Assembly (NCBI GenBank): GCA_019828565.1
Contig: JAHDYR010000003.1
Coordinates: forward strand, 619,409-683,408
Direction: 5' to 3'
DNA from: Carpediemonas membranifera BICM
Lineage: Eukaryota; Protista; Fornicata
DNA length: 64,000 nt
This document shows positions 1 to 64,000 of the stretch, in pieces. Numbering within the stretch: position 1 is the first letter of the stretch; every line of letters begins with the position of its first letter. The notes below the pieces were generated by a model that was not told where the DNA came from, made no database searches, and worked only from the letters and a program-made list of their open reading frames with translations. Position numbers and translations under genes: made by a program.

Positions 1-5
1 CGTTC

Positions 6-875
6 GTGGAGACAATCATCAAGAGCCGCGACGTCCCCCTCGCCACTGCCGGCCTCAGACTCCTGCGGGCGTTCTCGAGGCATCCGTCGGTGCTTCAGTC
101 GTCCACTCGGCTCGGGGGCCTCGTCACCGCGACACTACGGGTCCTAGAGGGCGCCGTGCCCGACCAGATTGCGACCGAGGCGCTGGCATTCGTCAGCAAT
201 GCGGCCGCCCCGTACTCGTGTGCCCGGGATGCCCTCATCGGTGACAAGTCGCCTCTCTTCACCATAGTCGCCCGACACATCGGCTCGGAGTCCACCAGCG
301 TCAGGGCGTTCTCTCTCGCGGTGCTGCGACACTGCGCCTACGAGAACCCCGGGCTTCGGACCGCCATCATCGACATCGTCCCGGCCGACATGTTCCGGCC
401 GTCTTACATGGTCGAGTGCGGTGAAGAGGAGAAGCTGCAGCTCGTCGACCTCTTCACCAACCTCTGCTACACGTGTGACTCCAGTGACGCCCCGCCGCTG
501 TCCATCAGGAGTCTGCTGGTCAGCCTCGCAAAGATCGCGGCCGAGGGCATCCAGGCAGGCCAGCACTCGTTCACGGACGAGTTCATCGAGCGGCTTCTGA
601 GGGCCCTGACGAACGCCGCGGGTACGCCCGCCCCGTCTGTCGACGACTCCGTCGAGTCTGTGTGGCGGGTCGTGGCGGCAGGCCCGGGAGTGGATCGGGC
701 GGCCCATCTCTTCCTCAGACGGGTCGTATCTGGGCGATCGAGGGAGGATCTGGACCATATCTCTCAGGTTCTGGAGCGGTGCGGATGGCTCGAGTCGATC
801 CGGGCCGTGGCGGGCAATGAGGCGGTCGAGTACGGCGACATCGCTGCAGACATCCTGCAGAAGCTGCAGGGGTAG
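6..875 (+). CDS. Armadillo/HEAT-like helical repeat protein, 5' truncated by the window edge
   Basis: Open frame from the window start with host-like codon usage. Leu/Ala-rich amphipathic helices (e.g. VRAFSLAVLRHCA, LLRALTNAA). TATAAA shortly after the stop. Confidence 0.5.
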   Translation: METIIKSRDVPLATAGLRLLRAFSRHPSVLQSSTRLGGLVTATLRVLEGAVPDQIATEALAFVSNAAAPYSCARDALIGDKSPLFTIVARHIGSESTSVRAFSLAVLRHCAYENPGLRTAIIDIVPADMFRPSYMVECGEEEKLQLVDLFTNLCYTCDSSDAPPLSIRSLLVSLAKIAAEGIQAGQHSFTDEFIERLLRALTNAAGTPAPSVDDSVESVWRVVAAGPGVDRAAHLFLRRVVSGRSREDLDHISQVLERCGWLESIRAVAGNEAVEYGDIAADILQKLQG

Positions 876-1252
876 TGCTTTTCTTGATATAAAGCGTAGC
901 ATAAGCGTCTTTGTTGTGATAGTCATTGTGCCGGAATCCCCCGTTGACCATATGGGACCTGGAGATTCAATGAGCGGGTTGATAGCATAGGAGTACTACT
1001 TCTGTGGATGTATGTCTATAGCACGTGGTCTGCTTCGGCATGAGACCTATCCCAAGACAGTGGTTGACAACACAACGGACCAGGGACGATCCTGTCAATG
1101 ACACAGCATCCCTGGTTTCCCCGCCCTGAGATCAAGCTTAGGGCAATCAGTGCAGAGATGCGACGCGAGCTGCTTGACCGCGCATAAACTGCACATTGAC
1201 AAAACAATTGTAACCCGAAAACCCGGCCGGTTGCTAAAGAATAGACAGGAAA

Positions 1253-2647
1253 ATGACCGAAGAAGCTGGATTGAACACAAATGAAGTAGCTGAGATGGTT
1301 GAGGACATCCACGAGGAGAAGGTTTCGTCCCCTCCTTCCGACGACTTTAACTTCCGCGAAATGCTCTGGGACAAGTTCGATGTCACCGATAATCGTATCA
1401 TTGAAGGAAAGAAGACCGTCAAGGTTACGGCGGAATTCATTGGCAACGCCAAAATGATTATGGACAAGTACACCAAGGATTTGACACTAATGGGCAAGGC
1501 CTTCGCCAAGGAGACCATCCCTGACAAGAAGGGGACTCTAGAACATGCCTACGACAGCCTCCGTGATGTTCCGCTCTCCATCTGCGGCGCCATGACGAAG
1601 TGCAGCTCGGTGTTCCACGACCAGGTCGAGACGCCCCTCGTCCAGCTCAAGCGCCGCACGAAGATCGAGCACGAGCGCATGCGCAAGGAGGAAGAGAACG
1701 TCTCCAAGAACCGCAAGGCTGCGCTGTCTGCCTTCAAGAAGGCCGAGGCCGCCTCCCGCAAGGCCGCTGAGGACGCCGACAAGGCCGAGGATGCCTTCCA
1801 CATTGAGCATAACAACCCAGGCCCTCAGCCCGCCACCCAGGCGAAGCTAGAGGACAAGTGCCAGCGTCTTCATCAGGCCCGCGTTAAGGCCGACGAGACG
1901 CACCGCAACAAGGCCGACGAGGCGCTAAGGTCGCAGGTTAGCTTCGAGGAGACGATGAACGGTATCTTCGATCGCATGCAGACGCTTGATAGCGAGCGCC
2001 TGGACACGATCAAGAACATGCTCGGTGTCATCAGCGAGGGCATCATCTCTCTCGGCGAAGACATCATTGCCGCGGGGCAGCAGCTTAAGAGCGCCACCGA
2101 GGAGATCCAGCCGATGAAGGAGATCGACGCCTTCGTGCAGGAGAACAAGACGGACGCGTACGCCCACAAGGACGAGGACCACGTCGTCTACGTCCAGCAG
2201 GAGTCGGGCATCGAGATCACGCCCATCGTTGACCAGCCCGTACCCGTCGAGTCCATGGAATCCGTTGAGGCCGCTGCCCCCGCCGCCGCCCCCGCCGCGG
2301 TGACCGGGGAGATGGTCGTGGCCCTGTTCGACTGGACGGCGCAGGACGACACCGAGCTCACCGTAGTCGTGGGCGAGGAGCTCACAGAGATGGAGAAGAT
2401 CGGCGACTGGTCCCGCTGCCGCAACGCACACGGCACCGAGGGCCTCGTCCCCGGCAACTACATCGAGAAGCCCTCCGCCGGCACCTACGCCACCGCCCTG
2501 TACGACTTCGACGCTACTGACGACTCCATGGTCTCCGTGACGGTGGGCGAGCGTGTGAACGTCCTCTCTGACGACGGCGACTGGACCCAGGCCCGCAAGG
2601 AGAACGGGCAGGTCGGCCTCGTGCCCACTGCCTACCTGGAGAAGTGA
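1253..2647 (+). CDS. F-BAR (FCH) plus two SH3 domain protein
   Basis: N-terminal helical region starting 'FREMLWDKFD'. Two SH3 motifs: VALFDWTAQDDTELTV...W...GLVPGNYIE and ALYDFDATDDSMVSV...W...GLVPTAYLE. Confidence 0.85.
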   Translation: MTEEAGLNTNEVAEMVEDIHEEKVSSPPSDDFNFREMLWDKFDVTDNRIIEGKKTVKVTAEFIGNAKMIMDKYTKDLTLMGKAFAKETIPDKKGTLEHAYDSLRDVPLSICGAMTKCSSVFHDQVETPLVQLKRRTKIEHERMRKEEENVSKNRKAALSAFKKAEAASRKAAEDADKAEDAFHIEHNNPGPQPATQAKLEDKCQRLHQARVKADETHRNKADEALRSQVSFEETMNGIFDRMQTLDSERLDTIKNMLGVISEGIISLGEDIIAAGQQLKSATEEIQPMKEIDAFVQENKTDAYAHKDEDHVVYVQQESGIEITPIVDQPVPVESMESVEAAAPAAAPAAVTGEMVVALFDWTAQDDTELTVVVGEELTEMEKIGDWSRCRNAHGTEGLVPGNYIEKPSAGTYATALYDFDATDDSMVSVTVGERVNVLSDDGDWTQARKENGQVGLVPTAYLEK

Positions 2648-2755
2648 GGGAGCCATTAAACTGTGCATATTGGATGATACGCTCTTGTGGGTGTCTGAGG
2701 GTCATATACATTTCGGCCATGTATGCGATAATTCGCAAGGATCGCAACAAGCGCC

Positions 2756-3382
2756 ATGTCGATTGAGCAAACAACGATATTCCCGCGCACACCGGCGGCA
2801 ATCAAGAGCAAAGAAGATGAGTGGGATCCCATGGGCAACATTTTCCGCCCCAGCACCAACCAGAGCCCAACTTCCCGTCTCCATTTCTCAGAGGGCGCCA
2901 AACAGTTCGTGGCCTCCCACAAACAACCGCCTTTACACAGAGAAGACATGTCTGAGGACCCACCACTCCAGGATATGGCATACTACGAGGCCGAGGGCCA
3001 CGCCAGCCCCATTGTCCACTCCGCCCCCGCCTCCTCCTTCCCCGAGGCCACAGGCCCCTGGGTCACTGTCTTCGGGTTTAAGGAGGGTCAGGTGCACGAC
3101 GTTCTCCAGGCGCTCCAGGCTTATGGCTCGATTGTGGACTTCAAGCGCTCGAGCGGTAACTGGGTCCATGTCCAGTTCGACAGCGCGCTCACGGCCCAGC
3201 ACTGTCTCGCTGCATCCCGCTACATGCGGGTTGGGGGCAACATGATTGGCGTCGTCCCGCTCGACCGGTCCGACGAGATGACAAGCAGGGCCCAGCCCGT
3301 CAAGCACTCGGGCTTCGTGGACGGTGGTCTGAAGCAGTCTTCATCCATCTGGGATCATGTACGCGGCGTCCTGTTCGGCTGA
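2756..3382 (+). CDS. NUP35: Nucleoporin Nup35/Nup53 (MPPN-type RRM)
   Basis: WVTVFGF...YGSIV...GNWVHVQF...GNMIGVVP matches the Nup35 RRM. C-terminal amphipathic tail IWDHVRGVLFG. Confidence 0.8.
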   Translation: MSIEQTTIFPRTPAAIKSKEDEWDPMGNIFRPSTNQSPTSRLHFSEGAKQFVASHKQPPLHREDMSEDPPLQDMAYYEAEGHASPIVHSAPASSFPEATGPWVTVFGFKEGQVHDVLQALQAYGSIVDFKRSSGNWVHVQFDSALTAQHCLAASRYMRVGGNMIGVVPLDRSDEMTSRAQPVKHSGFVDGGLKQSSSIWDHVRGVLFG

Positions 3383-3573
3383 ATGCGGTAGATTGAAGTT
3401 TCGCGCGGTAAATTCTTAATCAGAGACAGGCATTCGGGAAGATGAGAAAGAGGATTAAAATGGTTAGGGATGATGCATGCACGTCCTATGCGGCACATAT
3501 CGTCTCCTGAGGCCGCCACAGTTGGCTGACAAAAACTGCACTGCACATATCGTCCCACGGAATTCTCAACACA

Positions 3574-6500
3574 ATGCTTCCGCCTCTGCAGGAGTTTTTG
3601 TCGTTACTGAATACCGTTATCGTCCCTCTCCTTCGAGATGGGGACTTTATTGATTCCGTGAAGGATTTCCACCACCAGAGTCTCGAGAGATTCCTTGCTG
3701 TCCTGACGGAGCTCGTCCATGGCATGAACAACCAGACAGTCCTGTACGTGCCTGAAATCGAGCCCCCGGCAGCAACTGACGGCGACAGCCTCACTGAGTA
3801 CAGGCACCGCTGCGAGAACCTCGTCATCCACTGGACCTCTCAGATCAAGAAGCTCGTCAACGAGCAGGACACCACGTCCACCACCGACAATGCCAGGGTC
3901 GATGCCGTCAAGTTCGACGAGGACGGCTACCCCGTGTTTCCTGCCCTCCCCGGCCCTGCCGAGGAGATCCAGTTCTGGACAAGCCGTGCAAAGGACCTTT
4001 CCTCGGTCGCGAACCAGCTCACCGACGAGGAGGTGCAACGCATCTGTGACAGTCTGAAGAAAACCTCGTCCTCCTACCTCAAGGCCTTCAACGACCTCGC
4101 CCAGACAATCAGCAGCCGCGCCAACGAGGCCGCCAAGAACCGGGAGGCACTCCAACTGGTCGACGATCTGACCAAGGACCTCGACCTCGCCACGCCCAAC
4201 CAGATTCCCGATCGCATCCCGGGCATCCTGAAGGGCGTCGCGTCCATCTTCAAGAACGCGCTCTACTACAACCAGGGCAGCTGTGAGCGCATCGCTGGCC
4301 TCTTCCGCCGCTTCAGCAACCAGATTATCATGATCTGTGCCCGTAACATCAGTCTGTCCGACATCTTCGACGGCGACGTCGAGCTGGCCATCACCGCCCT
4401 GCGCCAGTCAATCCGTTGCGGGGCCGTGTGGCGCGAGGAGTTTGCCAAGGTCTCTGCCGAGCTCTCCTCCGAGGATCGGTTCAAGGACTCGTGGTCGATC
4501 TCCCCCGACTCGTCCGACGCCACCTCGTCCTCTGTGTTTGCACCGCTCGACGCTTTCGTGCAGCGGTGCCGGGACCTCCTTGAGCTGTGCGAGGGCTGCA
4601 TCCAGTTCTCCCGGGCCGACGTGACTGCCCGCATCCTCAAGGCACGCCGGGTCCGGCGGGAGCAGGGCGTCCACTTCGAGATCGAGGACGAGGCCAGCAG
4701 CGTCGAGAAGGACCGTGTCGTCCGCTTCGGTGGTGCCCGCGGCTCTGAGATCCGCCGGGCCCTGTCGGACATTGAGCGGAAGTACATCAAGCACCTCGAC
4801 CGGATCAAACACCTCGAGTATCACCTGCTCGACGTCAAGAGGACCGGCTGGCACGAGGACTTCGCGTCGTTCAAGCAGGATGTCAAGGACGTCGAAGTCA
4901 TGTTCCAGAACATCATCAAGACGGCATTCGAGAGTGCCACTAGCACTAGGACGGCTGTGGAGCTCCTCGACACGTTCAGCCACCTTGCCCGGAGAGGCGG
5001 GATCATCCGCACCGTCGAGAAGAAGGTCACCGAGACCTTTGTCAACTTCTTCAGGGGTTGCGAGGACGTCCGCACGACCTTTGAGAACGGCAAGAGGAAC
5101 CCACCTCTCCACCTGAGGCCCTCCCAGCCACAGTACGCCGGGACGGCTGCCTGGTGCCGGCAGCTCACAGCCAAGCTCAACACTGACTGGGGCTACATCG
5201 AGAAGTACGTGCCCGAGGAAGACAAGCGCAGCAGGGAGCAGGCAGACGCGGTCGAGACGTATCGCCAGATCTCTCAGACCGTGTCTGAGTACGTCAAGAC
5301 GCTCTACAGCGAGTGGGTCGGCTCCCTCGACGGTAAGGGCTGGAACTCCCTGGATCGGCACCTCATATGCACGTCAAGGACGTCGCCCGGCCTTCTTGAG
5401 GTCAACTTCGACCCTAATCTGCACCGTGCATCACAGGAGGCGGCATATTGGTCTAGGATCGGATTCGAGGTCCCGTATTTCCTCAAGACGATCGCCGAGC
5501 AGGCTGAGCTCAACAAGGCCCTCCGTGAGCGCGTCGTGTCCGTTGTCCGCGAGTACAACCGCGTCGTCCAGGCCCTGGCCGAGGACGAGGCCCCACTCTT
5601 CGCAGAGATCATCGCAGACATGACCCGCGCCGTCCGCGAGGGCATCACGGAGCTCGTCTGGTCGAACTCAGAGGACGTTCCCCCATTCGTCGCCAAGGCC
5701 ACTGCCGAATGCAAGGCGACGATGGCCCGCGTCCAGTCGTTCCACGAGGCCCGTGCCAAGATTGCCCAGCAGTGCGCCGTCATCGCGGACTACCCGCTGC
5801 TGCAGATCGAAAAGAAGACAACGTACAGCGTCGAGGACTTCCTCAAGCTCCAGGAGTCCGCGGTCAAGAGGGCCACAGAGGCGATCGGCACGGCTCACGG
5901 CGCCATCGTGGACGCGCTGCAGCAGGTCTATCCTCTCTTCCGTCGCAGCGGCGACGTCCAGCAGGCTTGGGCGAGCTTCGTCAAGGAGGTTGACACGAAG
6001 ATCCAAGACGCCGTCGTCAGCACCACCCGGAACGCCGCCGAGGAGCTCAGCAAGGCCATCGTCGGCGATCCGGCGGACAGCACCGAGGGCCAGGAGCCCC
6101 AGGTGTCGCCCCTGCTCCACATCTCGATCATCCTGGGGGAGCGCAGGGACGCCGTACGCGGCACTACTGTCCGCGAGGTCACGCCCGTGCCCACGCTTAA
6201 GACGGTCCAGTCGACGCTCGAGAACATCAGCCGCATGGTCACGGGCGTCACCCTCGCGCTCTCGAGGCTGGGCGCCGCCCTCACCCGCAAGGAGGAGGAG
6301 GCCACCACCCGCTACGAGGAAGAGCAAAAGGCCGCCCGTGCCGCCGTCCTCGAGCGCATGGCCCGGCAGGGTGTGACTCCCTCCGCCGCCGACCAGACTG
6401 TGGAGCCCCTCTCGGGCGAGGTCAAACCAGACTACCACATCGAGCAGACCCCCGACTACAGCACCGTCGTTCGTAACGACAGCCACGTCCAGAACGTCAT

Positions 6501-9500
6501 GCAGGCCATCCTCGCCGGAACCCAGGCAGTCGAGCCCAAGCTTCTCGCCCACATCCGCCACTTCAACGCCCGCAATGTGCACGACCCCGAGTCCGGCTAC
6601 AGCGGCCTCTGGACCCAACCCATCGACAAGTTCATCGAGAGAATCGAGCGCCAGCGTGACTCGTACGGCCTGGTGCATTTCCAGGCGGACATCAACCGGG
6701 ACCGCGGTCTAGAGCAATCGATCAACGCCGAGGACACCTTCGCCGACATCAGGTTCATCCACGTCGACAACGGGCCCCTAAAGCGCCGCATGCTCGAGCT
6801 CGCCATCGAGCGACAGACTCGTCTCCTTCGCTACCTCGCCACCATTGCCCGCCGCGAGCTCGGGGACGTCATGTCCCACTACTCCAACCGCGCCAAGCAG
6901 CTGTCTAAGGTCCCGCAGTCCATCCCAGAGCTGTCAGCCATGCTGAAGCTAGTCGCCCAGGTCGCGAACGAGGACCCCAGCGTCCGGTTCGGGCCGCTGC
7001 AGGAGAAGTACGACCTCCTCGCCCACTACCAGGCGGCCGTGCCGACCGCGGAGGTGGAGCAGCTCGAGGGGCTAGAGGCCACACACGCGCAGTACAAGAA
7101 GCTACTTGAGGATAGCCAGGAAATGCTGCGGCGTGAGAAGGCGTCGTTCAAGGAGGCCACCCTCTCTGAGAACAAGGCGCTCGCCGAGAACGTCAAAGCA
7201 TTCCGCGAGAAGCTCTCCCGCGAGGGCCCCAAGGACCGCGAGCTCAACGCCGACACCGCCCTTGCTCGGGTCGCGACGTTCAAGGCCGAGCTAGACTCCC
7301 TCGAGACCAAGCAGGGCGACATCGGCAAGGCTCTGCAGGTGTTCGACGTCGAGCCGCCAGTGCTCAGAGATATGGCGAGCAGCACAAAGGACATCGAGCT
7401 GCTCAATAACATCTGGGCCGCCGTCAGCGACTGGCGTAAGGAGTGGGCGCACTTCGAGGAGCTGCCCTTCACTCAGATTGACCCCGAGACCCTGGATGAG
7501 ACCGCCCGGCTGTTCCAGAAGCGTCTCTTCTCCCTGAAGGCCGGCAAGACCTGGCCGACGTGGATCGGGCTCAAGGAGGACCTGGACAAGTTCAGGGCAG
7601 TCATCGAGCCTGTCAGATGCCTCAAGAACCCAGGCCTCAGGGACCGTCACTGGCAGCAGCTCAGCGAGGAGCTCGGCCAGCCCGTCGACCCAGCCGACCC
7701 GAAGCTGACCATGGGCAAGCTCCTGGAGCTCGGAGTGGGCGTCCACTCCGAGGCGATCGAGCTGCTCTCGTCCTCAGCCTCGCAGGAGCTCTCGATTGAG
7801 CAAGGCCTTGCGGACATCCGGGCAGTCTGGGGCACGCTGACCCTGGAGATCGCGCCCTACAAGACCAAGGAACTCTTCATCCTCAAGGGCAGCGACGACC
7901 TCTACCAGGTGCTAGAGGACCATATGGTCACCCTCGGCGCCATGAAGGAGAGCCGGTTCATCGCCGCATTCGAGACGGAGGTCGACCACTGGGAATCACA
8001 ACTTAGCACCGTCGCCGAGGTCGTCGAGGAGGTTCTCGCCGTCCAGCGCGCCTGGATGTACCTCGAGAACATCTTTGTCGGCTCAGAGGACATCCGCCGC
8101 CAGCTGCCCGCCGAGACGCAGCAGTTTGACCAGGTGAACCGCATGTGGAAGCGGACACTGGGCGCGATGAACAAGGACCCCAGGGCCATCCCCGCCACAC
8201 ACGCGGACGGCCTGCTCGACCGTCTGGTCAGCATGGAGAAGGACCTCGACTCGATCCAGAAGTCACTCGATCAGTACCTCGAGACTAAGCGGAAGGCGTT
8301 CCCCCGGTTCTACTTCCTGTCCAACGACGACCTGCTCGAGATCCTCGGCCAGGCCAGGAACCCGCTCGCGGTCCAGGCTCATCTCCGGAAGGCGTTCGAC
8401 GGCATCAAGTCCCTCGAGCTTGTCCAGCCCCAGACTGGTCGGCAGCGCGCCCTCGAGGCCCATGGCATGGTGTCCGTGGAGGGCGAGAAGGTCCCCTTCA
8501 TCTCCCCCGTCATCTGCGAGGGCGCCGTCGAGTCGTGGCTTAAGAACGTCGAGCTCGCCATGCAAGCAACCCTCAAGAAAATCCTCGTCCAGTGCCGCGC
8601 CGCCCTCGTGCCCCTGAAGCGTGAGCGCTGGGTGACTTCCTGGCCCTCGCAGTTGACGTTGACAGTTGGCCTCATCCACTGGACAACGGAGGTTCACAAG
8701 GCGTTCAACGGCGACGCACGCAAGGGCCTCCGCTCGCTCAAGAAGAAGCAGCTTATGCTGCTCCACAAGCTGACGCAGGTGGTCCGAGGCGAGCTGACTC
8801 CCCTTGACCGGGCCCGGTTCACCGCCATAATCACGGTGGAAGTCCACTCGAGAGACGTCATCGAGAAGCTCATCAAGAAGCAGGTGTCGTCCGAGCGGTC
8901 GTTCGACTGGTCGTCCCAGCTCCGCTTCTACCTGGACGGCGACAAGGAGCAGTGTATCATCCAACAGACCAACACCACCCAGCTCTACGCGTACGAGTTC
9001 ATCGGAGCCTCGGGCCGCCTGGTCATCACACCACTGACCGACCGATGCTACATGACACTCACGACGGCCATGCATCTCAAGAGGGGCGGGTCGCCCCAGG
9101 GCCCTGCTGGCACGGGCAAGACGGAAACCGTCAAGGACCTCGCCAAGGCCCTGGCCAAGATGTGTGTCGTGTTCAACTGCTCTGAGGGGCTCGACTACAA
9201 GTCCCTCGGCCGCATGTTCTCGGGTCTGGCCCAGACCGGCGGTTGGGGTTGCTTCGATGAGTTCAACCGTATCGACATCGAGGTGCTCTCCGTCGTCGCC
9301 CAGCAGATCCTGTCGATCCTGAACGCCCTCAGCGAGAACCTAACCCGGTTCGTCTTTGAGGGCCAGGAGATCCCCCTCAACTCGGGCTGCGGCATCTTCA
9401 TCACCATGAACCCGGGGTACGCTGGCCGAACAGAGCTCCCCGACAACCTCAAGTCGCTCTTCCGTCCCGTCTCGATGATGGTACCCGACTTTGCACTCAT

Positions 9501-12500
9501 CGCCGAGATCATCCTCTTCTCCATCGGGTTCAGCAGCGCCAAGCTCCTCAGCAAGAAGCTCATCACGCTGTACGACCTGGCGAAGCTCCAGCTCTCCAAG
9601 CAATGCGTATGTCCCCCCTTCTACCGTTACCCAGCATTACGACTTCGGTCTCAGGGCCATCAAGGCAGTCCTCACCTCCGCGGGCCATGTCAAACGCAGC
9701 GAGCCCTCCCTCAGCGAGGAGCAGATCATGCTTCGTGTCCTGCGTGATTCTAACCTGCCCAAGTTCGTGTCCGAGGATGTGCCCTTGTTCACGGCACTCA
9801 TCAGCGACCTCTTCCCCTCCACCGAGGCCGTTATCGTTGACTACGGCGACCTCGAGAAGTACACCCGCGCCGTGCTCGAGGAGTGGCATCTCCAGCCGAC
9901 CAAGGCGATCCTGCAGAAGGTGTTCCAGCTCTACGAGACAAAGAACGCCAGGCACGGTGTGATGATCATCGGCAACACCGGTGCTGGCAAGTCCACTGTC
10001 TGGCGCACCCTCGCTGAGGTCCTCACGCGTCTCAAGAACGACGGCGTCGTGGGTCACAATTTCGAGCTCGTCCACACCTCCGTCATCAATGCCAAGGCCC
10101 TCACACAAGGAGAGCTGTTCGGCGAGACGAACTTCAACACTGGTGAGTGGAAGGACGGTGTCATGAGCTCTATCCTGCGTGACGCCAGCGCCGACGAGAA
10201 GCCCGATCAGAAGTGGATCGTCGCCGATTGCCCCATCGACACGCTTTGGATCGAGAGCATGAACACTGTGCTGGACGACTCGAAGATCCTGACGCTCATC
10301 AACGGTGAACGTATTAGCTTCCCAAGCCAGGTGTCCTTCCTGTTCGAGGCCCGCGATCTGGCCGTCGCATCACCGGCCACTGTGTCCCGTTGCGGCATGA
10401 TCTACATGGACCGGACCGACCTGGGCTATAAGCCCGTCGTCAAGTCGTGGCTGGACCAGAAGACAAACAAGGAGGAGCAGGCCGCCCTCGTTCGTCTCTT
10501 CGACAAGTTCCTGCCGCCCGTGCTGGAGCTGGTCAACAGCGAGTGCGAGCAGATCGTCGAGGTTGACGAGCTCAGCACCGTCAAGTCCCTCATGGACCTG
10601 TACGACATCCTCGGGACCCCCGAGAACGGCCTCGACCCGGCCGACGCTGACATGTTCGGCCGCATGGTCGAGCTCTGGTTCGTATTCTCCCTCGTCTGGT
10701 CGATCGGCGGTGTCCTCAACGACTCGTCCCGCCGCAAGTTCGACCTTGTTGTCCGGGACCTCGAGGGCCAGTTCCCCGCCAAGGACACCGTCTTCGAGTA
10801 CTTCGTGGACCCCCGCCGCAAGGTCTGGGCGCCCTGGGACGACAAGGTGCCGGGCCAGTGGCGGCCCCCGGCCCACATCCCCGTCCACAAGGTCATCGTG
10901 CCCACTGTCGACACGGCGCGGTCCCAGTACTTGCTGTCCGCCCTCGTCCGGGCCCAACGGAACGTCATGCTCGCCGGTGCCACCGGTACGGGTAAGACTG
11001 CGTTCATCCTCGACGGTCTCTTCCCCACCCTGCCAGAGAAGATGGCGACCGTCTTCATGAACTTCTCGGTGCAGACCAACTCCAACAAGACCCAGGAGCT
11101 GATCGAGTCCCGGCTTGAGAAGAAGACCAAGGGAACCCTCGGCCCCCCCGGCAACAGGCGTCTCGTGGCTTTCACCGACGACTTTAACATGCCCAAGAAG
11201 GACGAGTTCGGGTCCATGCCCCCGCTCGAGCTCCTGCGGCAGCTCATCGAGTACGGTGGCTGGTACGACCGCGGCAAGCAGGCGTTCACCGCCATCCGCG
11301 ACGTCCAGCTCCTAGCCGGCATGGCCCCCCCTGGCGGTGGGCGTCAGCAGATCTCCGAGCGCCTCATGTCCCGCTTCAACGTGCTCGCCCTCGTATTCCC
11401 ATCAGAGTCCCAGATCAAGCGGATCTTCGGGACCCTGCTCGGTCACCACTTCGCGGACTTCGACGAAGAGATCCGGACCCTCACGGACACCCTCACCAGA
11501 GCAACCCTGGAGATCTACCAGACGGTCACGATCGAGTTGCTTCCTACGCCCATCAAGTCGCACTACATCTTCAACCTGCGCGACCTCGCCAAGGTCTTCT
11601 ACGGCATGATGCAGATTAACAAGTCCTCCTGTGACAGCAAGGACGTCATCCACCGGCTCTGGACCCACGAGTTGTACCGCGTGTTCGGTGATCGTCTCTG
11701 CACTGTCGAGGACAAGAAGTGGTTTGACGAGCTCCTCAACAGCCGCCTCGGGTCGACGTTCAGCATCACCCTCGGTTCGATCAGCAACAAGGGCCGCCCC
11801 CCGCTGTTCACAGACTTCATGTCGGATGATCCCGAGGAGCGTGTCTATGAGGAGATCACCGATCGGACGAAGCTCAAGGCGTTCGTCGAGGAGGCACTTG
11901 ATGAATACAACGCGTCGACCCGCGGCGCCCAGCTGAATCTGGTACTCTTCCAGGATGCCCTTGACCACATCTGCCGCATCAACCGTGTCCTCCAGCAGCC
12001 GCAGGGTAACGTGCTCCTCATCGGTGTCGGCGGGTCGGGCAGGCAGTCGGTCGCCCGGGTCGCTGCCCATCTTGCAGGTATGGAGGTCTTCCAGATCGAG
12101 ATCAAGAAGAACTACCGGACGACCGAGTTCCACGAAGACCTCAAGGGCCTTTTCCGGAGCGCCGGAATCGATGGCAAGGACATCGCCTTCATCATGACGG
12201 ACGCCCAGGTCGTCGAGGAGTCCTTCCTCGAGGACGTCAACAACATCCTATCGTGCGGCGAGGTCCCCAACCTCTTCACTAACGAGGAGGTCCGTGAGAT
12301 CAGAGATAGTCTCCGCGACGAGGCCAAGAAGACCGGCGTGGCGGACACGGACGACGCGGTCTACCAGTACTTCATCAACCGTGCCCGCGAACACCTCCAT
12401 GTGGTGTTCTGTATGTCCCCGGTCGGAGAGCCCTTCAGACGTCGTCTCCGCACCTTCCCCGCCCTCGTGTCAAACGTCACGATCGACTGGTTCAGCGAGT

Positions 12501-15500
12501 GGCCCGCCGACGCCCTTCTCGAGGTCGGCACGCGCTTCATGCAGGACGTCTCCCTCACTGAGTCAGTCAAGGAGGCTATTGTCAAGGTGTTTGTCACCAT
12601 ACAGTCAAGCGTCCTCGAGATCTCGGCCCGGATGATGGAGGAACGCCGGCGTAAGAACTATGTCACGCCTACTAACTACCTCGAGCTGGTCAGCGGATAC
12701 AAGGAGATGCTCGACATGAAACGGAAGGAAATCGGGTCGCAGCACAAGAAGCTGCAGGGCGGCGTCCACAAGCTCGTCGAGACACGTGAGACTGTCGAGC
12801 GCATGTCGGTCGAGCTCGCTGAGAAGAAGGTTCTCGTCGCCAAGGCCCAGAAGGAGTGCGAGGAGCTTCTCGTAGTCATCGTCCAGGAGCGCCGTGTCGC
12901 CGATGAGCGGAACAAGCACGTCGCCGCTGAGAGCCAGAAGCTCGCCGTTGAAGAGGCCGAGCTGCAGGCCGTCGCCGATGACGCCCAGGCAGACCTCGAC
13001 AAGGCGATTCCCGCCCTCGAGGCCGCCGAGGAGGCGCTCAAGTCCCTCAACAAGAAGGACATCGCCGAGATCAAGGCCTTCGCCCGCCCCCCGCCCCTCG
13101 TCGAGAAGGTCCTCGCCGCCGTGATGATCCTGAGGAAATCCGAACCGACTTGGGCCGAGTCGAAGAAGCAAATCTCGGACCCCAACTTCCTGTCTGAGCT
13201 CATCAACTACCCCAAGGACAGCATCAGCGACGGTATGATCAAGAAACTGTCTAAGTACATCGCCGATAAGGAGTTCCAGCCGGACGTTGTCGGCAAGGTC
13301 TCGTTCGCGTCCAAGTCTCTCTGTCAGTGGGTCTTGGCCATGCAGACGTACGCACGCATCGCCAAGGTCGTCGCCCCCAAGAAGGCCGCCGTCGCTGCCG
13401 CCTCGGATGCCCTTGACTCCAAGAAGAAGGCCCTCAAGAAGGCTCAAGCTGAGCTCGAGGAGATCCAGGCAAAGCTCGCCGAGCTCAAGACGAAGTATGA
13501 CACCTCCGTCGGCGAGAAGGAGCGCCTCAGGGCAGAGAACGAGCAGCTCGAGATCAAGCTCGACCGTGCGGGCAAGCTTGTCGAGGGGCTGGCCGGCGAG
13601 AAGACGCGGTGGGAGAAGTCTATCGTCAAGCTCGAGGAGCAGCTCGTCAACCTGCCCGGCGATTGTGTCCTGGCGACGGCGTTCCTATCGTACTGCGGTC
13701 CCTTCAGCGGGGAGTACCGCGAGGATCTCGTCAAGAGGTCATGGGTGCCCGAGATCAAGCGGCTCGAGATACCCGTCTCAGACGACTTCAGTCTTGTGTC
13801 CTTCCTCGCATCCCCGTCGGACGTCCGCAACTGGCAGATCCAGGGGCTTCCCAGCGACGACTTCTCCACCGAGAACGGCCTCCTCATCACCACCGGCCGC
13901 CGCTGGCCTCTCATGATCGATCCGCAGCGGCAGGCCAACCGATTCATCAAGAACCTGTACCGGGACACCAACCTGAAGGTGGTCGACCTCAAGTCCGAAA
14001 CGTTCCTTCGAGATATCGTCAACAGCGTCAAGATGGGAACCCCCACGCTTCTCCAGGACGTCGGCGAGGAGCTCGACCCCGCACTTGATCCCCTGCTGAA
14101 CAAGAACGTCAAGAAGGAGGGCGGTCGCACGATTATCAAGATCGGCGACGAGGACGTCGACTTCAACCCCAACTTCAAGTTCTTCATCACGACAAGAATT
14201 GAGAACCCCGCCTACTCGCCTGAGATCAGCACTAAGGTCACCCTGGTGAACTTTACGATCCGGGAGGAGGGCCTCAAGAACCAACTGCTCGGCCTCGTCG
14301 TCCAGAAGGAGCGCCCCGACCTCGAGGAGCAGAAGAACTCCATCGTTGTCTCAATGGCCGCCATGACGAAGCGCGTCGAAGAGCTCGAGGACGTCATCCT
14401 CGGCCTCCTGTCGTCCGCTTCGGGCTCCCTGCTTGACGACGAGCAACTGGTGAACGCTCTGCAGTCATCCAAGGCCACGTCGGCCGAGATCCAGGAGCAG
14501 ATGCTCGTGTCCGAGAAGACCGAGAAGAAGATCGACAAGGCCCGCCAGGCGTACGAGCCCGCCGCCCGGAGAGCGGCGCAGCTGTTCTTCGTGCTGAACG
14601 ACATCGGGCAGGTCGACACAATGTACCAATTCGCCCTCGACGCCTACATCAAGCTGTACGCCATCAGCCTCCAGAACAGCCCTCGGGCAGACGACGTCGA
14701 GCAGCGCATCGAGAACCTCAACTCATTCCACACGTACGCAACGTACAGGTTCGCCTGCCGGGGTCTGTTCGAGCGGCATAAGCTTCTACTGGCCTTCCAG
14801 ATGTGCGTCAAGATCCTCCAGGGCTACGGCAAGATCGACCAAGAGGACTACCAGTTCTTCCTCAGGGGCGGCGTCGTCCTCGACAAGGAGGACCAGCCGC
14901 CGAACCCAGCGCCCGAGTGGCTCCCCAATAGCGTCTGGGACAACCTGACCGAGCTCGACAAGCTCGAGTCGTTCAAGAACATCCTGCCGCATGTGGAGCA
15001 GCACCTCGATCAGTGGAAGAAGTACTACACGGCCAACAGCCCTGAGACGACGCCCCTGCCCGGCGACTGGGACTCCCGGTCCGACGAGCTCAAGCGCATG
15101 GTCATCCTTCGCTGCCTCCGCCCCGACCGCGTGCTCTTCGCCGTCCGTTCGTTCATCGTGAACAACCTCGGCCAGCAGTTCACGGAGCCCCCGCCGTTCG
15201 ACCTGCAGGCGACGTACAACGACTCGACGCCCACCACGCCCCTAGTCTTCATCCTGTCTGCGGGTGTGGATCCCATGGCCCTGCTCAAGCAGTTCGCCGC
15301 CACCCGAAACATGACGGACAAGCTGTTCACGGTCTCCCTTGGCCAAGGTCAGGCGCCCATTGCCAAGCGCCTCATCGAGGAGGGTGCCCGCGACGGTAAC
15401 TGGGTACTCCTCAGCAAGTTTGTAACCCTCTCTCTTATTATTACACAGCTGCCATCTCTCGATCTCATGGCTCCCCGCCCTCGAGAAGATCATCGAGGAC

Positions 15501-17063
15501 CTCGCCACGAAGGAGGATCTCCACAAGGGCTTCCGTCTGTGGCTGTCGTCGGACCCCCACCCCAAGTTCCCCATCGGCATCCTCCAGGCCGCCGTGAAGA
15601 TGACGACCGAGGCCCCCAGCGGCCTCAGGGCCAACATCCTGCGACTCTACACGAACATGGGCACGGACGCCCTGGACCGGTGCAAGGCAGACCCCTCAAA
15701 GGACGCCGCGTACCGCAAGCTGCTGTTCTCCCTCTGCTACTTCCACTCGCTGCTCATTGAGAGGAAGAAGTTCCGCTCCCTGGGCTTTGCCGTCATGTAC
15801 GATTTTAACGACTCCGACTTCGACATCTGCGCCAACCTGCTTGGCCTCTACATCAACGAGTACACTGAGATCCCGTGGTCCGCGGTAAAATACCTCACCG
15901 CCGAGGCCAACTACGGCGGCCGGGTCACCGACGACTGGGACCGTAAGCTGCTCAATGTCTACATGGATCAGCTCTACAACGACGACGTCATCGAGCAGCA
16001 GAACTACCGACTGTCCTCTCTGACGACCTACTTCGTCCCCGAGCCCGGCAACCTCAAGACGTACAAGGAGTACATCCAGACGCTGCCCTCCGTGGATCAC
16101 CCCGAGGCCTTCGGACAGCACCCCAACGCAGATATCGCGTCCCAGATCGAGGAGACCAACATGCTGCTGAGCACTATCGTCTCGCTCCAGCCCCGCCTCG
16201 CCCAGAAGGGCGCCCGGTCTCGTGAGTCCATCATCCAGAGCATGTGCGTCGACCTGCTCGAGAAGATCCCCGAAGACCTCGTCGTCCGCCAGCAGGACAT
16301 CGACAACGCAACCGAGCTGACCCAGCCACTCGTCACCGTGCTGAGGCAGGAGGTCGACCGCTACAACTCCCTCCTCAGGGTAATGAGGGTGCACCTTAAG
16401 GACGTCCAGCTCGGTCTGGCCGGCCTCGTCGCCATGTCAGCTGAGCTCGAGAACGTCGCCACCTGTATGTTTGAGAACCGCGTGCCCGACCCATGGGGGT
16501 CAACTTTCAACTCGAAGCTGTCCCTTGCGCCATGGGTCATCGACCTCATCAACCGTGTCGCCCAGCTCGAGGAGTGGTCGAACAACGGCCCCCCGCCCGT
16601 GACTTGGGTCGGCGGACTCACCTTCCCGACGGCATTCTTCACCGCCCTCTTGCAGCAGGCCTCGCGTAAGCTGCACGTCGGAATCGACACCCTCGCGTGG
16701 CAGTTCACTGTGACAAAGACGGTCGAGTGGCAACGTGAGATCAAACGCTCGCCCGACATTGGCGAGGGTGCCTACATCAGCGGCCTCTACCTCGAGGGCG
16801 CCGCCTGGGATATTGACCGTGGCGTCATCCGCGAGAGCCAGCCCATGGAGCTGACGTGCCCTTTGCCTGTCGTCCACTTCAGGCCGGTGGAGGCCCGTAA
16901 GAAGAAGGTCGAGTCTGTGCACGAGACGCCCTGTTACTACTACCCCATCAGGACGGGAAGCAGGGAACGGCCGAGCTACATGCTCACGGTCGACCTCACC
17001 ACTGAGAAGCCGACCGAGCACTGGACAAAGCGCGGCGTGGCACTGCTGATGAACCTGGGTTGA
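3574..17063 (+). CDS. DNAH2: Axonemal dynein heavy chain, DNAH2/inner-arm I1-beta-like, 3 exons (introns 9607-9634 and 15418-15448)
   Basis: AAA1 GPAGTGKTE, WGCFDEFNR, FITMNPGYAGRTELPDNLK; further P-loops GNTGAGKS, GATGTGKT and GVGGSGRQS; C-terminal HWTKRGVALL. Removing the two GT..AG micro-introns restores LSKQCHYDFGLRA and WVLLSNCHL and joins three ORFs. Confidence 0.92.
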
Positions 17064-17599
17064 GATCATAAATGTGATATTGTGGGTGGATTACGTGCAG
17101 GGTCGGACTGCAGCGGCTGGAGCATTCGATCTCCCATATTGGGGGAAAACGAGATCATGCAAGTATTTATCATCGGATTCCTGGATCTGCGGGCCGAAAT
17201 CGACGGAGATTATCTCACGCGACGACGGCAAGCAATGGCTGGTGGTGATCTCGCACTCCAACATCAAGCGTCTTCGCTCGGGTGACCCGATCCAATTCAC
17301 TGGTCAGCGCAGGCTATAGAATGTTGCTTTTCGAGAAATTAGCTGCCCGAAGGGTCGATCAGTTCGTAGTCTTCAAATGCGGTGGGTCCCATTCTTCAGT
17401 GACCCAGACCTTGCGCATACGTTCTCTAAGAAAAAGGATGTGACAATAGCGGTGACCCTCACAACCATGTGGGGGGTGGGTGTGAGGCGGATGCCATTTC
17501 AAACGAATCCTACTAAGCTGGCCCGGCTGATTGTCACGGCGATGCTCAATAGTCTCATAACCTACTTTTATGGACAGGCCCGGACGGATGTTGTTGCCG

Positions 17600-18330
17600 A
17601 GCGTGGATTGGATGCAGACATCCTCGAATTCTGGCGATTTTGTGGAGTGCCACAACTTGGCAGCCTTGTCATCAGATCCAGAGAGCAGGGTCGACCCGCC
17701 CGGATAAAAAACTGTGTTCAAAAGATAGGCATTGTACCCAATTGGCATGACACCTGAGCGTCTTGAAGCACTCGCCGCTGCTGACCCTCCAGAGCTTCAT
17801 GGTGCGGTCAGACGTAAAGGCGAAAAGGGTCCTGCCGTCGAGTGAGAGGCGACGGTGTAAATCGAACTCGTGTTGCCCTTGAGGACGACGACACACTCCC
17901 AGGTCCTGGTGTCCCAGAGCTGACAGTGTTGTCGACGACCCAGTGGCCAGCAGAACGCCCGTCCTAGGAAAAGGCGAGACTGGCTTCATCTTCGGTGTGC
18001 CTCTTGAGCGTCTTTACGAATCTTCCAGGATTCTTCCACAGCTTAATCTTGCGGCCCCACCCACCGGGCTGATGGTCGACCCGACGGGAACAGCGACACA
18101 AAAAAAACGTCCATATTGCTCTGTCGTTTTTGTGCACACGCCGTGCTTGTCCCACAGCATGATCGTCCCATCGTCAGATCCAGTGACCATGGTGCCGTCA
18201 GAGAGGAAGGCGACGCTGGACACCCAGTTGGTGTGACCCATCGTCTGGATGCATTCAGTCATCCTCGCATTCCAGGCAGCGAGCAGATCGGCCGAAGCTA
18301 TCACGACTACCCAAGCCGACTAGTCGTTGC
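17600..18330 (-). pseudogene. Frameshift-riddled WD40-repeat gene remnant (boundaries approximate)
   Basis: WD40 fragments lie in different frames: GHTNWVSSVAFLSDGTMVTGSDDGTIMLWD; KIKLWK...KTLKRHTEDEASLAFS; SDRTMKLWRVSSGECFKTLRCHANWVQCLSF; PGGSTLLSGSDDKAAKLW. No micro-intron consensus is evident at the junctions. Confidence 0.75.
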
Positions 18331-18393
18331 ATCGCACCCTGCCCTTTGTTCAGCGACTCCGTCCAGTTTCTCGACATTTCACAACACGTTCCA

Positions 18394-21300
18394 ATGACAA
18401 ACGTTCCAGGCGATTCCGTCGAGCTGCTGGAACGATGGATTCTCTCTCGAGCAACACTTGATCGCGAGAATGACGCTCAACTCGCGAAAGTGCTCGAAAC
18501 AGTCCCACCAAATGAGCCGATGCACGCCTTCATCAGAATCCTGACCGAGCAACTGAAATCGGGCTCTAAGACCCAGTCTAGCAAGGAGAAGCAGCTGATG
18601 AAGGACGCTGTGGCGAAGTTCGGCCGTGATAATCCTCTCATCGTCATTCTCTCGCGGCGAAGACTGCTCCTCTCCTTCGACTCTGGCTCCCACGAGGACC
18701 AGGACGCGCTGCTTGCCCAGCTCACCAGCGACCTCCAGCTTGAGACACGAATGGCCGCCTTCAAGGAGCCCCTTGCCGCGAGGACGGACGCCCTCCCCTC
18801 TGCCGTCACAGCGCCAGCGCCCCTCGCCGCCTTCGAGGAGGAGCTGAAGAAGGACCCCGAGAACTGCGTCATATCCGACCTCGCGGCCAACTGGGTCTTG
18901 TCCGACGTCTCCAGGCTCAAGCTCCTCTCCCGTCGCAGAGTTGGCGTCCTGCTTGATTCGGCCCGCGATATAGCAACCGCACCACATGTGCTGGACGCTA
19001 TTGTCTATGCCAAGGGAGACAAGAAAGCAATGGGTGACTTCAACGTCGAGTCGAGCCTCTCGGTTGAGCAGCTCGAGGAGTACGCCCGGATGTGCCCGGA
19101 GGTGACCCACTTCGCCGCCTACCACCAGGCCATGTTGGCGTCCATGGCACCAGATGTTCCTACCGGGGGCGAGGACGCCTTTGCAGACGAGATTGAGTCG
19201 TATCACAACGAGATCTGGAGATACGCCGAATCTAAAATCCCAGCCCAACTCCAGGGGGTCAAGCTCGGTCTCCAGCTCGCAGTGCTCGGCTTCTTCGTCT
19301 CCAAGGGCAAGGAGGCCGAGCCCGCCGTCCTTGACAAGATCCACTCCCTCCTGACCACCACGGACCTCGCGCTGGACCTCTTCAATCCTCTCCAGAACGC
19401 CGGAAACAGCAGGCAGAGTCGCATTGAAGTCGACACCAACAGCATTAGTCTCCGGCTTCTGCCCCCCTTCAATCTCCGGCCCCTTGTTGTCACGCTCCTC
19501 ACTACCGCTGTGGTTCACAGAGGACCTGACACGTATCGCGCGAAGATTCGGTCCAGTGTAATTGACTCAATCGTGGCCGAGCAGGCCATCCTCACTGGCG
19601 GCGATGTGACCTCTGCCGCGGAGATTCTGGGCCACGCCAAGGTCCGCGAGATCACCACCAGGGTCGAGCTCGAGGTCAGGCCGATCCAGAGGTGGAGGCC
19701 GGGCGATGACGTCACACTCGAGGTCGATGTCAAGAACGTCCCGGAGTTGACGGTCAGAGTCTTTGAGATCAACGCCAAGGCCTACTACGCCTCGAGGAAG
19801 ACTGAACTCACAGCCGACGTCGGCCTCGAGGGATTCAAACCGAACTCAACCTCGTCCATCAAGTACTCGAACGCAGCGGCCATCAAGCATCGCGAGAGGG
19901 TCAGCGTCATTCCAAAGGCAGACAGGGGCAGCTACATCATCGAGCTGGTCGGCGGGGGTCTCTCGTGTCGCGTGCTCGCGGTCATAGGGCACTACCAGCT
20001 CGTCACGGCCCCATCGGTCCACGGCCTGGTTGCCACTGTCATTGACGAGACCGGCAAGGTTGTACATGACGCCATTGTCACTGTCGGCGGCCGAGAACTC
20101 GAGTCCGACTCCGGTGTGACTGTGATCCCCTTCACTACGAGTTCCGTCAGCGCCTCAACACCTGTGATCGCCCACACGAGGGACGGCCCCGCCTCTCTGA
20201 CACACTTGACTCTGCCAGTCGAGTCATATCATCTTTCCGGATCTTTCATGGTCCCCCACGGCGCCCTGCTCCCCGGTCACCGTGCCACAGCCCTGCCCTG
20301 CGTCTATCTGACCGTCAACGGCGTCCAGCAGCTGGCCTTGGATCAGATCAACCAGCCGACGATCCGCACCGTCTGCATCGACAGCGAGGGAACAGAGGCC
20401 GTCCGCGTGGTCAAGCCCGACTTATCCGACCCTGGCCTGGTCGTCGACCTGGCCGTCCCCCCGAACATGCGCTCCGTTGCCATCACCCTGGAGGGACGCA
20501 TCAAGGTCATATCGACCGGCAAGTGGCAGAATCTTACACTCACCACGAGTTACGACGTCGCCACGAACTCTGGGTCGACTGACGCGGTCCAGCCCTTCGT
20601 CCGAAAGGACAGCAGCCGCGGCTGGGTGGCTGCCCTCAAGGGCCTGAACGGCGAGGCTGTCGTCGGCGAGCGGGTCTCCGTTTTGATCACTTCATTTGTC
20701 GCCCCCGACTTCCACTGCGAGCTGCAGACGGACGAGCAGGGTGAGATCGCTCTGGGCGATCTAGCCTTGGTTAAGGACGCCACGATCTCATTCCCAACCC
20801 AGCGTGGGTCAGGCAAGTCTGCCTCGCTCACGTTCAACCCGAACCAGCGCCAGTGGATGCCCGAGGGTCTGGTCGTCGCCAAGGAGGGCGAAGATGTGGC
20901 CGTAGCCTTGTCCCAGGACTCCCTCGATGAGCTATCGTCTGTATTCATCGAGAGACTCCGCGAGGGCGTCGTTGTCCGCCGCATCCCCGTCGCCGTCGAG
21001 ACCCCCGCCAACACCGTCCTGACTGGCCTGACCGAGGGCTCTTATCGCCTCGTGGTCCGCACTCCGACGGCAGTCTACCACCGGGAGGTCAGAGTTGTCA
21101 AGGCAACCGCCACACTCCCTGGTGAGCGGGCCAGCGTGCTTGTTGGCCGCAGCCGTATCGTGGAAGAGACCCAGGATGATCTCGCAATCGAAATTTCCGC
21201 CGCCAGATCAGAAGATTCAATCAAGATTGAGGCTATCGCTGCTGGATTCACCGAATCTACCGTGATCCACGTCACGGTCGACCCCATTCTCCCCCGCTGG

Positions 21301-24300
21301 CTGCCCGAGACCCTCGTCCACCCCCACGTCCCAGCCCCGGCCCAGACGATGCCCGCCTACCCCATGGCCCAGGTCAGGAACGCCATGCCGCTGTCGAAGG
21401 AGACTCTTTATGTCCTCAACCGGCAAGCTCAGACGGCAAGGCACGGGGTGTCTCTACCACAGCCCGAGCTCCTCGTGGTGGAGAAGGAAGCTAAGGCCGA
21501 CGAGCCGCAGGACTTGAAGATGGCTGGGTTAGCTGAGACGAGGAAGCCAATAGCCAGAACTGCCCATCTCTCGCGAGAGGAGAAGCCTCGTGCGTTCGGC
21601 TTCGGCATCGGTCTGAACAGCAGACCTGGCCGGGCCGGGTCAGCCTCCGACGGGGTCCTTCCCGCCTCCTTTGCCGACCCCACCTCCGTCTCCTTCTTCG
21701 TGCCCGTCGGTGAGGACGGGTCCGCTTCCATCACCCTTCCCGCACCTCTCTCCCACGGCTGCGTAACTGCCATAGCTACCGACTCGGGCAGAGTCGCGAC
21801 TGCAAGGACTTGGGTTGACTCGACTCCAATCGCCCATGACACGCGATACACGACGCGATACAGTGCCGAGACCTCTCTCGTTGCCGGTCGGGACGCATCT
21901 CTGCTTGGTCCCGGGTATCTCAGCGAATACACCGTCCAGGACGCAGCGGGAGCCTCCACAGCGACTTACAGCAGTCTGGCCAAGGTCCACGCGCTCTTTA
22001 GCGCCCTGTCCGGCGACACCCGTCTGGATAAGTTCTCCTTCTTGCTGGACTGGGATTCAATGTCTGACGCCGCCAAGCTCGCCAAGTACAGCGAGTTCGC
22101 CTGCCACGAGCTGGCTTTCTTCATTTACATGAGGGACAGACCTCTGTTTAACCAGCATATATACCCGTTCCTGTGCTGCAAACTCGAGCCGACCTTCGTC
22201 GACCTCTTCCTCGTCGGGGCGGACCTCTTCCCCTTCCTCGCCCGTAAGAACACCCTCAACCACTTCGAGCTGATCCTCCTCGCCTGGTGGTGCAAGGACC
22301 ATGACCGGCAGGCCAGTGCGGACGCCATCATCGCGCAGGTCAGCCGGACTGGGCCCCAGTCTGTGTCGGCGAGTGACATCAACAGGGCCTTCAACTATGT
22401 ATTCACATCAACTGATGAAGACGAAGAGGAGGAGGAAGAAGAAGTAGAAAGTCCCCCCGAACCGAGCTTCCACTCCGAGGGCAGTGTGTCCGAGAGCGAC
22501 CTCAGCTCAGACGACGAGTGCGATGACACGCTCTTGAACTCGTTCGGCGCCGCCCCCGGCGGACGTGGCGGCGGTGACATATCCGAGCTGATGAGCTCCA
22601 TCACGGAGATGAGTCGGGCGAGCAAACTGTGTGATATGTCGATGAAGTGTGACCTCCTCATGGCCGATGAGGCGGAGTGCGAGAGATTTGCCGCTCCCAA
22701 GGGCAAGAGCAAGAAAATGGCGAGGTCAAGTATGAAGAATGATCGCGCCAAGCCCATGGCGCCAGCCAAGCGCGGGCGAGCGATGGGGAGCCCTGCTTTC
22801 AAGAACAAGGTGGCCCAGGCGAAGCAGCAGCAGGCACCGCTGTTCCGCCAGGTCGAGGCGACAAAGGAGTACGCTGAACACAACTTCTACCTGACAGACA
22901 ACAGTCCCGGCCTCGTCGCACCCTCGCTCTTCTGGTCCGACTGGGCCCGCCACATCATCGCCAAGGGGCCAGACGCGCCATTCCTCAGCAAACACGTCGC
23001 CCTCCCTGCCATGTACGGCACGGCCCCCATCAACGCCATGCTCCTCGCCCTCGCCGTCCTGGGCCTGCCGATCGAGCCCGCTGAGACGGTGGTCACCATG
23101 GAGCGGGTCGGGGGTGCGGTGAGGAAGACGGTTGCTGCGACAGGGCCGACCATCCTGTGGAGAAAGGAGGTCAAGGTCACCAAGGCCGAGCCTACAAGAG
23201 ACGATTTGATTATCTCATGGCGTATCACAGATCCTGCCGATATTCGCGACGAGAAACCGGCCACAGTCCCTACATGCGCATCTTTTGTCGCGGGGCACGT
23301 CTACTCCCTCGAGATCGTCGTCACCAACATCGCCCCCAGATCAGCCCACTTCGACCTCCTCTTCCAGCTCCCCAGCGGCACTATTCCTGTGGCCGACGGG
23401 TTGATCTCCAAGACGGAGCACGTGAGCATCGACCAGTATGCCTCGTACACCACCTCGACGGCCTTCTACTTCCCCCACCCCGGGGAGTTCGCCGCGGTCC
23501 CGCCACATACGTCCAAGGGCGACGAGCTTCTCGCGAGGGGCGCAACAATGTCGGCTTTGACAGTCGTTGACCAGTCAACCGAATCTGCCTCTTGGGGATT
23601 CATCGCGAGCCGCGGATCCCTCGAGGACGTCGTCAAGTTCCTGGGCACCTCAGACCTGCGTGGTGTGGACCTCACAGAGGTGTGCTGGCGCTGCAACGAC
23701 GCTGATGCGTTTGATTCAATCATCAGCGCTCTCTCTGCCCGCCGCGTTTACTGCGACGAGCTCTGGATGTACTCAGTGAAGCACAACCGCGCCCCCGCCC
23801 TGCGAGCCTTCCTTGCCCGGTCGCCCCTAGCATCCCCAGTCAGGCGCGGGGTCGGGGTTGAATTTACTAGCGGGCTGCTCTCAGTTTATGATGACTCGCC
23901 CGTCGTCTCCATCAAGCCTATCGTGCCCCCACGAGTCCACGTCGACCCGCAGGCTGCCATACCAGAGAGCATAGCACAGGCATACAGCGCGCTGCTTGCT
24001 AGACTGGTATACACGCCAAGACTAACGCCCACGGACCTGCTGCATCTAGCTTACTTCCTCATACTCGAAGGGAAGGTCGACCTTGCCGAGGAGGTCTACT
24101 CCAACGCCAGCAAGCAGTGGCGCAAGACACATAGAGACGCGCCTGACCTCATATTTGAGGGAAAGCCCGCTCCTGTGGCGTTCAAGTGCGACGTCAGCGG
24201 CGAGATCATCACCGGCAAGCGGTACGCGTCCCTCGTCGCCCCCGGCAAGGATGTCGCCAGGTCTCACCGCAAGGAGGGTGCTAGCGGCGCATCCATGCCC

Positions 24301-25134
24301 TTGCCGACGATGGAAGGGCTGCCGCACTACCCCTTCATCGAGGTCGAGCCCTACCGCGGGCTGCCCGGCGAGATCCAGTTCGATTATCTCGGAGCATATC
24401 TAGATTTCGTATCAGATTCACCCAATCTCGCTGTGGCTCGGGCAGCTGTCCACAAGTATCGTGACTTCCCTATTGAAGAGTGGCGCCGCATGTTCGAGGC
24501 AATGGGCACCCAGCTCGCCGAGCTTGACGGCACCACTCCTGAGTCGCAAGTAGAGTCGGATGAGACGATCGATCAGACTCCCGAGCTTTCGTTGACCATC
24601 GCCGACCGCAAGTGCCGCATTGCCTCACGTTGCATCGACACAGTTGAGCTACACTTCTACCGCACCTCTCTCGAGCGTCTGTTCAGCAAGCGGCCCTTCT
24701 TCGAGAACGTCGGCATGCAGCCCGACATCCTCCCGCACCACTCTGTCACTGTGCAGGTTAACGCTGACTCCATGGAAGTCAAGATCCCAGCCGACGTGGC
24801 TGACTCCGACTGCCTTGTCGAGGCCTCAGGCGGCGGGCTCTCCTCCACAGCCCTGTACATGTGCGGCGGGTTGATGCTCCTGCCGAGCGTCCAGTCGGGT
24901 CAGGTCAGGGTCGTCGACTCGGACCAGCGGCCCCTCGCTGGGGTTTACGTCAAGGTGTATGCTAAGACAGCCTCCAACCCTGCCGGCCAGTTCCACAAGG
25001 ATGGCTTCACTGACAGACGGGGGTGGTTCGATTATGCGAGCCTCTCAGGGGCCAAGGCCGACGTCGAGCAGTATGCCCTGTTCGCCCACAAGGAGGGGTC
25101 CGCCGTCAGGATCGTGGAGGCGCCGCTGTTGTAG
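18394..25134 (+). CDS. Giant intronless uncharacterised protein (~2250 aa), macroglobulin-like beta-rich segments, resembling a bacterial-type family
   Basis: Uninterrupted ORF; first ATG at 18394. Motifs KYSEFACHEL, YVKVYAK...FHKDGFTDRRGWFDYASL and FYFPHPGEF. Central acidic tract. Confidence 0.75.
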   Translation: MTNVPGDSVELLERWILSRATLDRENDAQLAKVLETVPPNEPMHAFIRILTEQLKSGSKTQSSKEKQLMKDAVAKFGRDNPLIVILSRRRLLLSFDSGSHEDQDALLAQLTSDLQLETRMAAFKEPLAARTDALPSAVTAPAPLAAFEEELKKDPENCVISDLAANWVLSDVSRLKLLSRRRVGVLLDSARDIATAPHVLDAIVYAKGDKKAMGDFNVESSLSVEQLEEYARMCPEVTHFAAYHQAMLASMAPDVPTGGEDAFADEIESYHNEIWRYAESKIPAQLQGVKLGLQLAVLGFFVSKGKEAEPAVLDKIHSLLTTTDLALDLFNPLQNAGNSRQSRIEVDTNSISLRLLPPFNLRPLVVTLLTTAVVHRGPDTYRAKIRSSVIDSIVAEQAILTGGDVTSAAEILGHAKVREITTRVELEVRPIQRWRPGDDVTLEVDVKNVPELTVRVFEINAKAYYASRKTELTADVGLEGFKPNSTSSIKYSNAAAIKHRERVSVIPKADRGSYIIELVGGGLSCRVLAVIGHYQLVTAPSVHGLVATVIDETGKVVHDAIVTVGGRELESDSGVTVIPFTTSSVSASTPVIAHTRDGPASLTHLTLPVESYHLSGSFMVPHGALLPGHRATALPCVYLTVNGVQQLALDQINQPTIRTVCIDSEGTEAVRVVKPDLSDPGLVVDLAVPPNMRSVAITLEGRIKVISTGKWQNLTLTTSYDVATNSGSTDAVQPFVRKDSSRGWVAALKGLNGEAVVGERVSVLITSFVAPDFHCELQTDEQGEIALGDLALVKDATISFPTQRGSGKSASLTFNPNQRQWMPEGLVVAKEGEDVAVALSQDSLDELSSVFIERLREGVVVRRIPVAVETPANTVLTGLTEGSYRLVVRTPTAVYHREVRVVKATATLPGERASVLVGRSRIVEETQDDLAIEISAARSEDSIKIEAIAAGFTESTVIHVTVDPILPRWLPETLVHPHVPAPAQTMPAYPMAQVRNAMPLSKETLYVLNRQAQTARHGVSLPQPELLVVEKEAKADEPQDLKMAGLAETRKPIARTAHLSREEKPRAFGFGIGLNSRPGRAGSASDGVLPASFADPTSVSFFVPVGEDGSASITLPAPLSHGCVTAIATDSGRVATARTWVDSTPIAHDTRYTTRYSAETSLVAGRDASLLGPGYLSEYTVQDAAGASTATYSSLAKVHALFSALSGDTRLDKFSFLLDWDSMSDAAKLAKYSEFACHELAFFIYMRDRPLFNQHIYPFLCCKLEPTFVDLFLVGADLFPFLARKNTLNHFELILLAWWCKDHDRQASADAIIAQVSRTGPQSVSASDINRAFNYVFTSTDEDEEEEEEEVESPPEPSFHSEGSVSESDLSSDDECDDTLLNSFGAAPGGRGGGDISELMSSITEMSRASKLCDMSMKCDLLMADEAECERFAAPKGKSKKMARSSMKNDRAKPMAPAKRGRAMGSPAFKNKVAQAKQQQAPLFRQVEATKEYAEHNFYLTDNSPGLVAPSLFWSDWARHIIAKGPDAPFLSKHVALPAMYGTAPINAMLLALAVLGLPIEPAETVVTMERVGGAVRKTVAATGPTILWRKEVKVTKAEPTRDDLIISWRITDPADIRDEKPATVPTCASFVAGHVYSLEIVVTNIAPRSAHFDLLFQLPSGTIPVADGLISKTEHVSIDQYASYTTSTAFYFPHPGEFAAVPPHTSKGDELLARGATMSALTVVDQSTESASWGFIASRGSLEDVVKFLGTSDLRGVDLTEVCWRCNDADAFDSIISALSARRVYCDELWMYSVKHNRAPALRAFLARSPLASPVRRGVGVEFTSGLLSVYDDSPVVSIKPIVPPRVHVDPQAAIPESIAQAYSALLARLVYTPRLTPTDLLHLAYFLILEGKVDLAEEVYSNASKQWRKTHRDAPDLIFEGKPAPVAFKCDVSGEIITGKRYASLVAPGKDVARSHRKEGASGASMPLPTMEGLPHYPFIEVEPYRGLPGEIQFDYLGAYLDFVSDSPNLAVARAAVHKYRDFPIEEWRRMFEAMGTQLAELDGTTPESQVESDETIDQTPELSLTIADRKCRIASRCIDTVELHFYRTSLERLFSKRPFFENVGMQPDILPHHSVTVQVNADSMEVKIPADVADSDCLVEASGGGLSSTALYMCGGLMLLPSVQSGQVRVVDSDQRPLAGVYVKVYAKTASNPAGQFHKDGFTDRRGWFDYASLSGAKADVEQYALFAHKEGSAVRIVEAPLL

Positions 25135-25293
25135 GTGGGGCAACGAATGCTATAAATACTAAGTTTGAGCCCCACTTCCCCTTGCCTCTTGTCGAAGTGA
25201 AGTATGACAATTATCAGGCGGCTTCAGTCGCTATCACGCCATAGGCCACGACCCGGGCAACGGCAATAACTCTCTAATCCGCATTTATAAACC

Positions 25294-26994
25294 CTACAGG
25301 GTCGACAGGAAGTCCGAGAAGAGCAGCTCGAACCTGGCTGCGGCCCGGGGCGTCATGGCCCGCTGGGCCCGGTCGTAGACGCTCGAGTATTGCCCAGACT
25401 GCACCGCCAGACGGACAAGCCCCAGCCACAGCTCGGGGATGTTGCCGTCTATCCGCAGGGCTGCCTCGACGATCCCCGCCGCCTCGGTCGGGGGCACACG
25501 GTCGACCAGGGCAAGCACGGTGCCGGGCCCGGCAAACGTCGGCAGGGCCTTCACTTCAGCCAGCACGGCCGCGGGGGCGACGCGGCTGAGGCTGACCCAT
25601 ATACTGTTGGCCGCGGCCACCAGAGCTTCTCTGGGCGCTGTAGTCGCCATCGGGAAGGCTACAGCACGAACTGCAGCGAGGAGGGTGGCAGGGTCTCCGC
25701 TAAGCTCGACCTCATCGTCCGTGAGCACCCCGATGGCCGTCTTCAGTGCGTCGACAGGGTCGACCGGTTTGGCGAGGGCCGCGGCCAGGGCCTCGTACGT
25801 CTCGGCCGAGTCGATCGACTCAGCATTCACCAGAGCCTGCCCGGCCGTTGTCTTCTCGAGTGGGCTCCCGCTGATGACCTCGGCAGGGTCAAGGCCCACC
25901 TCGTCACACCGGGCGACGATGAACTGTGCCGCAACCTCCCTGGTGAAGTCTGATTCGAGGGTGAGGTTGGCCACAGAGGCGAGCACCCCCATGCTGTCCA
26001 GGCCCAGCTCACTGATGGCCGTCCAAAGCCGGGTCAGAGCGGGGCCGACCTCCTCGTCGTCGGCATCCTCGAACGCCTCGAGGATGGCGGGTGACGCTTC
26101 AGACCATGATGACCCAGCGAGCAGGCCGGACTTGTGAATGGCAACGATCACATCTACGGCGGTATTGACGCACTCGTCGTCCGCGGCCTCTAGCACGGCG
26201 TCGAGGAGCTTCTGCGGGCACAACGGGATGACACTCACGACGACCTCCTCCGCGGCGTCCGGGGGGAGCTCGGCGATGGCTGTGGTGAATATAGTGAGTG
26301 CATCGGCCAATGCCGTCTCCCTCTCGCCCTCAAGCTCGCCCCGCTCCTCATCGGAGTCGGCCTTCTCGAGCTCACGTCCCACAGCGATGTAGTGTGTCAG
26401 ATGGAGCTTGATGAGGTGAGTAACGATGGCAGACGAGTTAGGGTTCAGCCGCCTGGCGTTGAGCAGCGTGGTCCTCGCCTCCTTGAGCTCGCCAGTCATA
26501 TGATAGCTCCAGGCCGCCATCAGCGTCCACAACAGCTCACTGTGGGGGTTCTTGGAGACAGACTCGCCGAATATCGCCGAAAGTCTGGAGTCGGCGCCGG
26601 TGCGTTGGGCGAAGTCGATGTAGCGGACCCACTGGGCCTCGTCCCGGGGATGCTGGAACACGGCGCGCTCGTACAGACTGTATATCCGGGCAAGACCAGC
26701 ACCCTCGTGCTCGAGCTGGTCGCGCTCATGGCCGGCAGCAGAGACAGCCTCGCGACGTTCAACCTCGTTGGACTCTTCAAAGGCGATGATTTCCTCGTAT
26801 CTGGCTACTGGTGGAGTGATACTAGATGCAAATATACCATAGCTCAGCTTGCGGCGCTTCTTGAGAATGCTCTTCGCGGTTTCCTGGTGTAATAGAGAGA
26901 ACAGTGGACAAACGTCTGATATGATCTTCAGCTTGATCAGCTCATCAAGCTCCGGGATAGAACGCTCCACATACGCCTCAGCTTTCTCCGCCAT
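25294..26994 (-). CDS. UTP6: U3 snoRNA-associated protein 6 (HAT repeats); in-frame 30-nt intron at 26884-26913
   Basis: N-terminus MAEKAEAYVERSIPELDEL...KSILKKRRKLSY matches the Utp6 start. HAT-like LYERAVFQHP..QWVRYIDF. Intron GTTTGT...TTACACCAG. Confidence 0.75.
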   Translation of the reverse strand: MAEKAEAYVERSIPELDELIKLKIISDVCPLFSLLHQETAKSILKKRRKLSYGIFASSITPPVARYEEIIAFEESNEVERREAVSAAGHERDQLEHEGAGLARIYSLYERAVFQHPRDEAQWVRYIDFAQRTGADSRLSAIFGESVSKNPHSELLWTLMAAWSYHMTGELKEARTTLLNARRLNPNSSAIVTHLIKLHLTHYIAVGRELEKADSDEERGELEGERETALADALTIFTTAIAELPPDAAEEVVVSVIPLCPQKLLDAVLEAADDECVNTAVDVIVAIHKSGLLAGSSWSEASPAILEAFEDADDEEVGPALTRLWTAISELGLDSMGVLASVANLTLESDFTREVAAQFIVARCDEVGLDPAEVISGSPLEKTTAGQALVNAESIDSAETYEALAAALAKPVDPVDALKTAIGVLTDDEVELSGDPATLLAAVRAVAFPMATTAPREALVAAANSIWVSLSRVAPAAVLAEVKALPTFAGPGTVLALVDRVPPTEAAGIVEAALRIDGNIPELWLGLVRLAVQSGQYSSVYDRAQRAMTPRAAARFELLFSDFLSTL

Positions 26995-27183
26995 GGACGG
27001 TGTACTGCGGTTTCGCTCTGCTCTTGAGAAGCTATACATTACATCATGTATCAGCCATAAATGAGAGCTGTGCTGAGTTGACCCAAGTTCAAGACACAGA
27101 CGAGGTGGTGTACACGGGCGTGGCTTCGGCGACACCAAGCTCATCGCGCTGACCGCTATCATTTATAAACCTGGCGCGACGGC

Positions 27184-28278
27184 TCACTCGGACACGATGC
27201 GCTCCTCGACGATGTCCCTGCTGTCCTTGCTGTACTCGCGCATCACCGCGGGCACTGCGCTCGGGGCGAACAGCCCGAGCTCCGTGATGACGCCCGCGAT
27301 GTCGTCCGCGCTGGTGACGTCGTACGCGATGTTGAGCACCTTGGGGCCGTTCTCGACGCCATGGAGCGGCGAGGCGGGGCTGACCATCTGGCCGGCGGGG
27401 TAGAGCTCGTTGTGGGCGACCGAGTCGATCTGCACCTGGTTGCAGAACTTGATCGTCTCGCACACAGCGAGGATCGGCTTGTGGCGGTCGTTCGCGATCA
27501 CAGCGACCATCGCGGTGCCAACCGGCCCGACCATCGCGCCGTTCGCCATGTACGCGTGCGCGCCGAGCAGGATGGTGTCGGCCTCCTTGACGACGCGCGA
27601 GGCCGCCCCGATGAGGCAGTACGAGCATGGGATGCCCGCGCTCTGCAGGCTATGGAGCATGCGGCGGCCGGTGTAGCGAGGCGGCGCGTCGATGACGGTG
27701 ACCTCGAAGTCCTTGCCCTCCTCCTGGCGGGCGCCGATCAGGCCGCGCGCGATGACGCTGTTGTATCCGTACGTCAGCACGCGGTTGCCGTCGTTGACGA
27801 GGCTGACGATGCGCTCGCCGATGAACTGGCCCGCGATGGTGACGCGCTTCGACTGGAGCGTGTCGATGAATTCGAGCAGCTTGTCGCAGCCGCACTCCTT
27901 CGTGACGGTGTCGTCCTTGCGCATCTGGGCCTCGATGTCGCTGATCTCCTGCTTGAGGAGGTCCACGATGTTGTCGACGGGGATGGGCAGCGAGCGGCCC
28001 AGTTCCGCGTTGCTCATGAGCGCGTCGAGCCTGAGGCTGGCCAGGCGATGCCATGGGCTGGCATTAAGCGTGTCTGTGTGCAGCTTCTTGATCGAACCGA
28101 TCATCTCCGCATAGGTCTGCAGGAACGCCGTGATCCGGTCAGTGCACTCGCTGTACACGTCGTTGACGTCTCTGATCGAGAAGCGGGCCGCGGATGCGCT
28201 CCCCTCCTCGCAGGACATGACCGCGGAGCTGGACTTCTGCGGGTCCAGCTCGTGTAGATGCTTGAACATGGCTGGCAT
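27184..28278 (-). CDS. EIF2B4: Translation initiation factor eIF2B subunit delta, copy 1
   Basis: ILLGAHAYMANG..VGTAMVA..CETIKFC..VQIDS..NEL..LNIAYDVT..VITELG..SAVPAVMRE, typical of the delta/GCD2 subunit. Confidence 0.85.
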   Translation of the reverse strand: MPAMFKHLHELDPQKSSSAVMSCEEGSASAARFSIRDVNDVYSECTDRITAFLQTYAEMIGSIKKLHTDTLNASPWHRLASLRLDALMSNAELGRSLPIPVDNIVDLLKQEISDIEAQMRKDDTVTKECGCDKLLEFIDTLQSKRVTIAGQFIGERIVSLVNDGNRVLTYGYNSVIARGLIGARQEEGKDFEVTVIDAPPRYTGRRMLHSLQSAGIPCSYCLIGAASRVVKEADTILLGAHAYMANGAMVGPVGTAMVAVIANDRHKPILAVCETIKFCNQVQIDSVAHNELYPAGQMVSPASPLHGVENGPKVLNIAYDVTSADDIAGVITELGLFAPSAVPAVMREYSKDSRDIVEERIVSE

Positions 28279-28286
28279 CGAAGGAC

Positions 28287-28316
28287 TGTGCTGCGCAGGA
28301 TTAGAATTGTTGAGTC
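28287..28316 (-). repeat. 30-bp direct repeat GACTCAACAATTCTAATCCTGCGCAGCACA (downstream of Fanzor, copy 1)
   Basis: Exact match to 30666-30695, 47687-47716 and 49345-49374. Confidence 0.95.
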
Positions 28317-28416
28317 ACACAGTGATCCAAGCAGCATCAGGATCGCAGTGTGGTTCATCATACTCTATCAATCGTGCGCAGCATATCACGCGCGCTGCAG
28401 CGCGTGTTTGCTCAAC
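28287..28416 (-). ncRNA. Putative Fanzor omegaRNA scaffold, copy 1
   Basis: Immediately 3' of the Fanzor ORF; nested stems; appears identical to 49245-49374. Confidence 0.5.
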
Positions 28417-28424
28417 TTAGCAAG

Positions 28425-30305
28425 TTAATGATAGCGAGGAAGAGCACCTCTCTGGGAGTCGTAGTGGAAAGGAGATTGCTCTATCTGATCTGAAGTTGCA
28501 TCGTGGGTGCACCAAAGGATGTTCTCGCTGGCGCTCTTATCTCGGTGAGAGAGATTGAGAAGTATGTCTCTCTGCTCGGGATGCCGACGTAGCCGTTCAA
28601 CGCGCCATGGAGCTCCCTCGCACGCGGGATTCTGGCAGAGCATGGTGCGGTGTGTGTGCACCACACGTCGGAAGTGTGCTTTGCAGTATGGCCACACGAT
28701 GGAAGTGCGGATTCCGAGACCATCGTGACACTCACGACGACGTTGTGCCGGAGCATGATGCCAGGAAGAGCTCGAGCAAAGTGGCGGTACGGAGCACAGG
28801 AGGGAGTGCCGGCGGAACCGAACAGTGTAGCCCCATACGCGACTTCGAGGTGAATGGGCTCCAGGGGGCGCCCGCCGAGATCATCCAGGAGTTGACGTCC
28901 AGCCCGGGCGAAGTGCTTCAGGCGCAGACAGTGATTGGCAAAAGTCGCACGGCAGAAACACTTTCTAGTCCCCTCGTTGATGATCTGAATCCGATGTTCT
29001 CATGGACAAACCTAATCGACTGTTTGAGAGCCTCTAGACTTGTCGTTTTGAACGATGCTGCGCTCATATTCACGCGTAAAGTGGGGGTGGCAGTGTAGCC
29101 ACACTTAGCGAGTACGCCAGATACACTCTGCCCGTCTGGGCGGCGGATCGTGTAGCCGCCCAGCGACCGAGCACCAAGGTCGAAGCCCATGAGAGCTTGA
29201 ATGTCCGGGGCAGGAGTAGCCTCGGCGTCATCCTGACCGAGCCGAGCCCGCTTGTTGCTGCTACCCTTTTTGTACGTGGGCCGGTCAGCCACCCGACCGC
29301 CACGGTATTTCTCGCGACCCACCCAAACCGTCACAGCAGCAGAGACCCCGTCAGTCTTCACTGAGAGCACTCTGCGGAGCTTGGTGATGTCGCCGTGATC
29401 ACGCTCGTATTCAGCCACCTGCTCGTCGGTCAAATTCTTGGTTGCTGACCAATTCACGTGCACACGCAGGCGCCGCTTCATCGCTGGGGTGAGCGCTGTT
29501 ACTCCGCGCTCGATGGTCATGAACCCAGGCCTGACCGGTGCCATCGGCACGAACGGGACGAGCTTCGGCTCTGGCAGGGCCTGACTGAGCTCGAGGTTCA
29601 CGGCACGAGTGAGTGTGACCAGCTTGGTCACTGCAGCACTCATGCGCGTGACGCACGACAGCACGCCGACGAGGGCCTCGGCCACGGTACCAGTGCGACC
29701 CACCCGTTGCTCCTCGGGCGATGCATGCCATGATCGGCGGCTATGGCGGCAACCTCAGTGTCGAGCTCGCCTAGGGTGTCGAGAAAATCCTGTCGAACAC
29801 CCGGCCGATCATGGAGGAGCGGACGCACCCGTTCTAATACAGCACGAAGACGGGTCAGGTACCCTGGTGACGCGCGCGAGAGCCAGACCCGGGTGACTGT
29901 GGAGTACTCACCCAACCAGCTCTGAAATGGCGCTGCAATTCCAACGTAGGCTTCCCTGAAGTCCCGGACGAGTGGGGTTATGTCAGGGTCCCTCCACATC
30001 GCCAGGTCGCAAATCCACCTGCACCGATCCGCTGCCTTTGCCTTCGACACCTTTTGCTGAGCAATGCTGACGATCTGCGTGAGGACCTCCTCGCCGAACA
30101 GGTTGTCCGTCCTCGGTGGGGTCAACGCGTGCGCAGATGCAGAGACGCACGCAAGCAGGCAAGTGAATGTGTACTTAGCCTGCGTGAAAGAACGCATGCC
30201 GGGTTCAAGATTTCCTCGCCGCGGCGCGTTGTTATCGCCTCCGCCGTTAATCTCGCCAATGGCCTTGTTAACGGAAGCCTTCACCGTGTATATCTTGAAA
30301 GGCAT
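28425..30305 (-). pseudogene. Fanzor1 (TnpB-like RuvC nuclease), full length but frameshifted
   Basis: N-terminus MPFKIYTVKASVNKAI; VKTDGVS; RuvC-I GFDLG; VAYG; RuvC-III HRDKSASENI. Relative to copy 2 it has a 19-nt deletion (~29722), a 2-nt insertion (~28990) and a 1-nt deletion in the EFRTS motif (~28712). Confidence 0.85.
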
Positions 30306-30665
30306 CGGAGTCTATTGAGCTGCCTGCATCGATCATTTCTTTTCAGGGTTCATCAGCTAGCAGCATCCCTCAAAACACAAGAAACCAGCATCATACAACA
30401 CAAAGCGTCTTTACTACCAGCTACAACCGCTTTCCACCACTAGTGTCTCTCACAACAGACTAAGATGACGAAGACGACGACGTCATGAGCTTCAGACGCC
30501 GGCAATGGACGACAGATGAGCGCGTAACAGACGAGCACAGACGCGAAAGAAGACAGCAGCGTTCGACACAGACGATGGACGACGCATCTTTTCGTGCAGA
30601 CCGACGACTGAAAGCACGAAAGCCCGATGGTACAGACGAGGGCTGAAGTGGGTGAGTGGAGGTAG

Positions 30666-30695
30666 TGTGCTGCGCAGGATTAGAATTGTTGAGTC
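30666..30695 (-). repeat. 30-bp direct repeat (upstream of Fanzor, copy 1)
   Basis: Exact match to the other three copies. Confidence 0.95.
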
Positions 30696-31055
30696 TAAAA
30701 GACAGCTTAAGTCACCTTTACATGAATCCTCCACATAAACCTCTAAATACCACAAGGACGCTGTCATAAACTGCTCGGGCCAGACACCGCGCAGGCGGCC
30801 ATGATGCAGACATAGCAAGCTAGAGATATGTACATGGACATAAGAGTACGGCGGGATTCTCGAAAATGTTGGAGACACCAGTAGGGTTGGAAGAGGGTAG
30901 GCGTGAGTTCAGCCGCCTGCCGTCGACGTGTGAGCGCCCCGCGGTAATCCACCGGTGAGAAGTTGTTAGCTCTGTTTATTCATTCTAACTGAAGCTTGCT
31001 TCTAACGAGCGACGCATGCCTGGCCGTAGTGTGACAATGACAGACCCAGCGACAC

Positions 31056-31395
31056 TCAGGTCACCCTGCACACAAACCCGACAACGAATATGACCAGGGG
31101 GACAAGCATGACGATGCAGCAGCGGCCGCAGCCCCAGCTCAGGATCTGCCGGGAGAGCTCGGACAACTCGGCATTGGCGGCCTTAACGATGCTGTGTGAG
31201 GAGTTAATGGGTTTCATACGATGCATTCTGTGCTACATGGGCCTGTAAATCTTCTACAACCTCCTTGTCAACGTCTAGGTGGTCGCCGATTGCCTCTACT
31301 CGATGTCTGAGGTTCCGAACGCCATCAAAGATGATGCTTGCCATATCTCCGACCATGTCACCGGCAGTATTAGTCTGCTTCTCGTTTTCATCCAT
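31056..31395 (-). CDS. Small Qc-type SNARE-like tail-anchored protein; intron 31192-31219
   Basis: Heptad coiled coil (LRHRVEAIGDHLDVDKEVVEDLQAHV). Removing the 28-nt GTATGA..TCACACAG intron adds ...LSRQILSWGCGRCCIVMLVPLVIFVVGFV, a C-terminal TM segment. Confidence 0.6.
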
Positions 31396-31625
31396 CGACT
31401 AACGATTTCTGCGTTGTCATTTGGCAAAACTGCGTTTTGTTCCCAAAATGGCAGAGGGCGACCTGGAAAAGTGTGACTGAGGCTATAGACGCGCGTCATC
31501 TCTGCCCCGATCCTTGGCGACTAAAATTGAGTTCGACTGAACCGCAGTTTGTTAATCACCAATATTTCGCAAAGGGGACCTTTAAAGCCCCTTCGGCCAC
31601 TTTTTTCCCTCAGAATCATCTCGCT

Positions 31626-32939
31626 ATGCACAGTATGTAGAGCCTTTGTGCACGTCAACGTTATACAGAATACAAATTATTGTCCAAGAAGGGAGAAGGA
31701 ACATTCAGCGAAGTCATCAAGGCCCAATGCATCAAAACAGGCCGTTTCGTCGCGATCAAGAGGATGAAAGCACGGTTCACCTCTGTAGAACAGGTGAACA
31801 ACCTTCGCGAGATTCAGGCGCTGCGCCGTCTCTCCAACCACCCCAACGTCATCCATCTCCTCGAGGTCATCTACGACCGCCCCTCCGGTCGCCTCTCGCT
31901 GGTCTTCGAGCTCATGGACCTCAACATCTACGAGCTCATCAAGGGTCGCCGCCACTACTTATCGGAAAGACGAGTATCGATGTACATGTACTCCCTGATG
32001 AAGAGCATCGAGGTCATGCACCGCCACGGCATATTCCACAGAGACATCAAGCCCGAGAACATCCTGGTGTGCGGCGACCAGCTCCGACTGGCCGACTTCG
32101 GGTCCTGCCGCGGCATCTACTCGAAGCCCCCCTTTACCGAGTACATCAGCACACGCTGGTACCGCGCCCCAGAGTGCTGCCTCACCGATGGTTACTATAA
32201 CCACAAGATGGACATCTGGGGTGTCGGCTGCGTCATGTTCGAGGTCCTGTCACTCTACCCTCTCTTCCCCGGCACCGACGAGGCTGACCAGGTTGCCAAG
32301 ATCCACGCTGTCCTCGGGACCCCCGACCCGGACCTGTTGAAGCGGATGAAGCGCTACTCACGGTCCAACCACATCTCGTTCGACTTCCCCCCTCAGAACG
32401 GGTGCGGTCTCAAGAAGATGCTCCCCCACGCCACCCCCGAGTGTCTAGACCTCCTGACCAAGCTGCTCCAGTACAACCCCGACAAGCGCATCTCCGCTCG
32501 GGCAGCCCTGAAGCACCCCTACTTCCGGGAATGGAGGGAGCGGGACGAGCTGCTCGAGGCACAGTCGCACGCGTCATCGCCCAGAGAGGCGGGCACGGCG
32601 TCCCGGCCTGTGTCCATGAGGCGGACTGGGTCGAATCTCAGCGAAACTGTCAACATCGTCAAGCCCGCCGGCGCTCCCGCCCATCCCAGCCTAGGCCACC
32701 CTATGAGGCCCGGCCGGGAGTTCAAGCCGAGCCAGGTGGTGGCGCCCCACCAGGTGACTGCCCCTAAACTGCCCATGGTGAGTAGCGGGCCTGTTCAGAA
32801 GACAGATACGGCACGAAGCAATAAGAGCGACCGGAGCAAGTACGGTAAGATCAGCCTGCCCCATGTGGGTGGGGCGAAGAACAGTGGGTTAGAGGTCGTC
32901 GCGAGCGGGGTCAGCTCCGGCAGCAGGCGAGTTATGTGA
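31626..32939 (+). CDS. MOK: MOK/RAGE (LF4-like) protein kinase; intron 31633-31668
   Basis: Spliced start MHKYKLLSKKGEGTFSEV; QVNNLREIQALRRL, HRDIKPENIL, LADFGSCRGIYSKPPFTEYISTRWYRAPEC. Confidence 0.92.
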
Positions 32940-33231
32940 GCTATGTATATGGGACTAGCAGGAAGTATTGTAAATGCCTTATCGCATGCTTTGAAACTGT
33001 GGCGGGTCATTCCTAGGCGGTAATCGAACAGCCAGGTGTCGAGTGCAACAATGCCAACAGGGGTGCATCCAGACAGTGGTGACGTCACCTGCAGCGACTC
33101 CCCGGCGTTTGAGCGCTGTGTAGTCCAAGCCACCACAGTCTGCCCCGGTGCCCCAGAGTGGATAACGGCCACTGTGACTCGACTCGACTCGAATGATTGC
33201 TTCATTTTTCGAGAGACGTGCGGTGCCAAAC

Positions 33232-33981
33232 ATGTCGATGAGCAGACGCGATGCTCCGAGATCCACGGAATGGGATGATATTCACCGGAAATTCCGTGGT
33301 GAGAAGGTATGAGCTTCCATGCTTCCCCCAATCACACAGACCGTGACCGAGGAGTGGGAGGAGGCCGAACAAGCCGCCCTCGAGCAGCAACAAGTGCTCC
33401 AGGCAATTATGGAGATTGAGCGCCTTGAAAATGCCACTATTGATGAGCTGGACGAGATGGAGGACGAGATGGACGAAGACGTCTTCGATTCGTACCGCCA
33501 GCAGCGTATGGAGGAGATGCGCAAGGAGGTCCAGCGCAACAAGTTCGGCTCTGTCTTCCGCATTGGCCAGACCGACTACACGGCGACCGTGGCGTGCAAG
33601 GGCGAGCACTTTGTGGTCTGTCTGCTATACGGCTCGGACCCGTGCTCCGCCAGGCTGCAGCACTACGTCACCCAGCTCGCCCCGAGGTTCAAGGATGTCA
33701 AGTTCGTGGAGATTGCCGCCACTGCTGCCATCCCGAACTACCCCGCGAAGAACGCGCCGACCCTGCTGGTGTACTACGATGGTGAGCAGAAGGAGGCCAT
33801 CGTAGGTCCCCTGCGACTTGGCGGGAACCAGGTCACTGCGGATGAGTTCGAATACATGCTCGGACAACGGAAGATCATCAAGACGAAGGTCGACCCCGAG
33901 AAGAAGAGGCGCGGACGGGGGATATTCGGGCGGATGGACGAGAGTGATCCGGACGAGAGCGACAGCGAGTATAGCGACTAA
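33232..33981 (+). CDS. Phosducin-like protein (PhLP2/PDCL3 type); intron 33307-33339
   Basis: Exon 1 contains STEWDDIHRK; exon 2 contains YRQQRMEEM..KFGSV..AIPNYP.KNAPTLLVY, a thioredoxin-like phosducin domain. Confidence 0.85.
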
Positions 33982-34193
33982 GGTGCAATTAAAGTGTAAT
34001 TTTCGGTGGGACCAACCCAGCAAGCCGTATCCCTTCCGGCGTCGGGAACTCGGTCTAGCCTATGCCATGGTTATGCCGTGCCATTGATGTCGAGTGACAT
34101 AGTATAGGCTCTATCTTCAAATCTGATGTTGAAGTTGCCGGTATCTTCAACCATCACAAAAATCCATCCACTAACAGAGCGTTTGCAGGACTA

Positions 34194-34629
34194 ATGAAGC
34201 AAACGAACGATAAGAACACCCGCTATCTTTGCTACAAGCTGAGCTCCCTTGGCTACAACAGGCACGAGATCATGCTACGCCTTGGCATCTCGGGCTTCGA
34301 GTATGACAGCATAACACGCCGCAGGAGGTCCAATGCGCATGCAATACGGACTTTACAAGCTTCAAGAGAGTCGTATACGAACATGTGCGTTGTCCCTTCC
34401 ACATTTCCACAGATACGGAATCAAGATTCCCGGTCTAGACCTTGAAGAGATCACATTCACCGTGGAGGAGAACGTGTTCGTTGACAGAGGCCACCCGATG
34501 TGTCGGGGCCGTGGGATGGGTCGTCCGGCTTCTGTGCGCCAGAGACTGCCGTCTCACCGTCCAAAGCACTTGCGGCGGCCCAGCAAGATCCGCGCTCTGT
34601 TCATTCAGTTCGTAGACCTTATACTATAG
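34194..34629 (+). CDS. Hypothetical protein (~135 aa); intron 34385-34412
   Basis: A 28-nt GTGCGT..TTCCACAG intron joins ORF 34194 in frame to ORF 34333-34629. Confidence 0.45.
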
Positions 34630-34885
34630 GCGGCGGAGGTCTACCGCCCTCAGTAAAGCAGCGAATGAACTCGTCCATCTCCCTCGCGATTCCTGCACAC
34701 AATAACGACTGTCGGACAAGTGAAATCACAGCGACGCACTCAAATATTCTTAAGTTTGGACCATTTACACCACCACGGGTCTAAACCTCCTCACTAAACA
34801 CATTGTTTGACCCTTCAAAAGCACACAGTGTGCAGTTTAATGTCCACAACGACCTAAGAGCTCGCACGCCGGCAAGCTCGCCCCC

Positions 34886-35966
34886 ATGTTCCTCAATTCA
34901 CCGACATCCTGCGGCTTCGAGAGCTTTGTCGACGACGCGGATGATGCCATATCCCCGGATGGCGTTTGTACCGAAATAGCCGCTCACGCAGTACCAAGCC
35001 CGGTCTCTCATGCCCGATGGCCCGGTCCATTCATCGTTACACTCCTCGATGCACGCAGAGCCGGTCTATGTGGGCCCGCACGAGGAGATGGACAACATCG
35101 AGATTGAGTTCAGCGCCATGTCGCTGCCAGAGGAGGAGAACGACCCTGCACCCATCTTCTCGCTCTCTCCACCAACAAGCATGATACCAATATCGCCGTC
35201 TGCCGCCGTCGCGGTGCCGTCCCACCAGTCATCCAGCGCAGCCTTCACCATGTCCCCCCCGAGCGGGACACCCCAGCCCCGCACCGCCCCCTCGAACACA
35301 TTCGCACTGTCCCCGTCGGCTGGGGTTGCCATGTCGTTGCCCAACCCGCCCCCAGCGGCGTTCCAGCCGCACTTTGGAGACCACCCCTCGAGGACGCTCT
35401 ATGTTCAGCACGCGGCCGTCGGCATGCTGACCATTGACGAGATCCAGCAGCTCTTTGGCCAGTTCGGCGACATCAGAGCGGTGTTCACCGAGTGTGCCTC
35501 CCAGGGCTACGTCCTCGTCTCCTACTACGACATTCGACACGCCAAGGCTGCTGTGCGCCGTCTCTCGGGCTTCCGGTACCGGAACATTCGCCTCGACATC
35601 CACTACTCCATACCGGTCGGCATCGAGGCGCTCCAGAACCAGGGGACGATCGTCGTCTTCAACCTCGACCCAGCCAGCACGAATGAGGAGCTGGCGCGGC
35701 TGTTTGGGGACTACGGCGAGCTCAAGGAGATCAGGGAGACTCCCAACAAAAAGCACCACAAGTTTATCGAGTTTTTCGACGTCAGGCACGCAGACGCAGC
35801 AATGGCCGGCCTGAACAAGCGAGAAATCAGAGGAAAGCGCATCAAGATCGAGCCCAGCCGACCCGGCGGGGCCCGTAGGAACATGGTGCAGCGGGTCCAA
35901 CCGTCACCCCGCCCCAGCGTGCAGGCGCGGCCAGGCGACGGGGTCCTGCCTCGCTGGGACCACTAA
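34886..35966 (+). CDS. Mei2-like RNA-binding protein (RRM1 and RRM2 only); intron 34964-34991
   Basis: HPSRTLYV..SYYDIRHA..LDIHYSIP..NQGTIVVFNLD..EIRETPNKKHHKFIEFFDVR..IKIEPSRPGGARR are hallmark Mei2-like RRM1/2 motifs. Confidence 0.85.
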
Positions 35967-36125
35967 ATATTGCGGATTGAATTTATGGGGATCCGGTGAG
36001 AGTACCGGTGACAAGGGGCCGTGGAATCAACTTGTGACACGATGACATGTGATGCTCGCCACGGCCCACTGAGATTACCACTTGGCCCCACCCTGTGATT
36101 TACTGCCGTGAACGCGCTACGTGCA

Positions 36126-38608
36126 CTAGACGGTGTTGGACACGGTCTGCTCCTGCCTGGCCATCTCCTGGGCGCCGTATCGCAGGGGGGCGGGGTCCCA
36201 TGCCGCCCGGTTGATGCCCAGGTGCTTCCTGTCCGTCGCCCTGATCGTACCAGTCACGGGCACGGCAACCTTGCCCTCCACGCCCGTGACGAACAGGGGT
36301 CGCTCCTCCTCCGTCGTCTTGTACTTGTTGCCGTGCCTCGTCGCCCACTGGCCACGGGATGTCCAGTCGCCCTCGTACGGCACCCGCTTGGCTTTTTGGA
36401 GATAGAACCCGCCCGCGGGGTTCGACTTGAACACCCGGACCTCGTACGGCAATAGGGCGCCAGTGCCGATGACCTCGTGACCTGTGCCGATGATACGCTG
36501 GCTAGCGTCGCTCGGGAAGGCCTGCAGGCCATCCAGGGGTGCGCCGTGCTTCATCTTGGTCTTGTGGGACGCGATATCCCTTACTTGCGACCGTCCAAAC
36601 AGGTATGTAGGCAATCTCGAGACAACCCTCGCCTTGGCCGGCATCATGAGAATATCGACGTAAGAGGCCATATCTGTAGCGAAGCAGCCGGTGTTAGCGT
36701 ATACCACGCGTGTGGGCAGACGGCGCTTGGCCTTGACCGGCTTCTGGCTCCCCAGGGCGGGAGTCCATTCGTCCGCCGGCCTGGCGCCCAGCGGTCTGTG
36801 GCGTCTGTAGCTCCGCAGAGACTGCTGGTGCGTGTGGGAGAAGACGTCGACCAGGTACGGTGATCTCCGCAGGAAGTGGCCCAGCTGGCCTGATATGGCG
36901 GCCCTGGACATGGCTGCGGCCTTCACTGAGCCGTATTCCTTCTGTGTGGTGCGCATGATATCCAGATATTGGTCCATAACCTGCTGCAGCGTGACAAACG
37001 AACCATCCTCCATGATGATGCGACGGTCGGCGATCTGCTCCCAGTTGTCCGCCTGGAAAGCGACCGTCATCACCTTGACAATCGCCCAGTGGCAGGCGGT
37101 CCTAAGCTTAAATATACTAAATAGCGGCGCGGCGAACCTGTTGCTGATATTCTGGGACACCTTGCGGTACCCCCCAGTTGCCCCGCCCTCGTTCAAACCG
37201 GACGACGCTGCACAGCGGCTCATAAAGTACGCGATGGGCCGCTTGTGCTCGGCGTGGGTGTACGGGCGGCATACGAAGTCATGGCAGTGTCCGTGGGTGA
37301 ATCTGATTCCAGATATGATCAGATCCTCGCCCTCCACGAAATGGACCGCCGTACCAAACAGTGCGAAGACATCAGACGCGGTGACGTCGTCGTCGTGGTT
37401 CCCCCGGAGGTAGTAGATCCTAACGCCGTTGGCTGCCACACGCTTGATGGCCTTGACGACACGAGAGGCCGTCGGGTCACGCAACATGTCGACCGCGGAC
37501 CTCGGTTTCTCCTCAGCGGGTGCAAGCCATCGTTCGACAATGTCACCGTTGATCACAAGAGTCGACACATAGGTGTCAACGGCTTCCATCTCCCCCAATA
37601 CAGACATGAGGCTGGCGTGGCTCTTCTCTGTGTGCCTGTGTAACATGAAACAAAGTATACGTACCAATGGCTCGATAAATGCAGGTCCGAGATGACCCGG
37701 ATCACATTCCTGTTTCTGTGGCGTCTAGCCATCTGCGAGTGAACCATAGTCGAGAGGCTCTCATCGTTGGGCCCCGGCGACGACGGCATCTCGAGGCCCA
37801 GAGACACCGGATTAACCTCAGCGGGGTTCTCGGCCTCGGTGTCCGTCTCGAACGCTGAAGAATTGCCCATGGCGGCCGGGTCCTCGAATGCTGTCGCTCG
37901 CTTGATCAGCTCGAGCAGGATTGACCGCACCCTGGTCGGTTCGACGCCTTCAGCCGTCTGCAGGGCCTCTAGCTCGGATACCAGCTCATCCTCCGGGTCT
38001 TGCTCTCGCATGTACTCGAGAAGCTTCTCCAAGACGATCTTGATGCCCTCAGCGTTGGCCTCGCGATCCTCCTGTGCTGAGTTGAGAAACGCACGTGCAC
38101 TCATCAGAAGAGACCCGAACGCCACCTCGTTGGTGGGCATCTCCCCTCCCTGGGGCGGTGTCCATGCCTGCTCGCTCATGAGGAAGAACTTGGCGGCCTT
38201 GACAACCTGGACCGGGTCCACTCCCACACGCCGCGTCATGAAGTGTACAACGTTGGCCGACGCCCTCTGGGAGATAGAGCGGACCTTCCGCTGGAACCTG
38301 TCCTCTGCCTGGTCTCCGATACCTGTGGCAGCGGCCAAAGCGAGGTTAGTAAGCATCGTGATGTCCTTCATCTCACTTCGCTGGAGCCCCAGTGTACCAA
38401 GAACATGTCTAACTGGGTCTGTGTTGGGCAGGCGGAGGAGAGAGGAGCCCTGGCGCTTCAGGGATTCGTGCTGCGAAGGTGTTGCAGGCGAATCGGAAGA
38501 ATACCCACTAGAATCGTCCGAATCGCTTGAATCAGAGATATCTATGGCCAGTTGATCAATCCTGCTAACGAGCATGGCTGCAACAGCCTCCTCCTTCTCA
38601 GGGTCCAT
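36126..38608 (-). CDS. Calcineurin-like metallophosphoesterase with long N-terminal extension; intron 37636-37664
   Basis: Motifs ISDLHL, INGD, LRGNHD, FTHGH, FSHTH and YANTGC. A 29-nt GTACGT..TTACACAG intron joins the two ORFs. Confidence 0.8.
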
Positions 38609-39133
38609 CCTTTAGTCAGGTTGTCCGATCAAATCCAGCAGATTGATGACCCCCAGCCCACCCCAGCAAGGGTCCATACCGGACGTCAGTCGGCCCGTTC
38701 ATTGCCCCGACCCTATCTGGGCGACAGTGGCAGGGCGGGCGGTGTCTTCTTGACACTGCTCAGTGCTGAGACTTGCGCGATTTGGGCGATAAGAATGGCA
38801 ACCCCGGGCAGTCAGCGAACTGATGCAATCCATGCAGCTTACGCCTGCCAGCAGCCTGCTGTGCACATTTTCCCCCAAGTGTGGAAAGAATCGGAAATCG
38901 CGAGAGGGGCAATCAACAACACGAGAGCCCTTTGTAACCTCTGAGAAACGCCGTGTTGCCTAGTGCGTGGAGATTTTATCCCCAAATCTGACATCACTCT
39001 CAGACTCCACAATTTAAACTTCACCCAACTTTAAACTCGGACCATGGCACATGTTAATGGTTGAATCGCCACATACTGCTGCATAGACTGTCGGGCACGC
39101 CTTTTATAAACTATCTATGTCACATATCGACTG

Positions 39134-41701
39134 TCACGACACCGTCTGGGTCGGGGCAATGTCGCAGGGCGCCTTGTGGTGGCCCTCCTCGCACTCGGCC
39201 TTCAGCTTCAGACAGCAGTGACAGAACGACGTCCCGCACCCGCCGTTGGCCTTCTGGCACGTCGATATCTTGCAACCGTCCTCCCCCAACCGGAACGAGA
39301 GTTGCCCGCAGCTGGGGCAGAGTCGCAGTGCAGGAATGCCCTCCCACCCATCGATGTTGATGCGGGCACAAGTTTCGAGGGCCCGGGTGAGCTCCATCGC
39401 CTCCAAGGCGGAGAGGCTGTCCCCCTGTAACGCAGCCAGCCCCATCGCCCAGGCCTGTGCAAGCCGCTCGAGCCCGGGGCCTGACCTGCTGACGACCCCG
39501 GCGATCTGCCGAGTCAGAGCTGGGGTCCACGCCGCCCTCGGGGCCTTGTCGAGCACGAGCCTCAGGACCCGCGTGACGGCGGAGGAGACTGCCGAGACGG
39601 CCGGGGAAAGTTTTGATTCAATCAAACCAGCCGTGTCGGCCAGGCCTGCGGAGAACTGGAGCAGGCTGTTAGCTAGGGTCAGACACACCGCGGCGGACGC
39701 CCTGGCGGACGCGGCAGTCACGCTGCACTGCAACAGAGTCAGGGCGACGGGGGAGACGGGGAAGCGCAGCGCCTCGGCCACTGGGGCCTGTGTGTATGAC
39801 CGGCAGAGTAGGGCGAGCACGGGAAGCAGGGGCGACGTCTCGAGGTCAACATGAGCCCTGGTGACGATGGCGCTGACGCGGAGCATCGTCTGAGTGAAGA
39901 GCGCGTCCGTGAGGTGCTCGTCGCCGAACGTGGCGCTGCAGAGACAGGCGATGGTCAGCAGCTGCGGCATGTGCTCAGCCGACGCCCCCTCGAGGAACAT
40001 CGACGGGGGCTGGTCGGCATCCAGAGGGCCCAGCAGACCCGCCTTGAGGGCGGCGAACAGTCTGCTGGCAGGGTCAAGCATAGCCGTGGTGCGGCGGACG
40101 CAGAGATGCTTCAGGACGGCGAGCAAGACGAGGTGCTGGGCGTCAGACACGTACTGGTCCCGGACAGCGGCCATCGGCTCGGCCAGACCGAGAATGGTTG
40201 CGATATCATCGGCATCGACGGCCTGCAGGGCGTGTGTCACAGCAAGTGAGAGCGGGGAGTTCTTGCCGTCTCGCCTGGGCTCAATCTCGGCCAAGCATTT
40301 GACATCGAGCTGCAAGGCGGCTGCGGTGGCGGCCCTCACGGCGTCCCTGGCTGCGGACCCCAACACCGAGAAGGACGACGATGAGTACTGCTCCAGATCC
40401 TTGAAGAAAGGGGCAATCGGGTTCTTCCCGTTGAGGTCCTCGACAGTGGACTGCTTGATGGCGTCGAGATCCGCCGGCCGCATGGGGCCAGCCTGGTCTT
40501 CCGCAGGCAGGGTGCCAGCAAGCGAATCTTCGTCATCAGATCTGTGATGTGACATCGTATCTGCCCTGCATGACCGCCCAGATCCCCTGAGACTCCGAAT
40601 GGTCTGCACCCCGCGTGTGGGCGTGATGGTGTAGTCCAGACTTCCGGAAAGCTTGGGCAGGGTCGGAAGAGTCGACGGCTCGGGCCCGTCCTCGCTAAAC
40701 CTGCGGGATGACCGAGGCGACGCGTCACTGCCATCCTCGGCCAAGCTGGACAACAGGCAGCCGTCCCCCTGCAGCTCTGGGGTGGGGTCTGGTACAACGG
40801 TGTGGCCCCGCTCCGACCTCTGCGGAGGGGGCGGGATCGGTGTGGGGAGGGCTATGTCGGGGGTGACGGTCGCCTCGAGCAGCTGCGCCTGGACGCCCAC
40901 GCTTTGGCCGGCCGCTCTGGGGCGGGCCAGCTGTGCCAGCATGCGGGTCCGCGTCTTCTTCCACCTCGCCTTCATGTCGCCGACCTCCGCGTCATGCTGC
41001 GCCCGCTCGGCCTTGAGCGTGTGGGAGAGCTCGCTCACCCTCGACTCGGCGTAGTCCAGCCGCTGGTGCACCGCCTCGAGCTGGGACACGGCCTCATCCT
41101 TGGCTGCACTCTCCTCCTCGAGCTTTCCCATCAGCCTCGACCGGTGCTCCCGCAAGCCGGCCGTCACATCGCGGCTCAGCTCGGCCTGCTGCTTCGCCGC
41201 CCGGAGCGCCTTCTTGAGCTGCTCTACTTTCCCCTCGAGCTCCTGCACTCTGCGTACGAGTGTCGTATCCGTCCGCTGCTTGGGCTGACTCATTGCTCGG
41301 CGGGGGGCGGCGCTGGGGCAGACAGTCTGCGTCGACGTGTCGGTTCGGGGCACAGAGTAGAGGCGCTGGAACACCGCTGATATCGCTTCTTCGCTAGGGC
41401 GCTCCTTGGCGGGCGTTGGTTTCCTGTCGGCGGCCTTGGACTTGGGCTTGCGAGCTTTCTTGCCCTTGGGCGCAGGCCTTTCTTCTTCTACGAGCACACT
41501 TGAAGCTAAAGTCTCGGCAGTTTTTCTCTGGACTAGCATCCCGCGCTTGAGCTTTAGCAGCGCGATCATTTGCTTGACCGACTCTTCCTCTAGGACGATG
41601 GTGCTTTCGTCGGAAGAAAACGCATCTGATAGGAGATCTCCTGTGTAACTAGTGTCATATTCTTCATCATAATCGTCGTAATCAGTCTCGCTCGCCGACA
41701 T
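39134..41701 (-). CDS. Coiled-coil protein with C-terminal IBR/RING2-like zinc finger
   Basis: Long coiled coil; terminal CPSC..GCKISTC..CGTSFCHCCL..H..C. The start is taken at MSASETDY and is uncertain. Confidence 0.65.
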   Translation of the reverse strand: MSASETDYDDYDEEYDTSYTGDLLSDAFSSDESTIVLEEESVKQMIALLKLKRGMLVQRKTAETLASSVLVEEERPAPKGKKARKPKSKAADRKPTPAKERPSEEAISAVFQRLYSVPRTDTSTQTVCPSAAPRRAMSQPKQRTDTTLVRRVQELEGKVEQLKKALRAAKQQAELSRDVTAGLREHRSRLMGKLEEESAAKDEAVSQLEAVHQRLDYAESRVSELSHTLKAERAQHDAEVGDMKARWKKTRTRMLAQLARPRAAGQSVGVQAQLLEATVTPDIALPTPIPPPPQRSERGHTVVPDPTPELQGDGCLLSSLAEDGSDASPRSSRRFSEDGPEPSTLPTLPKLSGSLDYTITPTRGVQTIRSLRGSGRSCRADTMSHHRSDDEDSLAGTLPAEDQAGPMRPADLDAIKQSTVEDLNGKNPIAPFFKDLEQYSSSSFSVLGSAARDAVRAATAAALQLDVKCLAEIEPRRDGKNSPLSLAVTHALQAVDADDIATILGLAEPMAAVRDQYVSDAQHLVLLAVLKHLCVRRTTAMLDPASRLFAALKAGLLGPLDADQPPSMFLEGASAEHMPQLLTIACLCSATFGDEHLTDALFTQTMLRVSAIVTRAHVDLETSPLLPVLALLCRSYTQAPVAEALRFPVSPVALTLLQCSVTAASARASAAVCLTLANSLLQFSAGLADTAGLIESKLSPAVSAVSSAVTRVLRLVLDKAPRAAWTPALTRQIAGVVSRSGPGLERLAQAWAMGLAALQGDSLSALEAMELTRALETCARINIDGWEGIPALRLCPSCGQLSFRLGEDGCKISTCQKANGGCGTSFCHCCLKLKAECEEGHHKAPCDIAPTQTVS

Positions 41702-41880
41702 CAGCGCGTTTTTCGGGCAAATCCTCGGTAAAATGCGGAGTCGGTTTCGAGCCAGAAGCAGTCTTGGGAGTGCATAGAACGGCATAGAGATAACGAAGAG
41801 AGGTGTTGCAGTCCCAAATGACCCCAGCCGTCATGGAGAAGCTTGGTACTTAACCTGCGTTTTGGTATTCATCATCGTTC

Positions 41881-43314
41881 ATGGCCAAGAAGAGGGCGAA
41901 GATCGACGAGGATTACGAAGAGGATTATAGTGACGAGAATGAGGATTATGACATCGACGAGGAGGTTGAACCTATCCCAGAACAAGCGAACGAGGTCGAT
42001 TTTGAGCAAGTCATTGAGAACGAAGATGATCGCAAGTATCTGAATAGTCTGACGCAAGTTGAGCGAATCCAGATCCTTAACGACAGGTGGCAGCGCAGGC
42101 GTCTCGAGCTGGAGGCCCAGCAGATTCAGGCGAGCACGTCGGGCGCCATGAAGCGCAAGGCCGCCCACCACTCCTCCTCTGGCCGTGCCCAGGCCATGCG
42201 CGTTGCTGCCCAGCGCAACCAGAAGCAGAAGCACGATGTTGAGGAGGAGGACGACATTGCGGACCTCCTCTTTGAGGGAATGGAGGACATCGACGACGAC
42301 ATGGAGCAGCGCATGCTCGAGAGCGACGACATCCAGGCCGCCACCATCGGCAGGAACGAGATCATGGACCATGTTGGGTCATGGCGCGAGAAGGCACTGA
42401 AAGGCCTGTTCGTCCGATATGTCGCCGTCCCTGCCGCCATGATGCCCGACAAGCGCGATAAGAACGGCAACTCGCTGCCCAAGCAGAACGTCTACGGCAT
42501 CGGCCGCATCGAGGCCATCGTCCACCGTGCCAAGTCCAGCAGGTTCGCCGCCCGACTCGCACGGGCGGACGACGAAGTTTCCAGGGCCAAGGTCGAGCGG
42601 GACGAGAAGCTTCGCAACTGCAGACTCGAGCTGGACGTCGTGGGGGACAAGTTGAAGCGCTACACGATGACGCACATCTCGTCGGACCCCACTCTCTCGG
42701 CCACGGAGTTTGAGCGCTGGACGGAGTTCCACAGCGCCAAGGGGAGGTCCGTGCCCGCCGTGGGTGACGTAGACAAGGCTGGGCGTCTGCTCGCCATGCT
42801 GCGGTGTGACCCTAAGCCGACGGGTGCGGGGCGGGGGACCGTCCACAAGAAGGAGCGGTACACGCACGCTGACCTCGCGGAGGCCATCGGCCAGAAGCAC
42901 CTGCTGCCCGCGAACCTGACTGCGCGCGTGCAGTACGTGAACCTACACGTTACTAGCCTCAGACAGAACCTCGCCCTGATGCCCGCCGGGACCGACGAGC
43001 ATGCTGCGGTGTCTGATGAGATACAGATGTTGATCACCGCGAAGGAGGCCGCCATGGCAGAGCTGAAGTCCCGGGGCGAGGTCAAGTCCAGCAATGCCGC
43101 GAGAGGCGGGTCGACCGCCAAGCAGTATCACGTCCTTAACCTCGACAAGTGCGCCATTCTCGCGGCCAGCCAGCCCCGCAAGCACGCGATGACTGTGGTT
43201 CCGAGCAGCCTTTCGAAGGTGGACGAGACGATTGCCCAGATCCAGGTGGTGAAGAGCGCGCTCGACCCGGCCGTGATCAAGGCGACCCTGGAGCGGCTGA
43301 ACATCAAGGTATGA
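41881..43314 (+). CDS. RTF1: PAF1-complex RTF1-like protein (Plus-3 domain)
   Basis: LNSLTQVERIQILNDR (Rtf1 HMD-like); Plus-3-like TIGRNEI..ALKGLFVRY..VYGIGRI..ISS..EFERW. Confidence 0.7.
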   Translation: MAKKRAKIDEDYEEDYSDENEDYDIDEEVEPIPEQANEVDFEQVIENEDDRKYLNSLTQVERIQILNDRWQRRRLELEAQQIQASTSGAMKRKAAHHSSSGRAQAMRVAAQRNQKQKHDVEEEDDIADLLFEGMEDIDDDMEQRMLESDDIQAATIGRNEIMDHVGSWREKALKGLFVRYVAVPAAMMPDKRDKNGNSLPKQNVYGIGRIEAIVHRAKSSRFAARLARADDEVSRAKVERDEKLRNCRLELDVVGDKLKRYTMTHISSDPTLSATEFERWTEFHSAKGRSVPAVGDVDKAGRLLAMLRCDPKPTGAGRGTVHKKERYTHADLAEAIGQKHLLPANLTARVQYVNLHVTSLRQNLALMPAGTDEHAAVSDEIQMLITAKEAAMAELKSRGEVKSSNAARGGSTAKQYHVLNLDKCAILAASQPRKHAMTVVPSSLSKVDETIAQIQVVKSALDPAVIKATLERLNIKV

Positions 43315-43412
43315 GTGTGGCGTTTGTGATAAATGAGGCACTGCAATAAGGCCTTTATGAGATGATGGACACAGTACAGCTCAACACTCTCATGGTGCAG
43401 GACGGCCATTTA

Positions 43413-44999
43413 TTACAAGCCACTGTACGGCTGGCACTTGAAGCTGTTGTCGGACACCAGCAGGTAGAGCTTGTCCCGCCCAACCTCGCCCCGCATCGTC
43501 AGCACGAGCTTGGTGATCGAGTCCGCCTCCTTCGCCTTGTCCAGCACGTCGGCAACCCACCCCACCAGACGGACCGGCCGGCTCAGCGAGACGTCCGCAG
43601 AGGCTTCAGCGTCCTGGCCCTCGCCCTCGGGAATGGGTTCGTGCGACACTGCGACGACATGGTGCTGCAGATGCTCTGTTGACAGATGGGCTATGTCCAT
43701 CGTGTACGCCGTGACGCGGCCGTCAACAGCACCGACGACCGTCGACCACTCTGAAGCGGTGCGGTGCATTGTCTGGGGCTGGACCATCACGACTCGCGAT
43801 AGAGGGACTGTGACCGTCCTAGCCCGGGGTATGGGCGTCGTGGGGCCGACGTAGCGGGCCCTGTCGCCCTCTGGAACCCTCAGGGCGTGCGGCCCGTTGA
43901 GGTAAGCATCCATGATGCGGTCAACGGGGTTCGTCTCCGCGAGGTTCAGCTCCCGTACGATGGCGGAGATGTGCTTCTGCAGCACGGGCAGTTTAAAGTG
44001 CCACTGGATGTTGCGGGCCGGAGCGTTGGCCGCACTGACAGCACCCTGGTGCTGGGCGAAGAAGCGGCGGTAGCGGATGGGGTTGCCCATGCCGTAGTCG
44101 GAGAGATCCCACAGCGCCACGCAATGCGAGACGTGACATGTGTCCTGGTTGAAGAGACGGATGACTTTCATCAAATGATGCGACGGCTCGGCCAGGGCGG
44201 CGTACTCCGCGTCAGGCCCAGCGGCGCCTTGCTTCGTGGTCAGCTTTGGGGGGTGGCAGCGTTGATCGTCGACCACGACACAGCAGACGGTAGAGCTCGG
44301 CTGCCTCACGCGCTCCCGGACGGCGGCCGTGAGCTTCTCGAGGCAGTTGTCGTAGTGCTTTATGCTCCTGTCAGCCTGCGTGCCTCGAGATTCGTACTCG
44401 CCGATTTCTTTGGTCCTGCCTACGAAGTGGCAGATGGGCGTCTGGACCCGTAGGCCGTCGACAGGCCAGCCTTGGATGAGCTCAGCAGCCCCGATGCATC
44501 CAGGAACACCCAAACCGTCTCCAGAGGGGTCCAGGGAGACATACATGATTGTCTTACCCGGGTTGATGCGAGCGACATTGTTGATGACAGAGCGGCAGAG
44601 GCCGGTGCGACCCACCTGCCCCTTGCCGTCCCTGGTGCCACCAGTAACTACAAAGCACGGCGTGGACCTGGGCTCCTGCGTCTGGGGGTCAATGTGGTGG
44701 CGGGGAGCCCCAATTGATTCCTGTAGGAAACGAGTCAGTCCCTGGCTTAGAACAGCGCCACTTTGTTGACTTCTTTCAACCTTTGCGGGACCAACAGTAG
44801 TAACCTTAACCTTGGTGGTATTATGTCCAGAAAAGAGGTTATGCAGGCCGAATCCGAGCCGGTATGTCTTGTTTCGCACTAATTCTGCACCAAAAACATA
44901 TGCAGATCCAGTCACAAGCATTAAATCTGCAGTTCCATTGTTAGGTACCTTAATAAAGAGCTCATCATACTCTTTGAGCTCGTATTCTTGAGACCCCAT
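43413..44999 (-). CDS. CLP1: mRNA cleavage/polyadenylation factor Clp1-like
   Basis: N-terminus EYELKEYDEL..LVTGSAYVFGAELVRNKTY; degenerate P-loop; YVSLDP..VPGCIGA; C-terminal domain LQHHVVAVS..LVGWVADV. Confidence 0.75.
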   Translation of the reverse strand: MGSQEYELKEYDELFIKVPNNGTADLMLVTGSAYVFGAELVRNKTYRLGFGLHNLFSGHNTTKVKVTTVGPAKVERSQQSGAVLSQGLTRFLQESIGAPRHHIDPQTQEPRSTPCFVVTGGTRDGKGQVGRTGLCRSVINNVARINPGKTIMYVSLDPSGDGLGVPGCIGAAELIQGWPVDGLRVQTPICHFVGRTKEIGEYESRGTQADRSIKHYDNCLEKLTAAVRERVRQPSSTVCCVVVDDQRCHPPKLTTKQGAAGPDAEYAALAEPSHHLMKVIRLFNQDTCHVSHCVALWDLSDYGMGNPIRYRRFFAQHQGAVSAANAPARNIQWHFKLPVLQKHISAIVRELNLAETNPVDRIMDAYLNGPHALRVPEGDRARYVGPTTPIPRARTVTVPLSRVVMVQPQTMHRTASEWSTVVGAVDGRVTAYTMDIAHLSTEHLQHHVVAVSHEPIPEGEGQDAEASADVSLSRPVRLVGWVADVLDKAKEADSITKLVLTMRGEVGRDKLYLLVSDNSFKCQPYSGL

Positions 45000-45188
45000 T
45001 GTTGTCGACCCTTAAAGTGCACTAAGAAAGTCTGGCTCAGTCGGCCCAGGAATGCCTTCAATGGACGTCTGCCTGTTAAAGATCGCCTCAACAACGACTG
45101 GCGCGTGTTTGGCGACATTTATATCGTTTACATCAGGAGAATGTATCATTCCTCGCCAACATAACCACTTAGCTCGTCTAGCGCAATT

Positions 45189-47444
45189 ATGCTTCGTAGG
45201 CGCCTTCAGACAGCCGAAGGACAAGACTTAGATGCCTTAGTCCAGGATTATGATAAGAAGCGGCAGTTTGCCGAGCTTCAACTCGAGGTTGCGCTCAAAG
45301 GACAGGCTGTGGATGCTGAGAAGGCTGCTGAGCTCCTAGATGAGACCCGCCAGCTATTTGTACAACTTAACTCTGCGATCGCTGGGATCTTCTCGAAAGC
45401 CACTGTCACATCCGGCCTCTTCCCCGACGACGATGCTGTGGCCCGCATGGAGGGCTTCGCGACAGACCGGACGCGCATCACACAGACCATGTCCGACTTC
45501 GACGCCATTCTGGCCATCCCCATCGAGGTTAGCAGCCTTCAGGAGGTCCTTGAGGCGAAGGCATGGCTGGAAGACCCCGAGCTCATGATACGAACCTACC
45601 GCCGCGTCGCTCGCCTGTACAAGCGGAAGGCTGAGCTGATGAAGCAGAGCAAGCAGTACCCCGAGGAGAAAGAGACGCTGCAGCTCTACGACAAGCAGGT
45701 CGACACGCTCAATAAGGCGTTCTGGGAGCAGCTATGGCAGACCTGGCGCGAGGAGTTCATCGCACTGGCCAAGACAAAGCCCCAGATGTTTGACGCGATC
45801 ATCCAGGTCGTGGAGGAGCAGGACGTCGACTACGGCGTTCCGGGTAAGTGGCGCCGCAAGCTCAGCGAGGAGGTCATCTTCTCCATTCAGTACACACAGC
45901 GTCTCGTGGCCAAGAAGCACATCCCGACCGGAGTGAACGTGCTTCAGTACACCCTCGAGCATCTGGACGATCTCGTCGACCGAGTCTTCGACGTCCAGGA
46001 CTACGTCGTGCCCCGCATGCCGCCCAGCTACGACTTCGGGGACATGTACCTCACCATCGTCCACTCGATCATCAAGACCATCTTGGCCCAGATGGAGATG
46101 CCGTCCCCGACGGAGCTGCCCGCCGTGTTCCTCTGGATCTCCGAGTACGAGGCTCGGATCATGTTGACGGGCAAGGTGGCCCTGCTCCGCAAGCTGTTCG
46201 TGAACTCGAACCTGTCCGACTCGCTCTCAACCCATATCCACCAGTACGTCGACAAGATCGCGGAGAGACTCAAGAACGCAGTATACATCGCCGTGAACTC
46301 CATCGAGGACACTCCACCAATCGCAGACGCAGATGACCGCCTCCTCCTGGCCGACGGCCTTGCGGTGTTCAAGATAGTCCGCGACGTCGTCCTCGGCGTG
46401 TACGGGACGAAGAATTCAGAGCTCGTCGGCAGGTTCATCAAGATCGTGCGGGAGCAGTACAGCAAGCTCGCTATGGCCCTCAAGAGCACCACTCGGAACG
46501 CCGGCGGGAAGAAGACACCCGAAGCAAAGCTCAGGATACTCTCCGCCATCGCCAACACCGCCCTCGAGGGCCACGCCTCCGTGCTCGACCTGCAGGAGCA
46601 CACGGCGGCCACTCTGGGCGATGCGGGAGATGATGTCGTCAAATCCCTGGAGCAGTGCGGCTTCTACGACACGGCCATCGTCGCCATCGAGACGTTGGCC
46701 GACTTGCTCATCGACCAGAGCCGGGGTGCGATAGGGCATCTGTACACGGTCCAGTGGATGGCCGCGGCGAGGGACGGGTGGCCCGACCCGAGTCCCGAGG
46801 TCTGTGAGATCCTGGGGTCCATGGCGGACCTCGTGGAGCAGATCGTGGCCGTGCTGAAGCCCCAGGCGATGCGGAACATCCGCAGGCTGGCGTTAGAGCG
46901 GCTGGCGGTGAAGATGCTGCAGCCGTTCTTCAAGGACACCAAGCTGAACGTGTGCGAGGCCTTTGCATCTCAGTTCAGGACAGACATCGACGCGGTGAAA
47001 GCGGCGTTCAGTGAGGACCCGCTCAAGGTCTCTAGCCGGGTGATCGAGCGGGTGCACACGTCGATGGACAACCTGATCACCCTCCTCCGCAACGACGACG
47101 ACACCATGTTGGCGCTGAGTGTTATGAACCTCTTCCAGGTGGTCCCCGATATCACAAGGCCCATGCTCAAGGCAGTCATGGTGCACCACCCCAAGAGCGG
47201 CGCTTTCGGTCTTGTGGACAAGCATAAGAACGTCACATATCCTGCAGATCCGAAGGAGGAGACCTCGCACCCCTTCTGTGTGGCCTTCTATAAGGAACGC
47301 CGCAAGAAGATCGTCGAGGAAATGGCCGCGCCCGAGCTCGAGATCGCCCCCGCCGTCAAGACACAGCCGAGTACCCCGAAGCAGCAGGTGGAGATAGAGC
47401 TGCCGGACGAGGTGGAGACAATGGACTTCGACGACATGTTCTGA
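45189..47444 (+). CDS. Exocyst component Sec6/EXOC3-like
   Basis: All-helical 751 aa. N-terminal 'ELQLEVALKGQ', 'IIQVVEEQD' and 'VQDYVVPRMPPSYDF' resemble Sec6. Confidence 0.6.
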   Translation: MLRRRLQTAEGQDLDALVQDYDKKRQFAELQLEVALKGQAVDAEKAAELLDETRQLFVQLNSAIAGIFSKATVTSGLFPDDDAVARMEGFATDRTRITQTMSDFDAILAIPIEVSSLQEVLEAKAWLEDPELMIRTYRRVARLYKRKAELMKQSKQYPEEKETLQLYDKQVDTLNKAFWEQLWQTWREEFIALAKTKPQMFDAIIQVVEEQDVDYGVPGKWRRKLSEEVIFSIQYTQRLVAKKHIPTGVNVLQYTLEHLDDLVDRVFDVQDYVVPRMPPSYDFGDMYLTIVHSIIKTILAQMEMPSPTELPAVFLWISEYEARIMLTGKVALLRKLFVNSNLSDSLSTHIHQYVDKIAERLKNAVYIAVNSIEDTPPIADADDRLLLADGLAVFKIVRDVVLGVYGTKNSELVGRFIKIVREQYSKLAMALKSTTRNAGGKKTPEAKLRILSAIANTALEGHASVLDLQEHTAATLGDAGDDVVKSLEQCGFYDTAIVAIETLADLLIDQSRGAIGHLYTVQWMAAARDGWPDPSPEVCEILGSMADLVEQIVAVLKPQAMRNIRRLALERLAVKMLQPFFKDTKLNVCEAFASQFRTDIDAVKAAFSEDPLKVSSRVIERVHTSMDNLITLLRNDDDTMLALSVMNLFQVVPDITRPMLKAVMVHHPKSGAFGLVDKHKNVTYPADPKEETSHPFCVAFYKERRKKIVEEMAAPELEIAPAVKTQPSTPKQQVEIELPDEVETMDFDDMF

Positions 47445-47686
47445 GGGTGTAGATGCCATGATAAACGATGTAGTACTCTTTCTGGGCCGGCGGGGAGGTG
47501 ACTCCAGCCAATCGGGCTGAACTTCTCAAGAAAGCAGGCACATCCACATACGGAGTTTAGGGATTGCTATGTCTGCATCATGGCCGCCTGCGCGGTGTCT
47601 GGCCCGAGCAGTTTATGACAGCGTCCTTGTGGTATTTAGAGGTTTATGTGGAGGATTCATGTAAAGGTGACTTAAGCTGTCTTTTA

Positions 47687-47716
47687 GACTCAACAATTCT
47701 AATCCTGCGCAGCACA
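47687..47716 (+). repeat. 30-bp direct repeat (upstream of Fanzor, copy 2), preceded by TTTTA
   Basis: Exact match to 49345-49374. Confidence 0.95.
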
Positions 47717-47864
47717 CTACCTCCACTCACCCACTTCAGCCCTCGTCTGTACCATCGGGCTTTCGTGCTTTCAGTCGTCGGTCTGCACGAAAAGATGCGT
47801 CGTCCATCGTCTGTGTCGAACGCTGCTGTCTTCTTTCGCGTCTGTGCTCGTATGTTACGCGCTC

Positions 47865-49244
47865 GACACCCTAGGCGAGCTCGACACTGAGGTTGCCGCC
47901 ATAGCCGCCGATCATGGCATGCATCATCGTCAAATGCATGCATCGCCCGAGGGGCAACGGGTGGGTCGCACTGGTACCGTGGCCGAGGCTCTCGTCGGCG
48001 TGCTGTCGTGCGTCACGCGCATGAGTGCTGCAGTGACCAAGCTGGTCACACTCACTCGTGCCGTGAACCTCGAGCTCAGTCAGGCCCTGCCAGAGCCGAA
48101 GCTCGTCCCGTTCGTGCCGATGGCACCGGTCAGGCCTGGGTTCATGACCATCGAGCGCGGAGTAACAGCGCTCACCCCAGCGATGAAGCGGCGCCTGCGT
48201 GTGCACGTGAATTGGTCAGCAACCAAGAATTTGACCGACGAGCAGGTTGATAGATACGAGCGTGATCACGGCGACATCACCAAGCTCCGCAGAGTGCTCT
48301 CAGTGAAGACTGACGGGGTCTCTGCTGCTGTGACGGTTTGGGTGGGTCGCGAGAAATACCGTGGCGGTCGGGTGGCTGACCGGCCCACGTACAAAAAGGG
48401 TAGCAGCAACAAGCGGGCTCGGCTCGGTCAGGATGACGCCGAGGCTACTCCTGCCCCGGACATTCAAGCTCTCATGGGCTTCGACCTTGGTGCTCGGTCG
48501 CTGGGCGGCTACACGATCCGCCGCCCAGACGGGCAGAGTGTATCTGGCGTACTCGCTAAGTGTGGCTACACTGCCACCCCCACTTTCCGCGTGAATATGA
48601 GCGTAGCATCGTTCAAAACGACAAGTCTAGAGGCTCTCAAACAGTCGATTAGGTTTGTCCATGAGAACATCGTTCAGATCATCAACGAGGGGACTAGAAA
48701 GTGTTTCTGCCGTGCGACTTTTGCCAATCACTGTCTGCGCCTGAAGCACTTCGCCCGGGCTGGACGTCAACTCCTGGATGATCTCGGCGGGCGCCCCCCG
48801 GAGCCCATTCACCTCGAAGTCGCGTATGGGGCTGCACTGTTCGGTTCCGCCGGCACTCCCTCCTGTGCTCCGTACCGCCACTTTGCTCGAGCTCTTCCTG
48901 GCATCATGCTCCGGCACAACGTCGTCGTGAGTGTCACGATGGTCTCGGAATTCCGCACTTCCATCGTGTGGCCATACTGCAAAGCACACTTCCGACGTGT
49001 GGTGCACACACACCGCACCATGCTCTGCCAGAATCCCGCGTGCGAGGGAGCTCCATGGCGCGTTGAACGGCTACGTCGGCATCCCGAGCAGAGAGACATA
49101 CTTCTCAATCTCTCTCACCGAGATAAGAGCGCCAGCGAGAACATCCTTTGGTGCACCTTCGATGCAACTTCAGATCAGATAGAGCAATCTCCTTTCCACT
49201 ACGACTCCCAGAGAGGTGCTTCCTCGCTATCATTAACTTGCTAA
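47865..49244 (+). pseudogene. Fanzor1 nuclease, N-terminally truncated, with an open C-terminal 459 codons
   Basis: SVKTDGVS; RuvC-I MGFDLG; EVAYGAALF; RuvC-II VSEFRTS; zinc-finger-like WPYC..CQNPAC; RuvC-III HRDKSASENI. Confidence 0.88.
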
Positions 49245-49374
49245 GTTGAGCAAACACGCGCTGCAGCGCGCGTGATATGCTGCGCACGATTGATAGAGTA
49301 TGATGAACCACACTGCGATCCTGATGCTGCTTGGATCACTGTGTGACTCAACAATTCTAATCCTGCGCAGCACA
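49245..49374 (+). ncRNA. Putative Fanzor omegaRNA scaffold, copy 2
   Basis: Stems 49255-61/49268-74; 49278-91/49359-72; 49309-13/49341-45 with 49317-21/49333-37. Possible pseudoknot 49245-50/49347-52. Confidence 0.5.
49345..49374 (+). repeat. 30-bp direct repeat (downstream of Fanzor, 8 nt before the eIF2B-delta ATG)
   Basis: Exact match to 47687-47716. Confidence 0.95.
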
Positions 49375-49382
49375 GTCCTTCG

Positions 49383-50477
49383 ATGCCAGCCATGTTCAAG
49401 CATCTACACGAGCTGGACCCGCAGAAGTCCAGCTCCGCGGTCATGTCCTGCGAGGAGGGGAGCGCATCCGCGGCCCGCTTCTCGATCAGAGACGTCAACG
49501 ACGTGTACAGCGAGTGCACTGACCGGATCACGGCGTTCCTGCAGACCTATGCGGAGATGATCGGTTCGATCAAGAAGCTGCACACAGACACGCTTAATGC
49601 CAGCCCATGGCATCGCCTGGCCAGCCTCAGGCTCGACGCGCTCATGAGCAACGCGGAACTGGGCCGCTCGCTGCCCATCCCCGTCGACAACATCGTGGAC
49701 CTCCTCAAGCAGGAGATCAGCGACATCGAGGCCCAGATGCGCAAGGACGACACCGTCACGAAGGAGTGCGGCTGCGACAAGCTGCTCGAATTCATCGACA
49801 CGCTCCAGTCGAAGCGCGTCACCATCGCGGGCCAGTTCATCGGCGAGCGCATCGTCAGCCTCGTCAACGACGGCAACCGCGTGCTGACGTACGGATACAA
49901 CAGCGTCATCGCGCGCGGCCTGATCGGCGCCCGCCAGGAGGAGGGCAAGGACTTCGAGGTCACCGTCATCGACGCGCCGCCTCGCTACACCGGCCGCCGC
50001 ATGCTCCATAGCCTGCAGAGCGCGGGTATCCCATGCTCGTACTGCCTCATCGGGGCGGCCTCGCGCGTCGTCAAGGAGGCCGACACCATCCTGCTCGGCG
50101 CGCACGCGTACATGGCGAACGGCGCGATGGTCGGGCCGGTTGGCACCGCGATGGTCGCTGCGATCGCGAACGACCGCCACAAGCCGATCCTCGCTGTGTG
50201 CGAGACGATCAAGTTCTGCAACCAGGTGCAGATCGACTCGGTCGCCCACAACGAGCTCTACCCCGCCGGCCAGATGGTCAGCCCCGCCTCGCCGCTCCAT
50301 GGCGTCGAGAACGGCCCCAAGGTGCTCAACATCGCGTACGACGTCACCAGCGCGGACGACATCGCGGGCGTCATCACGGAGCTCGGGCTGTTCGCCCCGA
50401 GCGCAGTGCCCGCGGTGATGCGCGAGTACAGCAAGGACAGCCGGGACATCGTCGAGGAGCGCATCGTGTCCGAGTGA
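49383..50477 (+). CDS. EIF2B4: Translation initiation factor eIF2B subunit delta, copy 2
   Basis: Same 364 aa as copy 1 apart from one V/A change (MVAVIAND vs MVAAIAND). Confidence 0.85.
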   Translation: MPAMFKHLHELDPQKSSSAVMSCEEGSASAARFSIRDVNDVYSECTDRITAFLQTYAEMIGSIKKLHTDTLNASPWHRLASLRLDALMSNAELGRSLPIPVDNIVDLLKQEISDIEAQMRKDDTVTKECGCDKLLEFIDTLQSKRVTIAGQFIGERIVSLVNDGNRVLTYGYNSVIARGLIGARQEEGKDFEVTVIDAPPRYTGRRMLHSLQSAGIPCSYCLIGAASRVVKEADTILLGAHAYMANGAMVGPVGTAMVAAIANDRHKPILAVCETIKFCNQVQIDSVAHNELYPAGQMVSPASPLHGVENGPKVLNIAYDVTSADDIAGVITELGLFAPSAVPAVMREYSKDSRDIVEERIVSE

Positions 50478-50743
50478 GCCGTCGCGCCAGGTTTATAAAT
50501 GTGCTTGCCGGAATCGATGCCTCTGTCAGTTGGAGCAGAAGAAACAACCTGGTTCGCGGCGTTGTCGACTGTGCGACCACGACGACCGCGGCCCCTTTCA
50601 CAACCAGTCTTGTCCCGTTGTATTGGCGCTCTCGACTTGCCTGATTGCGGTGTAAACGAATTACATGGCCGCCGTAAATTGCATAAATGGAGTGAGCAGT
50701 GAAAGGCGCGTTCCTTGGATCCGAACCTACAGCTCAATACGCC

Positions 50744-51115
50744 ATGAAATTCTTCTGTCCTATTGGTACGCTCTCTATTACGCCATATCACACAGAAAAC
50801 TGTCCATATACTCAGAGCGAGCTTTCCCATCTTGCGACCCACATGGCCAACTGCCATCCCGACTTCCCTGTCAACTATCTCGATAACCTAGTGTACCACC
50901 AGCAAACTGCGAGGCCCAGGCACCGCAAGGGCGGGCAACCCGAGCCGCCTCTCAACTACCAGCGCATTGTCGACGTAACAAGAGTGAATGTGGAGGAGCA
51001 GACGTTAGACCTCAAGGCACAGTCCATCGTTGACCTACGGGACCTCTTCTCAACGCCAGCAGCTCCTGTGATCCCCGTTGAAATCCCAGTGAAAGCCGAG
51101 CAAGGGACAGTCTGA
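50744..51115 (+). CDS. Small hypothetical protein with a possible C2H2-like motif
   Basis: MKFFCP..CPYTQSELSHLATHMANCH; TTAAA after the stop. Confidence 0.35.
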   Translation: MKFFCPIGTLSITPYHTENCPYTQSELSHLATHMANCHPDFPVNYLDNLVYHQQTARPRHRKGGQPEPPLNYQRIVDVTRVNVEEQTLDLKAQSIVDLRDLFSTPAAPVIPVEIPVKAEQGTV

Positions 51116-51279
51116 GTCTACTCGGCTGGGGCAAGTTAATTAAAGCACGCCAGGCGCTGATATGGTGTAGTGCACGCATGTAGATGGGACACGAGTTGCA
51201 CGATGAGCGCTAACCCTTTGGTGACAGTCTCATGCTGTTTCGCATTTTATCATGCAGACGACATCAAGACCTCAAGAAG

Positions 51280-51519
51280 ATGGGGATGCCTATTGAGTCC
51301 GAGATTCGCAATATCATAGTTATGGCCGTAGGGAGTTTGATCTTTGCCCTTATTGGCTCCGTCGGATGCTTCTGCTGGGGAAAGAACGGCGTCGTTTACC
51401 GCACAATCATCATTGGCGGCGCTTTCTGCATCTGGCTGCTGTGGATCTGCACTTTTATGGCTCAAATGAACCCCCAACTCCTTCCAGCACGCCCCGAGTA
51501 TTGGCTGGACCAGCACTAG
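51280..51519 (+). CDS. ATP6V0E: V-type ATPase V0 subunit e
   Basis: Two TM helices and CIWLLWICTFMAQMNP.LLP, the subunit e signature. Confidence 0.85.
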   Translation: MGMPIESEIRNIIVMAVGSLIFALIGSVGCFCWGKNGVVYRTIIIGGAFCIWLLWICTFMAQMNPQLLPARPEYWLDQH

Positions 51520-51665
51520 GGCATTTTGTCGAGAGCATCTCTTTGTTTAAACAACGCAACGTGTGGTGAATACGGCTGCTGCGTGGGCGAGAACCGATGT
51601 TTGTTGCTTGGCTGAGTCGATATTGCCATTCCGCACTTTAAGCGGCAAGCCAGAGCGCGGAGCAA

Positions 51666-54386
51666 ATGGACATCAAAGAACTGATTAGCCCGCTGGCATC
51701 GTTCAACGATGAGACCCGCACATCTGCTGCTGCTAAACTAGCGGAGTATCTTCGTGAGCACCCGGATACAGACTTTTCTGTCCTTGAACAGGAATACAAT
51801 GCTCTGTACGCTCTTTCCGCCACGAAGAAGAAATCTAGTGAAGCTAGGAACATTCTTATTGGCCAGATGCTGCTCTATGGTGCTGTTTTGCGCAGTAGCA
51901 TTCTCACTGAGAAGAGGCTCGATTCCTTTGTCTCCTCTGTCCTCGCGCTTGCCTCCGAGAAGTCCTACCTCGAGCTCCCCTGCTTCTCAATTCTCGTGAG
52001 CCTGGGCACTGCTGTGCCCGCAGCCCTCGAGGTGCTTGAGGCCCACCTCCCCCACCTCGCCGTGCCCCTCGAGACCAGCGTCCCCGACAAGGCCAACAAG
52101 CTGTTCATCCTTCTCGAGCTCGGCCGCCATGGCGTCATCGCCCTCCCAGCCATCACCCCCGCCCTGCTGACGGCCATGCGCCCCGCCCTGGCCGACTCGA
52201 CCCAGACCCTGCCTACCGTCCACGGCGTGTGGGGCAGCGTCCTCGCCCTCATCACCAAGGACGGCATGGTCGACTCTGAATGCCTGGTCGAGCTCGTGGC
52301 GTTCCTCAGGGAGCAGTCCCAGCAGGAGTCGCACGACAGGAAGCTCCTCGCCCTTCTTGTGACGCAGTTCCTCGCCGACACCGTGCTCTCGCCTAGCACT
52401 GTTGATGCCATCGTAGACCCCGCCCTGCTCGCCACCCTTGCGCCCTCCCTCACCCGGAAGAACCACATCCTCGGCGGCCGTGCGAAGGCCTCGATCATTG
52501 CCATCGGATCCGCCATCGCCACGAAGCCCGCCGTGTTCGAGCAGTGCATCAGCCGCCTCCGCGCCACCGAGCCTGCCGTGCGTCATGCCCTCGTTACGGC
52601 CATCATATCCGGACTCGACGCGGCCACCCGCGCCGTGATGCTTGACGCCCTCATCGCCAACATCGTCGCCATCGTGGCCGACGACGGCGACTTCTTCGAG
52701 GTCCGCGAGGCTGTCGATCTGATCGCCCTCCTCGCCAAGACCCGGCCCGAGGAGGCCGACCTGCCCTGGGTTACCAAGGCCGTCTGCCTCCTCACCGCCG
52801 GGGCCACGCTCAGCCCGGCCGCCGACATTGCGGACGTGCCCCTCTCCGGCATCCCCGGCGTGCCCCCTGACACCACGGTCCCCCTATTCGTGACCTCAGC
52901 CCTCGGCAGGATGACTTGCCATGACCGACTGTGCGCCCTGCTCGGCCAGCTCTACGCCATGGGCATGACCACCGTCTTCACGCTCGCCGCCGAGATCCAG
53001 GGGACCTTCGCCACCAGCACCCCCAAGGGCTTCAGGTACGCGGCCGCCCGTGACCTTTCTCTCCGTGGCGCCCTGGAGGACGTCCACGCCGTCGACCGGA
53101 CCACCATCGACCCAGCCATGGCCGTCCTGCTGGATCACGGCGTCGTACTCAGCGCCCAGAACCCTGACCTGGCAAGAACCCTGTCGGACATCGCCATGGT
53201 CGCCAAGAACCCCGCGGAGACTGCTGTCCTCGGGGCCGACGCCGTGTTGTACACGCTGAGCGACCACCGCAGCAGTCCGCTCGTGATCAAGGCTGCCTGG
53301 GCCGTCCTGGCGCAGCACTTCCAGGAGGACGCAGTGAACGTCGTCACTGGCGCCATCGCCCCCGCCGACAACGACGACAACGACGCGTCCTCAGACTCCG
53401 ATTCCGATTCCGACGATGAGGACATGTTGACTGAATCTGACCTCGACATCGACATGGCCGACATCGACGCCCTCGACCTCGAGAACGCAGAGGTGCTCGA
53501 GTCCGGCGACGAGGACGGCGAGATCGACGAGGGCATGGCCGACGTTGACGAGGCGGACTTCGCCAGCGCGGCAGCCCTCCAGGACCAGATGGGCATGGTC
53601 TTCCGTCGCCAGGAGGACAAGGCCCAGCTCGCCGCCCGCAAGGCCGCGTTCAGGACCAGGGTAGCTGACCTGCTCGAGGAGACCATCGTCAAGGCGCCCA
53701 CGGCCGTCACGGTCGCCAGCACGCCCAGGTTTATCGAGGCTGCCGTCACCATGGTCGAGGAGGCCCACAACACCGCCAGGGCCGGAGCCATCATGGCCAA
53801 GCTCGGTGGCCGGGCGAAGAACGCCCCAGCAGACGTGGCCGCGGCCATCATCGCGGACGTCGCCCAGGCCGTCGTCACCGCTCCCGAGCCGGTCAAGGGC
53901 AAGGCACTCGAGCTCCTCGGGAGCCTACTCGTCGTGTGCGGCGAGACGTCCGAGGAGGCCACCGCCTCCCTCGAGGTCGTCCTCACGCACTTCATCTCCG
54001 AGCGGACGAGCGGTATCCCCGCTGCCAAGCTCCGCAAGGCCGTCCCCCAGGCGATGTGCCCCCTCGCGGCCACCGTGCTGGGCTCAAACATGCCCGGGCC
54101 TTCTCAGTACGTCACCGCTGAGGCCTGCGCCGTTCTTTCTGCCATGCTGCCTCAGTACAAGACGGACGTACGGGCCATCCAGACAGTCGTCGCCGGTGTC
54201 CTTCGCGCCGCACCCAGCGTCACTGCGGCAAAGAGGGCGAAGGTCGTGGACAAGCTGGCCGAGGCGCTCAAGGGACCCGTCGGGGCCATGGGCGTCGACC
54301 CCGGGGAGGTCATGCAGGCGGCGTGCGTCAGCACAGGCAGCAAGGCCGTGCTCGAGCTGTGCGAGGTGGTGGATGCCTGCAAGTGA
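51666..54386 (+). CDS. Pol5/MYBBP1A-like (DNA polymerase phi family) nucleolar ARM-repeat protein
   Basis: N-terminus LASFNDETRTSAAAKL; KSYLE; SHDRKLLA; acidic tract followed by LQDQMGMVF..FRTRVADLLE. Confidence 0.6.
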   Translation: MDIKELISPLASFNDETRTSAAAKLAEYLREHPDTDFSVLEQEYNALYALSATKKKSSEARNILIGQMLLYGAVLRSSILTEKRLDSFVSSVLALASEKSYLELPCFSILVSLGTAVPAALEVLEAHLPHLAVPLETSVPDKANKLFILLELGRHGVIALPAITPALLTAMRPALADSTQTLPTVHGVWGSVLALITKDGMVDSECLVELVAFLREQSQQESHDRKLLALLVTQFLADTVLSPSTVDAIVDPALLATLAPSLTRKNHILGGRAKASIIAIGSAIATKPAVFEQCISRLRATEPAVRHALVTAIISGLDAATRAVMLDALIANIVAIVADDGDFFEVREAVDLIALLAKTRPEEADLPWVTKAVCLLTAGATLSPAADIADVPLSGIPGVPPDTTVPLFVTSALGRMTCHDRLCALLGQLYAMGMTTVFTLAAEIQGTFATSTPKGFRYAAARDLSLRGALEDVHAVDRTTIDPAMAVLLDHGVVLSAQNPDLARTLSDIAMVAKNPAETAVLGADAVLYTLSDHRSSPLVIKAAWAVLAQHFQEDAVNVVTGAIAPADNDDNDASSDSDSDSDDEDMLTESDLDIDMADIDALDLENAEVLESGDEDGEIDEGMADVDEADFASAAALQDQMGMVFRRQEDKAQLAARKAAFRTRVADLLEETIVKAPTAVTVASTPRFIEAAVTMVEEAHNTARAGAIMAKLGGRAKNAPADVAAAIIADVAQAVVTAPEPVKGKALELLGSLLVVCGETSEEATASLEVVLTHFISERTSGIPAAKLRKAVPQAMCPLAATVLGSNMPGPSQYVTAEACAVLSAMLPQYKTDVRAIQTVVAGVLRAAPSVTAAKRAKVVDKLAEALKGPVGAMGVDPGEVMQAACVSTGSKAVLELCEVVDACK

Positions 54387-55029
54387 GGCGGATAGGATCT
54401 CTAAATACGCGGTTAACGGCGGAGGCTGTGAGGGCAGCCCGATATGTGAAGAGGAGGACAGGCTCTTTTATTTGGCCCATTGTCCCTGGGTAAAATTTGA
54501 GAGGGAACAATGAGACACTGGGTTGGCTTGGCACAACGAGGCGCGGCTGTGCATGTCTCGGTTTATTTGCTACTTGCACTTACACTTTGCAAACTCTTCG
54601 TGAAGTATCATAGAGTGCACAGTGCAAGCACTGCGTCTCTCCACTTCAATTAGCTTGCCCGGAGGCGAAGACTAGCGGCTGGTTAGCCGTAATTGGTGTA
54701 TTGGGGTTATAGTTGGGAAGACGGGCTGGAGGTCTTGGATTTCTGAAAGCACTGGCTTGATACTGTGCATCCGTCATGAGGCCGCAATCCAAGATGTTCT
54801 GTGCAGCAGTCTTGTCTCTGTGGGAGAGATTGAGCGGCAGAAGGGGCAGACGAGTGAGATACTGCAGTCTTCCGATACTGCTTTATATAAGCTGCACAAT
54901 GACTCAGGGGTGCAGGGCAAATATGACCCAATCAATTGGTCACCACAGCTGCCTCCTCTCCCGGTGGTTGATGACCCCCGACGATGATCGATTCGCAGTT
55001 TAAGATCGATCGAATTCGACGTCGCGTCA

Positions 55030-56210
55030 ATGAGGGTTTTTGCACTCTCTCTAGCATTGCTACTTGCATTTTCTGTAGCACAGAAGGTAGGTGTTTTCTT
55101 TGATGGCGAAATTGCTGACTATAACGCATTGATTTCGCATGTAGGTAGTTTGTGCTTGTTTTCTTCAGTTACACAGAGCTTGGAAATGAAGTAGCAACAC
55201 ACAAGATAGGTGAGCTTGAATCCAAGCTTATCGTTGATGGATCATCCGCCTATGACACCATCTGTGTCATTGTCCCATCCGAGTCTCTCTCGGCCACAGC
55301 CATCGCCGCCCTTGAAAAGCATCTCGACAAGCACGCCGGCAACATGTACTTGGCCTTCTCCCACACTGTCGACATGACGGTCCGCCGTTTCCTCTTCTCG
55401 CACTTTAACGTTAAGGCCGGGACGAAGGAGGTCACCGCTTTCCCCCGCATCCACTCCGGTTCGCCCATTCTCCCGAAGAAGATCGATGCCGAGGCTGTCA
55501 AGTATTCCGGCATCGCGATGTTCCCGCAATCGTTTTCCGGCAAGTTCCCTCTGCTCTACGGCGACGAAGTTGTCGGTGCCATCGCCACTCAGGGTCACGC
55601 GAACAATGCCCGCGTCGTTCTCCTCGGATCGACCCTCCCCATCACCAACACCGGCATGGCGGACAGCCCGACCCGCCAGTTTGTGGCGGCCACTCTTGGC
55701 TGGACCATGGGGTATTCCGGCAAACTCAGGATTGCCGGAACCACCCACTCCAGAGTCGGTGCCAGTCACGGCGGCTATGACGATGCTGGCTATGCTGCTG
55801 GCGACTACATTGAGTGGGGCACGACCCTCGAGCAGTTTATCGACGGCCGCTGGGAACCGTTCACCCCCACCGACGCCCAGGTCGAGCTCGTGTGCATGGA
55901 CGTCTGGGCCCGCGAAACCCTCGCCCCCAGCAACACTGGGCTTGCCGCTACCATTCGGGCCCCCGAGAAGCCAGGCGTCTACAAGTTCGTGCTCGACTAT
56001 GAGCGGGTTGGGTACTCCCGCCTCCACGACGAGGAGCAGGTGCAGGTCCGGCAGCCCAAGGACAGCTTCCATCCCCGGTTCGAGAGCCAGGCGTGGCCGT
56101 ACTATGGCTCGGTGCTCGCCGTCAGTTTCATGTTCGTCGCTTTCGTCGCGTTGTATCTGAACAGCGCGCCTGTGAGCAAGAAGGTCGAGGAGGACAAGAA
56201 GGACAACTAA
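55030..56210 (+). CDS. DDOST: Oligosaccharyltransferase 48 kDa subunit (OST48/Wbp1); intron ~55148-55176
   Basis: Signal peptide MRVFALSLALLLAFSVA; NNARVVLLGS; PGVYKFVLDYERVGYS; RF..AWPYY; TM helix; C-terminal KKxx ER-retrieval motif. The donor could alternatively be 55145. Confidence 0.88.
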
Positions 56211-56433
56211 ATTGCACAATATAGCTGTTCCTTTCTGGAGGTTGCCACCCGTGGCTGCGACTGCCGCTGCTCCCAGAGTCCACTCTACTGCCCGATATGC
56301 AACTAGTAGCCTCCATAGGTGGGGCACTCCGGCACCGAGTCACGATGCCATGCCCGATCCCCCAAAATTCGCGATTTATATTAAACTGCACCGCCCATTT
56401 TCGCTCTCCATTTTTGCCACGATCTGGGAAAGC

Positions 56434-57894
56434 ATGGACGAGCAGGAGGAATATGTTGATCAAAGCGCTCAACGAGTTATCGAATTGGCGAAGCAGAATC
56501 GCAATTTAACAGTTTCTCTGGAAAGTGCGAAAGATAGGGCCTCAAAAGCAGAAAGACAGCTGGAGGAGGTTAAGCAAGAGCTTGAGAGCATTAAGGAAAA
56601 GCAAGAGCGCCCTGCTGCGACTCCCAGTACGAGCAAACGCAGCACCGATTCTCTCAGAAACCGCCTCGGGATCCTCACCGTCGAGAACAACAAGCTCAAG
56701 ACCGAGGTGACGAAGATGAAGAGCGTGCTCACCCAGGAGATCGGGGAGAGCTGGGACCTCCAGAAACTGCTCGAGGGCGAGACTAAATGGCGTGGACGAG
56801 CTCAGCAGATCGCACTGCTGCGGTCCAAGCTGAAGCACGCTCTGTCCGACACGGCTACAGACGCCACGGTGGCCACGGTGGCTACACCGGACGTGGAAGA
56901 CCGCAACAAGGCCCATCTCGAGGACATTAAGCAGAACTACCGCGTGCACATCTCGGAAGTGGAGGCGGAGGCCGCGGAGCTGCGCCAGAGCAACGCTGAG
57001 CTCAAGAAGCACAACGACTCGCTCGCATCCCGCAGTAAGATCCTCGAGCGCGACTCTGCCCGACTCAAGGAGAAGCTCCGGCTGATGGTGCAGAAGACGA
57101 AGCACGACAACGAGCTCATCGAGCAGCTCCGCCGCATGCCCGGCCGGGGCGAGTCCAGCCCCGTCTCAGGGCCAGGCAGGGGGCGGGTGCAGTCGACTCC
57201 GGTCGGGTCGGGGCCGGCCATCGCCCAGGCCAGCGATGCCCAGCAGGAGCTGGAGGATACGGTCGCTCGTCTCAAGGACGAACTCGAGGATAAGGACGCT
57301 AGGATCGCGCAGGTTACGGCAGAGCTGGAGGAGCTGCGGCGTGTGGCACAGGCCGAGGCCGCGGGTGCGGAGGAGACGAGCAAGTTCCAGGTGAACGCAC
57401 TCGCTGTGGAGACACGGAATCTGCAGGAGATCGCGGAGAAGTACCGTGAGCACAACGGCGAGCTGGCGGAGAGCCTGGAGAAGATGACAACCCGTTACCA
57501 GAACGAGAAGAGGAAGAGCCTCAAGCTCGGCCACGACCTGTCGATGTTGACGTCCGCCGCAGAGCCCCCCAAGCCCAACCTGAACAGGCAGCGTGACCTC
57601 GAGCAGCAGCTGGAGGAGCTAGAGCAGGAGCTCGAGTTCCAGCTGGACGGGGCGCACGCCCGTGTCGTCAGCCTCACATCGGCACTGGCCGCGAAGGAAG
57701 ACGAGATCAAGCTGTGCCGCCAGCTGGTGGAGGAGCACAAGCACGCGTACGATGAGGCGCTGGGCGAGCTGGCGTTGCAGGTGCAGTCAGGCGGGGCCGG
57801 TGGGGACCCGCAGGTCGGGCGGGAGCTCATGGACCTCCGCGGGCGGTACAATAGGATGGTCATGCTGCTGAGCAAGCACGGCATTGAGTATTGA
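56434..57894 (+). CDS. CCDC13: Coiled-coil domain-containing protein 13-like (centriolar satellite/cilia)
   Basis: RVIELAKQNRNL, LTQEIGE, WRGRAQQIALL and KTKHDNELI motifs. Confidence 0.75.
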   Translation: MDEQEEYVDQSAQRVIELAKQNRNLTVSLESAKDRASKAERQLEEVKQELESIKEKQERPAATPSTSKRSTDSLRNRLGILTVENNKLKTEVTKMKSVLTQEIGESWDLQKLLEGETKWRGRAQQIALLRSKLKHALSDTATDATVATVATPDVEDRNKAHLEDIKQNYRVHISEVEAEAAELRQSNAELKKHNDSLASRSKILERDSARLKEKLRLMVQKTKHDNELIEQLRRMPGRGESSPVSGPGRGRVQSTPVGSGPAIAQASDAQQELEDTVARLKDELEDKDARIAQVTAELEELRRVAQAEAAGAEETSKFQVNALAVETRNLQEIAEKYREHNGELAESLEKMTTRYQNEKRKSLKLGHDLSMLTSAAEPPKPNLNRQRDLEQQLEELEQELEFQLDGAHARVVSLTSALAAKEDEIKLCRQLVEEHKHAYDEALGELALQVQSGGAGGDPQVGRELMDLRGRYNRMVMLLSKHGIEY

Positions 57895-58092
57895 AGGGCT
57901 CATCGTTTTAAATGGCAGGCTGCAGATAGTCAGTCGAATGTCTCTGGGTCAGTGGGAGTATCGGAGATGGAGCAGTAAAGGGCAGTGTAACGGTCACACT
58001 AAGAGCATGAGCCTAACCGAGGGAGATTGAGTCAAACCCGCGGTGCACCTTAAGGTCATCGATTTTTCGAAGAAACCGGAAAACCAGCAATA

Positions 58093-58395
58093 ATGCCTCT
58101 TACTACCGTAGCTGGCCTCAAGCCGCTTTTCAACAACGTTCTTCTTAAGAAAATAGTGGAATCCAGGAAGGTTGGCGGCGTCATTCTCCCCGACACCGCT
58201 CGCACTCCTCTCCAGCAGGCCACGGTGATTGCTGCGGGACCTGGAAGCTACAACCAGGCCGGGCAGCTGATTGCTACATCTGTGAAGGAGGACGATAAGG
58301 TGCTCTTCAGCGATTTCGCCGGCCACAAGCTCTCCGTCATGGGCGACGAGTACATCATGGTCCGGGACTCCGACATCATCGCCAAGCTGCCATAG
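58093..58395 (+). CDS. CPN10: Chaperonin 10 (Hsp10/GroES)
   Basis: LKPLFNNVLL..GGVILPD..ATVIAAGPG..VKEDDKVLF..EYIMVRDSDIIAKL. Confidence 0.93.
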   Translation: MPLTTVAGLKPLFNNVLLKKIVESRKVGGVILPDTARTPLQQATVIAAGPGSYNQAGQLIATSVKEDDKVLFSDFAGHKLSVMGDEYIMVRDSDIIAKLP

Positions 58396-58665
58396 AGGCG
58401 GTATGTAGCATTCATACGGTAAATAGACCATTTTATTTCAAAGATGAGTGAGCTTCGCCATTGTGAGGAGAAGGAAACCTCGTGCTGAGTTGTCCATAGA
58501 GTGCATATGCCCTGTCATGTCCTGTTACAACGTCCGATGCGCCCTTCCGATGTGATTGGAAATTTGATTGATTCGAGAATCAGTTCGAGAATCTCCGAAA
58601 AGAGAGATTATCTCCTCTATCCGAGGATAGGGTCAACACTGAGAACCGACTGAAACTGAAACACT

Positions 58666-59796
58666 ATGCTCGCACATTTAGCAGGAATACTAACAGCAGC
58701 AAGCAGCTCATCATCGTCGTCGAATATTATTGTTGTGGCAATCTTGCTTGCATGTGTTTCCGGCCTGCTGCTTCTCCAGATTCTTCTTCTCATCATCGCT
58801 GCCCTCTTGATGCTCTCCCTGTGCGTAGTCATCGTCATAGCCATCGCTAGCTACATCGTCTACCGCCTTACCTCCAAGGTCAGGAGGCCCACCGAGGATG
58901 ACCCTCTCTTGCCCCCGAACCCAGCCAAGACGCCCCTCACCATCTTCGAGGAACGGGGCCAAGCCAAGGCGTTCCCCCGCAACGGCTGGGTCGCCACCAT
59001 GGACGGGCCCAAGCTGAGACCGCTGCCGTTTGAGGACAGCGCTGTCTACCACGGCAAAGTCTACACCGTCAGGCGACCCGCCAGAGTCTGGTGTAACCTA
59101 ATGGAGACACCTGAACATGCACAGAACGCCGAGCGGGCGTACATGGCAACTCGTGCCCAGCATGACGCCAACATCATCGGCATCTGCCGAGTCTACGGCG
59201 TATTGAGGACCCAAGGGCGGCAGCTCATCTTCAAGGAAAAGCCGACCCGCACCCTTGAGCACGCCATCCAGAACAAGGGGATGAAGATCAGCTGGAACAC
59301 ACGACTGGCATGGGCCCAGGACGTCGCCACGACCCTCGCCCAGGCGCATGCTCAGCATCTGCCTCACGGCAACATTTGCGGCAAGACCGTACTTCAGTTC
59401 GGAGACCACGCCAAGGTCGATGACTTCGGCCTCACCGTTGTCCCGGGTGCTACGAACCTGTACGAGTTCGACGTCGACCAGTACGGCCGACTGTTCTGGT
59501 GCCTTATGCATCGCCGCACACCCCCGGATAGCACTGGGGAGTGGCTGGCCAGCCCGCCCAAATGCCCTGTTGCCCTCCACACTGCCGTCATGGCGTGTGT
59601 CAGCCAGAACAAGCCTGACTTCGCTGGTGTCTGCAAGATCCTCGGCTGTGCCCCACTGCGGTCTGCCCCGGTCACTGTCCAAACCACTCATCGGCCGACC
59701 AACCCGTATGCCGCCGCGCAGGGCAAGACCCCTGTCGGCACTGTCCAGGCTGGGGGCGAAGTATCCGGGTCCATCTGGAGCGGCCTTTACCAGTAA
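58666..59796 (+). CDS. Membrane-anchored TKL-like pseudokinase
   Basis: Long N-terminal hydrophobic stretch; SWNTRLAWAQDVA..HGNI..AKVDDFGL..DVDQYG; HGN replaces HRD. Confidence 0.65.
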   Translation: MLAHLAGILTAASSSSSSSNIIVVAILLACVSGLLLLQILLLIIAALLMLSLCVVIVIAIASYIVYRLTSKVRRPTEDDPLLPPNPAKTPLTIFEERGQAKAFPRNGWVATMDGPKLRPLPFEDSAVYHGKVYTVRRPARVWCNLMETPEHAQNAERAYMATRAQHDANIIGICRVYGVLRTQGRQLIFKEKPTRTLEHAIQNKGMKISWNTRLAWAQDVATTLAQAHAQHLPHGNICGKTVLQFGDHAKVDDFGLTVVPGATNLYEFDVDQYGRLFWCLMHRRTPPDSTGEWLASPPKCPVALHTAVMACVSQNKPDFAGVCKILGCAPLRSAPVTVQTTHRPTNPYAAAQGKTPVGTVQAGGEVSGSIWSGLYQ

Positions 59797-59957
59797 AGTA
59801 TACGATAGTGCCTTCCCTTATCTGGAGCCGGATTGGGCAGGCTACCAGGAGCCAGCGCCACGGGGCAAGGGAGCATGGGGACCGCGGCGTGAGAGTTTAT
59901 GAGCTACCCCCCGTCACAGCGCGACCGCGGCCCTGAGTCGTCGCATAAACACCAGCC

Positions 59958-60695
59958 CTACTGCATCTCGTTGACATACGCTGTGATACGAGCTACTGGA
60001 ATCTGCCGCACCTTGTCGGCCAGGCTCTGGATCACGGACTTCAACCAGGGCAGCCGGTCGCCCCAGGACGTCTCCAGCGTCAGAGAGGTTATCGGATTGG
60101 GTGTCTTGAGCGCGGCGCTGGCCTCCATCGAGAACTCGGTCAGCCCGGAGTCCGAGAAGTCCACTGCCTTCACCTGGCCGTCGCAATCGGTCACCTCGAT
60201 GGCAAGGGCCCGCTTCTCGAGTATATGCTTGATCCGAGTGGGCAGGTCGACCATGTCATCGATCTCGAGGCGGTGCTTCACGCTGAGCTCGACCTCGGCG
60301 TCAACACTGAGGGACGAGAGGGTCACCGAGAGTGGGATGCGGGTCTGCTTGGAGAGGAGCGTCGGTGCGGTCCCCATAGCCCTGTGCATGAAGGACGAGG
60401 CCGGCGTCGCGGCGGGGGCGGCGTTGGACTTGATGAAGCCCGACACACGGCACCAAGCGTCACCGCAGTATCTAAGGTGGAATACCGCCTGGAGAGAGTC
60501 GAAATCGGCGGCTATAACGTCAACAATGTCCAGTTCTGGCGGCTTATGGCCCAAATGAAGCTCATCAACGCGGATTGGGCCAGCAATGATGGTGGTGTCC
60601 TTTTCAATGAACTCGTTGAGCTTGGACACTATCATTTCATCGACATTCTGAAGGATAATGTCCTCTATCGCCGTCCAGTTGAATTGAAAGCTCAT
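59958..60695 (-). CDS. SMP-domain lipid-transfer protein, ERMES Mdm34/Mdm12-like
   Basis: MSFQFNW..IIAGPIRVDELHLGHKPPELDIVDV..FHLRYCGDA..IPLSVTLS. Confidence 0.65.
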   Translation of the reverse strand: MSFQFNWTAIEDIILQNVDEMIVSKLNEFIEKDTTIIAGPIRVDELHLGHKPPELDIVDVIAADFDSLQAVFHLRYCGDAWCRVSGFIKSNAAPAATPASSFMHRAMGTAPTLLSKQTRIPLSVTLSSLSVDAEVELSVKHRLEIDDMVDLPTRIKHILEKRALAIEVTDCDGQVKAVDFSDSGLTEFSMEASAALKTPNPITSLTLETSWGDRLPWLKSVIQSLADKVRQIPVARITAYVNEMQ

Positions 60696-60845
60696 CCCTT
60701 TTGTTTGTTGTTTTTGTTGCGGCAAAGTCATCAGGAGTCGTGGCGTGTCAGGACCAAGGAATGGAGCAGAATGAAGCTCATGGTGTGTCTAACGCCGAGA
60801 GACACCTGGAGAGGGTTACCTTTCCTTCTTTCGTGCGTTGATCCA

Positions 60846-61508
60846 CTACACGACCTCACGCTCCAGCACAGCAGCGTACTGTAGCTGCACAACAAACATC
60901 TTCTTGTCCGGGTACCAGTGCTCGTACGTCCTGCTGTCGTCCAGCTCCCAGTTCGGGACCTTGATGGCGATCGTGTCGTACGGCTGGGCGGCGAAGGCGA
61001 TAAACTGCCAGTTCGAGTCCGGCACCTCGACCTTCTGTTCAAACCAAGATATGGCCCTCCGCCTGGGCACAATACCGTCCAGGATCTCTGGATAGTGTAC
61101 CTCGACCTTGATCGACGGGCGATTCTGGAGGTCGCGCTGGCGGGTCACCCAATATGAAGGCTGCCCTATGGATGGAACTGTCCTCTGTGGCTTGGGGCGC
61201 ACGTACAGAGGCCCGTTGTCGATTGTGTTGCCGGCCTTCATCTTTTCGAACCTCGCGATGTTGACCTTGTGCTTCCGAAGCTCTCTATGAACAGTGAAAT
61301 CAGCAATGGTGCTGTGAACAGACATGCAGAGCTTGCATTCGTACTGGCCGAACTGATTCTTCGACACATACGGGTCTTTGGCCACTTCTTCCTGCAGCGC
61401 CTCCTCCATGAGAGCTTTCTTCTCTCTCTGCAGCCGAGCGTTCAATATAGACTGTGAAAGCTGCCCACCGGTGCCAATACGGCTGCCGAAGTCTCGATAG
61501 CCTTGCAT
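60846..61508 (-). CDS. SF3A2: Splicing factor 3A subunit 2 (Prp11)
   Basis: DPYVSKNQFGQYECKLC..H..RKHKVN; IGQPSY.VT.QRD; YPEI..PRRR..FEQKVEVPD..QFIAFAAQPYDTIAIKVP. Confidence 0.92.
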   Translation of the reverse strand: MQGYRDFGSRIGTGGQLSQSILNARLQREKKALMEEALQEEVAKDPYVSKNQFGQYECKLCMSVHSTIADFTVHRELRKHKVNIARFEKMKAGNTIDNGPLYVRPKPQRTVPSIGQPSYWVTRQRDLQNRPSIKVEVHYPEILDGIVPRRRAISWFEQKVEVPDSNWQFIAFAAQPYDTIAIKVPNWELDDSRTYEHWYPDKKMFVVQLQYAAVLEREVV

Positions 61509-61582
61509 CGCCGCGCTTGTTCTCTGTTTCGATGATACATACCGTCATGTAACACTACAAATAGCATGTCCTGCACCTCTCG

Positions 61583-61650
61583 TCGGACTCCGGGCTGACC
61601 GAGTTCTCGATGGAGGCCAGTGCCGCGCTCAAGACACCCAACCCGATAAC
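61583..61650 (+). repeat. 68-bp inverted duplicate of 60088-60155 (internal part of the Mdm34-like gene)
   Basis: 66/68 identity; encodes SDSGLTEFSMEASAALKTPNPIT. Confidence 0.9.
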
Positions 61651-62275
61651 TTCGCAAGCAGTAGTCGATAACTTGGCTTGGTTGGCTCTAGCTTGGCACT
61701 CGTGCGGCGGCCAAAATATTTGGCGGCCCAATCACAGGATCGCGTGCGGTGGAGTCAAGCGGTATCGTCAGCATTTAGCGAGCCCCGGTTGAGGTTGTTC
61801 TGTTTGAATTCAAACTTTTACTTTCATTTCTTTTTGGGCTTTTTAGGGTTACCGGGCACTCCTCCCCTAGTGCCCGGCCCCGACACGAGGCTGTCCCGGC
61901 ACCCGAGATAAACTCTGACCCGCGGTGATTTGACATGGATCACCAATAGCTTGTATCCGGTCCGACAGGCTAAGAACCGACACAGAGCAAAGGCTAACTC
62001 ACTTCCTTTATCTTACTCTCTCCCGGAATATCACGGTAAGTGTTCATAAGCGACATCCCTGGCATGCGGGCCCATTGCTTGCCGTTCACATCTTCGTTCT
62101 GGTGCTTGAGCAGGTATCCGAACCGGTCAATCCAATATTTGCCAGCGTTCGAGAGGACCACCGGGATTGATTTGATTAAGATATATATGCCCATTGATTC
62201 GATCCAACCAATTGATTTATATTTATAGCCCGATTGATTTGCCTTAACCTGCCAGAAAACACTCTTGCGCACACG

Positions 62276-62971
62276 ATGGTCTTATCTGAGTATCGCACAG
62301 TTTCTAATCGAGCTTTGGTGCAGCGGCTACTGGAAGCAGCTGGTGCTCGCATCGCGAACGGCGACAACGTCGGATGCGTCATCGATCCGGCAGATGAAGG
62401 AAAACCCTTTGTCAACTGTGTCCTCATGATTAATGGTGAGAAATACATCACACTTAGATGGAATGAGGAAGGAGGAAAGCTGTACTGCACCAACGGTGTT
62501 CACAAGGCCTCTTTCCTTGAGATCCTGGACAATGTGATTGCTGAAGTCGAAGCCGAAGATGCTGCTCATCACAACGCGACCCTCAGCCCAACAGCCAGAG
62601 AGCGTGTGGAAGCTCGTCGTGCCCAAGCTGCAGCCCAAGTTGCAGCCCACGCCGCAGCCATCGAGGAAGCCCGTGTTGCAGCCCGCGCCGCAGCCATCGA
62701 GGAAGCCCGTGTTGCAGCCCGCGCCGCAGCCATCGAGGAAGCCCGCCCTGAAGACCGCGCTGCAGCCATCGAGGAAGCCCGCCCTGAAGACCGCGCTGCA
62801 GCCATCGAGGAAGCCCGCCCTGAAGACCGCGCTGCAGCCATCGAGGAAGCCCGTGTTGCAGCTCTCGAAGCAGCACACGCTGCAGCTCTCCGTGCACCTC
62901 CCGGTGATATTGACATGGAAGATTTCGAACGGGATCTCCAAGAGCTGCGCCTCAGATACAACTTAGGTTAA
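62276..62971 (+). CDS. Hypothetical protein with 12-aa Ala/Glu/Arg repeats
   Basis: ATG-initiated ORF with GATAAA after the stop. Codon usage (GAA, GCA, GCT) is unlike the host genes. Confidence 0.55.
   Translation: MVLSEYRTVSNRALVQRLLEAAGARIANGDNVGCVIDPADEGKPFVNCVLMINGEKYITLRWNEEGGKLYCTNGVHKASFLEILDNVIAEVEAEDAAHHNATLSPTARERVEARRAQAAAQVAAHAAAIEEARVAARAAAIEEARVAARAAAIEEARPEDRAAAIEEARPEDRAAAIEEARPEDRAAAIEEARVAALEAAHAAALRAPPGDIDMEDFERDLQELRLRYNLG
62651..62863 (+). repeat. 36-bp tandem repeat, 6 units, 2 variants (A,A,B,B,B,A)
   Basis: Unit GCYGCAGCCATCGAGGAAGCCCG followed by TGTTGCAGCCCGC or CCCTGAAGACCGC. Confidence 0.95.
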
Positions 62972-63572
62972 GACTCATTTGATAAACTCGATCCTCGATT
63001 ACTCGACTCACACGACTTTCGAATAAAGCCCAGTGCTCGTATTCTCATGATGGCCTTCTCGATGGTCGATGACCATGCACGCAGAAGTGTGGTGCCGGTC
63101 AGCCCACCATTCCAAAATATTGGGGTTGCTGCGGGCTAGAGTCATGAAAGTAAAAGTTTGATGATAGAAATATTAAATATGTTAGTTTGGGGCTTACAGT
63201 TCCCACGTGGAGATCAATCTCAACCAGGGGAGGGAACTCGTTGTCCCCTATCTGTCAATAGTCGCTGGAGGATGGATACCGTCCACTCCCCAGGGAGGCG
63301 GTGAGAGGACCGGGCCGGACCGAAGAGTACTGCGTGACTTTGAGGCGATACCGGCCCGGCTTGACCAGTCGACGGCTCAGACCAATCATTTTGTCCAAAA
63401 ATATCCCCGCAGTTTTAGGTCATGGGGGCGGAATTTAAGAAAAATTAGTGACCCCCCTCAGGTCTGCGTACGCAGGCGTACGCTCGGTTGGGGCCAGCGT
63501 ACGCTGATACGCGGTACGCAGATTATACAAAGCCCAAAAATCTCAACGAAAACTTGATCTTGGCTCATTGTG

Positions 63573-64000
63573 ATGTCTGACAGCTACAATCACCGCTGCA
63601 AGATAGGAAATTGTTTGTTACTTCACCATTCGCTCACACTGGGTACGAGAGTCAAGTCCTCGACGACCTTCAACTCGAGGAGTACAAACAGCGCCGCGAG
63701 CGGGGAACAGCCGCTTCTTCCGCTCTACAGATCCAGAAGTTGCTTGAAAAGGCTGTAGAAGGCAAGTTCCAGCGAGAGGAGTGCATTTCCGAGGGCGACA
63801 TGATCACCATCGGGACCAAGATGGACGACAGGGACCTCGTCCTCGGCGTAGACCCCCGCGACCCCCTCCCTTTCGAGGATGACGCGAGCACTGTCTCTGC
63901 TGGCCCCGCCAAGAAGGCCGCGCGTTCCCTTTTTGTGATCCGCAAGTTCAAGTCTGGCTCCGACGACCCCGTCATCCGCTTCGGAGACGCCATTGAGCTA
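63573..64000 (+). CDS. CFAP161: CFAP161-like cilia/flagella protein, 3' truncated by the window edge; apparent GT-TG intron 63613-63641
   Basis: Spliced MSDSYNHRCKIGNWYESQVLDDLQLEEYKQRRERG..ARSLFVI..DPVIRFGD resembles the CFAP161 N-terminus (Y..IGNW.E). Confidence 0.6.

Follow-up and report, generated by a model that had tools for sequence, protein, structure and literature searches.

Non-autonomous LTR elements (TRIM-like) and promoter-targeted Ty3/Gypsy elements (Tf1, Ty3) have TG...CA ends, a 5-bp target duplication, solo units, a purine tract before the TG, and a fixed distance to a host promoter element. Target-specific non-LTR retrotransposons include CRE/SLACS-like RLE elements and Tx1L in Tx1D, a LINE aimed at another transposon. 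Fanzors have been described in many DNA transposons (PMC3627910) and are recognized by a catalytic E that precedes the zinc finger by about six residues (PMC13565253). According to a 2026 review, no Fanzor encoded by a retrotransposon has been documented (PMC13565253). Our literature search found no paper linking Fanzor with Carpediemonas.

The element family described here, from Carpediemonas membranifera, is Fanzor-bearing mobile DNA whose ends are LTR-like. The family resembled Fanzor1 in non-autonomous eukaryotic elements (SpuFz1; Bao and Jurka 2013, PMC3627910) in five respects: RuvC D/E/D residues; a catalytic E shortly before a CCCC zinc finger; an intact copy of 642 aa; structured RNA between the stop codon and the right end; and a variable flank as the predicted guide. 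Unlike Fanzor1 elements, it had a random 5-bp duplication, no conserved TAM next to the guide, and terminal repeats that were direct rather than inverted. With TRIM-like elements, Tf1 and Ty3 it shared the TG...CA ends, 5-bp duplication, solo units, purine tract and fixed promoter-element distance. It differed from them in its 41–43 bp units, which were non-identical at the two ends, in having no primer-binding site that we found, and in its antisense Fanzor cargo, which is undocumented for retrotransposons (PMC13565253).

The window (i.e., the whole stretch of DNA that was analyzed, 64,000 nucleotides; C4:619409-683408) lies in a genome of 24.2 Mb on 69 contigs, over which the genome searches were run. 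A block within it occurred twice in inverted orientation, copy A at 47564-50501 (+) and copy B at 27160-30818 (-), with 98.5–99.7% identity in the A/B alignment. An earlier note on this DNA had described such an inverted two-copy cassette, in the order Fanzor-like ORF, structured spacer, eIF2B-delta, with identity ending at a TATAAA signal. The duplication was real and the order held; identity stopped 2 nt beyond TATAAA (50494-50499). Both eIF2B-delta genes were intact host genes. The gene of copy A (49383-50477, +) matched PF01008 (E 3.5e-46), and its top solved-structure matches were delta subunits; the gene of copy B (27184-28278, -) carried 3 substitutions relative to A, giving one amino-acid change. 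The genome search found these two eIF2B-delta copies and no others. The block also included 64 bp of host DNA left of the element, at 47564-47627 (+) in copy A and 30755-30818 (-) in copy B, with 0 A/B differences. This flank is the native eIF2B-delta upstream region, and a third copy of it, without the gene, lies on contig C8.

A genome search with copy B placed the Fanzor-like unit, a 2.4-kb element, in at least 40 genomic places. Matches ended at the same two points everywhere, and only the window copies ran on into eIF2B-delta. The terminal 17-mer had 223 genomic matches vs 0 for the reversed control. The elements started with TGTG and finished with CACA, and in approximately 22 of the 46 loci listed an exact repeat of the 5 bp that open the right flank stood directly before the left TG(/AG) end. 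In copy A this target-site duplication was GTCCT, at 47623-47627 (+) on the left and 49375-49379 (+) on the right, where the host flank and the predicted guide start. A 41-bp unit stood at the left end, and its last 30–34 nt recurred at the right end; the terminal units were imperfect direct repeats. The left unit of copy A (47628-47716, +; TG...CA) would be 41 bp long if uninterrupted and was split by a LINE remnant; its 30-nt repeat occupied 47687-47716. The right 30-nt repeat (49345-49374, +) formed both the right end of the element and, in the predicted fold, the 3' strand of the closing stem. In copy B the element was full length (28287-30754, -), with repeats at 30695-30666 and 28316-28287 and GTCCT at both sides. 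Solo units, each with its own 5-bp duplication, were found at four loci: L034, L036, L040, and L043. The 30-nt repeat was also considered as a long target duplication and rejected, because all copies shared it and the actual duplication measured 5 bp. A Helitron or IS607-type carrier was rejected on the TG...CA ends and fixed 5-bp duplications.

These ends revised the limits of the cassette. The earlier note had missed the 30-nt direct repeat and the 5-bp target duplication, which bracket the Fanzor unit and exclude eIF2B-delta. Since the duplication brackets the Fanzor unit only, eIF2B-delta lies outside the element, and it is very probably a bystander. The earlier note had offered two scenarios, the first being that eIF2B-delta is cargo of a Fanzor element and serves translation control. 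Both eIF2B-delta copies were indeed intact and followed the element, and pieces of the locus flanks adjoined two other element copies. The gene, however, lay beyond the 5-bp duplication and was carried by no other copy, the outer junctions of the duplicated block had neither element-like ends nor a target motif, and the Fanzor ORFs were broken in both window copies. Carriage of the gene as selected cargo is very improbable and already largely refuted. A genome-wide copy count, proposed in the earlier note, returned many Fanzor copies without eIF2B-delta, the outcome that the note had named as refuting its association. The gene adjoined only the two window copies among at least 40, so no specific Fanzor-eIF2B system emerged. 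The pairing is incidental and the duplicated block is a local rearrangement. The evidence favored the second scenario, in which the Fanzor inserted into the eIF2B-delta promoter and was then amplified with the gene, and a non-autonomous Fanzor element that landed in this promoter and was then duplicated with the gene is, on balance, the probable overall explanation. The pairing itself is thus ordinary; the interest lies in the element family, with its LTR-like ends, promoter targeting and LINE parasite.

The near identity of the host-derived parts (no difference in the left flank and 3 in the gene), together with the lack of any single public contig spanning the whole stretch, would also fit a second copy that is an assembly artefact or haplotype. 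This is very improbable: the host genes flanking A and B differed, A and B carried distinct deletions, and public contigs that may share the assembly's source showed B alleles at 50027 and 50161 as well as an A-type 3' end that continued into the flank of A as far as 50510. These contigs, which are of uncertain type and could be RNA or the source of the assembly, covered eIF2B-delta and left the downstream intergenic DNA uncovered. This pattern is compatible with two real copies and with transcription of eIF2B-delta, and is proof of neither.

The protein identity proposed in the earlier note, Fanzor/TnpB-type, was supported by Pfam, Atlas and fold searches, the Pfam and fold matches being weak, and all five protein motifs that it had named were present. 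An ORF was present in both copies, as claimed, and was intact in neither. The natural intact copy at L010 (642 aa) served as the reference. Copy A retained an ORF remnant (47844-49244, +) matching L010 residues 185–637; a 737-nt deletion had removed approximately residues 1–184 (i.e., the N-terminal ~184 residues), the RuvC D/E/D residues were present, and the first zinc-finger Cys was changed to Trp. The copy B ORF (30305 to about 28425, -) contained three frameshifts: a 19-nt deletion at 29728, a 2-nt insertion at 28991, and a 1-nt deletion at 28711. Private changes common to A and B included GFDLG and WPYC vs GFDPG and CPYC in the family, and the two copies were sisters in a tree of 34 copies. 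The RuvC I/II/III acidic triad was kept across three subfamilies as GFD(P/L)G, SE(F/D)RT, and HRDK(S/T)A. The short spacing from catalytic E to zinc finger read SEFRTSIVCPYC in the intact L010 copy and was likewise kept across the three subfamilies, with the first Cys missing in the window copies.

The Atlas language-model and structure search led to eukaryotic and giant-virus clusters of Cas12f1-like TNB / DUF8286 proteins (feature score 0.97, TM 0.51–0.59). The Pfam match to PF07282 was weak (E 0.047–0.11). A fold search with a poor model ranked SpuFz first (E 0.05); because the AlphaFold models had mean pLDDT of 38 and 33, this ranking is taken as a hint. Pfam, solved-structure and large-library sequence searches gave no named Fanzor relative, phmmer and hmmsearch gave no sequence relative outside Carpediemonas membranifera, and a metagenome pattern scan gave no match. 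By analogy with described Fanzors, intact copies of the family probably give rise to an RNA-guided nuclease, the right flank of each copy serving as its guide. The protein is a very divergent Fanzor, for which the intact 642-aa L010 copy is available for assay.

The omegaRNA-like structure noted earlier 3' of the Fanzor ORF was upheld by fold prediction in two families. The predicted scaffold of copy A (49237-49374, +) comprised two hairpins and a long terminal stem-loop, with a 6-nt deletion private to the window copies, and the structured spacer at 49245-49374 had a fold z of -3.55. The region from stop codon to right end was predicted to fold far better than shuffles in both families (z -3.45 to -5.88). 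The two families had a common predicted three-part layout, in which the long stem-loop was closed by the right repeat. Compensatory changes were not found within family 1, and Rfam gave no significant match. That the right repeat might serve as a self-targeting guide seemed unlikely, given its place in the closing stem.

Predicted guides (i.e., right flanks) were nearly all distinct, 29 different among 31 copies. At the window locus the predicted guide would match the eIF2B-delta leader. To that extent the earlier suggestion of a Fanzor programmed against the eIF2B-delta promoter stood, but only trivially, since the predicted guide of each copy is its own right flank. No conserved TAM was seen beside the predicted guide: across 30 insertion sites, positions -10 to -1 held at most 0.44 bit, and the conserved motif lay at -22 to -11. 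With the 10 bp left of the insertion nearly devoid of information, a standard adjacent TAM is missing. Random target duplications and the lack of an adjacent TAM imply an unusual targeting rule.

The conserved motif had the consensus GYGCASTTTAWG and, at copy A, lay at 47606-47617 (+), ending 10 bp before the element; at copy B it lay at 30776-30765. Both Fanzor families inserted downstream of it in one orientation only. The distance from motif to element was 10 bp in 30 of 35 family-1 sites and 9–11 bp in all 35. Upstream (10–63 nt) of 51 long ORFs, a small sample, the motif occurred 12 times, in both orientations, vs once in equal coding controls, and 2 of the 12 occurrences were associated with elements. 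The motif probably serves as a host promoter element. An inverted copy of it was present in each right repeat, with scores of 9.3 and 12.7, inside the range of real sites. At eIF2B-delta, which begins 8 nt beyond the right end of the element in copy A, the inverted copy was separated from the host ATG by approximately 24 nt, and its distance to the MFK start was close to that of the native motif before the insertion. The inverted motif may therefore keep the host gene on, i.e., the element end may act as a replacement promoter. At this locus an essential single-copy gene tolerated an insertion just upstream of its start codon, and promoter replacement by an element end is thereby directly testable at eIF2B-delta.

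The second Fanzor family (~45% protein identity) had the same layout, a 43-bp unit, its own purine tract, and the same target. In both families, a purine-rich, PPT-like tract of the minus strand lay directly before the terminal TG (47717-47737, -, in copy A). TG...CA ends, 5-bp duplications, solo units and the purine tract together indicate an LTR-type integrase. The element coded for the Fanzor gene alone and for no mobilizing enzyme. Integrase-coding Gypsy elements in L023 and L028 had a purine tract and a TG...CA end repeat of approximately 50 bp that contained the same motif. As the LTRs of these resident Ty3/Gypsy elements were similarly short, our best guess is an integrase of Ty3 type that acts in trans, and we somewhat favor integration of the family by such an enzyme. 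The left-end 17-mer of family 2 occurred in twelve direct-orientation pairs 4551–4555 bp apart, among them C1:1344448-1349017 and C3:174197-178766. These 4.55-kb pairs look as an autonomous partner would and are candidates only; none of the best 150 RT or integrase matches lay inside them.

Canonical LTR replication would make the two terminal units equal. In this family the first 11 nt of the terminal units had fixed differences between the two ends, and the 30-nt repeats were identical in 7 of 22 elements vs 5.2 expected (i.e., no more than chance). At one polymorphic position, 6 nt away from the end, the two repeats agreed in 18 of 22 elements vs 11.3 expected, in a concordance test that ignores relatedness. 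Inspection by eye found no TGG-type tRNA primer-binding site next to the other unit. Because it fails the identical-LTR test, the element is not classed as an LTR retrotransposon.

The same fixed differences and lack of repeat identity would suit a DNA transposon with TG...CA ends that moves by cut and paste, whether Ginger2/TDD-, IS481EU- or Mu-like or driven by an LTR integrase that works on DNA ends with no reverse-transcription step. The Fanzor would then serve restorative homing, and eIF2B-delta would again be a bystander. Many internal deletions with filler DNA in copies that kept both ends also fit such a carrier, as do the occurrence of Fanzors in DNA transposons and the fact that homing benefits only excising elements (PMC13565253). 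Against this, the terminal inverted repeat was only ~4–6 bp long, two families had direct repeats together with solo units and a purine tract, and a non-exhaustive search linked no such transposase to the ends. A DNA transposon is accordingly judged unlikely, yet by no means negligible. The fuller account built on the Ty3-type integrase is put forward tentatively: the Fanzor would spread by a retrotransposon pathway in which this integrase acts on miniature LTR-like ends, one of them being the omegaRNA closing stem. Spread would be aimed at host promoters and would need no adjacent TAM; the promoter motif, 10 bp away, may be what is read instead. The left end would be exploited by a site-specific RLE LINE.

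The insertion that split the left unit of copy A was the 3' remnant of an RLE-type non-LTR retrotransposon in antisense (47641-47682, -), flanked by TTTAGA at 47635 and 47683. The segment between the two TTTAGA hexamers varied in length, from 42 bp in the window to more than 400 bp in L018, and a variably truncated LINE 3' end was present in 19 of the 27 Fanzor-selected copies that retained the left end. One locus (L053) held a nearly complete, damaged LINE with an RT (PF00078 E 4.8e-10), a CCHC finger and an RLE-type motif, the motifs read by inspection being CPLC...HLRSC and ADLFV...VIDVT...K. Its relatives were non-LTR-type RTs, and a genome search found no further long copy. The nested LINE resembled CRE/SLACS-like elements and Tx1L in its RT, CCHC finger, PD-(D/E)xK-like motif, variable 5' truncation, fixed site and short duplication. 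Unlike them, it had targeted the 41-bp left end of the Fanzor element, and in one case a Gypsy LTR, and Fanzor elements that had received it remained mobile. Two elements, L048 and L050, had one truncation and one deletion in common, yet different flanks and duplications, a pattern which implies that elements were still mobile after LINE insertion.

These composites, with the same truncation at different sites and duplications, could also be read as products of the LINE itself, which would prime at the promoter motif and template-switch onto antisense Fanzor RNA, making the unit SINE-like with a LINE tail. The LINE 3' end at the left terminus in those 19 copies, stutters at that end, strict insertion orientation, and flank carry-over at C8 and C13 all suit such a mobilizer. 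The LINE-free copies (L012, L020, L021, L025) and the second family nevertheless had the same target geometry, the LINE piece was bracketed by its own 6-bp repeat, the right end was precise rather than truncated, and at L038 a LINE-only insertion within a Gypsy LTR had a 6-bp duplication and a different spacing. Mobilization by the LINE is thus improbable. As copies without a LINE piece use the same host target, the LINE is read, from sequence comparison, as a site-preferring parasite and not as the mobilizer of the element.

For the locus itself, the following history is proposed. A Ty3/Gypsy-type integrase supplied in trans and tethered to the promoter motif would insert members of the family, the fixed orientation setting the Fanzor downstream of the host motif. 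The non-autonomous 2.4-kb element, with its Fanzor and omegaRNA-like RNA, entered between the motif and the start codon of the then single eIF2B-delta gene, as its ends, duplication and target geometry show. A small piece of RLE LINE lodged inside its left end. An inverted second copy of the gene, of 64 bp upstream of it and of the element arose 17 kb away, presumably after the insertion and probably through an ordinary local rearrangement. The two Fanzor genes have both decayed, probably separately and after the duplication. Parts of the locus recur elsewhere: on C8, in the region 827700-828400, the eIF2B-delta upstream flank stood beside a LINE piece and a terminal repeat, with the gene absent, and 12 nt of the downstream flank followed the element in L012. 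The window element as donor of L012 was unsupported by the tree, in which L012 grouped with L020. The C8 and L012 recurrences indicate that the flanks of this locus were copied at least three times.

The upstream flank of eIF2B-delta occurred in a third copy on another contig of the genome (C8:827809-828224), where a longer stretch of the LINE, along with a terminal repeat, came after it; the gene was absent. At locus L012 (right end C13:130013-130032), 12 nt of the eIF2B-delta leader, approximately the length of one guide, followed the element; this piece could be the trace of an RNA-templated step. The sole near-complete copy of the RLE LINE (L053:5250-8055, minus strand) contained one stop and one frameshift, and a 9-bp direct repeat lay on both sides of it.

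Locus L035 contained a 2080-bp unit three times in tandem with its breakpoint within the LINE piece, and is a further rearrangement at this Fanzor-bearing element. L046 and L049 were chimeras in which family-1 end sequences were fused to family-2 end sequences, which suggests template switching between the two Fanzor families. Within the window, a 30-nt piece of the left terminal unit of family 2 (34795-34825, minus strand) had beside it one target motif, a probable host promoter element, in inverted orientation. Genome-wide (G000), a family-2 left-end 17-mer formed 12 direct pairs spaced approximately 4553 bp apart (e.g., C1:1344448-1349017, C3:174197-178766, and C11:577555-582124); these intervals are a candidate autonomous partner of the elements.

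A Fanzor remnant of a third subfamily (P0014 type) was found at window 54600-54860 (minus strand) together with its 3' end, and that 3' end contained the target motif. At L007, a family-1 element was inserted at a P0014-type 3' end holding the motif. P0001, a Fanzor-family protein, is labeled "cytosine deaminase" in public databases; no support for this label was seen in the present analysis.

Gypsy elements at L023, L028, and L038 had very short LTRs (~50, ~50, and ~115 bp, respectively) containing the promoter-like motif, and those at L028 and L038 had a chromodomain-like feature. Other repeats in the window were a 12/24-nt-period tandem array (62596-62930) and a 71-nt inverted repeat (arms at 60085-60155 and 61583-61653, 96% complementary), which had one arm within a coding region and resembles a short piece of a gene that has been duplicated.
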